A stretch of 63,552 nt of DNA, the filler included, from Folioceros fuciformis (taxonomy: Eukaryota), in the NCBI GenBank assembly GCA_049999805.1. It is 10 parts of 10 records of this genome, joined end to end, with 100 filler letters (N's around TTAATTAATTAA, not from the genome) between each part and the next. Parts side by side here need not be neighbours in the genome. Positions count along the whole stretch, not along the records: positions 45,410 to 56,928 come from JBNGIO010004442.1; 9 more parts are not named here. One strand, given 5' to 3'. The notes beneath the pieces were generated by a model. It was not told the origin of the DNA. It did no database searches and saw only the letters and a list, made by a program, of their open reading frames with translations. Each line of letters begins with the position of its first letter. The first letter of the stretch is position 1. The position numbers were made by a program, and so were the translations under genes. Positions 1-63,552 of the stretch are shown in pieces.

Positions 1-251
1 GCATTGCCAGGTTTTGCAGTCTCCTTTGCACTGCCGGGTTTCGCATTGCTGGGTTTCGTAGTCCCCTTCGCATTGCCGGGTTTCGCAGTCCCCTTCGCAC
101 TGCCGGGTTTCGCAGTCCCCTTTGCATTGCCAGGTTTCGCAGTCCCTTCGCACTGCCAGGTTTCGCATTGCTGAGTTTCGCAGTCCCCTTCGCACTGCCA
201 GGTTTCGCATTGCTGAGTTTCGCAGTCCCCTTCGCACTGCCAGGTTTCGCA
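1..251. repeat. Tandem minisatellite built from GCA(C/T)TGC(C/T)(G/A)GGTTTC and GCAGTCCCCTTC sub-units
   Basis: Repeated 'gcactgccaggtttcgcattgctgagtttcgcagtccccttc' variants run into an N gap. ORFs 122..364 and 168..371 are translations of the repeat. Confidence 0.9.
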
Positions 252-997
252 NNNNNNNNNNNNNNNNNNNNNNNNNNNNNNNNNNNNNNNNNNNNNNNNN
301 NNNNNNNNNNNNNNNNNNNNNNNNNNNNNNNNNNNNNNNNNNNNNNNNNNNCAATAGGGTATGATCTTTGAGGTCTGAAGGAAGGCTCTGAACCGTGGAC
401 GCGGCCCTAACCTTAACTAACTAAAAAAAGGAATGAGTGTGAGTGAAGGAGACAGATTGGGACGTGAGGGATAAAACAAAGTAGGTGTCCCGATTGCGAG
501 ACCTACTCTGTGCCCTATGACCGAAGAGGGCACAAACGTTATGTCCAAACTATGTCCAAACTTATGTTGAATAGTATACTGCCGAAATTTTGTGTGAAAG
601 AACCCTGTCCGTATCAGTATTCCATACCATTTACCCAGATAAATAAGAATATATTTAAATCACATTATTTAACTCACCATTTGTTGCTCAAGTTAACTAC
701 AAGATTTCAAAACTGCATTCTACATATGAATTGATTTGCATGACAATTGTTTAAAACTTATTAAATAATATTATTTTATAATACTTNNNNNNNNNNNNNN
801 NNNNNNNNNNNNNNNNNNNNNNNNNNNNNNNNNNNNNNNNNNNNNNNNNNNNNNNNNNNNNNNNNNNNNNNNNNNNNNNNNNNNNNCTTCCCGACGGAGA
901 GGAAAGTTTCATACGGTTTGAGAAGAATTCATGCTGCGGTATTCTTCCCAAAGACCTGATGCGCATCCAGTTTCCCCGCACCTTGTGGGTGGGCGCT

Positions 998-1130
998 GCT
1001 CCGGCCTGCTCCACGGTTTTCAGGGGAATCTTGTACTGCTGGAACCATCAATTCCTTGCCCTGGCTCCTGCCTGCTCCACGGTTTTCAGGGGAATCTTGT
1101 ACTGCTGGAACCATCAATTCCTTGCCCTGG
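998..1130. repeat. 66-bp direct tandem duplication
   Basis: 'gcctgctccacggttttcaggggaatcttgtactgctggaaccatcaattccttgccctgg' occurs twice at a 66-nt period. Confidence 0.9.
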
Positions 1131-2067
1131 GTGCAGCGTTCCATCGGTCGCACAAGGATATTGCTGTCGCTTGCGGCCCGTGGGAACCCACGGTGAAGAG
1201 CTCCCATTCAGGCAAAAAATCCGCAGCTGCTCGATCGTGGGGATTAGAGCTCGGGATTGAAAATGAGGCATTGCAGGACGTTGAAGCTGAGCGTGATGGC
1301 TCCAAGCGTGCCAGCCGTTCCAGGTTTCTTCAGCTGCTCACTGCCCACCAGACCGGAGCAGTGTTTGCTATCTTGCGACGAGTAATTCCGGAAAGCTCAA
1401 GACGCAAGTCTGATGAGGCTCCCACGAGTCCCTCCGTTTTGCTTTACACGAGAAACACGTTCCTCACTTCAAGCTTCGCTCAAGTCAAGCCGTCCTACAC
1501 AAGAGGATAGAAGGGATCTTTGCGTGGTTGTTAGAAGGTTCAACAACGGTTTATAGTGCGATATTGTTACTCTGACACAGAGATCCTTGGTACTGAACAT
1601 GCGTTCAACGGCGAAACACGCTTTGGTTCCTTCACGAGCAGATATATAATCCCCCTCCAAAAAAGACATCCAAACAACGCAACTTCACAGTCTCACTCTC
1701 CGCAATCGCATTAGAGAAGCTGAAGTGGTTCTGAAGCCAGGTGAGCAATGTCTTTGCAAATGGCGAAGCCAGTGCTGGTTGTAGCTCTCTTGTCCATGGT
1801 GATGGCAAACATCGAGGCGCTTTTGTGGACTGAACCGGGGAATCACCACCACAAATTCCCCCCAGGTAGGTTCGAAATCGGGATCTCTATCGTCTAAACT
1901 AACTTTCATTTTTATATTTGGAACACATCGGTTAAGGAGGATGCTGTGCGGACTTGCCAAGTGGATGATAACAGATTTTGCAAATTCTAATAGACGTCAC
2001 GAGATCGAAGCACGTCGTTTGCTCCTGATTTGATCATGCATCCGCACGCTGCCTTCCCCCTGCGCAG

Positions 2068-2858
2068 CTACCCGCTGTGGTCACGGCTCTGTCTGCAACG
2101 ACCCCGTGATGAGGACCCAAACCGGGCAGCGATTCTACTTCCATGGCAGAAAAGATGCCGACTTCTGCCTGGTGTCCGACAGCGAGCTCCACATCAACGC
2201 ACACTTCATCGGGCTGGAGGGCTTAAAGGGGCGGCACGACTTCACCTGGGTGCAGTCTCTGGGCGTGCTCTTTGCGGGGAACCAGCTCTACATCGGGGCG
2301 CGCAAAGTGGCGAACTGGGATGCGGCTCAGGACCACCTCATCCTGGTGCTGAATTCGGACCCCGTAGTGCTGCCTGCGGGAGCCGGGGCTGTGTGGGATT
2401 CTCCGGTGCACGGCGTGACGGTGGCCCGCACCGAGGAGGCTAACGCGGTCACCGTGGACGTGGCCGGGTACGTGGTGCTCACGGTGTTCGTCACCCCCGT
2501 GAGCCAGGAGGATGACGCCGTGCACAGCTATGGCGTGCCATTCGGCGTCGATTGCATGGCTCACCTGGACGTGAGCTTCCAGTTCGCGCGTCTCTCAGGG
2601 CAGGCGCACGGCGTGCTTGGCCAGACCTATCAACCCGGCTTCCAGATGCCGCCCGTCTCCACCTCCGCCGGCATTCCCTCCATGGGCGATGACGAGGAGT
2701 ACATCACGTCCGGGGTGATGGCCCCCGACTGTGCTGTGTCCAAGTTCCACGTTGCCCCCGATGTTGCCACGCCCAGTCTGCTCGCCACCGAGCTCACGCA
2801 GCCTGTGACTTGTGCCTCTGCTGGTGCCACTGGGCTAGGCAGTCTGTGCCGCCGTTAA
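2068..2858 (+). CDS. Root cap / LEA-related protein (Root_cap domain), terminal exon
   Basis: After acceptor ccctgcgcAG (2066-67) the frame reads TRCGHGSVCNDP..FYFHGRKDADFCLVSDSELHINAHFIG..DFTWVQSLG..HSYGV..DCMAHLDVSFQF..VLGQTY, typical of plant root-cap proteins. Stop at 2858. The upstream exon was not identified. Confidence 0.85.
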
Positions 2859-3554
2859 GAACATCGCTTGTTTGCTTAGAGAATGGTGGAGGTGCATTTA
2901 CTTGATACTATCGTAAAAGTAGTATGATGTGATAATAGCAGACGTCCAATCCGTCGGTGCACGGACCCGAAGGTCTGATCTCATCGGGAGTTCAGTAATA
3001 ATTAGAAGGTAGAATTACCTCCTGGGCCATGGAAGCTCAAGGATAATCCAGTGCCTTAGCCCTCCATCTTCTTAATACTACTGTCTTATGGTTTTGGCCC
3101 CATCCTTCTGTTGAGCAAGTGTGGACGCATCCTCACTCATGAATTGTTCGTCAAAGCTACTTGCGGACCGTTCACCTGGATGGTGCTCTCATCCAACATA
3201 GCAGAATCTTCCCTAATGCTGCAGGTGATTGAATGACATGCACTCTAGACTACTGACTCTGGAATTCACCACGAATCAATCACTCGTACTCGGCATCACG
3301 CCCACTTGCTGGTTCGATTGGACTCGGAGCTCATGGGGTTGGGGTGGGGGAGTGTAGCGCGGAACAGGGGGAACAAATTCCTGCTTAGGTCGTTCGTTCT
3401 TCCTGGAATTCATTCCATAACCATAACAGCATGCTGATTATGCCATGACCTCGTGCGCACATTTTTATTACGTACAATCGCATCCTAATGTTCACTACAT
3501 CAAGACTTGCAAGGTGACAAGAACTCCCTATCTTGACGTTTGACGGGCGGTGCA

Positions 3555-6106
3555 TCACAGCAAGCCTCTTTTCGGTGTGCTGATTTGCATGCCTCCAAGT
3601 CGATCTATGAGCTTTTCCACAGTCAAAGGCTTGCTAACGAACTCATCGAACCCGCTTCTTGCGCACTTCACCATGTCTCCGTCTGCAAGGGGAAGGAAAA
3701 AAGGGTCACCGAGCTTGCCAAGGGTTACCAGAACCTGCTTTTGGTCAGTCAGACCATGTACCCACCTGATACATTTGCAGTTACAGCAAATATTACTAGG
3801 GGCTTCCTAGCAGGCTCTTGTTCAGCTTCCCATTCGCGAACTGCTTCCACCTGCAGCGTGAAATCCAACGCGTGAGCTTAATCCTGGAGAGGAGTGAACG
3901 CACCACATAACAGCGTGTAAATGTTGAGGGGGCAGGCACTCACCGTACGAGTTCCGTCCATCACTGGCATATTCAAGTCCATCAGCACGAGATCGAATTT
4001 TGCAGGCAGATCCTTGGCACCATAGAGACTGTCACATTCTCGTTCAGGACTATTCTGCAAGATGTCAAGGGCCTCCTTGCCGTTGCAGGCAAGGGTCACC
4101 TCACAACCCTGACTTTCGAGAATCCTTTGACCTATTTTCCTATTCACCATATCATCTTCGGCAAGTAGAACCTGCCATTTACCGCCACAGAGGTCAGCCA
4201 AGATAAACAGCAATCATGCCATGCTAAAAAGATGAGATCTGGAATTGCTCTCACAGTACCTTTTTCCCTAGCAAGCACTCCACCACGTCAGTTTTGGTGT
4301 TCCAGACTCCGGAGGTCCTTTGCTGTCGAGTAGATGCAGCCAAAATGCTAGGGCTGTTGTTTCTGGAGTGTAGCCAAGTTCATTGGTTGTTTAACAAGAC
4401 AAGCAGAAGCTTTTGCTCTAATAGGTAGGGGACGAATTTTTTGGACGTTACGGAGTTTGCATTATGACCTCAGTTGCTTCAGACTCAGAAAAAACTGATC
4501 AGGTGGAGGTCCAAACGCAAAGGGAAAGGTAGCACGAAGAGACAGACCCATTGCGCGAGGCTGGTCCAACTCCATCAGCAAACAAATCCTGTGGAAAATT
4601 CTGAGGAAGTGACGAAATAAGGCCACGCTGGAACACAACTACAGATACTCGCGAGTACGACCAACAGGTACTAAAAGTCAGAGCAGCTCCTTACCTTATC
4701 CTGGTAGGCTATATTGGATGAAGTGGCCTCCAGTGGTTTTGGCGTCTGCGATCTGTCTCCCGATGCAGTTGCACACGACACCCCACCCTGTGCAGCTGAT
4801 TTATCAGAAGAGCTCTGCTGACTCTCTGAGTCCACCAACTTGACAGGACCCACTTTTGTTCGAAAGGAGCTTGAGGTTGGAGCAAACCCAGGTTGACTAT
4901 TTGACGAAGTCTGGTCCTGCCATATGAGTAGCCGAGAATGAAAACGTTCAGTGTTTGTGCCCTCACTCCGTCACTTGCGCCGTGGTCAGCTAGCTGTTTC
5001 ACGAAATTCGATTATGCAGATGCAGGCAAACACCCTACAGAAGTGGTCCAAAACAAACACCTTCCAGAAATAGTTGTCTCCTTTACCTCCCAGGGTGTCA
5101 GATCATGCTCCACCCACGCATACCACCTACAGCAGAGAGTGGAGATATCGCATGAGAAAGAAACCTTAAAAATGGCTCCCCACAACCTTAGGTCTGGCCA
5201 CATCTCTGCGATCCATCTCGCAAACACATGAAACTTGCCTTGCACCAACGGCTCTACCCGCGGATTGAACTGGCGCATACTCTGAATCTTTCTTTCTTCG
5301 CCTATAAGCGACACAGGTTTTCGCCGGGCCGGGTTCTTGGAGCACCTGCACGTCCATGTTGGCGTGCATAAAACAAGGCTGTGGCTTGGAAGCCAGAGAC
5401 GAGCCGACTTAGAAGATTCCCAACTTATAAGCAGAGCAGATACCTGTCGGATGGTGGACGCATCATCCGGATGACAACTGGCCCATGCAGACGAGCCGAT
5501 AAGATCCGAAGGCAGCCATCCCAGCATTCGCTTGCAGCTTGGGGACACGTAACAGAGCTTCCACTGAACACACAACGTGACATTTTTGAGTGCTTTCCTC
5601 AAACCCCGAAGCCTGCAGCTTGCACAGTGCACTATCATCCGCCTGACCTGAGAGCGCTCAGCCACGAAGAGAGTCCAAGGAGCGGTTGCACTGAGAACCA
5701 ACATGTCTGCCACAAGTGAAATGTCCAAGCCCTCCACCGGGGGCGCTGGCAGGTCCGCAATCCATGGTCCGAAAGCCAGGCTTCTGCATCCATGGTAATA
5801 GGATTGAGGAATCTGATTATCTGCGGAAATTTGCCCAATCTTCGGACAAATTTGAAGCATCTTTGGACAGCCGTCCATTGCAATGAAGCCTGGGGTGAAG
5901 AACACTGACGGTTTGGCCTCGTTCGCTTGTCCGGGGCTGCTAAGCTGAGCGAAGAGCATGATGAGCTCCTCCAGAGCTCGGATCTCGGCCTGCAACATGA
6001 GCAAGGCTGCAGGATTGCCGTCCACTTGGAGCAGCTGCTGATCCAGCTCGTGGAAGAAGCGCCTGTACACTCGCAGCCTGTCGACCGCAGCGACTGGGGC
6101 CGCCAT
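3555..6106 (-). CDS. Multi-exon PAS + response-regulator receiver protein, no histidine kinase core evident
   Basis: PAS exons: [34 protein letters not shown] (5563-5444), [29 protein letters not shown], then [10 protein letters not shown] after a GC-AG intron (5238-5127). Receiver exons: [28 protein letters not shown] (4171-3944), [24 protein letters not shown]. Stop TGA at 3557-3555. The exon structure of the middle linker is tentative. Confidence 0.8.
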
Positions 6107-6515
6107 TGCTCAATGTATGATTCTCGTGCTCTCGCCCCCGCCTCGCCCCACGCATTTGAGGAACACCTGGGCGGAGCTGCCGATTGGCAATAACGCAGTA
6201 ACCGTTGGTAGTTGGATCGCCAGGCCCTGTCCTTTCACCTTGAAGCGAAGCGACCTGCTGAAAGTGAATTGAACTTTATTTTTTTCTCCCACGAAGTACC
6301 TGGGCATACATTTTTCTGTCCAGCTCCGACACTAGCGTTATTTCTAACGACCTGTACAGGCATGATTGCCCAGGTGTGAACACACGCCATGCTACAGCCC
6401 TGTCTGTTAGTTAGGAGGCTTCAACAATGGCACCCTTGCGGGTGGGTGACTGATCTACAAGAATGTTAATTCAGTACCGACATGGTCAAGTCATGCTACA
6501 CACCCCACAACACAA

Positions 6516-9091
6516 TCAGGACAGACCACACAGCCGAGGTCTGCTGCAGAAATCCTTCCCATTCGCCCTCACGAACGCAATCACACCAGCTGTCAACCCA
6601 GCCCATACGACACTGTAGAGGAAATGAGTAGCATCCTCGCCCACTGCACAGCATTCCAAGAAATGAGCATGCCTCCTCAGACCGGATGATAGTACAAATG
6701 TTACAGACGTATGGTCTGTAACATTTGGGAACGTGAACAACTACTTCGAAACCATCCTCACCTTGCCTCAGTGAGTAAGTTGTCAGAGTAGCGCCTGCAA
6801 CAACCAACGCCGAATATACAGGCAGATACTGCGAAGGGATACACAACATAAAGACAGATTAGACCATGTTTGAAGCGAGTAGAATCATATTGCCTTCAAG
6901 CGTCTTGTAAAATGACGTTTTTTCTCACAGTGCGGGTCAATTTCCAAAGTATTCAGGCATGTGACGGAAGGCTTGCAAGCAACAAAACCTTCAAAGAAAG
7001 CAGCGCGGAGCAAGATGCTTACTGCTATAGCCTCAAATCCATTCAGCTCAAATGGAGATTTTGCGTTCCGGTCCACAGAAAAATGTCCAGCAACAAGGTC
7101 CATCGCATCCTGCTCGTGAGGCATGTCATGCACACATTGCACCGATAAGCATGATAGCATTCAAGCATGACTGATCGCACTCCTCTATGCTAACTGCGTG
7201 AAGCTACTTCAGTTTCCTTAATGCACGAATTTGTAACATCCTAAATGCAGAGACTCGGTCATACCAAACAGATTCAAGGGTGAATATACCTGTCTGGCAC
7301 CATCCTTAAAGTTGTTCAAGTAATACCTAGCAAGGGCATTGACACCATCCTGGACAAGCCCAAAAAAAGTCCGTCTTCCGTACCTGACAGAAGTGACCAC
7401 ATAAATACTACGTTGCGCAGACTTTTTGCATGGCAGGAAAAAATTTCACTCACTCTCGATCTGAACCAGAGCTCCGGAAGATCGAAATCATAAAACTCTC
7501 TGCCAATGCCCCAGCAGTCTCTCCAAATTACCTGACAAAGTCACCTTTCAGGGCTGGAGTGCCAGAATACTGTATGCTGATTTCATCGCCATGATTTGCC
7601 CACACTGACCCACAAACACCGGTTAGGTTAATGACAGATGCTCACAACTTGTGATCCACCACCTAATATATCCTCAACAGGTCAAGAAATTTTGGCAGCA
7701 GAAAGGATATCATTTACGGAGTCTCACATATTTTGTATTTCTCATTGAATACAAAGTGTTCAGCAATAGTTTCGTAGGGCTCAAAAATTCCTCGCACTTG
7801 AAGCTGAGCTTCAAGGACCTTCCGTCCCAGTAAACTCTGTGATGACACAAGACACAGATTTGTTACCAACGGAGGAAGCGATCCACAACACACATACCTG
7901 TGGAGGCAACCCAGAGAATGCAGGCATAGTCACAGTACATCAGGAACAAATATAGACCTGCGCTGCCCTACCTGTGTTACATTTGTCCGATCCAAACAGT
8001 CTATGCAATTGGTCCGCACAATTCCTCTCTGATCTTGAGCCTTCTCACCTCCAACGGTCAAATAATAGCTGCAACCCATCCATGGTGACTAAGACCAGCT
8101 GCATGACAAAGAAACCTTGCAGTCATGCAGAACTGTCGCCGCAACATCTTTCTTGAACTCACCTTTGCTGACCCACTTGATCTGAAATTAGATCGTACAA
8201 TACTGACAGGAGCTCAAAGTGCATATGGCCACACACAGCATGGAAGTCAAAGGGCACGTATCTGGAGTCACTCAAGAGATTATTAGAACCATAGCCTTCA
8301 GAATTGCAAATCCTTCGAAGCCAAGGGAAAAAATCTGAGATTCACCTGACATTTCGATCTTCTAGATTCTGCATGGCTGCAGCATAAGCTACTCCCAGCA
8401 CGGCCTCACTTCCATGCTGCCAGGGACAGCCAGAAGATTTTCTTAACTTACAACGTTCAGCTAGGTTAAGAACCCGGAGGCTTCAACAAAGTCAATCGAC
8501 GGATGTACCTGATTTATAAGGTCCAGAGCCAATACAGATCCGTATCTCATTGTCAGATCTCGAAAATGGCGTTCCACAATTTTTGGCTGGTCCACACAGT
8601 AGGTTTTTGAGCCAAGACTCGCACTCGAGCTCCACAAGAGAGTGCTAGACATGGCAGAGGATATTTCACCAAGAAGGTCTGTGGGATGTACCGTTTCCTC
8701 CTCTTCAACAGGTCTGATGGAAGGCTTGTATCTCAAATCTACTATCTGCTCCCACAATATTGGAATCGATCCTCGAACCTGCAAGGAAGGAATCCCACAA
8801 TCATCTAGGTGAGTGGGAACATCCACCGCATATTCTGCAGCAGTTCACAAGAACGTTACCTGCACGTATGAAGCAAGAAACCCATCTCCCACTACAACTT
8901 GTTCGCTTTCTACGAAGTTAGCTACAAACCCTTCCCTGTCTGCTCCTCTCCTCCACATTCGAGTGCCTAAATACGCAACTTGATGTCAGCCAAATTGCTG
9001 GCAACATCAGGTGAGTTAAAACTCAGAAGACAGCTGCAGAAGGCCAAATTTCACCTATTCGCCTGATGGATCTTCTTGATATCAACACAAC
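6516..9091 (-). CDS. SAC-domain phosphoinositide phosphatase (SAC1/SAC6-8 type), 5' part missing
   Basis: Exons give ISRRSIRRIGTRMWRRGAD..ANFVESEQ, VRGSIPILWEQ, FDFHAVC, the catalytic RTNCIDCLDRTNVTQ (~7975-8020), and two C-terminal hydrophobic segments ending FCSRPRLCGLS*. Confidence 0.92.
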
Positions 9092-9191
9092 NNNNNNNNN
9101 NNNNNNNNNNNNNNNNNNNNNNNNNNNNNNNNNNNTTAATTAATTAANNNNNNNNNNNNNNNNNNNNNNNNNNNNNNNNNNNNNNNNNNNN
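9092..9191. other. Artificial scaffold-joining spacer
   Basis: N44-TTAATTAATTAA-N44, a six-frame stop linker. The same spacer recurs at 12939-13038, 18224-18323, 23493-23592, 34266-34365, 40866-40965, 45310-45409, 56929-57028 and 60379-60478. Confidence 0.97.
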
Positions 9192-9488
9192 GTACTCGAC
9201 TGTTCCATGAAATCATTGAATTGAATGTACTAGGATTTTGCATCCTTAGCTTAGTGAAGGCTCTAATGCAGCATAAAGGTTTATTCAACAAATTGCAATG
9301 TGCCATTAAAATGGCCCTAACAAAAGGGTATGATGTGGGGCACATTGAAAGTGACTATGAATACATTTTTTACTTTCGAATCTATGTCAACATGTTTATA
9401 TCATATTACGTGTATAAATAGATATTAAACATTTCTTTTTATATGTTTTGGATCTACGACAGTTTGTATATATTGTACAGTGTGTAAT

Positions 9489-9953
9489 ATGATAATATCC
9501 AATCCACCACGAAAAATGTTGTTCATAATATTGTTAGCAATATTTTTTTGTTTTCTCAAAGGCGGAGACTCAAACCAAAATTTTACTTCCATCTTTCATG
9601 AATGTGGACCTCTCTTGTCACCGAGAGATCCATTGGCATATTTTATCATTGATGTTATCGAGAAATTTGTCGAATATGGTGCGCAAAGATTTGTACAGAC
9701 TAATGGACATCCGTATTTTCAATTATATATTGATGACGTAGGGCACAAGTTGTGGGGTGCATTAACATGCTACAAAACACTTCAGAGTATCGATGAATGT
9801 CTAGAATGTCTTCAAAAAATTAGTGACGATATTGTATTCTTTATATGTGGGGGTGTAACAAGAAGAGCATCAAACTTGGCTGCTGATTGTTTCGTGCGCT
9901 ACACATCAGATGCACCCAATTTTTGCATAAACGTCCCCGAAGGACCCTCGTAA
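9489..9953 (+). CDS. Small secreted single-domain Gnk2/DUF26 (stress-antifungal-like) protein
   Basis: Intronless. Hydrophobic signal MLFIILLAIFFCFLKGG (ATG 9516, alternative ATG 9489), then LWGALTC-x9-C-x2-C and C..DCFVRY, the DUF26 cysteine pattern. Confidence 0.72.
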   Translation: MIISNPPRKMLFIILLAIFFCFLKGGDSNQNFTSIFHECGPLLSPRDPLAYFIIDVIEKFVEYGAQRFVQTNGHPYFQLYIDDVGHKLWGALTCYKTLQSIDECLECLQKISDDIVFFICGGVTRRASNLAADCFVRYTSDAPNFCINVPEGPS

Positions 9954-10632
9954 GCAACATGGGTAATCATGTTTTATGGTTGCAGAAAAAAACGACAACA
10001 AATATTTACCAAGATTTAATTACATATATGTGCATGTGTACGTGTATGTATATATGTATANNNNNNNNNNNNNNNNNNNNNNNNNNNNNNNNNNNNNNNN
10101 NNNNNNNNNNNNNNNNNNNNNNNNNNNNNNNNNNNNNNNNNNNNNNNNNNNNNNNNNNNNTATATATGTGTCTACACGTAGATACATATTCTTTTCATTT
10201 TTCAATAATCAGAATTTTAAAAAGTTCAATTTCTTGCAATAAGTGACCATAGCCTCTTATTAGATGTTTAGGCTCGAAGACTTGGTTCAATTTGTTGATA
10301 TCCTTGTTTTTTCGATTAATCTTTATGGTAGCATGTACAAACAATTTCATTGATATCAAATGTATAAGACAAAATCCAATCCCATGAGGATCACATTCTT
10401 ATTTTTATTGGACATTATTCTTATTGAATTATGGTAACTTCATCTTCATCATCTCATTTATGGACTTGAGAAGTAAGTAGTGCAAGGAAAATAGCTTCAT
10501 CCAAAATGAGAATGTTGATATGAAGTTCATTGNNNNNNNNNNNNNNNNNNNNNNNNNNNNNNNNNNNNNNNNNNNNNNNNNNNNNNNNNNNNNNNNNNNN
10601 NNNNNNNNNNNNNNNNNNNNNNNNNNNNNNNN

Positions 10633-12905
10633 CAATAATGTTGTCTTTCACTAGTAAATCAAAGCCACCAACCTATTCACAACACTCTAGAATCATCAAT
10701 TTCGGACACATACCTTAACATTTTGGTGATAACTTGATTCGCGTTCTATGTTGAATTGTAAGAAAATATTAATTTGATATAAATCTGGTATAAATTAAAG
10801 TCAACAAAAGAACCTGAGGCATTGTTGTTGTTTGGGGAAGGCGTTTTTCCATGTCAACAAGAGTAAGTAAATCATCAAGCATACCAAATTTTAGTTCATA
10901 ATCTTGAGGAGTATCCGCAGCTAAACTCGGAGAAGCATTAACCTGTGTTCAATTTAAAAGAGTGAATACCCAAACGAGCAGCAAATTAAGATGTACAGTG
11001 AATGTTCACAAGTGCTGTTCAAATTCAATCAAAACCTCTAGGAGCCAAGGTTTCATTGTTTGATCCACTAAAATATCATAACCATATAGCTCAAAACAAT
11101 GTTTGTCCTGAATGATGACATGTTGCACGGCGAGTAATGAACGAATAATTAGCATACTAATGTCATGAAAGAGTTGATTGACAACATCATCCCCATGCTT
11201 AGAGATCATGTGTAACTTCAAGCTATGAAGGGGCCTATATGAGATACCACCACAACGTTAGGCTTGCTTCTCAAAAGTTGTTCATGTGGATTACTTACTA
11301 AGACAAAGACAAAGACAAAGGTTGATAAGATTTCAGGCCAATATAATTACCATTTCGTGCCATTTATAGAGTCATAAGATGGATCTGTTTTTTGTATGGA
11401 AAAGTTGGTAAGATGAACATAATTGTTTACCATGTCTTCCCTTTTCATGCTGAAGTGAGCACTTGTGAATCTAGCAAACCCAGCACGATACAAGTACACC
11501 TATAAACATTTAACAAGAAATTAATATAAACAAAACAGAGTGACAAATCTAGGGTTTGTACTTTCAGCCAAAAGCTCATGCTTGAGAATACCTTCAAAGG
11601 TGAATATGAAAGCACCAAAACATAGATTCGAATGTCAAACTTTTTACCACCCACAAGGTATGGATTGTTAATATATCTTTGCACTATGTAATTTTCTACC
11701 TGTAGACAATAGGCAAGGTATATTAGTTCAAGCTGTGCAAACAAAACAACTGTGTGGTAGGAAAGATTTGAAGCATAGTCACCTAGATTACCTGAGGATT
11801 TTCCAACTTCCATTTGTGATCTTTCTTCCATTCACTTATCTGAGCTAGTTTATGAAATAAGAAAATTCCTCTTCCTCTGGCTTTGCCCACAGGTTTCATT
11901 ATCCACACGCCCTGGAAACGTGAAGGTTGTTTCCAATAAGGAAGCACTAGGAGAGCACAAGTAAATATTTGAAGTTAATTATGGGTGCAGTGGATATGCA
12001 AGTGCAAACCCTAGAAAAGTGAGGAGCCTTCTTTTTCAGCAAGGAGGCATCCTGAGCATACAACTCATTCATGAATTTCATCTCATGCAAAATTCATGTT
12101 GTCGTGCAAAAGGAGTACAAGAAGAAGGTGTGTTTGAGTTTGACAAAGAGAGGATTTCATGAGGTGATGTATATAACGTACCCCTGTCCTCTTGAACTCT
12201 TCAACGAACAATCCATATTCAGCAGGAAGTGCAAAAGTGTGCGGGAAGAAATCATATCTGCAAAAGTTGTAAGCAAAGAGTGTCTCATCACCAAAGATCT
12301 TGTAGTTTGCACTTACTTCCACATCCAGAATGACAAAAGTACACCCAACTTAACTTACTTCGAAGCTTCCAATGTTTGCCCATCTTTCTTTAGAGCTTTT
12401 TTCATTCGTTTTAAATTTTTAATCAGTAAATCTTTCCTGGTGATCTAGCCAATCCATAGTATCACTCATTTAGCAATACTGTATGGAGTAAAATTAAAAT
12501 GTTGACAAACTTTACCGCTACAAGATTACCTCATAGTGATTGCGAAAGTGATTAATTCTCTGCAACAACGAAGAAGCTCATACATGATCAAAACATTCCA
12601 GAAAACGATGCTAAATCTATCCTATATGCACTGTTGCTTTTAAGTACAACCTGACCTGATGATCAGCAAGGTGAATATGATCAAAAGTATCATACATCCA
12701 TGTAACGTCTGACCAGAAGAAATCCCAATCTAAGTCACTATTCATGTTAAGCACCAAAAGTATTAGAATCTTGTATTGCATTCCTTCCATCTACCATAAG
12801 CTTGCCCAAAATATGAATGCAACAAAGTTCCTTCTCCAACATAGCATTTTGGGTGATACCTTTCAGTCTCCACCCATTTTCGAGCTTTCAATACTTTGTA
12901 GATCA
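10633..12905 (-). CDS. TTLL9: Tubulin polyglutamylase, TTLL9-like (both ends incomplete)
   Basis: Exons: [138 protein letters not shown]. Confidence 0.88.
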
Positions 12906-13087
12906 CTGTTTTCCAAAAACAACGATACTTGATACTACNNNNNNNNNNNNNNNNNNNNNNNNNNNNNNNNNNNNNNNNNNNNTTAATTAATTAANNNNNN
13001 NNNNNNNNNNNNNNNNNNNNNNNNNNNNNNNNNNNNNNTGTAGAAAGCTGGAGAACAAAAGGGGGGACCGCAGAACGTCCATCGTAC

Positions 13088-16000
13088 CTCGTTTCCCGCA
13101 GACATTTGAAATAATGTATCAGGTATAGTTGATGGGCTTTCGTGATGAGCCCAACTTTTCAAATCCTCCTCGGAAGGCGTCCCTATCTGCAGAAAAAAGT
13201 TCAGCAAGTGGGTCAGGGTTGAGAATCCAAGCCGAGGGCAGGCCGGCACAACAGGCATTAAGCATCCGTTTCACTCACCTGCTTTTCCCAGGGCCGCAGC
13301 ATGTCCAAGCAACCTGCAACCTTAGCGAAAGAACCGATGTCTTCAGCTTTCGCTTTTACGGAGCCCCCTGGATCAGAATTGATACTGTCTGACCCTGAAG
13401 AGCCCGAAGATGTTGGATCTACTTCTTTGTTACATCGTTTACAGTTCAGCGTCTCGTGTGTGTCGGATCTGCAACAGACATTTTCATATCCTTTCTGAGG
13501 CTGGGAACGTGCTCTCCACTACTGAGCAGAAACCTGATGAAAGGGAAATTTCATGACATTAGAGATGCGCAAGTCGTACCTGATGTCATCTCGGAGTTTG
13601 AAGAGGTCCCTTAAGTCTTCTGAGGATAGGGCATTCACCTGAAAGTTCAAGAAGGAATGGTCGCATAACTCAGTAATAAGACCGACACTGAAGATGACCA
13701 CATCGGATACAAGGCGGCCCCGTACTTGAGACTTTGCGTCGTTTGACTGTTCCTTGTCGACAACCTTCTGAAGACCTTCTTTGGACATTTGGCGCTCGTA
13801 GACCTATCGCAAGAACATGTATTGGGCGTCATCACAGCTAAGAACTGCTCCAAATAAATCACACGGCTCGAACCCGTTCTTGAAGGGATTACCTTTTCTT
13901 CTATCGTCCCTGTAGCCAAGAACCTGTATATGAANNNNNNNNNNNNNNNNNNNNNNNNNNNNNNNNNNNNNNNNNNNNNNNNNNNNNNNNNNNNNNNNNN
14001 NNNNNNNNNNNNNNNNNNNNNNNNNNNNNNNNNNACAAAAATGCAAATTCGTTCTGCATAATACGTTTGTTTTGAGACAATACGATGACACTTATTTTGA
14101 GATAAAAGATGGCCGTAAATCCAGGAAGGAGACAAGCGTAAACAGAGGGGGGTGGGAATTCAGAGTTGATGCGTACCGCTGTTGGATCATTGAACCTCTT
14201 GACTAACTTCTGTCTCTTGCTGATGGAGGTTGTCCCATCTAGTTGCACATAAGGATAGCCCCGTTCCTGGCATATTTGAGCAAACAAATCCAAGGTCTGG
14301 GTCCCAAGCCGATACGCTATAATCAGGACTTTTTGACCACAGGCGCTGTGCACAAGGTAACGTGCCCCAGAAAAGCTGAGACAGTAATATACACAACGTA
14401 AATCTCACCTGCGTGTAGTTGGAGACGAGCACTATCCGGTCATCGGTGTGCTGCCGGAGATTAGCCAGTAATCGCGCGAGCACAGCCATCTTCCCTGAGA
14501 CTTCAATCCAACTTCCAGATGAAGCAGAAGCACCCCTGGAATTTCCAACACCCCAGGCGTATGTAGACGCTTCCACGTTGAAACAACGAAAGGCTGAACT
14601 GGACGGTGGTCGCCGAATGATCACCTTGAGCTAAAAATTTCCTCCGGGAAGAACTGCATGCAGTCCTCAAATCCTGCTGTTTCTGATCCTCCAGCTCGCA
14701 AGGTGTCATAAATGAGCTGCAAAGCAAGATTTTAGAAACGAGCTCTTCGTGACAACACACTTTTGCCGCAACTACGGACGAGATGCTGGACATTGGGTAC
14801 CATTGGAACAAACAGGCAAGAAGCTGTACTTTGGGATGATTGCACAGTTTCTTCAGGGCTGTGATCGAAGCCAAAACACGTGCTCGTTTTGTCTTGTCCT
14901 CCAACGCTTGCCGAACCTGCCCCACAGGTCGGTTACCGAATCGCTGTAACATCAGATTGAAAAACAGAATCCAGCATCAAACTGGGAATGAGCTAAGAGG
15001 TCATACATTCTTGGAATGAATGAAATGGCGGTACAGTTTTGTCTGAAGATCTGTCAGTTTGCAACAGACAACCTCCACCATCTTCGATAAACACAAACAA
15101 GGTATCAGACTGGGAAATGTACAAGACCAATTGGAAGGCATGACAGACTGTGTCCTGTACCTTCGGAGGCAGATGGTTAGACAGCAGGGCATTTGTTCTT
15201 CGCAAAATGAACTGAACGCACATGTGCCCACACAAATCAAAATCACCACCCCACTGCATGATATGTTTAAGCATGTATTTCGACAGAAGTGTATTCCTGA
15301 AATGGAACCCGCAGCAAGCATACTACCTGATTGACCAGTTCACTAAGCTCAGCGGAACGCTCAGCGCTAATTTCCCTCACCCTCTCCTCGGCATCAGGTT
15401 CACGACCTCGGAGTATGGGAGCCTGGAGGTTAGTGTGAAGATGGGGTCAGAGGAACTACAAAATTCAGGAAATCCCCAGAAGGCTTTCGCATTTCCGGGC
15501 TGACAACTGTAGGAAGGTGATGACTGTTGAGTTGGTACCTCGTAGTAGCGACGAAAGGCAACTGCATCCCCCAAGACTCCAGGATTGGTAAAATTAACCA
15601 TGGCATAGAACTCCTCGAGATCATTCTGTGCATACGTATTGCATGTTAGTGCAGGTTACGACGTGGCCCATATAGGACACCAGCCAGAACAATCTGTACC
15701 TGCATGGGTGTGCCGGATAAGAGCACGCGCCTCCGACAGTGAAGAGCCCCAAGAGCCTGCACCCTCCATTCCGCATGACTTCAAGAAAGGGAGAGGGCCG
15801 TAGCAGAGGTTTATGTTTAGAGGCCGGAATGAGGCCTACCTGGTTTGTGAGCGTGCGATCATTCTTCAGCCTGTGCGCCTCGTCGCAGATGAGGAGGTCA
15901 CAAGCGCCTTCCTTTTGAAACTTTTTGGCATGCATTCTGAAGGTCTCGTACGAGATAATGAGAACCTGGAGGAGCATAACGAGGGTACGGAATGTAAGGA

Positions 16001-17369
16001 AAGGCAAGGCAAGGCAGCCACTAAGCATGTAGCACATGCGGGATTGCTTGGCACGGCCAAAGTACCTGGCAGTGATTCCGCGGGGCAAGAAAGGAAGCAA
16101 TTCCAGACAGAACATCAGCCCTGGTGGACTCGCACATGGCCAGCACATTCACCCGGTTCTCCAACCACTTGGTGATCTCAGACTCCCAATTACTCACTAA
16201 ACTGGTAGGCGTGACGATGATGGCTCTGTTCACCATAGGCGATCCATCGAAGCCCTGGCAGAGCAGCGTCCAGAGCAGCGTGATGGACTGCAGAGTCTTC
16301 CCCAGCCTGCATCATCCATGCAATTGTAGGCCCCTTCCCGTCGAAACTTGTCCTCACATAAACCTCTAACTCACTTCATTCCATCTCACCCCATATCATC
16401 CGCGAGAATGCAGCCACAGCAGCCCTCGGCGCCGAAGTCACGCAGCCCCGCGACGCACTCGAACATGAACTGCACCCCGTCCCTGCCATTCCCCGGCACC
16501 GCGTCACGACAGCGCGAAGCGCGTGTCTCAGCAGGCACATGCAGAGGGGGGAATCAGCTTGGCACTCAGGAAGGCTCAGTGACGAACTAACCTCTGGTGC
16601 GGACGAAGGAAGCGCACCAAATGCGGGTCCACCGAGATGGAATTGGGCGGACCATCCCCCTGCCCATCCTCCGCCTCCCACAGCACCAGGGGCAGCACAT
16701 CCGGAGGCAGCTCCTGCGGCTGCGGCGGCGGGTGCGGCGCAGGCTCGTCCAGCAGCGGGAGGTGCATCAGATCCAGCACCAGGGGCGCGCACGCCTCTCG
16801 CGGCGCGCCCCACGGCACGAAGCGCTTGCGTGCACACAGGCGCCGCGCCAGCTCGAGTGGCGCCCCGGCGGCCTGTCCGCCCGGGCACGGCGACTTGAAG
16901 GCCTTCCTGACGAGGTCGGCACCGACCGAAAGCACCTTGGGCAGAAGAGCCTGTCTGGTGACCACCAAGTCCCCTCGCAGCAGCGCTGCCACATTCTCCG
17001 ACTTGGTCCTGTCCCTCCGACTGGCCCCTGCAGTCTCCGATTCCTCACCATCTCCTTCCTCCTCTCCGTCCTGCTCCTCCGCTTCCTCGTCCTCGCCATC
17101 TCCCTCCTCCTCCTCCTTCTCCTTNNNNNNNNNNNNNNNNNNNNNNNNNNNNNNNNNNNNNNNNNNNNNNNNNNNNNNNNNNNNNNNNNNNNNNNNNNNN
17201 NNNNNNNNNNNNNNNNNNNNNNNNCGGCGGGCGCCACCAGCCTGGCGCACCCCGCCCCCGGATCGTACTCCGGCCAGCGGGGGCACAGAAACGCCCCGCG
17301 GCCGGCGTCCGCCTCCTCGCACCACTCCAGCCGCTCGCACTCGCAGTTGTCGCAGAGCACGGCCACCAT
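13088..17369 (-). CDS. RAD54: DNA repair/recombination SNF2 ATPase RAD54 (last exon lost in the scaffold end)
   Basis: [113 protein letters not shown] match plant RAD54. The start at 17369 is separated from the core by an N gap. Confidence 0.95.
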
Positions 17370-17790
17370 CGCTCCCGGTTCTCATGGGCAGGCAGGCGAG
17401 GGGGCCCCCTCACGGCGTCCCCGCCCAATTCCTCTCTTTCACGCTTCTTCGCTCGGCATGGCCGTTCGAAGCATTCGAAGGCTGCTTCAGCGCGGGAAGC
17501 ACATCCCGGCCGGGTCGGGCCGGGCCGGAGCTACGGCGTGGCCTTCTGGGCCCTGCCCTTCCCTTCCTGCCTTGCCCTGGGCCTGGCCTGGCCTGCCCGT
17601 GTGGCGAGCGAGCCCTAGACGCCTCCCAGACCCGACCTGAGTGACCGGCAGCTGGCGGTCGAGTCCCCCATTGGGCCGCCGGCCTCGCCAAGATAGCCTC
17701 TTGCCGGGATCCACCTTGTCCTCATCCACAACCCGCATATTGATGAGACGCCGAATCGCGAATCGCGATGCCCCAAACCAAACCCTCTGC

Positions 17791-17875
17791 CGGTCAGGTC
17801 AGGTCAGGTCAGGTCAGGTCCGGTCCGGTCGGGTCAGGGTCAGGGTCAGGGTCAGGTTAAGAGTCAGGGTCAGCG
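17791..17875. repeat. (GGTCA)n/(GGGTCA)n microsatellite upstream of RAD54
   Basis: Repeats directly visible. Confidence 0.85.
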
Positions 17876-18323
17876 GGCCAGTGCGAAGCCTCCTACTCCT
17901 TTTGTCCGAACTGCCGCCCGGCTCCCCCGTGTGCGCCGGTTTCGCTAACCCGTCGCCTATTTCGCAATCATATATATTAAATTAATATATATCACCTCAT
18001 TCAAGCCGTCCTTACTTGACTTGAAGAGCTTTCTTCTTCTCTCTCTACCGCAGTCAAACAACAACGACACTATACCCTAACGCTTTAGCTACTTAGTAGA
18101 GCTAATAAAATAGTATTAAAGCTACTCTGAAAAAGACGGGACTAGTAATCCTTCCTTCCCGTAGGGAGGTGATTGAAGGAGTGTGTGGAATAATATTTTA
18201 TATCATATTTATTATATTATATANNNNNNNNNNNNNNNNNNNNNNNNNNNNNNNNNNNNNNNNNNNNTTAATTAATTAANNNNNNNNNNNNNNNNNNNNN
18301 NNNNNNNNNNNNNNNNNNNNNNN

Positions 18324-19243
18324 GGGATGGGGGCAGAGCTTCCACTTCTCGCCTGCCGTGCCGGGGAAGAGCTACAAGGAGGAGACGCGGCTGCACGAGG
18401 AGCGAGTGGCAGATCTGCTGGGCCTCAAGCCTGGCCAGCGCGTGCTGGACGCTGGTTGTGGCGTGGGCGGGCCCATGCGCGCCATCGCTGCGCACTCGGG
18501 GGCCAACGTCGTCGGCATCACCATTAACGACTACCAGGTGTCTCGCGCCAGGGCGCACAACAAGAAGGCGGGCCTGGACTCGCTCTGCGAGGTGGTGTGC
18601 GGCAACTTCCTGGCCCTGCCCTTCGCGGACGACTCCTTCGACGCCGCCTACTCCATCGAGGCCACCTGCCACGCTCCCGAGCTCAAGGCAGTGTNNNNNN
18701 NNNNNNNNNNNNNNNNNNNNNNNNNNNNNNNNNNNNNNNNNNNNNNNNNNNNNNNNNNNNNNNNNNNNNNNNNNNNNNNNNNNNNNNNNNNNNNTGTATT
18801 CAGAGATCTTCCGCGTGCTCAAGCCGGGCCAGCTCTACGTCACGTACGAGTGGGTCACCACCCCGCTCTTCGACGCCGGCAACACCGAGCACTGCCAGAT
18901 CATCCACGGCATCGAGCACGGGGACGCGCTCCCCGGCCTCCGCACATACCAGCAGGTGGGAGAGTTGGCGCGCGAGGTGGGATTCCAGGTGCTGGAGGAT
19001 AGGGATCTGGCGTTGCCCCCCGCGCTGCCCTGGTGGACAAGGCTCAAGATGGGCCGCTTCGCCTACTACCGCAACCACCTCCTCGTCTCCTTCCTCACCC
19101 TCATCGGCGTCTCCCCGCAGGGCGTGGTCAAGGTGCACGAAATGCTCTGCAGGACTGCCGAGTTTTTGTCGCGCGGCGGGGACACGGGCATTTTCACGCC
19201 CATGCATCTCCTCCTCCTTCGCAAGCCGCTGCCTTCCGAGTGA
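18324..19243 (+). CDS. SMT2: Sterol C24-methyltransferase 2 (5' truncated, intronless in the visible part)
   Basis: GWGQSFHFSP, VLDAGCGVGGPMRAIA, YSIEATCHAP, YSEIFRVLKPG..YEWV, GIEHGDALPGLR, WWTRLKMGRFAYYRNH, GIFTPMH. The frame continues across the N gap if the duplicated TGT is merged. Confidence 0.95.
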
Positions 19244-20193
19244 GTCGCTCCTTCCAATTCGCTTCGTCAATCTTCTATCGTCAATTTTTTTTTGTTGTCT
19301 GCCTCGGCTTGGCTTGGCTGGACGACAAGGCGTCAGCTTACATGGTGAGGAAGCCTCCTGTTACGCTGACGTTCCATCAGGTCTTCTTGACACCCCCACA
19401 TCCAACTTGGCCGCAGCACCATAGAGCTCCCCTTCATAGTCTCTAGTGAGCGAGCTAAGCTAGCTAGCTAGGTTTTTTTTTTTTTTTTTTCTGCTTGAAT
19501 TCTGCTCAACGGGCCAAAGCCCCTGGCATGGGCAGTTACAGTGTGTTGCGTTTGGCTTTTTTCCCGGCCAAGCCAATGTGTAACACCTTGCTTTTGTCGA
19601 GTTTATTACTCCTTAGCACAAAAATGTGGTTCCAGCTTCCTCGACCGTGTTTCTCTCCTCTCGTGTCCGTGCCCGTCCGTGTAATGCCAACTGGCCCTCT
19701 TCCACCTCATGTGATTTCTCTGGCGCGGCGTATCGCGGGGGAACCAGGGTGTGTCTCAGGGACCCACCTCAGCCACAATGCGGCACGATACATGTGTACA
19801 TATATCCCATGGTACATACATAGTATGTACATGTGCGGCAAAATAGCACTTGCTTGAAGGACACATGTTCACACAATGGTTGGTGGTCCGTGTCGAACAA
19901 CTAACTGGGCACGACGAAAGAGACGCCGTCCTGCCGCACACTGCACTGTGACGACAACTGAACAAGGAAAAGGNNNNNNNNNNNNNNNNNNNNNNNNNNN
20001 NNNNNNNNNNNNNNNNNNNNNNNNNNNNNNNNNNNNNNNNNNNNNNNNNNNNNNNNNNNNNNNNNNNNNNNNNATTTACCACATCTCAGGGCAGTAAGCT
20101 TGACAAAAGATTCCCTCGCACAGTGGCAACTATTCCAATGCTGCGGCAACAACTGGCAAGACAGCTCAGAGATGTGTCGGTTCTCCAGCCTTG

Positions 20194-22861
20194 TTAGTCC
20201 TCCTCCGACTCCTTGTAGGGTGCGAACAAAATTGATGAATTGTGGCCTCCGAATCCAAAAGAATTAGATAACGCGACCTTGACATCCAGTCTCTGCTTCG
20301 CGTTTCCCACCACAATATTCATGTCCTGCATCTCACACACAAGTCCGTGTTAACAATGAGGTAAGGCACCACTAGCTTAAGTGACATGTTAAACGTCGCG
20401 TTCAAACAGCGTTACTTACCACGCCATCCGGACTGTCGATGTTTAAGGTTGGGTGTATTTCCCCCGTCCTGATAGCCTGCGAGAAAAATTACGCCTGATG
20501 TCAGTTCAGAAGAACCTAAGCTACACTTAGCAAAACAGGGTGTAACTGCAATGGAGTGGCGCTGATCAATGACGTCACCTGAACAGTCGCAATCGCTTCA
20601 ACTGCTCCCGATGCTCCTAACAAATGTCCAATCATTGACTTCGTGGAGTTTATTCTCAGCTGAAGCACAAAGACGACACGGCTTCAGTAGTGAAGAGAGC
20701 GTGCGCAAACATGTCAACATCAACTTTCCAGTCTGCCAATGCACAATGAAGGGTGCAACAAAAACCTCAGGATTGTGCCCAAAAGCTCGCATTATGGCCT
20801 TGTACTCTTGAAGGTCGCCAGCACGAGTGGAAGTGGCATGAGCGTTCACATAGTTCACTTCCTCAGCTTGCACCCCAGCCATTGCTAGTGCTCTCTCTAT
20901 ACATAGTTGAACGCCAGCACCTGCATCAAATAGAAAGGCCCTCCTCACCTTGGTTATCTGTGCAGATGCAACGAAGCGTCCCAAAGTTACAACCTTCTAG
21001 ACATTCAAAGCCTCCCAAAGCCTGTAGCAAGGAGGGATCCTAACCTTCAGGATGCGGATGGGTCATGTGATAAGCATCACACGTGAAGCTTCCCCCCAAA
21101 AATTCGGCATAAATTTCGGCTCCCCTTTTCTAGAAGTCAAAAAATACCATGCTTTTTAGTTCCTATAACAAAGGAGCACGTGTGTGGGCTGCAAAAAATT
21201 GCAGAACCTCTCTTCTGCAAGCGGGTTACCTTCGCATGCTCGAGTTCTTCGAGCAACAGTACTCCAGCACCCTCTCCCAAGACAAACCCATCACGCTCCT
21301 GCATCCTCCAGGCAGAACAAGGTCAGGCCAAAATATAGCAAGCCACATATCTGTGTGGGAATCATATGCACTAGGAGTCGAACATACCACATCCCAGGGC
21401 CGTGATGCTTTGGAAGGATCATTATTCCGTTGTGATAAAGCCTTGCATGCAATAAATCCCCCCAAACCTGCATCACTCAAATAAAAAACAGATGTGTGAC
21501 CACTGGTGCTCTGCAAAACCCCAACACAGAGTGACAACAGCTCATATTCGGCACCATGCTGCCAATGACATGAAGCAACAGAAGCACTATCAGCAGACTG
21601 CGCTTTCAGGTTCCCTTAGCCATACCTATAGGGATTATAGCCGCATCAGATCCACCCGATAACATGACATCCTGTAACAGTCACGGACTCGCACCTGAGA
21701 ACTTACGGTACTGAACTGATCATGCACTGGTAAACTAGTGTGCACACAAGTGACAAGCGGGCACTACTCATACCGCTTCGCCCCTAAGAATGTGATTGGC
21801 AGCACTGAGAATGCAAAAGTTGCTCGTAGCACAAGCTGTGGAAATGGAGTAGTTTGGTCCCATCCAACCCTGCAGAAAGTTCCAAACATTGTCTCAAACC
21901 AAATGCGTGCATTCTACAGCGGCAGTTGGTGTGGTATCTCATCCATCTTTGCTTCGAAGCTACTTAGATTCCACTGCCACACCGAAGAAAGAAACATTTC
22001 CCTAAGCATAGCCTCCAGACGTCAACAAGTGTTTTAAAACATACCAGGTCCATCGCAAGCATGGCAGATCCCATGTTGGTTGTGGCGAACGGTACACAGA
22101 AGGGATTCATCCTCCGGTAAGATATCCGCAAAGCCTCTACAGCATCATTGAAAACCTAGATCCCAAAGCTTCCAAAGTAAGTGAAGATGCCGTGGTGGAC
22201 AAAGCATGCACGATTGTTAATTAGGCACGAAGTTACCTGCATTCCCCCCATGGCAGATCCTATAAGAATGCCACATTTGCCTTTATCAAGCTCCTGTAGA
22301 ACCTCCTCTGTCATTCCTCCATCTACTAGAGCCTTCTTGCCAGCAGTCAGGAGATAGAGCATAAACTTGTCCATGCGCTTAGCAAGCTTTTTGGCCACCC
22401 ACCCATCAGTCGAAAAGGACTTTATCTCCCCAGCAATTCTCTGAAGGAAGAAGAGAGAATCATGAGCTGGAGATGATCGGAGCAAATACAGTGAGGCCCC
22501 CGGATGCTCAGCAGGACGACTGGGAGCGCTACATGTGGTAGAAGCGGAGGGTGCGAGACATATACGGGAAGCAGCTTGCAGGTAGAGGGAGAGCGAGCAC
22601 AGGCAGCCGGGCAACACACTGCATGAAGCAGGTGACAAGGATATTGTTATCTTACCGTAGGGAACTCTCTACAGTCAAAATTCTCGATCTCCGTGATGCC
22701 GCTCTTGCCTTGCAAAAGGCTGTCGTAGAAGGTGTTGGGATCGTGACCGAGGCAGGAGACGACGCCCATCCCGGTGATAACCACTCTTCTCGGCCTCGAC
22801 TTCACCTTGGTGCGCTCGGTGAAATCTCTGACAGGACTCACTGCAACGGCCATTGCTCTTC
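20194..22861 (-). CDS. KASII: Plastid 3-oxoacyl-ACP synthase II (first exon/transit peptide not resolved)
   Basis: [122 protein letters not shown]. Stop at 20196-20194. Confidence 0.93.
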
Positions 22862-23592
22862 CTACAGAGGAACGCAGGTGTGGTCTGAGTTGGCAGCGAG
22901 AGCGTGGAGCAAACAACACATCTGCGTCCGGTAGGAAGCACACACATGCAGCAACAAATCCCAATCCCAAGCGGCCACTGCGTCCTAAGCAGGGCCAATT
23001 CAGGCAAAAAGGCCAAGGCCAGCAGGAATCCAGAGGACATTCACGGCAGCTCCAGCTGAGCAAGCCGCTCCCAAGAAGCAGGCAGCAAGCAAACAGAGGC
23101 AGGGCGGGCGGGGGGAAGCCGAATGCCATGCATTGCTATTCCTGGGAGACAATGCATGGCAGACTTGAGAGAAAGCGCGCTCCGGTGCATGAAACACGTG
23201 CGCCCGGCCCGAGCAACAAGCCCAAACACAAAAGCACTGAAACCAAATCCCGACAGCAAGGCGCTCAGAAATTAGGCCCGGTTCCGTGCCAATTCAGCCT
23301 AACAGGCGTGCGAGCCCGAAATCCTGACACAGCTCGGGCAGCTGGAGCTGGGTGCACCAAAAGTCCCAAGAAGCAGGTGGCAACGACATGCAGCGCGGCC
23401 GGGGGTGGCAAAATGCCTAGCACAAGACATGCACGGCCGTGGGGCGGGCTAAGTGGTAGCAGCACCTGCTCTGGTGCGCCTTCGAGCTGCTCNNNNNNNN
23501 NNNNNNNNNNNNNNNNNNNNNNNNNNNNNNNNNNNNTTAATTAATTAANNNNNNNNNNNNNNNNNNNNNNNNNNNNNNNNNNNNNNNNNNNN

Positions 23593-23790
23593 GTGGCAAG
23601 TCCAGCATTGTATCGTGGCAAGTCCAGTGGCAAGTCCAGCATTGTATCGTGGCAAGTCCAGTGGCAAGTCCAGCATTGTATCGTGGCAAGTCCAGTGGCA
23701 AGTCCAGCATTGTATCGTGGCAAGTCCAGCATTGTATCGTGGCAAGTCCAGCATTGTATCGTGGCAAGTCCAGCATTGTATCGTGGCAAG
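23593..23790. repeat. Minisatellite of 22-bp GTGGCAAGTCCAGCATTGTATC and 12-bp GTGGCAAGTCCA units
   Basis: Tandem units visible at the scaffold start. Confidence 0.92.
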
Positions 23791-24120
23791 TTCAGCATTG
23801 TTGTGTCTAAGCTTGTTTCTTACATGTGCTTGGTGTTGAGATGTCATCCCCACCATGCTCAAAAGAGGTTAAAACAAGTTAGTTGAAGCAAGATGCAGAA
23901 TCCCAAAAATAAGAGCACTATAACAAGGCTCTTAAACTNNNNNNNNNNNNNNNNNNNNNNNNNNNNNNNNNNNNNNNNNNNNNNNNNNNNNNNNNNNNNN
24001 NNNNNNNNNNNNNNNNNNNNNNNNNNNNNNNNNNNNNNTAATCACTCTTACCACTAATTAGTATAAACTCAATAAGCTGGATTAGCACTAATTAATCTCA
24101 ACATTAATCATGCTTAACAC

Positions 24121-24260
24121 TTGGCGCATCGTGGCAAGTCCAGCATTGTTGTGTCTGAGCTTGTTTCTTATATGTGCTTGGCGCATCGTGGCAAGTCCAG
24201 TATTGTTGTGTCTGAGCTTGTTTCTTACATGTGCTTGGCGCATTGTCGCAAGTCCAGCAT
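24121..24260. repeat. 57-bp tandem repeat containing the same GTGGCAAGTCCAG core
   Basis: ttggcgcat recurs at 24121, 24178 and 24235. Confidence 0.9.
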
Positions 24261-26399
24261 ACTTATGTGGGAGCCAGGGAACCGAGCAGTAGTGTCTCAT
24301 TCACTTGTCTATGTTTGTGTTTGTGGCAAGAGTTTGCATGGATCCGTGCAGTTTGTTCTGATGCTGCCATTGTAGAAATCAAGACTCTTGGCAACCCTAC
24401 CGGGTGGGGATTAATACAAGCCTTATGAAGGAGTACACTTACGTGTTGACGTCTCTCCTACAAGTTGGTAAGCCAGTTTAACCCCACCCCGCTGTGCACT
24501 TCGGCACACACACATATTTGCAGGTTGCAAAATGTATAAGCAGCTGGCCTTCTGTCCAAGCTCTACCACCTTCGGAGAGTGTGTGCAGTGTGCAGCCCCC
24601 AGCTCCAATGTGAGAACCACTTTGATTCGCCAGCACCGGATCACATCACATTTCAAAACCCGGGCCCAGATTCCGGTGATCGTGACGCTGCGTTGCTGCA
24701 TCACGCTCATGGTTCAAGAACTTGAACTTGGAGTCTAGTACCATGACTCAAAAGCTCATCTCTTCGTTATCTCAATGTTCTCTAGTTTTTTTTTTTCTAT
24801 CTATACTACAACACATTTTACTTATTCAAAGAGTTGGTCAAGTATTTTAAAATATTGTATTTTATATTATCGAAAAAGAGATGGAAAGTCCAACCTACTC
24901 CAAAGATTGGAGAAACAACCCGACCTTAAGGGTTATCCTCCCTTAATCTTTGGAGTAAATGGAATTTTTTCAATAATAAATTTTCTCTATTTTCACAAAA
25001 GGATGATAAGATGTTTAGATCATGAGTTCATTAAGTTGAGTCTTTTTTATTAAGACATTTTATTATTATTGCATGATTTTATAAAATTGGTAGACTATTT
25101 ACTAGTTTACCTTAAGCTATCTTAGACTATTCAAGTTAAGCAATAATGGCTGGAGATGTGGAGAGGCCTTCACATCACTACGAACATAAATATGTTCAAC
25201 CAAGATGCACTTGAATATTATGTCAATCACAAAAGTTGAATCACAATCAAATTAGTTATGTTGATACTCAATAAAATTAACATTAAATTATAATCATATT
25301 ATTATCAATTCCTATCCCTCTATACTAAAAGAAGAATACTATTGTGGGGTTCTTTCGACAAGCCTATCTATGGAATACCGATATGGTTATATGCTCTGTT
25401 CCACAAAGTTTTGCCGCTCTGCATACAGTGCGAAGTTTTCGACATAGCAATCCTGGCTGCATCGTGCCGATGCGGCCATAAAAGCGACCTGATGGGGACA
25501 ACAACTAATAGACACAAAAGTTTTTTGCCACACACATATCATATTCAATTTGCCCGCTAGGGCAGGGTGGTGTGCAATGTGGCGAGGTGTGAGTGCTTGG
25601 GAGGGTGCAGGATAGGGAGCCGGCGAGCAGGCGACTTTGCTGCAGGCCAAGGGAGCAGACGCGCGGGCCTGATTGGTGCAGGCCAAGTGAGCAAGGGAGC
25701 GGGCCTGTTTGGTGCAGGCCAAGTGAGCAGGGGAGTGGGCACCCAAGGTCCAGAAAAAGGGAGAAGGCGGCGGTGGTGGTGTGAAAGGGACTGTGAAACC
25801 CTGAAACAAAGGATGGTAGAGAGTACAGCNNNNNNNNNNNNNNNNNNNNNNNNNNNNNNNNNNNNNNNNNNNNNNNNNNNNNNNNNNNNNNNNNNNNNNN
25901 NNNNNNNNNNNNNNNNNNNNNNNNNNNNNGGGCGGGGGGCAACGTGAAGCCCGTCAGCGCTACTCCACATGTTAAACCCGAGGCTGTGGGCGATGCTGAC
26001 CACGCCGACAGCTTCGCTATTGTGCTGTATGAGGGGAGTGGCGGCGCACCTACACAGCTATATGTAGACTTGACCGCAGGAGAGGCAGTGGGGGAAGGAA
26101 CCTTTCCCCCCTCCAAGAGGAGACAGGTGCTAGGCTCGATTGCCACTAACGTATTAATCGTAAAAGAATCTTAACACACTTTGTCCGATGGGGATGAATC
26201 TTAAAAGACACTTTGTATGAACCGAAATGAAAAAAAAACGTTGTATCCTTTTCGGTCCACAAAGAGGTTAGAGGTAGAGAAATTTTTTTCTATACAGTGT
26301 GTAGGTAGGGTTGACGTGGTGAGGTAGAGTATAGGAATATTCCCTAGAGGCCATGGAATATTCGCATAGTAAATACATATTAATAAAAAAACATGAGTA

Positions 26400-26670
26400 C
26401 GTGTCCGCATCGGTATTCCATACCTATCCATTATTTTGCAAAGAGCATCTTGCCAATGTATTCTTTAGAATAACAATAAGTACAGGTCAAGCAGTTTCTT
26501 TAGCACCACCAAAGTTATTCTTGCATCTGGACATTTATTGAAAAGTAGGTAGCTTTGAGAATGATATTTAAAGGGGCTAGTACTTTTTTAGCTTTGTCCT
26601 TGCTTGGGTTTTTGTTCTTATCTTTAGAGTGGATGAGACAATCTATGTGTTTTTTAATTATAAATAATAA
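26400..26670 (+). mobile_element. 3' fragment of CRE-like non-LTR retrotransposon
   Basis: Resembles 29790-30090 (gccaatgtattctttagaataacaataagtacaggtcaagc; 3' UTR ggggctagtac..). Confidence 0.6.
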
Positions 26671-26818
26671 CCCCTAGGGGTTAACAACTCGAATTCTAAA
26701 CGGGTTGAGCGGTTTAGAGTGGAGCGTATGGAGGGCATTATAGGGTTATGGGTTACAATGAGGAGTACAATTGTTTGGTTTTGATCATTTTACAAGACTT
26801 TCTACATGCCTCTATCAC

Positions 26819-29800
26819 ATGGCGCGTGACACCCAACCTTTACCTGTCAAGGACACCCCTTGCCCAGTGTGTTCTCAACTTTGCTCCGGGTTCAAGGGGG
26901 TAAAGTGCCATATTGGTCACAAGCATAAGGACTTCGATAGGACCACTTGGGTGGCATAAGTGCAACTTGCTTCTTCCTCCGAACCAGCTGTCAATCCTCT
27001 TCTAACAGATCCTCTGGGGCCGTCCCCGGAGGCTTGGTTGTGGCTTCGAGGGCAATCTAATCACTTGTTGGCTCTTTTCCATGCTCGTTTTCCATGTCCT
27101 TGCCTCTTCTGACGTCTCCCTAGGCGCCTACATAATGATATTCGCCTTACTTATCATCTTCCCTTGGATCGCCTTGCTCGGGACCCGAGGGATGAGGGTG
27201 CTTGGATTTTGTTCCTTTTCCTGCCTAGATGGTGCCTTCGGCACTCTAGGGGTGGTCCGTCATGCCATAGGGAGGTGGCCTCTCGACTTCGCCGTTTTCG
27301 ATCCGGAGATTGGCAAGCTCTTCAGGAGGAGGATTTACTAGCAGCAAAATCTCAATTGAAGTCAGCTAAGGTTGACAAGGTATGCCATGACCCATTTAAA
27401 GCGCGTCTCAAGCGATGTCTCATATTGGGCAGGGATGGTGAATATGCTCGGGTTGCTAGAGCATTGCGTCTACAGCCGGCTACATCTACAATTGAGGACA
27501 CCATTGCTGCACTTCGTGCCCTTCATCCAGAACCTCATGACACTATACCGCAAGATCTTCTTGACCACACGGTCGATGAGCCTTTTTTGCTTGGATAGGG
27601 TTGTTTTTGGGCATGCACTCTCTTCTGCGTCGCGAGTTTCTGCAAGGGGTTTGTCTGGCACAATTTATGACCATTTTCGAGATTATTTTTCTCTTGAGGA
27701 TCCCTCAAGTGGTTTTTCGGAGCTGTATACACTAGCAGCTGCTGTGGCAGGGGTGAAGTTCCCAATCGAATCTCTCAAGTTTTGGCGGCTGGTAGGCTAC
27801 TTGCATTGGAAAAGCCTACTCAGGAGTGCGCCCTATTGCTGTGGGGGAGGTATTTTTGCGCCTTATCAGCCGAAGTATCACAATTCAACTTTGGGAGTAC
27901 TTCCAAGCGCATCTTGCACCCCACCAATTTGGGATTGCTATCCCAGGTGGGTGTGAATCTGCCGCTCTCGGCATCCAGGCGGCCCTTGAGTTACATCGTC
28001 ATTGGGTAGCTTTGCAGGTTGATATTAAGAATACTTTCAACACCGTCTCTAGGGTCGCCATCTTCTCGGAGCTCAAGAGTGCAGGAGGTCAATTGGCAAG
28101 TCTTACCCCTTTTGTTCGCTCCTTCTATGGCTCGCCATTCAAGCTCTACTACCAACACGGCCCGACTATTGAGGGTGTCTCAGTTTTTGATTCAGCAACA
28201 GGCACAAGGCAAGGGGATCCGCTAGGGGGTGCTCTTTTTGCAATGGCGCATTTTCGTGCATTGTCCTCTACTACCTTAGCATTTCGGGAATGCTTTTTTC
28301 CTTTCGTGGCTGATGACACTCATATTCTTAGGCAAGAAGTCACAGTCAAAGTAGCATTTTCTTCTCATCAGGGCTCTCCAAGGTGGGGTTGCGGGTCAAG
28401 CTATTTAAATGCAGGGTTTGGTCCCTTTCAAGCATCACTCCCCCCCCCCTTCAATATTTGGGGGAAGGATATCACCCTCTCGCAGGGACTTCAAGTCTTG
28501 GGTGTGCCTGTGGGACCTCTTGATTTTGTTCATAGGTTTGTGGATGAAGCCTTGGATGAAGATTTGGCTCATATCATGGACCTCTCACAAATCGGTGATC
28601 CTCATATTGCATTTGGTGTCCTTTCTTCTTGTTTTGCATGGCGACCAAGTTACCTCACTCGAACTGTTGCGCCTTCTCCATTTTTCTTATCAAGTCTCAG
28701 AAAGTTTGACAATCAAGTTATGTAGGCTCTTGGGAACATCATAGGTTCAGGCACCTTCGAGTGTGCTGTCGGTGATTTGGCTCGAAAGTAGGCTTCTTTG
28801 CCAATCGCCTCTGGAGGGGTTGGTCTTTTGGCCATGGAGGCTTCTGCCCAGCTGCTTTTCTCGGCAATTGGGCCCTCTCAGCTCCAATTTTGGCCTCTCG
28901 TTTTTTGCTACAAGATTCCCCTATTCTTGAAAGTTTTATTTCAGGTGTGGAGGAGGGCGTTTTCCCTTTACAGGTATCTCTTAGACAAGCGAGGGAATCT
29001 CTACCTTTGGAAGCTCGTGAGGCTCTACCTCCATTCACCTCCTTTTCTAGAGAAGGGTTGAAGGGTCTCCAAGCCTCCCTCCTAGAAAAGCAATATGGCT
29101 AAGCACTAAGAGCCCTTCTTTCAGACTCATCCATCTCTAGGTCTTCTTGAGCTCGTATTCGATCTTATTTAGGTAAAGGAGTAGGCTCTTGGCTTTTAGC
29201 TCGACCTTGCATCCAAGCGTTTCGAATCGCACTAGTAACTTTCGCCACCGCGATGAGATTTCGCTTAGGTTTGGCCCACCCCTTGGCTTTTTCTCTCTCT
29301 ACATGCAGTTGTGGGGTTGCCATTGGCGATACAGGGTCCCATTTGGCACGTTGTCCCGTTGGGGAGCACCGCATTGCCACTCGTGATGCAGTTTGAGATG
29401 TCATGTTCTCAATGGCTAGGGAGTGTGGGTTTTTTCCATATAGGGAGCGTCTATATACTTTGCGCAATGAGGTTTCACTTAGAGCCGACCTTTTCTTCAC
29501 TAGGAGAAAACATGTTTGTGTTGCTGATGTGGTTGTTACAGAGCCCATTAGGGATTCGATTTGTAAGTACGTCAACATCAACCGTCCTGGTTGGGCGGCA
29601 GAGGGTTGTGCAAGTGCCAAAATCCATAAGTATTCTCCCTTGCAAGACGGCCATACTTTCATCCCCCTTACTCTTGAGACTCATGAAATTATGGGCAAGG
29701 ACTTTTCAAGGTTTATCAAGGAGTGCGCCAAGGTTTATCAGAGCAATAGGAATAGTGTTCTCCCTCTTTCCTTTGTGGTGGCCTTTTTTCGACACCGTAT

Positions 29801-30090
29801 ATCTATTGCTTTGCAACAAGCATTTGGCCAATGCAATTTTTAGAACAGCAACAAGTGCAAGTTAAGCGGTTTCTTCGGCACCGGTGGTAGGTAGGCCTTT
29901 TGTTATTCTACATCATGACATTTTGAGAGCAGTAAATAGTTTTTGAAAATAATATTTACATTAAAGTAAAGAAATATGTAGTTTTTGAAAATAATATTTA
30001 CAGTAAAATAAAGAGTACCTTTTTTGCGTATGGCCCCTAATGGGTTGTTACTCCAATCTCTAGACTAGATGAGAGTTTTCATCTCTTTTA
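26819..30090 (+). mobile_element. Near full-length degenerate CRE-clade-like non-LTR retrotransposon (C2H2-RT-CCHC-RLE)
   Basis: N-terminal CPVC..HIGHKH zinc finger. RT motifs RPIAVGEVFLRL, QFGIAIPGGCE, QVDIKNTFNTVSR, GTRQGDPLGGALF, FVADDT. CSCG..HLARC knuckle. RLE-like RADL..ADVVV..KIHKY..FIPLTLETH. Multiple stops and frameshifts. Confidence 0.85.
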
Positions 30091-30969
30091 GACAATTCTA
30101 AGCCTTAACACATCCTTGGTGTGATATATGTATGCTTATAAATATGCTCTCATCAAAGATTTGATCGCTTACTTGCTTATGACTTGCAAGACTCTTGTCT
30201 ATTACAATACACCCCGTAGGATGCTTCCTCTGATACATGTACTCTCTTCCTGCGAGTTATGATCTGACCCAGGGCACTTTGGGCGGATGGGGAAGGAGGT
30301 ACCATTGCGTGTCTGTTTTCTGATGGTAGTGGCTCGCTGGCCAGGAAAGTTTGGAACGGCTGGAGTTCCAGAACTGTCTGGGAGAATGGTGCCGCGAGAG
30401 CTGCGCTTGTAAAGGATTGGGGGAGGTTTGCGGAGGCTCAGAGTTGAAGGTCGAAATCAATCCCGCCACCTGCAGTACGGGCAACAAGATCAGGGCACCG
30501 CGCATGATGTTCGGCAATCTGAAGATGGTGTGCAAGCTGGGGAGGTGGAGGAGTGTGTTCAGGGATCGAAATTCACAGATACAGACGGGCTTGGGGATTC
30601 GTCGGCTTACCTGCTTCTTGACGAACCACAGTTCGTAGGATGTAGTGCCGTGCTTTGGGAGAGTTTCGGGTCCCGGGGATGGTGGGGCGTGACAGATGGT
30701 GATGGGCTCTCCCCCGCCTATTGATCCCGGGACATGGGAATGGGGAGGATGGTGGCGGTTTACGCCCACCATTCTGCACTTGCGCTCACGAGGGCGGGGG
30801 ACCTGGAGGGAGCTCGGAGGCGCACACGTGCGTGGTTGGGGTCAACCAGACTGCTCTGTGGGTCTGGTTCTTGGCTTCCTCACAGAAGCATACAGTGCTC
30901 AGAAATTGTGTCTTGTGGGAAGCAGCGGAACGGGGGGCAGAGAGCTGCAGTGGTGGTGCCTGGAGGTGA

Positions 30970-33678
30970 GTGTCCGGCGTGAATAGTTGGCCAGTGCCAG
31001 CCACTCTGTTGCTCTCGGGTGTTGAAAGTTGCAGCCTTGATCCTGGTTTTCAAGTGTGCAGGGGGGCGAGGAGGGAGGGTTCTCCGAGTGCTGGTTCATG
31101 TGGGGAAGGAGTGGCTGACGAACTTGGGGCCGTAGAAGTGAAAGTTCAAGATGGGGCTCCTGTGCCCACCAAGGTTTTCTACCGCATTTTGTGCAGGTGC
31201 ATTTCACATAGTGATCTTGCAACAGGCAGGAAGGTGGACTCACTCATCAGCAAAGGCGGGCTCGCAGGCAACGCTTTTCTGGCAAGCCACCTGATACGGA
31301 TGTATGCTTGTCTGGGGAGTTTGCAAGATGCCCATGATGTATTCAACAGATTGCCTGCACAAGATGAGATGTCGTGGGCAGCTATCATCTCGGCGTGTTG
31401 GAAGCAGGGCCAAGCTAAGCAGGCCATAGCTCTGTACCACCAAATGCGGCAGACAACGGTGAAGCCGGACAAGAGCATCTTTGTGGCTGTGCTCAAAGCT
31501 TGTGCGAGTTGTGCATCTCTAGTACAAGGGAAGCTGATCCATGGCCACGTCATGGAAAGCCCTTATCTGATGGATGCTAGTGTTAGCAGTGCAATTGTGG
31601 ACATGTACGCAAAATGCGGGAGCTTGGTGGATGCTCGTCCGGTGTTTGATGGGCTGACTACAGCGGACCTGATCACATGGACAGGAATGATCTCAGCATA
31701 TTCCCAGTTTGGCGATGTCCAGGATGCTTTCGAGCTCTTCTGGCAGATGGTGAGTGCCGGCCTGCATCCTGACACGGTCGCACTCATAACTGTCCTGAGA
31801 GCTTGTTCCAGATACGCAGCCCTTGATCAAGGCAGGGTGATACATGCCTACATTGCGAGCCGTGATTCTGCTGCCGACAGGTTTCTTGGCAGCGCGCTCA
31901 TGGACATGTATGTAAAGTGTGGGAGTCAGGAGGATGCCCGTAGAGTGTTTGACAGCCTGCCAGATGCAGATCTTGTGTCTTGGAACAACATCATCACTGC
32001 GTATTCACAAAGTGAGAGTGCTCAGGACATGCTGCAGGCTCTCTTGCAAATGCAGGAGGTCAGTGTGCAACCTGATCGTGTCACTTACTTAATCGTCCTG
32101 AAAGGATGTTCCACCTTGGCAGCATTGGAGCTGGGCAGGTTGATTCAGGCCCACATACAGGAGAGAGGGCTGGAGTCAGATTTATCTGTTGCAAATACTC
32201 TTATTAGCATGTTTGTTAAGTGCAACAGCTTCGAGGATGCCAGAGGAGTATTTGACAGGATGGTTGTCAAAGACTCGGTAACCTGGACTGGGATGATCAT
32301 GGGATATGCACAATCTGGTGATCGTCAAGTGGCTCTTGAACTCATTCAGCAGATGCAACGAGAAGACGTCCAGTTCGAAAAGGCGTCATTGCTGAGCATC
32401 CTGAAGGTGTGTTCCAATACCCTATCACTGGCCGAGGGAAGGTTGATTCACGCTTGCACCACAAAGAGTGGGCTAGAGTTGGATATATCCATCGGCAACT
32501 CCCTTATCAACATGTATTCAAAATGCGGGAGCTCTGCCGACGCGCGGGGGTTGTTTGAGAGATTGCCAGCAAGAAGTGTTGTCTCATACAATGCCATGAT
32601 CGCAGCATACTGTTTGGATGGAGACAGCGAGGAAGCCTTTCAACTTTTCCGACGGATGCAAAGGGATGGCGTTCAGGCGAGCAAGGTCACAGTTCTGACC
32701 CTGCTGAAAGCGTGCTCCAAAGTGGGAGCACTTCACCATGGCAAGGCCCTCCTTCGGTACATTTCGGAAAGCGGTATGAAGTCAGATGCAGAGGTCTTGT
32801 GTGCTGTCATCGACATGTATGCCAAGTGCGGGAGCTTGGAGGATGCCCGTGCAGTGTTTGACAGAGCAGACACGAGAGACTTGGTGATGTGGACTGCTAT
32901 GATTTCAGGATATGCTCAGCACGGTGCTGCTCATGTGGCTTTGCAGCTCTTTCAGCAAATGCAACAGGAGGGCGTTCAACCCAACAGTGTGACGTTCCTC
33001 TGCCTGCTGAATGCCTGTAGCCACGCTGGGTTGTGGGAGACGGGCTTCCAAGTGTTCCGTTCCATGTCTCAAGAATTTGGTCTTACCCCTGAACTGGAGC
33101 ACTACGCTTGCATGGTCGATCTTCTCGGTCGACTGGGGTATCTCGATGAGGCGGAGGATTTCATCCACAGCCTTCCAGAACAGGGTGACCTGGTGTTGTG
33201 GATGTCTCTGTTGGGGGCTTGTCGAACGCATGTGAATGTAGACACAGGGTGGCGATCATTTGAAGAAATTTTGAAGCTGGATATGCAGAACGCCGCTGCA
33301 TATCGTCTCATGGCGGATGTCTATGCATTGGCTGGCATGCAGAGACGTTCCATCGACCTGAGCAGGATGATGATGGGTGCTGGGGCCAAGAAGGAACCTG
33401 GCCGCACGTGGATGGAGTCTGGCAATGAGGTGCATACGTTTGCGGTAGAAGACGCACGTCATCGTGAAAGAGGAGAGATTTATCTTGAGCTGGAAAAGCT
33501 TGTGGGGTCGGTGAGGCAGCTGCCCTTTGGTGACCCGTCTTTGGGCCCGGAACATCCGCAGTGTAACCTGACAAATATCACGAACGCGAGTCAGAACTGT
33601 TGCCTGCTGGTGTCAGAAGTGTGGCCAGTAGGACAGTCCACTGTTCTCTCTGATGACGATCTGCCAGGCAAGCAATAA
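30970..33678 (+). CDS. PLS-class PPR protein with E1/E2 and PG box but no catalytic DYW (E+ type); true start unresolved
   Basis: About 20 P/L/S motifs, then LEHYACMVDLLGRLG, E domains, KKEPGRTWMESGNEVHTF..EIYLELEKL. No HxE or CxxC follows. Confidence 0.92.
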   Translation: MSGVNSWPVPATLLLSGVESCSLDPGFQVCRGARREGSPSAGSCGEGVADELGAVEVKVQDGAPVPTKVFYRILCRCISHSDLATGRKVDSLISKGGLAGNAFLASHLIRMYACLGSLQDAHDVFNRLPAQDEMSWAAIISACWKQGQAKQAIALYHQMRQTTVKPDKSIFVAVLKACASCASLVQGKLIHGHVMESPYLMDASVSSAIVDMYAKCGSLVDARPVFDGLTTADLITWTGMISAYSQFGDVQDAFELFWQMVSAGLHPDTVALITVLRACSRYAALDQGRVIHAYIASRDSAADRFLGSALMDMYVKCGSQEDARRVFDSLPDADLVSWNNIITAYSQSESAQDMLQALLQMQEVSVQPDRVTYLIVLKGCSTLAALELGRLIQAHIQERGLESDLSVANTLISMFVKCNSFEDARGVFDRMVVKDSVTWTGMIMGYAQSGDRQVALELIQQMQREDVQFEKASLLSILKVCSNTLSLAEGRLIHACTTKSGLELDISIGNSLINMYSKCGSSADARGLFERLPARSVVSYNAMIAAYCLDGDSEEAFQLFRRMQRDGVQASKVTVLTLLKACSKVGALHHGKALLRYISESGMKSDAEVLCAVIDMYAKCGSLEDARAVFDRADTRDLVMWTAMISGYAQHGAAHVALQLFQQMQQEGVQPNSVTFLCLLNACSHAGLWETGFQVFRSMSQEFGLTPELEHYACMVDLLGRLGYLDEAEDFIHSLPEQGDLVLWMSLLGACRTHVNVDTGWRSFEEILKLDMQNAAAYRLMADVYALAGMQRRSIDLSRMMMGAGAKKEPGRTWMESGNEVHTFAVEDARHRERGEIYLELEKLVGSVRQLPFGDPSLGPEHPQCNLTNITNASQNCCLLVSEVWPVGQSTVLSDDDLPGKQ

Positions 33679-33933
33679 CATATTGTACTCTTAAACACTC
33701 TTCAGCCATTGGTTCCTTGCGTACGGGAGGCGTGACAGGCAGGTGCATGACCCTACGGTGGCATCATCTGGAGGATTCCGTGGCGGTCAAGCCGCTTACA
33801 GGATTCCGTGGCCGCCAAGCATCTTGGGCTCCTGCATCCCTGAGCTTCCCTTTCCGACACATAAGAAGCTTGGGAAGTCATTGCTCTGTCGTTCAGTTCT
33901 AGACTTGTCCTTGTATCACAGACGGGAGCAGCC

Positions 33934-34265
33934 ATGCCGGCTCCATATTCTGTGGCCGAGCTCGTGCTGTATCCTGTCAAGGCATGCCGTGGTCTTTCGG
34001 TGCCCAAAGCTTGCGTCTCCTCATGGGGTAGGCAGTGCTCTGGCTGCAATGAGACATGATTCCCGGTTCCTGGCCTTCTTGTCCCACAATCGCTAAATGT
34101 TCCCAACAACGCAGGTTTCCTGTACGACAGGGAGTGGATGGTGGTGACTGCAGAGAAGGGACGCTTGATAGCCCAAGCCCGAGCTCCCAAGCTGGCGCTT
34201 GCACAGCCTTCACTTCCCCTAGGTCTGTTCGAAGGACAAGACGTTCCCGGTGCTGATGTTATATG
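33934..34265 (+). CDS. MOSC-domain (mARC-like) protein, first two exons, truncated by scaffold end
   Basis: MPAPYSVAELVLYPVKACRGLSVPKACVSSW, intron 34028-34114, then GFLYDREWMVVTAEKGRLIAQARAPKLALAQP. This matches the MOSC_N pattern (YP.KSC.G...G..DR.W). Not in the supplied ORF track. Confidence 0.85.
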
Positions 34266-35224
34266 NNNNNNNNNNNNNNNNNNNNNNNNNNNNNNNNNNN
34301 NNNNNNNNNTTAATTAATTAANNNNNNNNNNNNNNNNNNNNNNNNNNNNNNNNNNNNNNNNNNNNCGTAAAGAATAGCCCACTAAACATGTAGCCATGTC
34401 CTCATTAGACAAGTTGACATGCAATGCCAATGAACAAAATACTTACATGTTGTCGTTTCCTTGTACCTGATGATACATTATCATTATAAGTTCCTTAACA
34501 AGTGTGTCATAGTCTAGAAATCTATGACGGAAACATTCAGCAATACCTTTAACCATAGAGGCAAGAGTAAAGTGAGGATCCTTTGTGGTAAACATGGTGT
34601 CTAGTAATTCCTTGCTTTATACAATAGACTGAAACATGAATTCAAAGCATCAAATAATACCTTCTTTCACACAACTAGTAGCCAAGTGGCCATTGTTCAC
34701 AGCTGTTGCACGCATATCAGTCAAAACACCAGAATGCACATTCGGGTATTTTTGGTAGAAGAATGTTGAGATTAAAAAATTTAACACAAAATCTCCTATA
34801 AACTCGTGTCGTTTAAGGTACTGAAAACAAACACACCCGTTTAGTAAGAACCCTAAACCCTAAAAAAGAAAAGAAAAGACTATAAACAAGATGCAAAGTG
34901 ATACTATACCTTGGTATTCTCCTTACTTTGCGGTTCATGAAAAGTTTTATGCACAAGTAAAGCATCTCTAAAATAATAACCCAAAGTTTTCTGTAGAGGC
35001 ATGATGTCATCCATAACTTTACTAGCAATGGTGCCATCCATTTTGATGTTGAAAATTTAACCTAAGGTATTGTCTACATATATNNNNNNNNNNNNNNNNN
35101 NNNNNNNNNNNNNNNNNNNNNNNNNNNNNNNNNNNNNNNNNNNNNNNNNNNNNNNNNNNNNNNNNNNNNNNNNNNNNNNNNNNATGTGTTATAGTCAGGT
35201 AATTATGTTGCATTTACGTAAATA

Positions 35225-38200
35225 TTATTTTTTATTATTGAAAAAGAGACGGAAAGTCCTATCTACTCTAAAGATTGGAAGAACATCCTGAGTAGGGCCA
35301 AAGGCTAAAAAGGGGTACTAGCCCTTTTGAACATCATTCTCAAAACCTACCTACTTCTTCCAAAAATGTCATGATGTGGAATATTAAAAGGCCTACCCTC
35401 TTTCGATGCGAAAAAAGCTACTTGACCTGCACTTGTTGGTGTTCTAAAAATTGCATTGGCCAATGCTCTTTGCAAAGCAATGGAGACGCGTTGTCGAAAG
35501 AAGGGCACCACAAAGGAAAGGGGGAGAACATCATTCCTATTACTTTGATAAACCTTTGCGCACTCCTTGATGAACCTTGAAAAGTCCTTGCCCATGGCCC
35601 CATGAGTCTGAAGAGCAAAGAGGATGAAAATATACTGGTCTTGCAGAGGAGAATACTTATGGACTTTGGCACTTGCACAACCCTCCTCCGCCCATCCATG
35701 GAGCTCATCACGACGTGCTCACAAATCAAATTCCTAGTGGGATCCGTAATAGTCACATCAGCGGTAGAAACATGTCCTCCCTAGTGAAAATAAGGTGGGG
35801 TCTAAGTGAAACCCCGTTGCGCAAAGTATATGGACACTCCCTATACAAAAGAAACCCACAATCCCTAGCCATTGAGAACATGACATCCCAAACTACACAT
35901 GGGTGGCAATGTGGTGCCCCCAATGGGACAACATGCCAAATGGGACCCTATGTCGATAATGGCAACCTCACAATTGTGTGTAGAGAGAGAAGAAGCCAAG
36001 GAGTGGACCAAACCTAAGCGAAATCTCATCGCGGTAGCGAAAGTTGCTAGTGCCATTTAAAACGTCTAGATGCAAGGTTGAGCAAAAAGGCAAGAGCCTG
36101 CTCCTTTATCTGAACAAGAGCGAATACAAGCTTGAGAAGACCTAGGAATGGATAAGTATGAAAGAAGGGCTCTTAGGGCTCTGCCATATTGCTTTTCCAG
36201 GTAAGAGGCCTATGACCCCTTTACCCTTCTCTAGAAAAGGAGGTGAAAGAAGGTAGAGCCTCATGAGCCTCCAAAGGTAAAGAGTCCCTCGCTTGCCTAA
36301 GAGACACCTATTAAGGGAAAACGCCTTCCTTAACGCTTGAAATAAAACCTTCAAGAAGAGGGGAATCTTTAAGCAAAAAACGAGAGGCTGAATTGGAGTG
36401 TCAAAAGGGCCTTGTTACCGAGAAAGGCAAATGGGGAAGAGGCCTCCATGGCCAAAAGGCCAACCTCCATAAAGGCAACCGACGAGGAAGCCTACTTTCA
36501 AGCCAAATCACTAACGGCACACTCAAAGGTGCTAGGACCTATGATATCCCCAAGAGCTTGCATAACTTGATGATTGAACTTCTTGGGACTTGATAAGAAA
36601 ATTGGAGAAGGCACAACAATTCTAGTGAGGTAACTAAGTTGCTGCACAAAACAGGAAGAAAGAATACCAAACACAATATAAGGGTCACTGATTTGTGAGA
36701 GGTTCATGATATGAGGGGGGGAGTGATGCTTGAAGGGGATCAAACCCTACATTTAAACAGCTTAACCCTCAACGTACCTTAGAGAGCTCTATCGAGAAGA
36801 AATCAAATGCTGCTTTGACTATGACTCGTGGCCCAAGAATATAAGTGTCATTGGCCACGAATAGGAAAAGACATTCTTAAAATGCCAAGGGGGACCAGGT
36901 TTCTATAGCAGATTTGGTGGTCACAGACCCCATGCGGACAACCATCAGCAAGCATGTCGTTATCAATCTCCGGAGTTGGGCGGCATAAGGAAGCACGACA
37001 AGGAAGACTTGCAAGTACAAGCCCATGCAGTAGGGTCACTTGTTCATCCTTCTTGCTATTGAAACACATGGGGCCATAGGTAAGGATTTTTCCAGGTTTT
37101 TGAAGACATGCGCGAAGGCCCATCACATCAGCATGAGTAGGGTAGGGCTTCCCCTATCCAGCTTGGTGGCATTTTTCCGACAATTGGTTTCAATTGCTTT
37201 ACAAAAGGCCTTGGCAAGCACGATTTTTCGGACGACATCAAGCACAGCGGATGCAGCTTCAGTGGCCTCAGTGGTAAGTACGCCATACCTCATACCTGAA
37301 TGTGACATCTTAGGTGCAATAGGGAGTTACAAGCTAGACGAACGAGGGGGCTAGGCCCCCATTCTTGGCTTTTCGCCATTGTAGGTTGTTCCCCTTGCCA
37401 CGGGGTAGTTGGACCTTCCATCTCTTTTTTGTCTATAAAGTCATCAGGTTCCCCAAGGCAGTAGAAGACAATGCTCGAAAATGCACCATTGTAAAAAGAG
37501 CACCCCCTAGCGGATCCCCTTTCTTTGTGCCTTTCACTGAATCAAAAACTGAGATCCCCTCAATAGTTGAGCTATAGAAGTAGTGAAGAAAAGGGATGAG
37601 ATAAGCTAATTGACCTCCTACACTCTTGAGCTCTGAGAAGATGGCGACCTAAGAGACGATATTGAAAGCATTCTCGATATCAACTTGCAAAGCTACCCAA
37701 TGAGGATGTAATTGGAGGCTACCTAGATGTTGAGGGCAGTAGTTTCATACCCACTTGCGGTAGCAATCCCAAATTGGTGGGGTGCAAGATGCTCTTGGTA
37801 CAGAAATGAGGTACAGAAACACCTCCCCCACATCAATAGGATGCACTTCTAAGGTGATTTTTTCCAATGCTAGCAGCCTACTAGTCGTCAAAGCCTAAGA
37901 GATTCGATTGGGAACGTCACCCCTAGCCAGAGCAGCCGCTAGTGTAAAAAGCTCTGAAAAACCACTTCAAGGATTCTCAGGAAAAAAATAATTTCGAAGA
38001 TGGTCATAAGTTGTGCCAAACAAACCCCCTAAAGAAAGTCGCGGTGTATTAGGGAGTACATGACCAAAAACAACCCTATCTGATCAAAAAGGCTCCTTGA
38101 CCTTGTGGTTGAGAAGATCTTGTAAAATAGTGTCATAAGGTTCTAGGTGAAGCGCACGAAGTGCAGCAATGGTGTCCTCAGTTGCATATGTTGCCGACTC

Positions 38201-38232
38201 TTGGCGCAGTGCTCTAGTAGCTCGAGCATATT
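35225..38232 (-). mobile_element. Degenerate CRE-like element copy, interrupted by a nested insertion
   Basis: Reverse-complement similarity to ~27440-30090 (GDPLGGALF, MGKDFSRFIKECAKVYQSNRN, 3' UTR). Confidence 0.85.
36891..37452 (+). mobile_element. 5'-truncated CRE-like element (different subfamily) nested antisense in the previous copy
   Basis: IADLVVTDP..AIETHGAIGKDFSRFLKTC..FFRQLVSIALQKAL, flanked by CCAAGG direct repeats at 36885-36890 and 37453-37458. Confidence 0.8.
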
Positions 38233-38540
38233 AGTAAAACCATTCAAACCCTAAATTCTTTTAGGTGAAGTACAAGGTGGATAGGTTCACTCAAGTTGTC
38301 TCTTCATTCTACAACTCTTTGTACTACAACTCTTTTTATATGTTGGATTGTGTTCTTCTTCACTTAGCCACTTGTAACCCTTGGATGTATTTCCACCCAA
38401 CTTATTCACTCTGCATTCTTCATCTTCTTGCCACTTTTTGTAACTTGATGTTTCCTACCCCTCGTATCGGATTGTTGCGCAGTCATACATACTCCTTCCG
38501 TAGAAAGCATCTTTGCCTTGCCAAGAGGTCTGTACTGTAC

Positions 38541-38562
38541 AGGGTTTAGGGTTTAGGGTTTA
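38541..38562. repeat. Interstitial plant telomeric repeat (TTTAGGG)x3
   Basis: agggtttagggtttagggttta. Confidence 0.9.
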
Positions 38563-39055
38563 CAGATTCCACAATGTGGGGAGGCCATGTCGAGCGAAGT
38601 TGATATCTTCCAAGGCACAAAATTTCCATACAAAGGGTGGTCCAAGTTGTACATGGCAAGATACATACGTCAGAAGACGCAGCATGTGACATCCTTGTTA
38701 GCTTTTTTGCAAGAGCACGTGGAAGACCTGTCAGAGATATTCCGTGTGCATGCATAGAGTATGCAGCTGCTAACATGGTGACCCCTTTTGTAATGCCATG
38801 CAGTTTTAGAGCACACAGTGAAACAAGTTATACATGCAGAAGATGTGCGGAGCATCGCCTGCTGGTCACCAGGCCAGGAGAGGCTCGACTCATGCCTTGT
38901 GAAAGCCACTTTATATCAACAACTTGGCTCCTAAACTTTGAAAAAGAAGAAGGTATTTTTTTGACCAAAAAAGAAAAGAAAAACCTTTTCAAATATACGA
39001 ACCCTGTTAAGTGGCGTGAGTTCGATTCCTATAGAACACTACACTGTATGTTCAT

Positions 39056-39076
39056 CTAAACCTTAAACCCTAAACC
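39056..39076. repeat. Interstitial telomeric repeat (CCCTAAA-like x3)
   Basis: ctaaaccttaaaccctaaacc, directly abutting a CRE fragment. Confidence 0.8.
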
Positions 39077-39680
39077 GCGTCCATCTACTTTGCACAATGA
39101 GGTTTCACTTAGAGCTGACCTTTTCTTGACTAGGGGAGAATAGGTTTGTGTTGTTGATGTGGTTGTTATGGATTCCACTAGAGATTCGATTTGTGAGCAC
39201 GTCATCATCAACCCCCCTAGTTGGGTGACAAAGGGTTGTGCAAGTGCCAAAGTCCATAAGTATTCTCCCTTGCAAGATGAGCATACTTTCATCCCCCTTG
39301 CTCTTGAGACTCATGGAGCTATGGGCAAGGACTTTTCAAGGTTTATCAAGGAGTGNNNNNNNNNNNNNNNNNNNNNNNNNNNNNNNNNNNNNNNNNNNNN
39401 NNNNNNNNNNNNNNNNNNNNNNNNNNNNNNNNNNNNNNNNNNNNNNNNNNNNNNNATCCATTGCTTTGCAACGAGCATCGGTCAATGCAGTTTTTAGAAC
39501 AGCAACAAGCGCAGGTCAAGCGGCTTCTTCAGCACCGGTGGTAGGTAGACCTTTTATTATTCCACATCATGACATTTTGGGAGAAGTAGATAGTTTTTGA
39601 AAATGATATTCACATGGGGATTGTTCTTTCAATCTTTGGAGTAGATGGGACTTTCCATCTTTTTTTTCAATCATAGAAAA
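39077..39680 (+). mobile_element. 5'-truncated CRE-like element 3' end
   Basis: Matches 29447 onward: ASAKVHKYSPLQDEHTFIPLALETHGAMGKDFSRFIKE, plus 3' UTR. Confidence 0.85.
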
Positions 39681-39832
39681 TACCTTTTTATGTTCATCTT
39701 ATCATAGTAGTGATGTTATTCCAATCATCCGAGAGAGTATTCCTTTCTTCGTGTCATGGGGTATTAGTGTATCCATTTCCCACGTAATCTTCCTATGCTC
39801 CTCAAGAAGATCATGACCTATATCGACTCTGA

Positions 39833-39975
39833 GCGGACGCCGTCCAGGTCGCGGCAGACAACAACCACATACAAAGACACCTGCGCGTACGCCGTCCAGG
39901 TCGCGGCAGAAAACAACAACATACAAAGGCTCCTGCGCGGACGCCGTCCAGGTCGTGGCAGAAAACAACAAACAC
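39833..39975. repeat. Three imperfect ~50-55 bp repeats (CGCCGTCCAGGTCGCGGCAGA core)
   Basis: The core appears three times. Confidence 0.75.
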
Positions 39976-40443
39976 CTTGCCGGTGGCGACCCGGCCGGTC
40001 CGGTCGTGCGTGGCAGATGTGTGCCGGAACGTTGGAGCTTGTCTTTAATCGTCGCACTGAAGACGGCCAATTGCGTCATCCCGGGGGTTTCTGCCGTATC
40101 TCACTCAAGGCCTGCTCTGATCTCATCCGAGTGCGATACTGTATGTACAGTAATCCGCTGTCACACACCTGGTCGTGGTGGGCGGCAACCCGTTCAAAGT
40201 CAACTTTCTGTTTATGGAGTGAGCCAGGGCAAGACATCATCGGCGTGGTGGAACTGGTAGGATCCTACAACCGTACACTCCGGCAGGAAGCTGGAGAGAG
40301 AACATTTTGGAGCCGTCCTTGAGGACGGAGATTCAGTTGGTTTCTCAGGAAAGAGAAAACCAAACTTCCGTTAGGATTCAATTGTTTCTTTTCTTAGGAA
40401 AGAAGAAAGGAAGCTTGCGTTCGTACTACAGGCAGCAACGGAT

Positions 40444-40818
40444 TTAGTACAAATGCAGTGGCAACCTGGGCTTCACCATAACTGTCAGAGGCGTCTTCCT
40501 CTGCAGCGTCAGACTGAATTTCTCCTCCATGTCCAGTTGCTCGTGCCCCTTTCCGTCCGGAAGAGACCAGTCGAAGCTGTGAATGAATCGCGCCAGCACG
40601 TAGTGTACCATAAGGCCACCCAGCTTATACCCCGGGCACATCCGTTTTCCGATTCCGAAAGGAATGAATGCCAGCTTCTTTATCATCTCCTCCGCGTTGC
40701 TCCCCGTAAACCTATCTGGGTCGAACTTCAAAGGGTCCTCCCATATGGCGGGGTCCCGACCCATGGCCCACGCCTGGACCATCAGTGTGCAGTCGGCAGG
40801 AATATCATATCCTTGAAT
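40444..40818 (-). CDS. Cytochrome P450 (CYP71 clan), last exon
   Basis: IQGYDIPA..WAMGRDPAIWEDPLKFDPDRF (PERF-like), heme motif FGIGKRMCPG, FDW.LP, LDMEE, KPRLPLHLY*. Confidence 0.93.
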   Translation of the reverse strand: MQGYDIPADCTLMVQAWAMGRDPAIWEDPLKFDPDRFTGSNAEEMIKKLAFIPFGIGKRMCPGYKLGGLMVHYVLARFIHSFDWSLPDGKGHEQLDMEEKFSLTLQRKTPLTVMVKPRLPLHLY

Positions 40819-41102
40819 CTGCGTGTTGTGCGGATTGGTATCAATGTTTCAGCTACGTCTACTCTNNNNNNNNNNNNNNNNNNNNNNNNNNNNNNNNNNN
40901 NNNNNNNNNTTAATTAATTAANNNNNNNNNNNNNNNNNNNNNNNNNNNNNNNNNNNNNNNNNNNNCCCATAGCCCCCGATCCAACACCTTCTCTTGAGGT
41001 GCTTGAGCCAAGTACCTAGCTTAACAATCAGAACGATGTAGGAACAAGTTTTGTTTGGTTGGTTGCACCTACGATGGCATGCTTGAAGGTGAAGGAGCTG
41101 TC

Positions 41103-41219
41103 GCCAAGGCGGGTGCAATGGCCTCGGGGGAGCCAAGGCGGGTGCAATGGCCTTGGGGGAGCCAAGGCACCTGCAATAGCCTCGGGGGAGCCAAGGCGGG
41201 TGCAATGGCCTCGGGGGAA
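41103..41219. repeat. 29-bp tandem repeat x4
   Basis: gccaaggcgggtgcaatggcctcggggga at 41103, 41132, 41161 and 41190. Confidence 0.9.
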
Positions 41220-41514
41220 CCAGCGGCTCGTTGCCCTATTGTTTGCGTTGGCAACGGAGCAAGAGGCTGTAAGTGACCGAGGCAGACAAGATGAAGCCTG
41301 AACTAGGCTGGATGTTGGACAACTTGAGGGCAGAAAGCCCAAACACTGTGGGGCACCTGGTAACTGTGGATGGGGGGCACACCCGTGCTTGCCTAGTAGT
41401 TGGGCGGGCACTAATGTGCCTAGCACACGAAAAAGCAGAGTTCGGCGTGCTGAAAGGTTTGCTTGCAAGGTGGTGGCATGTTTGCAAAGAAACGACATTC
41501 AAGTAACCTACAAT

Positions 41515-41755
41515 CATGTGCACAAATGTCCTCTTTGGCCTTGACCCTAAAACTCTATTTTCAAGGACGTTCACAAATGTCCTAAACCTCTATTTTCAAG
41601 GATGTGCACAAATGTCCTCTCTAGCCTTGACCCTNNNNNNNNNNCCTTGACCCTAACTCTATTTTCAAGGATGTGCACAAATGTCCTCTCTGGCCTCGAC
41701 CCTAACTCTATTTTCAAGGATGTGCACAAATGTCCTCTTGGCCCTGACCCTAAAA
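41515..41755. repeat. ~50-bp tandem repeat
   Basis: atgtgcacaaatgtcctct..ccttgaccctaactctattttcaagg repeated about five times. Confidence 0.88.
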
Positions 41756-42176
41756 CTTGCGGACGCGCGCTGTTTCTAAAACAAACCTCGTGAACTTCAA
41801 GTAGCAGCAACTGGGGTGACACGTAAGTAGTACGATTCTCCTTCCAAGTGTGGACATCTTCTATGCAAGAATTCTTNNNNNNNNNNGTACGATTCTCCTT
41901 CCAAGTGTGGACATCTTCTATGCAAGAATTCTTCATTCCTAGAATTGGTCTGGAAAAAGAGAGATTCATTGGCTTCTGATCATGTCGGTCATGATGAGAC
42001 GAGGATCAGCATTGGCCATCCACATCCACAGTCTCACATTGGGGGCGGATGGGTGGAGTTCATCAAGCACAATCAACCATGCAGCGAAAAAGAAGAAATA
42101 CATACCCATATATCCTCGGGGCCAGGGGGTAGCTACGTACACAGTCGAGCACTGCCGGGCACTTCACTCACTCTTC

Positions 42177-43800
42177 TCACGGTCGACCCAGCTGCAACCC
42201 CCATTTTGCGAATCGATGCACAAGGTACCCATCCCTCACCCTCACCCTCACAACAATGTCTCTCCGTTCAAGCCTTGACATAATCTCCGTGGAATCGTGG
42301 CAGTTGCTGCACAAGAAGTGGTCCATGTCACCACATCCTTTTTACAAACACCCGGCGAGCGTCGTCCAGTGCACCACCTTTTGCATCCATGTCCAGTAGG
42401 CAGGTGCCTAGCACTACATTATCCAGCAGTCCTCTGTCGACAACCTGCGAATACAGCTGCCTGCCCTTTTGCAACGCACCGCTGCTTCCACAGACCTTCA
42501 GAAGGCAAGCAAAAGTAACGTGGTCAGCCAAAGTGAGGCCCTCATCCTCCATTTGTCCACACACATGAGCCGTCTCTTCGTTCACTCCTTGCAAGCTCTG
42601 CATATCCAGCAATCAGGGCCATCCATGGCACAACATCCTGAATTGCCAAACTGTCAAAGACCTGCTGTGCGTCTTTCAGTTCACCTCGTTTTGCATACAG
42701 GACCACCGGGCAGTTTGCCCACCAATAAGTTTACCCCTGCAATCCTCTTTCAACAATCAGTGAGTTCAGCTGCCTGCCCTTCTGTAATCCTTGCACAGGC
42801 CCTCTGAAGGCAAGCAAATGTTGTTACATAGTTCGCCAAACTCAGCCCATCCTGCTGCATTTTGCCAGTACAAAACAAGAGCCACGTGTCTGAGCCTTGG
42901 CTCAGCATGCCCAGCCATCAAGGAATTCCATGTCACTACATTCTTTGCGTTCATGCTGTCAAGAACCCGGAGTGCATCTGTGAAATCACAACGTTTTGCA
43001 CACCCAGATATGGGAGAATTCCACGTCACCACATCCTCTGTTGCCACACTGTCAAGACCCGGAGTGCAGTCTGTGTAATCTTCACGCTTTGCATATCCAG
43101 ATATAGGGACATCCTCTGTTACCATGCTGTCAAAATCTGGCATGCACCTTTACTTATCCACATTTTGCGCACACTTCCACCAGGCAATTTCGAACAAATA
43201 GGTTAGTTGAATAGTCACTGCGCAACACATCGTAGTTGACTTTTCTGCCACATTCCAAGTCGGCAGCAAAGGTGCGAAGCCCGAAGAGCAGCTGAGAACA
43301 TGTGACCGTTTGCATTCACTCCTGACCTACGCGTCTCATGGTAAATTTGTACGGCCGCTTTAGGTTTCCCCAGCTTGAGGGTCGCAAAGAGCAGAGATGA
43401 TGGAAGACTTCCCATTCTGGTGAACACATCCATTGAGTTCTCATTGCCTACCCCCGCATGCATACATGCACAATAGATGGTTCCCCAAGGCATTGAGACG
43501 ATGAACTTGTCGCCTCTGAACCGAATCCCCTTCAGCTCTTTAGCGCAGTGTAAAGCAGAGACTGGGAAACAGCAGAGTATGTCTGCACCAGAGATTGAAG
43601 GGCCCCAACCGCTGCGGAAAGCTTTCCCAACTGCTTGAACATGTTTGATTACGCTCAGCTCCTCTCAGCTCTTCATATGTGGTCTGTTGTCCAACCACAT
43701 GGTAGACTCCAGGAAAAAAATGTTGCCACAAGTGACTCTGCTCCTGCTGCTGGCAGCGCTCTGGGAAACCCATCCCTGCTCACGCACTTTTCTTCCAAGT
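42177..43800 (-). pseudogene. Degenerate PDF-motif + PLS-PPR + GRP-type DYW:KP gene
   Basis: Frameshifted LWQHFF/LESTMWLDNR at the 5' end, broken PLS repeats, a deletion joining KDVVTW to CSNCHDSTEIMSRLERRDIVVR..DGYLVHRF, and a terminal GRP*. Confidence 0.85.
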
Positions 43801-44094
43801 GGAACTGCTGGGCTCCTTACAATGCTGCACCCGGAGTCTTTGGGTCGCCATAGTCGGATTCCCCAAGATGAGGTCAGAGGGAGCTTTTGATAGAATCCAT
43901 TGGATGATGTGGCCCACCACGTTCAGAGTGGTACTTTCTTTCATTCAATTGGGAGGAGCGAGCCTCTCCGGTGATGTTCATACACCTGTTTGGACAGACA
44001 CGGGATACAACAAAGCACGTGCGGGTACCCCAACATGAAACAGGCCCTTTCCTCTGGCGTATACACTAACGCTTTCACTAGTCCACCATGATTC

Positions 44095-45309
44095 TCACGG
44101 TCGACCTTTACAACTGCAACAACCAGCTGCAAATCGATGCACACGATACCCATCCCTTACCACAATGTCTCTACGTTCGAGCCATGACAAGATCTCCGTC
44201 GATTTGTGGCAGTCGCTGCACATGCGTAGATTCTTGGTTACCACCAGAGGCGTCCCACTCGGAGTGTTCAAGAGACCAAACGCAACAGCTAGCTTCTCAG
44301 CATGGCCACAAAGCGCATCTTCCTTTTCCTTCTCAGACAGTGGCTTCAGCACCAATTTTGTGAGAGGTACGTGGCCACCCTCCTGTTTCACACGTGCATT
44401 GGTGGCCTCCACCTCAAGCGCAAGATCTTGTCTCCTTTCCCCCACTAGAAATCTATGTACTTGCTTATTCACCTCGATGCTCGCCACAGCAGGTTTCTTG
44501 TTAGCTCCTGCTAGCCTTCTCTGTGCCTCAATCCTGTCTACATCCGTCCACCTACCTGCATCTGCATAGACATTCGCCATGAGCACATACGCAGTCGCAT
44601 CCTGGGGGTCCAGTGTAACAATGCGTTCAAAACACCAAATCGCCCTGCCTACATCACCGTGACTTTTGCACGCATTCAACAAAGATCTCAACCCCACAGC
44701 ATTCCTTTGGCCCTCACATGACGAAAGCATCTTCTCAGCCTCATCTAAATGGCCAGCACGCCCAAGAAGATCAATCATGCAGGTGTAATGTTCGACTGTA
44801 GGTTTGATGCCATGCTTTTCGGCCATGGAATCGAAATGCTTGCGGCCCTCGTGCACAAGTCCTTCATGACTGCAGGCTGCTAGAAGGCAAGTAAAAGTAG
44901 CAGCATCAGGCCGAATACCAGCCGCTAACATCTCCTCAAAACAAGCTAGCGCTTTCTGACCATCATCACAAGTACCATACCCAGCTATTAGGGCATTCCA
45001 TGTCACCACATCCTTCGCGACCAAGCTTTCAAAAACTCGGCGAGCCTCTTTCAGTGCACCACATTTTGCATACATGTCCAGCAAGCAGGTGCCCACCAGT
45101 GTGTCATCCAGCAGTCCTTTTTCAACAATTTGAGAGTGCAGCTGCCTGCCCTTCTGTAAGGCACCAGTGCTTCCGCATGCCTTCAGAAGGAAAGCGAAAG
45201 TAACGTAGTTTGCTACCATCAGACCCTCCTGCTGCATCTGTTCATACAAAACAAGCGCCTCGTGGCCGAGTCCTTGCTGTGCATACCCAGCAATCAGCGC
45301 CGTCCATGT
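44095..45309 (-). CDS. PLS-PPR protein with DYW:KP (GRP-ending) domain, putative U-to-C editing factor; 5' truncated by scaffold end
   Basis: P2-L2-S2-E1-E2, NKKPAVASIEV, CGHAEKLA, NLRMCSDCH, RDGYRVHRFAAGCCSCKGRP*. Confidence 0.93.
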   Translation of the reverse strand, partial: TWTALIAGYAQQGLGHEALVLYEQMQQEGLMVANYVTFAFLLKACGSTGALQKGRQLHSQIVEKGLLDDTLVGTCLLDMYAKCGALKEARRVFESLVAKDVVTWNALIAGYGTCDDGQKALACFEEMLAAGIRPDAATFTCLLAACSHEGLVHEGRKHFDSMAEKHGIKPTVEHYTCMIDLLGRAGHLDEAEKMLSSCEGQRNAVGLRSLLNACKSHGDVGRAIWCFERIVTLDPQDATAYVLMANVYADAGRWTDVDRIEAQRRLAGANKKPAVASIEVNKQVHRFLVGERRQDLALEVEATNARVKQEGGHVPLTKLVLKPLSEKEKEDALCGHAEKLAVAFGLLNTPSGTPLVVTKNLRMCSDCHKSTEILSWLERRDIVVRDGYRVHRFAAGCCSCKGRP

Positions 45310-45704
45310 NNNNNNNNNNNNNNNNNNNNNNNNNNNNNNNNNNNNNNNNNNNNTTAATTAATTAANNNNNNNNNNNNNNNNNNNNNNNNNNNNNNNNNNN
45401 NNNNNNNNNTCCAGTTCCAGTTCGCAAAGGACCAACACCAAGTACATATGTACAGCGTGTACGTACGTACTACGTACCAAGTCCCGAGACAGGAGACTCA
45501 ATCCAAATCGACTCTAATAGACGTCTTCTACACAGCCACCCACCTGCATTTAAGCAAACTGGACTGCATATCGCAGAGTGCTCGGGATTCGCGTCTCTCC
45601 ACCGCTAACAAGGAATCGTGTGCTAGTGGGACTCACTCGCCGATAATATGTATATGTTTTGTATGGGTTGATCAAATCGATCCTACGATCCAGTAGCTCG
45701 GGCG

Positions 45705-48476
<2,772 letters not shown>

Positions 48477-48844
48477 AGGGACGAGAACAGGGAGCTTCGG
48501 TTCTCTTCCTTTTTGTCCCCGAGCACCGATGTGCTGCCTCTTGGTGGATTTGTTGATTGCCTCCAGAGTGAAGCGATATTATTGTAAACTTTAGAGGTGG
48601 CAGTAATTTGCTTGTCCTTTGAGGGACGTGTCCAGCATGAGACGCCAGGATACGTGATCATCCACTCTTTTGTCATTCTGGTGACTTCCGTGTTGAAGAG
48701 CTGAGACCTGTCTGAAAAGCGAAAAATTGGTGCGAACAACCACAGGCACCGAGGCCAAGTTCAACGCCGGTACCGGGCTTTCTCTACACTGAAAAAGGCC
48801 GTGTCGACGATCTCACTACGACTATTGCTGTCTTCGACTTTTCT

Positions 48845-50440
48845 AATAAGTTGGAGAACTTTTGAGATTTGGGTTATCTAGGCCCTTGGAGACATTAGAT
48901 CCCGACACCTTTGNNNNNNNNNNNNNNNNNNNNNNNNNNNNNNNNNNNNNNNNNNNNNNNNNNNNNNNNNNNNNNNNNNNNNNNNNNNNNNNNNNNNNNN
49001 NNNNNNNNNNNNNATTAGTAATTTGGCTCAGAAGCAAACATCCCTACCACTTGCCTTCAAGGGCACTAACTTACTAGCCATGGAGGCCTTGTCGCAACGA
49101 CCTTCCTTTGTCCCTTCATGCTTCAATTTTAGGCTCTTGTTGTCTACTCTTGGCTGACTCCGAGGCAGGTTAGAGACTCTTGCCTTTGGACGCTAAGGGG
49201 GCCATGCCTTGCTTTTCCTTCTCTAGGAAATGGATGCAGGTCTTCAAGCCTCTAGTAGGAACAGTAGTATGTATAAGCGCAAAAGGTCCTGTAGTTGGAC
49301 TCATCCATCCTTAGGTCCTCTTGGGCTAGCATTGGGTCTTATTCTAGAAAGAGGGTTGGATTTTGGCCTCTATCTTGGCCCCGAATCACACTAACAACTA
49401 TTGTGATGAGATGAGATTCTACTTGAGATAGGTCCATCCTTTGACCTTTTCTTTCTCCATATGTTGTGGGTAGCCATTGTTGACAATGGGTCCCATCTGG
49501 TACATTTGTCCCATCAAGAAGTGCAGCATGTCACCACATGATAGAATTCGCCAAGTCATGTTTTCTATGACTAGAGAGGTGAGCTCTTTCCATATACATT
49601 GTGCATGCATAATTGAGTGCTGCTCAGAAATATACATTACACACAAATGAGTGTCACTTCGAGTGAACATTCACTCTTTTTCACAGGCCGTTGTTGCTAA
49701 TATGGTAGTAGCTAATCTTACATTAGGTGTTCCATTTGCAAGCATGTCATCATCAATGTCACTGATCCTGCATTATATATTTTATTTGCAAGCAAGTCAT
49801 CAATGGTCTAAGTTGGACAGCAAAGAGATCAATGTGCAAGAGGTCCATAAGTACCCTCCCGTGCAAGATGGTCATATCTTCATCCCTTGCTCTTGAGATC
49901 CATGGGTCATGAGCAAGGACTTTTCATCCTAGGGTATTATAATCTAGGAATGAGTTTCTCTCCATGTCCTAGTGCATAGCCTTCTTTCAACAATGCATCT
50001 TCATAACTTCAAAGAGCACATAGTGCATCATCACAACATCTTGGTAGGCCCTTAGTCATTTCTCATTACAACATCCTGGTAGGCCCTTAGTCATTTCTCA
50101 AAACAACATCTTGGTGGGCCCTTAGTTATTTCTCATCAAACATTTTGGAGTAGTAGATGGTTGGTAGGCTTTTTGTCATTTCTTATCACGACATCTTAGA
50201 ATAGTGGGTTATTGGTAGGCTCTTCGTCATTTCTTATCATGACATCTTGGAGCAGTGGGTGGTTAGTAGTCTCTTTGTCATTTCTTATCACAACATTCTA
50301 GAATAGGTAGCTATGGCACAACATATGGGAGCAACATGTATGCATGGGAGCAAATGCTAGTCCCCTTTTGATCTTCAACCCTTTTGACGTTGTTTCTCCT
50401 TTATTATTGGGTAGATGGAATATTCCATCTCTTTCTAATC
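48845..50440 (+). mobile_element. Highly degenerate CRE-like element 3' half
   Basis: Colinear similarity to 28700-30090 (atttggctcagaag.., gtccataagtaccctcccgtgcaagatggtcatatcttcatccc). Confidence 0.7.
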
Positions 50441-51246
50441 ATTGTTGCTCCTTTATTATTAGATTAGATGAAGTGTCCCATGTATTTTTAATAAAAATAT
50501 ATAATAACAATACAAATTTAATTACAACCATGATGCAAAAATGGGGATGAGATACTCCTATGGNNNNNNNNNNNNNNNNNNNNNNNNNNNNNNNNNNNNN
50601 NNNNNNNNNNNNNNNNNNNNNNNNNNNNNNNNNNNNNNNNNNNNNNNNNNNNNNNNNNNNNNNCTCCTATGGAGGCTGACACGATGATGAGTTTGAAAAT
50701 ATGTTAAAATATAAAATTTATATCTTTATAATGATTAAATAAATAAAAAGACAAAAAATCGGACGTCCCTGGGTCAATAAAGTGGTGCGCAGTGAAAGAG
50801 ACCCATGGTTCGGCCTACTACGTAGGACAACGAGTTGATTCGTTAACAGATAAACGTCACGACCGCAACATTGTTTACCAAGGAGGTTGACATAAGGTGA
50901 TCAAGCAGTGCCCGTTTGTGAACACTGCAAACGAAGTACCCAGAAATGTGAACGAGAAGTTCATGTCATACATACGTCCGAAAAATCCCCTACCTCACTA
51001 GTATGCTACCTCATAGCTTTGCCAAGGATGTATTAAGCAGGAGAACACTTCTCTTAAAAGTCCACTAAGGTAATCACGCAGTACACCCTCATGAATACTG
51101 CAAAGGAACTTGGTCACGAGTACTGGTGGAGTGAACTTCAGTCATACGTGTGGAACATACCCTCAACTCAATAGTGTCAACTCGTGGGAAAATTGGTTGC
51201 CGTCACTGTGTCCTGTAACGTGTCGCATCGTCAGTTTCTTTCGTTC

Positions 51247-54129
51247 TCACGGTCGACCTTTGCAACTGCAAGAACCAGCTGCGAATCGATGCACGCGGTA
51301 TCCATCTCTTACAACAATCTCTCTCTTTTCAACCCTTGACAGGATCTCGGTGGAGCTGTGGCAGTCACTGCACATGCGCAAATTTTTTGTAACCAGCAGA
51401 GGTGTGCCGCTCGGAGTGTTCAAGAGACCAAACGCCAGAGCTAGCTTCTCAGCATGCCCACAAAGCACATCGTTCTTTTCCTTCTCAGACAGTGGCTTCA
51501 ACACCAGCTTTGTTTGTGGTAAGTGGCCCCCTTCCTCCTTCAGTCGAACATTCAAGTTCTCTAAGTTGCGCGAAATATCATCTCTGTTTTCTCCTACCAC
51601 AAACGTATGTACTTGCTCCATTATCTCTATGCCCGCCACTGCAGGTTTCTTGTTTGCTCCTGCTACCATACGGTGTGCTTCAATCCTCTCTACATCTGCC
51701 CACCTGCCCGCATCTGCATAGACATTTGCCATGAGCACATACGCAGATGCCCGCTGAGGGTCCACTTTGACAAGCCTTTCAAAAGACCGTTTTGCCCTCT
51801 CTACATCCCCGTGACTTCTGCAAGCATTTAGCAAAGATGTCAACCCCACAACATCATTCTGGCTCTCGCAGGATAATAGCATGTTCTCTGCCTCGTCTAA
51901 ATGGCCTGCTCGTCCAAGGAGGTCCACCATGCAAGCGTGATGCTCAATAGTAGGTATGATGCCGTGCTGTTCAACCATGGCATCAAAGAGCTGGAGACCC
52001 TCATTAACCAGTCCCTCATGACTGCATGCTACTAGAAGGCAAGTAAAAGTGGTATCATCAGGGCGGACACCCGTGAGAAACATCTCCTCAAGAGAAGCTA
52101 GTGCCTTGTGACCACCACCACACGTACCATACGCAGCTATGAGGGCATTCCATGTCACTACATCCTTTGTAGCGAGACAGTCAAAGACCCGACGCGCATC
52201 TTGTAGTTCACCACATTTTCCATACATGTCCACCAGGGAACTGCCAACAACCAGGTTGTTGAGCAGTCCTCGTTCCACAATCTGTGAATGCAGCTGCCTG
52301 CCCTTCTGTAATGCACCCGCACTTGCACAGGCCTTCAGGAGGCAAGAAAAAGTAACAGAGTCCCCCAGGATCAGGCCCTCCTGCTCCATTTTCGTGTACA
52401 GAACAAGCGCCTCTTGACAGAGACCTTGCTGTGTATACCCAGCAAGCAGGGCCGTCCATGTCACCACATTCTTTATGGACAAGCTGTCAAAAACCCTGCG
52501 TGCATCTTCCAGTTCTCCACATTTGGCATACATGTCCACCAGGCAGTTGCCCACCAGTATGTCACTATGTAGCATTCCATTTTCAGCGATCTGTGAGTGC
52601 AGCTTCCTGCCCTTTTGTAAGGCACCAGTGCTGGCACAAGCTTTCAGAAGACAGGTAAAAGTAACATGATTAGCAAAAATTAGGCCCTCCTCCTCCAGGT
52701 GTCCAAAAAGAAGAAGCGCATCTTGACAAAGCCCTTGCTGTACATAACCAGCTATAAGGGCAGTGCACGACACCACATCCTTCGTGGCTAAGCTGTCAAA
52801 AACCCTGCGTGCTTCTCCCAGCTCACCGCATTTCGCATACATGTCCACAAGGCAGTTCCCCACCAGTGTATCACTTTGTAGCTGTCCTCTTTCCATAATC
52901 TGTGAGTGCAGCTGCTTGCCCTCTTGCAAGGCGCCAGCGGCTGCACAGGCCTTCAGGAGGCAGGCAAAAGTAACACGGTCGGCGAGAGTCAGGCCATCTT
53001 GCTCCATCTGTTCATACAGAGAAAGCGCCTCCCGAAAAAGCCCAAGATTTGCATAACCACCGATCAGGGAGTTCCATGTCACAACATTTTTGGCAACCAG
53101 GCTGTCAAAGACCCGGCGCGCCTCTACCAGTTCCCCACATTTGGCATACATATCCACCAGGCAGCTACCAACAAAAAAATTAGGAGGGATCCCACTGTTC
53201 AGCACATCGGTGTGCACTTTTCTGCCTGATTCCAAGTCTGCACCAAATGCACAAGCTTGGAGGGCAGCTACAAAGACGTGAGCATCCGCCTTCCCACCCA
53301 AGCTACGCATCTCATGGTAGAGTTGTATGGCCTCATGAGGCTTCCCATGTTTAGCATGGGCGGAGATTATGGAGAACCACATGAAGGCATTCGGTTCGCC
53401 CACCCTGGTGAACACATCCATGGCCTCTTGTAACATTCCCCCGAGTGCGTACATGCGCAAGATATGATTCCCCAAGTATGTATCAGACTCGTACCCAAGT
53501 TTGACAGCGAGATCATGGACTTGTCGACCCGTAGCCAGATCTTTCCTAGCTGCGCAGGTTTTCAGCACAATATACAACAGAGACTGAGGGATAGGACAAC
53601 GTGCCTGCGCCAAAAATTCCAGAGCCCCAACGGCCTCAGGAAGCTTCCCTTGCTGGCATAAACTCCGCACGGTCACAGCGGTTGCGCCCAATTCCCATCT
53701 TCCATGCCTACCAGGATCAGACTTCTCCGGCAAGCTCGACGTGGAAACAGAGGCAGCTCGCATCAGCTGCATATCCAAAGCATCCAGTTGCTCGTCCACC
53801 CAAGCTGGCTTGGAGAAGTCTTGCAACCAGAGGACCTCGCCAGATCCCTTACGCCGAAAGTCGGGCGAATGGGCGCTCTTCTTGTCGCGCCTGTTATCCC
53901 ACCACATGGAAGGGTCGAGAAAAAATTGTCGCCACAAGAGCTCCTGCTTCCGTCCACCACCATCGCTGACAAATCCGTCCCTAGCCGCAGATTTCGGCGG
54001 AAGTGCTGGCCTCCTTACAGTGGTACCTACAGCGGCCAGGTGAGCCGAGGATGACCTGCTGCGGCTGCACCATCCCAACCGGCGCGCCAACAAGCCGACA
54101 CGCATCCGATTCTTCGATCCATTTGCCAT
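51247..54129 (-). CDS. Intronless organelle-targeted PDF-motif + PLS-PPR + E1/E2 + DYW:KP (GRP) protein
   Basis: ATG at 54129 or 54105 with an R/S-rich leader. LWRQFFLDPSMWWDNRRDKKSAHSPDFRRKGSGEVLWL..PAWV, about 17 PLS motifs, NKKPAVAGIEI, CGHAEKLA, NLRMCSDCH, FAAGSCSCKGRP*. Confidence 0.95.
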   Translation of the reverse strand: MANGSKNRMRVGLLARRLGWCSRSRSSSAHLAAVGTTVRRPALPPKSAARDGFVSDGGGRKQELLWRQFFLDPSMWWDNRRDKKSAHSPDFRRKGSGEVLWLQDFSKPAWVDEQLDALDMQLMRAASVSTSSLPEKSDPGRHGRWELGATAVTVRSLCQQGKLPEAVGALEFLAQARCPIPQSLLYIVLKTCAARKDLATGRQVHDLAVKLGYESDTYLGNHILRMYALGGMLQEAMDVFTRVGEPNAFMWFSIISAHAKHGKPHEAIQLYHEMRSLGGKADAHVFVAALQACAFGADLESGRKVHTDVLNSGIPPNFFVGSCLVDMYAKCGELVEARRVFDSLVAKNVVTWNSLIGGYANLGLFREALSLYEQMEQDGLTLADRVTFACLLKACAAAGALQEGKQLHSQIMERGQLQSDTLVGNCLVDMYAKCGELGEARRVFDSLATKDVVSCTALIAGYVQQGLCQDALLLFGHLEEEGLIFANHVTFTCLLKACASTGALQKGRKLHSQIAENGMLHSDILVGNCLVDMYAKCGELEDARRVFDSLSIKNVVTWTALLAGYTQQGLCQEALVLYTKMEQEGLILGDSVTFSCLLKACASAGALQKGRQLHSQIVERGLLNNLVVGSSLVDMYGKCGELQDARRVFDCLATKDVVTWNALIAAYGTCGGGHKALASLEEMFLTGVRPDDTTFTCLLVACSHEGLVNEGLQLFDAMVEQHGIIPTIEHHACMVDLLGRAGHLDEAENMLLSCESQNDVVGLTSLLNACRSHGDVERAKRSFERLVKVDPQRASAYVLMANVYADAGRWADVERIEAHRMVAGANKKPAVAGIEIMEQVHTFVVGENRDDISRNLENLNVRLKEEGGHLPQTKLVLKPLSEKEKNDVLCGHAEKLALAFGLLNTPSGTPLLVTKNLRMCSDCHSSTEILSRVEKREIVVRDGYRVHRFAAGSCSCKGRP

Positions 54130-54799
54130 ACACAGCTTGCTTGGCACCGGGTAGCAAGGTTGGTGAAGGATAGCATGCCTTTCATCTCACACAATTTCCA
54201 GCAGCCGGCTGCCTGTGCAACAACGGCGTCCACATTTGGCCGTCTTCCAGCGATTGCGCTGGTGAACCATTCCTGCAACTCGAGATCCCGCTTCCGCTTC
54301 GCCGCTGTACCCCGCTACAGGATTTCACGACGCCCGTGAGACGTATCTCCCCCTCTCGGGTGAAGGGCCGGATGGCTTGCTTTGCGGTTGCCGCCTTCTT
54401 GTGCGTGGCAAACCTTCCAATGCCCGGGACGGCAGGGAGGAGGAGGGCAACTCCAGCGCACCGAAGCCCTGCGGCCATTGCATCACGACCAGATTCGTCA
54501 AAGCAATTACGGCGAGCTTTTCGTTCCACGACTTGTCGGCATGCATGTGCCATAAAGAACATCCATGTTGTGTTACGTTTGATGCATTGCTTCGTTAACG
54601 GCCTTGGGATCATCTCACAACAAGGTTCTCGATTTCTTCTTCGTCTTCCTCACGAAGGCTGTGGAGGGAGAGTTGCATCCCATCCGCCATAAACCATCGC
54701 TAACTTCTCGTTCTGAGAAAAGCCTGCCAGTGGCGGTAAAGAGTGGATGCGTGCCGTACATCCTCCCTTCTTCACGGTGTGAAAGGCTTGGTGTAGCAA

Positions 54800-56830
54800 A
54801 TGAGGATGATGATGCTTCTCATCAACGAAGGAACTATGCACCAGTCCGTCTGTTTGTCCACCAGCTCTGACCATCTGTTTCCATGCCTTGATTCTTTTCC
54901 TCGTTGAGTCCAAGTGGTCTGCCTCTTCCCACATCTGGGCCCCGGTATGAATGTTGGATTGAGCATCAACAAATCTGCTGCGGCATCTTCCTGCGCTACT
55001 TCACTGCTTCACTCCCTCCACGTTACGCCACTTTTCACAGGCAGCCAAGAGGGTCTGCCACACCGCTGCATTAGGCACAAGGGGCATTGATCTTACCAAA
55101 GCTAGGGCCTCATCCAGTTGTCCTTTACGACCCAGAAGAACCACCATGCACGTGTAGTGGTCCCATGTGGGAGTTATGGAGTGATCATTACTCGTAGCCT
55201 CGAAGTAGTCCCACACATCCTTCACAAGGCCCGCATGACTGCCTGCTGTAGTACACTGAGGAACGTGATGCTGTTGGGCTGTATGCCATCTTCCCTCATT
55301 CTCCGGAACAAGTCGAAGACGACATCACTCTGTCCTTGGGAGCTGTAGCGTGCAATCAGCGCACTCCAGGCGACAACGTTTGGGAGTAACAAGGCGTCAA
55401 GCACTTGTTGCGCATTAACCATGCTGCCGCACTTGCAGTACATGTGAATCAAACTGCCAGCTGCAAATGAATCCGCTTCAAAGTCTTGTTCCACGATCTG
55501 CACATGCAGCTGTCTTCCCAAATGCAAAGCGGCCACATCTGCACATGCCTGAAGGAGGGCTACGAATGTGACGGAATCGGGTACGGCCATGCCTTCTAGT
55601 TGCATTGCGCTGTAAAGACGAAGGGCGTCCAGGCCAATGTCCTGCTGGGAATATCCTGTTATCATGGCAGTACAGGTCACAACATTTTTGTGACCAAGTC
55701 CGTCAAACACTCTGTGAGCGTCTTCCAGGTTCCCGCACTTGGCGTACATGTTCACCAAACTGCTGGCTACAAACACATCAGCTTCGTATCCTTCTTGTCT
55801 GGTGTGTGCGTGCAGCTGTTTGCCCTTTCCCATGCCGGGGTGCCGACACTTGCACAGGCCTACAGGAGACAGACGAATGTCACGGAATCGAGCACAGCGA
55901 TGTTTTCCTCTTGCATGACACTGTACAGGCGCAAGGCTACCTCCCTCATGCCTTGCTGAGAATATCCTCCGATCATGGCAGTCCACATTACACCGTTTTT
56001 ACAATCAAGTTCATCAAACACTCTCTGAGCATCAACCAAGCTGCCGCACTTGGCATAAATATTCACCACACTGTTGGCCACAAACACATCAGCATAACTG
56101 TGATACAGTCGGGTGCAACGGTGCCATCAGCTTGCATAACCCGATAGACTAAGGGCTTCCCGCCCCTTGCCCTGCTGGGAGTAGCCTGCAAGCATGGCGT
56201 TCCACGTCATTACATCTTTCTGCCCGAGTCCTGCAAACACCCTCCGAGCATCTTGTAAGCTACCACACTTGGCGTACATGTCCACCAAGCAATTACATAC
56301 GAACAAATCAGGATGGAGTCCAGTAGCCAACAGATGGGCGTGCACCTGCAAAGATTACAAGTCTGCGGTCCTTTCACAAGCCTGAAGCGCTGCCACAAAC
56401 ACAAACACATGTCCATCTGGCTTCACACTGCTACCGGACCTGCGCATCCCATGATACAGCTGGATAGCCTGAGCGTCCCGACCGAATTTCACATGCGCAG
56501 GAATACTGGCAGACCAGGTGAAGGCGTACGGCTTAGCAACCCCTTCAAGCACATCCATGGCATCTTGCAACCTGCCATGAGAAGAATACCTCCGCAGGAC
56601 ATGGTTGCCCACGAAAGTATCTGACTCGTATCCCATTCTCACCGTCAAAACGTGCATTCGGCGACCCAGAACAAGATCCCGCTTGGCCACACATCCCTTC
56701 ACACAGATTCGGTAACAGTATGAGCAAGAGTCCGGTCCTCGTGCACCAAAAGTTCCAAAGCCTCAACAGCCTCAGCCGCACGGTCCTGCCCACATAGCTT
56801 GCTCAGGGTTTCAGTCGTCACTCGACTATT
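54800..56830 (-). pseudogene. PLS-PPR pseudogene with E domain and WW-type box remnant
   Basis: Colinear PLS fragments in several frames with stops. WDHYTCMVVLLGRKG, AAVWQTLLAAC, then frameshifted GQSWWT..DGLVHS at ~54830-54875. Confidence 0.85.
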
Positions 56831-57028
56831 GTCGTCTTCTGCAGGTCCGCTCCTGATTCGCCAGTGCAAATTCCTCAAGGCTGCACAGACTGCGCACTTT
56901 CTCTTTCTCCTTCTCCCCCCAGATGCACNNNNNNNNNNNNNNNNNNNNNNNNNNNNNNNNNNNNNNNNNNNNTTAATTAATTAANNNNNNNNNNNNNNNN
57001 NNNNNNNNNNNNNNNNNNNNNNNNNNNN

Positions 57029-57224
57029 AGGGCGGCAGGAAGGCGCGAGATTGAGCGATGCCAGGAGCAGGGGCGAGGCGGAGGACAAATCGATGGAGGC
57101 AGAGGATCCGGAAGAGGGGGTTCCGCTGGCGAGCAGCTGGTGCCGGTGCTGGTGGAGGCTGCGATCCAGACCTTGCAAGACGTGCACGTCGGGGAGCAAT
57201 GTCGCGCGTAGTAGCTGATGCTGG

Positions 57225-57259
<35 letters not shown>

Positions 57260-57376
57260 CTGATGGTGATGCTGCTGCTGCTGCTGGTGGTGGGACGCCG
57301 AGTGAGAGTGCGAATGAGAGTGCGAGTGCGAATGCGCGGACGTGGGAGGCAACAAGAGCGACGCGGGCGCGGCCAT
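57029..57376 (-). CDS. N-terminus of an unidentified protein with (HS)n and polyQ/His tracts, truncated by scaffold end
   Basis: ATG in strong context (gccATGG at 57376). Open frame MAAPASLLLPPTSAHSHSHS..QQQQ..; no recognisable domain. Confidence 0.5.
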
Positions 57377-57570
57377 GGCCACGCTGCCGTCCCGCTTGGC
57401 GCTCGTCTTGGTCTGGGTCTGGGGTCCGTGCCCGTGCCCGTGCCTGTGCCTGTGCCTGTGCCTGGCTTGGCTCTGAATGAGCTCCACGCCGGCCACTTCT
57501 TGTGCCTTTGTATTTGCCCCCGTCTCCTCTCTCTTCCCTTCACCACCTGACTGTCAGCAAGGTGTGACAA

Positions 57571-57579
57571 AAACCCTAA
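57571..57579. promoter_or_regulatory. Telo-box (AAACCCTAA)
   Basis: Single motif ~200 bp upstream of the ATG at 57376, at a GC-rich/AT-rich transition. Confidence 0.4.
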
Positions 57580-60478
57580 TTAGACAAACTCACCATTATT
57601 GAGACCTTCCCTTGCTGTTTTGTTTTTTTTTCCGCGCAAGAGCTTTGTTGTTTTGTCATCAGTTCAACTATTGCAACAAGACAATACACTCTCTGTATTA
57701 TACATACTGCTTTTGTTGCCTTGTGTGCCTTATTGTGCACTAGGGCTATGCAATGTTTCTATGTACTATGAAGAGGACACATAGTCCAAATAATAGGTTA
57801 TTAGATTATTGATATGCGACAAGTAATTAGATTATAAGCATAAAGCGTAACAGTGGCCTTGAAGTCCTTGAACTAGTGATAGTAAAATGCTACAAATACT
57901 AGTACTAGTACGGACAAGGAAGGATCAAAGTACAATAATGTGGATTTCAGTATAGAACATAACATGTGGATTTCAGTATAGAACATAACATGACAATCCC
58001 AAATATACCAATAGAACAAAGGAACGCTAAGTAGAGATCCTTTGCACGAAAAACCAAGATAGTCCATCCATAACCTTACATCACTCACTCACAACCTGGA
58101 GCATCAATAGTATAGTTCCAGGGTATTGAACTCATTTCGACAAAAGATACTCTAATATTTTTTGTTTGTATCCATGTAATTAAAATATTTTGATCTCCAC
58201 AAAAGAAAAAGAGAAATAAAAAAAAATTAAATAAAAAAGATACCGTATTAGAGCTGTCAAAGTGCTTAACGTACATACACATAGGTCACGTGATGGACAT
58301 ACCATGATGTTCAAAAAGTACATCTCCATTTACATAATTTATATTTATGTATGTTAAATATATTCTGCTCATATAACTAGGGAGAATAACATAAGCTTGT
58401 GCACTTTGGGACTTTGGGAATGACCATTAGCCATTATAAAATTGATCATGATCCGATTCTCAATTCAAGTAGAGAAACTACCTAAAATTGTTTAGCAGAC
58501 AAGACATTTCTTGTTGTATTTGTAATACGGATCTAATCTCTCCTTCCTATTTGAATTTCACGATGCTGTACGGCCTTGTACAATTTTCTTTTTCATCTAC
58601 TAAAACTCTAATCTTCCAGCTTGCTCCTCACTTGTTCTTGTTGTGATTAAGTGCAATTGAATTAAAGTGGTTNNNNNNNNNNNNNNNNNNNNNNNNNNNN
58701 NNNNNNNNNNNNNNNNNNNNNNNNNNNNNNNNNNNNNNNNNNNNNNNNNNNNNNNNNNNNNNNNNNNNNNNNATATACTAAATGTAAACTATATATTAAC
58801 TTTATTTGTTGTTGTATTTTTATGAGTAGAATATAAAGCTAGGTGCTGACAAGAGAGGTTTATAAGAAAGGGTGGGTGGCCGGGTGGGTTGGAGACGCAC
58901 GATACACGAGGCAGGTGAATTTTGTGGAAAGAGAAAAGCTGTAATTCCATGGGTACGCACGCAAGCTCAGCGTATGGTATGTGGTGTGGTGTACTTGGAT
59001 GGTATGTCAACGCCTGGGCTGGGCCTGGTGACGAGGGAGGTAGGGTTTGAAGGATGTGCAATTGAATTCGCGCATCCTTGAAACGCGTCCATTGGTGAGA
59101 AGTGAGGCAAGAGGGCCCGAAGCTCCGAGACTCGGAGGCCCCGAGGGGGAGGCGCTGTTGGAGTGAGCCTCCCAAAGCTCCTCCTCGACGACCGACAAGG
59201 AAGGCGAGGCCGGAGGGCCCCGCACTGCGCCATCGCCCGAGCCCGCGGACGCGGGCTTGTCAACTCGCTGCCATGACTCTACCCTACTCCGCTCCTCTCG
59301 GACATGTGCCCGCTTTAGTGGCTGTTTTGTGCAGGCGCCTTTTGCATGAATGAGGATGGGGATGTGTCATGAATTCTGCACTGGTCCCGACGTGTGATGC
59401 ATTTGTGAGGTAAAAGGCAGAAGTGCAAGGCGAGGCGAGGCGAGGCGGGGCCAGGCCAGGCCAGGCAGGCTGCAGGGCCTATGGTGGTTGTCTAGGTTGC
59501 GGCAAGGCAACAGGGCAAAGGTGGATGCTGGCCCGAAATCTACCCGAGGTTTAATGAAGGACTGGAGTCCAGGGTCCTGGACGGCCCACCAGTGCAGGGC
59601 CAGCGTACACCGTGTGCGATGTGCGATGCAGGATGTGGAGTGTCGGTAGCTGGCTTGCGCGGTACACGAGGCGGTTGAGGCGCGCGTGTGTGAGGAGAAA
59701 GGTGCCAAACGAATCGAATCGAGTGGGAGGAGCGGCCGAGTCGTCTGCGGAGCAACAGCTCACAGCTCACCTTCACCGTGCCTGTCCACAGTCGGCCGGA
59801 ACGACAACGCACAACAGCGTCCGTGTCATCAGTGTCCGTGTCTGTGTCTGAGTCCGCGTCCGTGTCCGTCACTCTGTGTCTGCNNNNNNNNNNNNNNNNN
59901 NNNNNNNNNNNNNNNNNNNNNNNNNNNNNNNNNNNNNNNNNNNNNNNNNNNNNNNNNNNNNNNNNNNNNNNNNNNNNNNNNNNCCTCCCCCGCCTTCGCC
60001 TGTCTCCCGCATCCGAATCGAATAACGTCCCGGCTTTCCCTCCCGCGAACAACCTCCGCATCATGGGGGAGCGGGGCCTGATACATGCATGAATGTGTGA
60101 TGCAGATTCAAGTGTGCGTAGTCTAATGTAAGTCTCCCACCGACGATCCAGCAAAAATGTGAATAGTATACTGCGCTCCGCACTCGCCAGCCCGGCATCC
60201 CGGCACCCTGGCACAAAACAAGAAGATGGATCATTCATCACCTTCTTATTGCCCTAGGCCAACCACACTCTCCAACAGGACCAAAATCAAAAAGCAACAG
60301 CAACAACAGCAACCAACACACCCCAGACCGGGGTGCGCCTCGGGATCCTGCGCCTCATTCCATTCCTCATCCGGGACTNNNNNNNNNNNNNNNNNNNNNN
60401 NNNNNNNNNNNNNNNNNNNNNNTTAATTAATTAANNNNNNNNNNNNNNNNNNNNNNNNNNNNNNNNNNNNNNNNNNNN

Positions 60479-60640
60479 GATCTACTCACAACCATAATTG
60501 CAAGCTTTTTGGGGAAGGTACTCAAATATGATTAGGGGGTGAAAGGATCTACTCACAACCATAATTGCAAGCTTTTTGGGGAAGGTACTCAACTATGATT
60601 AGGGGGTGAAAGGATTTAATCACAACTATAACTGCAAGTA
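60479..60640. repeat. 67-bp tandem repeat (~2.4 copies)
   Basis: gatctactcacaaccataattgcaagc at 60479 and 60546, with a partial third copy. Confidence 0.9.
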
Positions 60641-61109
60641 AGCTAATTAGCTAGCAAGTATAATTGGGAGAACCCCCTTGTAGACAAGAAGCAGGGTAAA
60701 GAAAAGGAAGAGCAACTTTTGAGGACTTTTTGTANNNNNNNNNNNNNNNNNNNNNNNNNNNNNNNNNNNNNNNNNNNNNNNNNNNNNNNNNNNNNNNNNN
60801 NNNNNNNNNNNNNNNNNNNNNNNNNNNNNNNNNNAAGTTGAAAACTATGAGAAGAGCTTGCAAGTGGTTGAAAAAAAAGTGCTATTGATTCAAGAGTTGT
60901 AGGCTAGCAAAGAATTGTTTTTTAAACTATCATGACCCATGGTTAGCTAGGGTGACCAGCTTCCTATAAAACTGCATCCATGGCTAGGAGGTGGTGCAAA
61001 TGGAAAAATTGATCTACAATGAAAGAAGGAAAGTTCACTATCCACAAAGTTAATCTCACAATGGTTCGTCATAAGGTTTTGTCACTAAAAGTAATGAGGG
61101 AAAAGGTGT

Positions 61110-62290
61110 CTCATTCTTTTTTTTTCACGAAGAAAAGGATTCTGATTAATTAATGGAAGATGTCTTCCACTTACAAGACATAGGGGGGACCCCAGCTTAC
61201 GTATGTACAATGCATGAGCACCATGAGGGGGGAAGGCTGACCTCGTGTCCAGAACTCAAAACATGAGACTCAAAGAGCACACCCCCACGCTATGGTGGCA
61301 GTGACTGCTAAGACACTCAGACTTAAACCTCATATTCGACCAAAGACCATAAGCGCTCGCCTTCCCCAGGGACACATGTGATTCCACTGTTCATCATTCC
61401 CAGGATCAAGAAAGCCCACATGCCTCCATTCTTTCTGCTTGAACTGTTTCTAATGGGACTGCCTCAAAGCTTCTGCTGCAATCAGTAAGTGTTCCCATAT
61501 GCGCCATAATAGAGCCTTAGTTGAGACTGACTCTTGTCCTCCATAGACCACAGAGAACCAGTTAACCCAAAGAGAGAAAAGGCACGAAGACCAAAGCAAG
61601 CCCCACCATTGTGCCTGAAGTGGAGGCTTGCCCGAGACGGCATCCAACCCAAATAAGGCAATTGTTTCTTGATCCTGAGATTAGTACCGGGAAAAATCTT
61701 TTGCAACCACCTACCCACCTCCCTCCAGATTTCTTGAGCAAAGCTGCAATGAAAGAACATGTGTTGACTTTTGTTCAGGGCACCAGAGGTGCAAAGTCGT
61801 CACAACTCCTCTCCCGTCGCAACTAACAGCCCATCCCAACGATCCGCATTAGGTAAACATGCTTGAAAAAGGTACCAAACCGTAGTCCTCACCTTGGGAG
61901 GGATTCCTGCAGACTTCCATAGTAGCTTGATAGCTTCCCTTTGTCGTTGCAGCCTGGGAGCCATTGGTTGTTGTTCATTGCTTTTTGTGCCCGTACCATC
62001 TAGAGGAATATGTCAACCGTTGGGAAGTTGAGGAAAGATCTATGGCAAGCCTCCTTGCAACCTAGACGCCTGGGCCATTTGTATAAGTCTGGTCTTAAGA
62101 CCAAAGCCCAGTTTTCCACTAGCCGAAACTAGCACCGTACCATAGACTTGTCTGAGGGTTGTAGCACGCATGCGTAAATGATTGATATTCAAAAACCCCA
62201 CATTTTTCAACTTCTAGTAATGCCGATTTCGGAAATTATCATCCATTAGGTTGTTCGTCTTGAGTACACCATCGCCCTACTCGAGCAGAC
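61110..62290 (-). mobile_element. Degenerate LINE 3' end with zf-RVT-like region
   Basis: PPKVRTTVWYLFQACLP..LC....HMFFHCSFAQEIW is the zf-RVT pattern of L1-type ORF2. A T-run near 61117 may be the polyA tail. Boundaries are approximate. Confidence 0.6.
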
Positions 62291-62532
62291 TTAGAGAGGA
62301 CTGTTCATACAATTGTGAGTGCAGAATAGAATATTTATTAGTTTAGGTAGATGTCTTAAATACACATTCGTAATACGGTTTCAACTGTTTAACCGTATTT
62401 ACGATTTGTTAAATCTAAACTACTTTCGGTTTAATAACTGTCTGTAAAACCCTATGTGTGAAACGTGCCCTAAAACTTGAGGGGAATTAAACTCTGAGTT
62501 CTACAGTATGTACACGGATACTCCAACACTCC

Positions 62533-63510
62533 TGTCAATAGGATCGACTCCAGTCTACGTGCAAGTGTAGGAGAGGAGAGAAGAGAGGGTGGTATTGGTG
62601 ATCACAACCATGAAATCAATACACATCACCACTGTCTTACTATGGAGGTCCGAGGTCTCCATTTAAGTAGTACATTTAGGGCTACACAACTTCCAGGTTC
62701 AATATGGGATAATCTACACTATCCTAAGTTCACTAATAACTAGAACTAGTCTAGTATGAACCCAACTGGGATAACTAACACCACATGAGTTTAGCTCATA
62801 TAGAGCTCGATAACTCAACACTCCCCCTCGAGCTCAACATAGCATCTATACGCCTAACATAGCTCGGAATTTCTTCATCTTCTCTGCTCCCATTGGCTTA
62901 GTAAATATATCGGCTATCTGCTCGTCTGTGTTGACATACACAAGATCAATAGCTCCAGATAAAATCCTTTCGCGAAGAAAATGATAATGTATTTCAATGT
63001 GTTTTGTCCTGGCATGAAACACTGGGTTTCGCGNNNNNNNNNNNNNNNNNNNNNNNNNNNNNNNNNNNNNNNNNNNNNNNNNNNNNNNNNNNNNNNNNNN
63101 NNNNNNNNNNNNNNNNNNNNNNNNNNNNNNNNNTATTTCAATGTGTTTTGTCCTGGCATGAAACATTGGGTTTCGCGCCAGCTGTATGCTGCTAAGATTG
63201 TCACAGTAGATAACAACCTTGTCGTTGACCTGCAATCCAAAATCTCCGAGTAACTTACAAATCCAAGTCACTTCACACGCTGCCATTGCTGCGCCTCTGT
63301 ATTTAGCTTCTGTACTAGACAAAGCCACTGTAGGCTGCTTCTTGCTACTCCATGTAATTGCTGCACTCCCAAGTGAAAAAATGAATCCACTTGTAGATCT
63401 ACGATCAGTAACACTGCCTGCCCAATCTGCATCTGTGTACCCACACAGGTTTATTTCTAAATCTGCAACATAAAAGAGAGCATGATCCATAGTTGCCTTC
63501 ACATAGCTGA
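62533..63510 (-). mobile_element. Ty1/Copia LTR retrotransposon 3' end (RNase H, PPT, 3' LTR)
   Basis: GYTDADWAG..RRSTSG..WSSKKQPTVALSSTEA..YCDNLS..HARTKHIEIHYHF..QIADIFTK. PPT GAGGGGGAG is followed by TGTTG at 62820. The LTR end is tentatively TGACA at 62533. Confidence 0.9.
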
Positions 63511-63552
63511 AGGAGTATTGATGTTGGCATAATGAGATTAGGGTTATATTAT

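Follow-up and report, generated by a model that had tools for sequence, protein, structure and literature searches.

The window, i.e., the whole 63,552-nucleotide stretch of Folioceros fuciformis DNA under analysis, harbors an intact nuclear gene whose product is a PPR protein of the PLS class, bearing an E motif and a GRP-type DYW:KP domain. Plant organelle RNA editing takes its specificity from PPR proteins of this class, which also underlie programmable editors for C-to-U and U-to-C conversion. The coding sequence occupies 51247..54129 on the minus strand, exactly as an initial annotation of this DNA had proposed. Its open reading frame is intact and intronless, with 960 codons followed by a stop codon at 51247-51249, and the frame is closed upstream by a stop at 54187-54189, 19 codons before the first ATG. 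ORF and domain searches divided the 960-residue product (P0001) into a PDF motif, a PLS-type PPR array, an E motif, and a DYW:KP domain. A Pfam search placed PF01535 in 15 stretches over the whole protein (E 7e-78) and assigned everything after the PDF motif to PPR, E, or DYW; in aa 1-140, it detected no Pfam family, including no SSB/OB-fold domain. The PPR array spans aa ~151-770 (51820..53679, minus strand; Pfam) and the E motif (E1/E2) spans aa 773-835 (51625..51813, minus strand), covering profile positions 1-63 of 63 of PF20431 (E 2.7e-15). P0001 has the features that define the PLS class, i.e., tandem PPR motifs followed by E1/E2, and a DYW domain with HxE and CxxC zinc ligands. The PPR loci adjoining P0001 within the window are either truncated or disrupted by frameshifts. 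Contigs of run X1 match positions 50898-56500 piecewise with zero differences; the kind of run is a guess.

The protein ends in a 133-residue domain (aa 828-960; 51250..51648, minus strand) that, by Pfam and residue features, is a GRP-type DYW:KP domain. Pfam DYW_deaminase (PF14432) matches aa 868-958 (E 9.9e-33). The domain retains the KPA box (KKPAVAG at aa 827), HAE at aa 892, CSDCH at aa 920, and the terminal residues GRP, all of which had been listed in the initial annotation as marks of an intact C-terminus; K915 and M919 fall at domain positions 88 and 92. These are the full set of sequence features described for the GRP subgroup, in which KP(A) replaces the PG box, HAE replaces HSE, the protein terminates in GRP, the domain comprises 132-133 residues without xHP, and Lys88 and Met92 are conserved (PMC9478123, PMC11845758). 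P0001 thereby resembles hornwort GRP-type PPR-DYW:KP proteins and the designer proteins KP2 and KP3 derived from them, which have a 133-aa DYW:KP domain with the same motifs; the designer proteins differ in lacking a native N-terminus, as the relevant passages describe them (PMC9478123, PMC11845758). The GRP type had been ascribed to hornworts, ferns, and lycophytes alike, but it is described as a hornwort subgroup of DYW:KP (PMC9478123). In published work, this class is linked to the U-to-C editing of hornwort organelles, and a passage of PMC11845758 gives the activity of natural KP proteins as unknown. On the basis of this domain, P0001 is a probable uridine-to-cytidine RNA editing enzyme.

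At its N-terminus, P0001 contains a single PDF motif at aa 60-119 (53773..53952, minus strand; RKQELLWRQFFLDPSMWWDNRRDKKSAHSPDFRRKGSGEVLWLQDFSKPAWVDEQLDALD), which sequence comparison identifies as a true homologue of the PDF motif of OSB proteins. A profile HMM built from 368 motif copies, P0001's own among them, matched aa 60-119 (nt 53952-53773) with 71.4 bits (E 1.2e-23); when all six frames of the window were searched with this profile, no second PDF match was found, the next best scoring below zero (E 0.3 and 0.5). The motif has the defining P-D-F signature with its flanking W/WWDNR/K and LW...P.WV columns. Moreover, ten residues that are invariant across 40 aligned sequences are all present in P0001: W66, P73, W76, D78, R80, K83, P89, F91, L100, and W110. 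The initial annotation had recognized the motif; its quoted string LWRQFFLDPSMWWDNRRDKKSAHSPDFRRKGSGEVLWL..PAWV is present in P0001 and its nucleotide range (53937-53776) lies inside the profile match, though its residue numbers (aa ~71-124) were about six too high, since nt 53937 is in codon 65.

A phmmer search of 1.84 billion representatives with aa 55-125 as the query matched 639 proteins at E<=0.001, of which 156 reached <=1e-10 and 15 reached <=1e-30, with E-values down to 1e-64. Matches included named OSB proteins, i.e., P0033 from Populus nigra ("protein OSB1, mitochondrial-like"; 4.3e-24) and P0005 from Chenopodium quinoa ("protein OSB3, chloroplastic/mitochondrial-like"; 1.0e-49). 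Among eight OSB-sized matches, the motif was preceded by Pfam SSB (PF00436) in seven (E<=0.01), five of which exceeded the curated cut-off. Word-index searches with aa 55-125, both near-length and shorter, matched nothing, which the full HMMER scan revealed to be a limit of their sensitivity. The ESM Atlas yielded no usable match. A PDB sequence search with aa 1-140 returned Cas12m2 as its sole match (E 0.79), which we regard as chance.

OSB proteins (Arabidopsis OSB1-4 and orthologues) are organellar ssDNA-binding proteins in which an SSB-like OB fold is followed by one to five PDF motifs. P0001 shares with them the same 60-residue motif, with the columns W..(F)..P..WWDNR..K....PDF.HK..G..LW....P.WV..L. 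In contrast to OSB proteins, it contains a single motif at the N-terminus, with a PPR array and then a deaminase-like domain behind it; since it lacks an OB fold or SSB domain, P0001 is not an OSB protein.

We compared P0001 with P0212, a GRP-ending protein that is 60% identical to it. Identity reached 63% (38/60) in the PDF motif, 58% in the PPR array (358/620 residues), and 75% in the DYW domain, but only 20% (12/59) in the leader that precedes the motif and 13% (4/31) in the linker that follows it. The contrast between the motif and its poorly conserved flanks (13-20%) indicates purifying selection on the translated sequence. The leader (aa 1-59; 53953..54129, minus strand) has a presequence-like composition, with 11 arginine and lysine residues, 18 serine, threonine, and alanine residues, no glutamate, and the earliest acidic residue at D51; from this composition only, we infer that P0001 is targeted to an organelle. 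The linker (aa 120-150; 53680..53772, minus strand) separates the PDF motif from the first PPR helix. AlphaFold modeled the motif alone with a pLDDT of 90, as a helix, two short strands, and a second helix. In a 276-residue model, the linker appeared as a stretch of low confidence between two confident parts, with average pLDDT values of 61 and 55 in blocks 8 and 9 and values below 50 for aa 132-137. The PDF motif is thus predicted to be a separate small domain that a flexible and unconserved linker of ~20-30 residues connects to the PPR superhelix.

We surveyed this layout in other plants using two samples: the best 150 of the 639 motif matches and the 120 best full-length PPR relatives of P0001, with motifs called at a 40-bit threshold in the latter. 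One to three PDF motifs stood N-terminal of a PPR array in 12 of the best 150 motif matches and in 43 of the 120 relatives; neither figure is a prevalence, as the motif contributed score and words to both searches. Eight of ten long motif matches were PPR proteins by Pfam. The sources comprise a liverwort (Calypogeia), mosses (Ceratodon and Sphagnum), lycophytes (Diphasiastrum and Selaginella), and ferns (Adiantum, Ceratopteris, and a Pteridium transcriptome), whereas none of the 13 seed-plant relatives in the sample carried the motif. Three PDF-PPR sequences come from the Pteridium transcriptome assembly, meaning that the layout is transcribed in at least one fern. These uncharacterized PDF + PLS-PPR entries, some with E and DYW, resemble P0001 in having a leader, one to three PDF motifs, and a PLS array. 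The same module order occurs in, for example, Sphagnum compactum CAM6033764.1 (P0145), Ceratodon purpureus P0245 and P0269, Calypogeia fissa P0282 and P0310, Selaginella XP_024517303.1 (P0115), Adiantum KAI5076972.1 (P0111), and 33 entries of Diphasiastrum complanatum. The motif is annotated in none of them; the entries are named "hypothetical protein," "unnamed protein product," or "pentatricopeptide repeat-containing protein."

Unlike P0001 and P0212, nearly all of these entries have a C-to-U DYW domain (PG box, HSE, ...DYW) or end after the E motif. At the 40-bit threshold, the motif was called in 17 of 35 HSE-type relatives, 24 of 71 without a DYW domain, and one of 11 HAE-type relatives, such that the majority of PDF-PPR proteins either have a canonical C-to-U DYW domain at the C-terminus or lack a DYW domain. 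In these samples, the layout is not special to reverse editing. The initial annotation was correct in its observation and in the identity of both ends of the protein; it needs correction on this point and on the distribution of the GRP type, and the functions it suggested, i.e., tethering to nucleoids or unfolding of RNA, are hypothetical. P0212 was the only other HAE-type (KP-like) protein found with the motif; of the GRP-ending database relatives, i.e., P0212, P0230, and P0237 (each 60% identical to P0001), the other two lack it. Weak remnants of 6-9 bits were detected in two proteins, P0315 (among the 11 HAE-type) and P0316 (HCE-type). The absence of the motif from 10 of 11 HAE-type relatives, together with these two remnants, indicates that it is dispensable in many paralogues.

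PPR-linked PDF motifs cluster separately from OSB-linked ones. In a tree of 209 motif rows, of which 75 were PPR-linked, there were nine label changes compared to a shuffled mean of 61.5 (0/500 as low), in an alignment of 62 columns with few supported branches and many near-copies among the Diphasiastrum rows. A first tree of 155 rows was unresolved. Diphasiastrum also has an OSB-type motif, which falls among other OSB motifs and apart from the PPR-linked motifs of the same species; this within-species check, a single case, speaks against mere taxonomy as the cause of the clustering. Given the few supported branches, we do not claim a single origin of the fusion. Overall, the PDF-PLS fusion looks old and general to the PLS proteins of seed-free plants, rather than an invention of reverse editors, as far as these sequences go.

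The association appears not to have been described before. In agreement with the initial annotation, which knew of no functional description, the literature yielded none linking PDF motifs with PPR proteins. The terms "OSB" and "PDF" are absent from a kingdom-wide survey of PPR domain fusions (PMC13386178, 2026), though the supplementary tables of this study and PMC13393729 could hold cases, and the motif goes unmentioned in the relevant passages of PMC9478123 and PMC11845758. Domain surveys of PLS-PPR proteins use Pfam-type libraries, from which a PDF model is absent.

When PPR tracts bind RNA, their N-terminal repeats face the 5' end of the target. A PDF motif placed before the array would hence lie just 5' of the PPR footprint, where it may serve as a grip on single-stranded nucleic acid that is not sequence-specific and that raises affinity or keeps the target unfolded. 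The motif would then be an accessory acting in cis, outside catalysis. We infer from sequence and analogy that such a grip is the most likely role of the motif in P0001, given the orientation of PPR tracts, the reported ssDNA binding of the OSB1 motif, and the invariant aromatic and basic residues (W, F, R, K). The AtOSB1 PDF motif alone is reported to suffice for ssDNA binding (PMC6963530 and PMC4166229, citing Zaegel et al., 2006). Maize PPR4 likewise has a general nucleic-acid-binding domain before its sequence-specific PPR tract, though it differs from P0001 in its domain (RRM), PPR class (P-type), and process (trans-splicing) (PMC9459714). U-to-C editing in E. coli and human cells has been achieved with designer GRP-type KP proteins that lack a PDF motif (PMC9478123), which indicates that the motif is unnecessary for catalysis. 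Moss PPR56, which may or may not carry a PDF motif, also functions in E. coli without its N-terminus (PMC10482289). We assign a probability of about 55% to the reading that the PDF motif is an old module on PLS-PPR editing factors of seed-free plants that acts as a putative single-strand grip.

The strongest competitor, which we consider improbable though worth weighing, is that the motif tethers the protein to nucleoids, which was the first suggestion of the initial annotation. It would bind single-stranded organellar DNA, such as the strand displaced at a transcription bubble, an R-loop, or a replication fork, with editing being co-transcriptional. Binding of ssDNA is the only reported biochemistry of PDF motifs (PMC6963530, PMC4166229), and both OSB1 and OSB2 reportedly favor it over dsDNA or RNA as a ligand (PMC4166229); this preference also does not favor an RNA-binding role for the motif. 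The predicted flexible linker would suit a tether. However, PPR-linked motifs cluster apart from those of OSB proteins and may thus differ in ligand preference, and editing factors of the same lineages work motif-free, with the motif missing from 10 of the 11 HAE-type relatives and 18 of the 35 HSE-type ones.

Somewhat less probable still is that the motif contacts no nucleic acid and instead mediates oligomerization, recruitment of a partner (an editing factor, helicase, or OSB protein), import, or stability. A tetrameric state is reported for AtOSB2 (PMC6963530), and the copy number of one to three in PDF-PPR proteins recalls avidity repeat modules. No structure ties this fold to the binding of nucleic acid: a Foldseek comparison of the PDF model with the PDB gave E<=0.001 for none of the ten matches listed (E 5-10), so that the fold, resembling no solved structure, offers no clue to function. 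Against a protein-protein role, the invariant W, F, R, and K residues are typical of stacking and charge contacts with single strands, and the isolated OSB1 motif is itself reported to bind ssDNA (PMC6963530).

We think it very unlikely that the motif is a relic of an ancestral fusion lying outside the working protein, with the true start or mature N-terminus further downstream. Such a relic would accord with the decayed remnants in P0315 and P0316 and with the decay of neighboring PPR loci in the window. Yet the first ATG opens a frame that continues uninterrupted through the presequence-like leader. Between that ATG and the PPR array, ATGs occur only at codons 9, 75, 120, and 123; initiation at codon 75, which is inside the PDF motif, or at codons 120 or 123 would cost P0001 its leader. 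The greater conservation of the motif relative to its flanks and the presence of PDF-PPR sequences in the Pteridium transcriptome also argue against a relic. Finally, a chance likeness to the PDF motif, for which nothing speaks except the missing Pfam model, is refuted by the profile match, the library-wide E-values, and the match at every invariant column.

A broader and rather doubtful extension of the single-strand grip is that the motif is a cis helper dating from early land plants, which would do in seed-free plants what MORF/RIP proteins do in trans in seed plants, i.e., boost RNA binding. The relevant part of PMC13386178 reports MORF genes from seed plants only, and our sample contained PDF-PLS proteins from hornwort-type, liverwort, moss, lycophyte, and fern sequences, with none among the 13 seed-plant relatives. 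If this were true, the loss of PDF motifs and gain of MORF proteins would be complementary aspects of a single change in the editing machinery, and adding a PDF motif could improve designer editors that work without MORF proteins, including those for U-to-C editing.

Should a large share of the PLS proteins of bryophytes, lycophytes, and ferns carry an OSB-type single-strand-binding module, the "simple, one-protein editosome" of early land plants would have an unrecognized part, and a functional domain may be lost when N-termini are trimmed for heterologous assays. A module common to the OSB and PPR families would also tie organellar DNA maintenance to RNA processing in evolution. P0001 alone is of more modest value: it is one of the two HAE-type (KP-like) PPR proteins found to retain the motif, which makes it a natural test case for comparing proteins with and without it.

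Sequence searches identify residues 60-119 of the Folioceros protein (51247-54129, minus strand) as a true PDF motif. Residues 55-125 were used as a phmmer query against 1.84 billion representative proteins, yielding 639 matches at E ≤ 0.001, 156 at ≤ 1e-10 and 15 at ≤ 1e-30. Most of the 150 matches listed are 200-650 residues long and carry 1-13 motif copies, chiefly in the C-terminal half. Named matches include a 'protein OSB1, mitochondrial-like' from Populus nigra (P0033; E 4.3e-24) and a 'protein OSB3, chloroplastic/mitochondrial-like' from Chenopodium quinoa (P0005; E 1.0e-49), and seven of eight OSB-sized matches have a Pfam SSB domain N-terminal of the motif (E ≤ 0.01; five exceed the curated cut-off). 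A profile assembled from 368 copies of the motif, all taken from these matches (consensus ...LWkdlFenPseWWDNRkdKknpkaPDFKHKdtGEaLWLdsksaPeWV...L), the window's own copy among them, matched the window once, at residues 60-119 (nt 53952-53773; 71.4 bits, E 1.2e-23). Ten columns of a 40-sequence alignment are invariant: W66, P73, W76, D78, R80, K83, P89, F91, L100 and W110. The initial annotation had claimed an OSB-type PDF motif at this N-terminus and proposed an HMM comparison; the significant profile score and the OSB1-like and OSB3-like matches bear this out, although its residue numbers were about six too high. Since OSB proteins contain an OB fold and this protein does not, it is not itself an OSB.

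The reading frame is uninterrupted over 960 codons, with an in-frame stop 19 codons 5' of the first ATG. In a Pfam search, PPR repeats (PF01535, E 7e-78) covered 15 stretches, the E motif was complete (aa 773-835), aa 868-958 matched the DYW deaminase-like domain (E 9.9e-33), and aa 1-140 matched no family. The C-terminal domain (aa 828-960, 133 residues) contains KPA at the place of the canonical PG, HAE at aa 892, CSDCH at aa 920, K915 and M919 at domain positions 88 and 92, and GRP as its last residues. These features match exactly the DYW:KP marks given in passages of two papers (PMC9478123, PMC11845758), which also count GRP as one of the two subgroups found in hornworts; the source is therefore probably a hornwort nuclear genome. 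The GRP-ending DYW:KP terminus recognized at the outset was thus recovered in all its elements (KPA, HAE, CSDCH, GRP), and the protein belongs to the PLS-E-DYW:KP (GRP) class by every sequence criterion tested. The same passages report U-to-C conversion by designer GRP-type proteins, both in E. coli and in human cells, with Lys88 essential; the activity is reported for designer rather than natural KP proteins (PMC9478123, PMC11845758).

The layout recurs in other land plants. In twelve of the 150 listed motif matches a PPR array is immediately preceded by one, two or three PDF motifs, and Pfam confirmed PPR repeats in eight of ten long matches tested, the others being a kinesin fusion and a protein without a family. 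Named sources are the ferns Adiantum capillus-veneris, Ceratopteris richardii and Pteridium aquilinum (transcriptome), together with Selaginella moellendorffii, Diphasiastrum complanatum, Sphagnum jensenii and Sphagnum compactum; additional short entries are truncated N-terminal pieces of such proteins. The S. compactum protein (P0145) joins PDF, PLS and E to a canonical DYW domain (PG box, HSE, CGDCH, DYW end).

We also searched the whole protein against a 5.8-billion-sequence collection. Among 8000 candidates scored, at least 3363 proteins matched at E ≤ 1e-50, and the best 120 were listed. The PDF profile matched 43 of these 120, a count to be read as occurrence rather than prevalence, because the motif itself adds words and score to the search and so enriches the sample. 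Motif carriers comprised 33 of 43 relatives from D. complanatum, all three from the liverwort Calypogeia fissa, both from Ceratodon purpureus, both from Sphagnum, 2/18 from A. capillus-veneris (one at only 23 bits) and 1/31 entries without a species name. The motif was found in none of the seven Ceratopteris relatives listed, the one from Adiantum nelumboides, or the 13 from seed plants (four Cryptomeria, seven eukprot 'Gb_' entries read as Ginkgo, one Typha, one Centaurea). At 40 bits or more, 42 of the 120 carry the motif, in one (34), two (3) or three (5) copies, the first starting at median residue 92.5.

At this threshold, the motif occurs in 17 of 35 listed relatives with an HSE-type DYW domain, 24/71 without a recognizable DYW domain, 1/11 of HAE type (KP-like) and 0/3 of HCE or HVE type. 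The tabulation did not show the motif as confined to KP editors; on sequence evidence, the PDF-PLS architecture is common and not peculiar to reverse editors. The sole HAE-type carrier among the 120, P0212 (950 aa, ending in GRP), is 60% identical to the Folioceros protein over 94% of the query, with the same module order. The profile did not find the motif in the two other GRP-ending relatives listed, and gave remnants of only 6-9 bits in P0315 (HAE-type, DAH end) and P0316 (HCE-type).

Identity to P0212, counted region by region, was 12/59 (20%) in the leader, 38/60 (63%) in the PDF motif, 4/31 (13%) in the linker, 358/620 (58%) in the PPR array, 42/65 (65%) in the E motif and 94/125 (75%) in the DYW domain, making the PDF motif a conserved island between two fast-evolving stretches, a sign of function in this protein. 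AlphaFold2 (40-row alignment) modelled aa 55-125 as a helix, two short strands and a helix (mean pLDDT 90, pTM 0.75). In a 276-residue model (aa 55-330) this module persisted; a linker of low confidence (block averages 61 and 55; aa 132-137 under 50) came next, and then PPR helices modelled with confidence (mean pLDDT 92).

We favor, at a probability of about 0.55, a reading in which the PDF module would act as a non-specific single-strand grip 5' of the PPR-recognized sequence, raising affinity or holding the target unfolded. PPR tracts lie parallel to their RNA, N-terminus toward the 5' end, and deamination takes place immediately 3' of the PPR footprint; given this alignment, an N-terminally tethered module would contact nucleic acid 5' of the recognized sequence. 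Two reviews that draw on Zaegel et al. (2006) state that the AtOSB1 PDF motif suffices to bind ssDNA, with OSB1 and OSB2 preferring ssDNA over dsDNA or RNA (PMC6963530, PMC4166229). Aromatic and basic side chains make up the invariant positions and would suit a single strand, through stacking and through charge. An essential catalytic role is disfavored by the 10 of 11 listed HAE-type relatives lacking the motif (40-bit threshold) and by designer GRP-type proteins that edit U to C without it, as described in part of PMC9478123. A less probable role is tethering at nucleoids, through single-stranded organellar DNA. Somewhat less probable still is a protein-interaction or oligomerization module; Foldseek found no solved structure resembling the predicted fold (10 matches listed, all E ≥ 5). 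We consider an untranslated or cleaved relic quite improbable. Residues 1-59, the leader, contain 11 R+K and not a single E, and D first appears at position 51; this composition resembles an organelle presequence, so the motif would be expected in the mature protein. Chance resemblance is negligible beside the profile score.

A bolder and rather unlikely reading makes the PDF module a helper that acts in cis on PLS editing factors of seed-free plants and whose function trans-acting MORF proteins replace in seed plants, an idea suggested solely by complementary distributions (the 120 listed relatives, and MORF genes reported only from seed plants, PMC13386178).

A FastTree phylogeny of 209 motif copies (62 columns; 75 copies PPR-linked) required 9 changes of the PPR-linked label, compared to a shuffled mean of 61.5 (0/500 shuffles as low), and its supported branches force at least two. 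The motif of P0079, a Diphasiastrum OSB-type protein with an SSB domain, groups with OSB-type motifs, including ones near an angiosperm OSB1-like entry, and apart from the many PPR-linked motifs of Diphasiastrum. This placement and the few label changes point loosely to one or few old PDF-PPR fusions predating the bryophyte/vascular split, and less to recent captures that happened repeatedly; the tree is short and poorly supported, with many near-copies.

As the initial annotation had surmised, full-text literature searches over the main text of open-access papers returned no description of a PDF motif combined with PPR proteins, and the studied gene is a further member of a recurrent but apparently undescribed PDF-PLS architecture. 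PPR mentions in the available part of PMC6963530 concern mitochondrial RNA polymerases, PMC8402757 (a text match) is a virology review by its title, and motif-sequence strings returned only an unrelated preprint. The terms 'OSB' and 'PDF' are both absent from a survey of domain fusions in PPR proteins published in 2026 (PMC13386178), which in its available part names RRM, MORF and zinc-finger fusions; for additional domains, excerpts of a Physcomitrium PPR review name RRM, LAGLIDADG, SMR, NYN, CBS and SAP. Judging from its excerpts, a 2026 OSB family study would exclude PDF-PPR proteins because it required both OB fold and PDF motif. The gap likely reflects the lack of a Pfam model for the motif.

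Several database entries have unusual layouts. P0235 (D. complanatum, 1362 aa), with PDF motifs at 141-197 and 679-735, is probably two neighboring PDF-PPR genes fused in one gene model. Gene-model fusion may also account for P0044 (Coptis chinensis, 1526 aa; three copies N-terminal of a kinesin motor), P0050 (Striga hermonthica, 1063 aa, named ICR2; three copies) and P0004 (Kingdonia uniflora, 1160 aa; 13 copies). Two metagenome-derived entries, P0126 (185 aa, ENA) and P0147 (174 aa, JGI), have a good motif at the extreme C-terminus and an N-terminal part without a Pfam family and unlike OSB or PPR; the motif may thus have carriers outside plants.

Elsewhere in the window, 44095-45357 (minus strand) encodes a second GRP-type DYW:KP paralogue, its last 150 residues very similar to those of the studied gene (KKPAVASIEV ... 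HAEKLAVAFGLL ... CSDCH ... CKGRP). An N run on its 5' side (45310-45409), with no PPR sequence beyond, makes its N-terminus and any PDF motif unreadable. Directly upstream of the studied gene, 55001-56762 (minus strand) holds PLS-type PPR fragments in several frames (including 55222-55998, 55860-56126, 56127-56354 and 56355-56762), without a PDF motif by profile; it looks like a tandem frameshifted PPR pseudogene. A 792-aa PLS-type PPR frame at 31300-33678 (plus strand) has an E motif, a PG-type box (KKEPGRTW) and a degenerate tail instead of a DYW active site, and the profile found no PDF motif there in any frame. Exon-like frames with ABC-transporter ATPase motifs, split over frames at 46535-47258 (plus strand), suggest that a gene with introns lies between the two PPR genes of GRP type. 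The 38 N runs spread throughout the window (2612 N in total) have stereotyped sizes (100, 44+44 and 10 bases) and resemble masking more than naturally sized assembly gaps.
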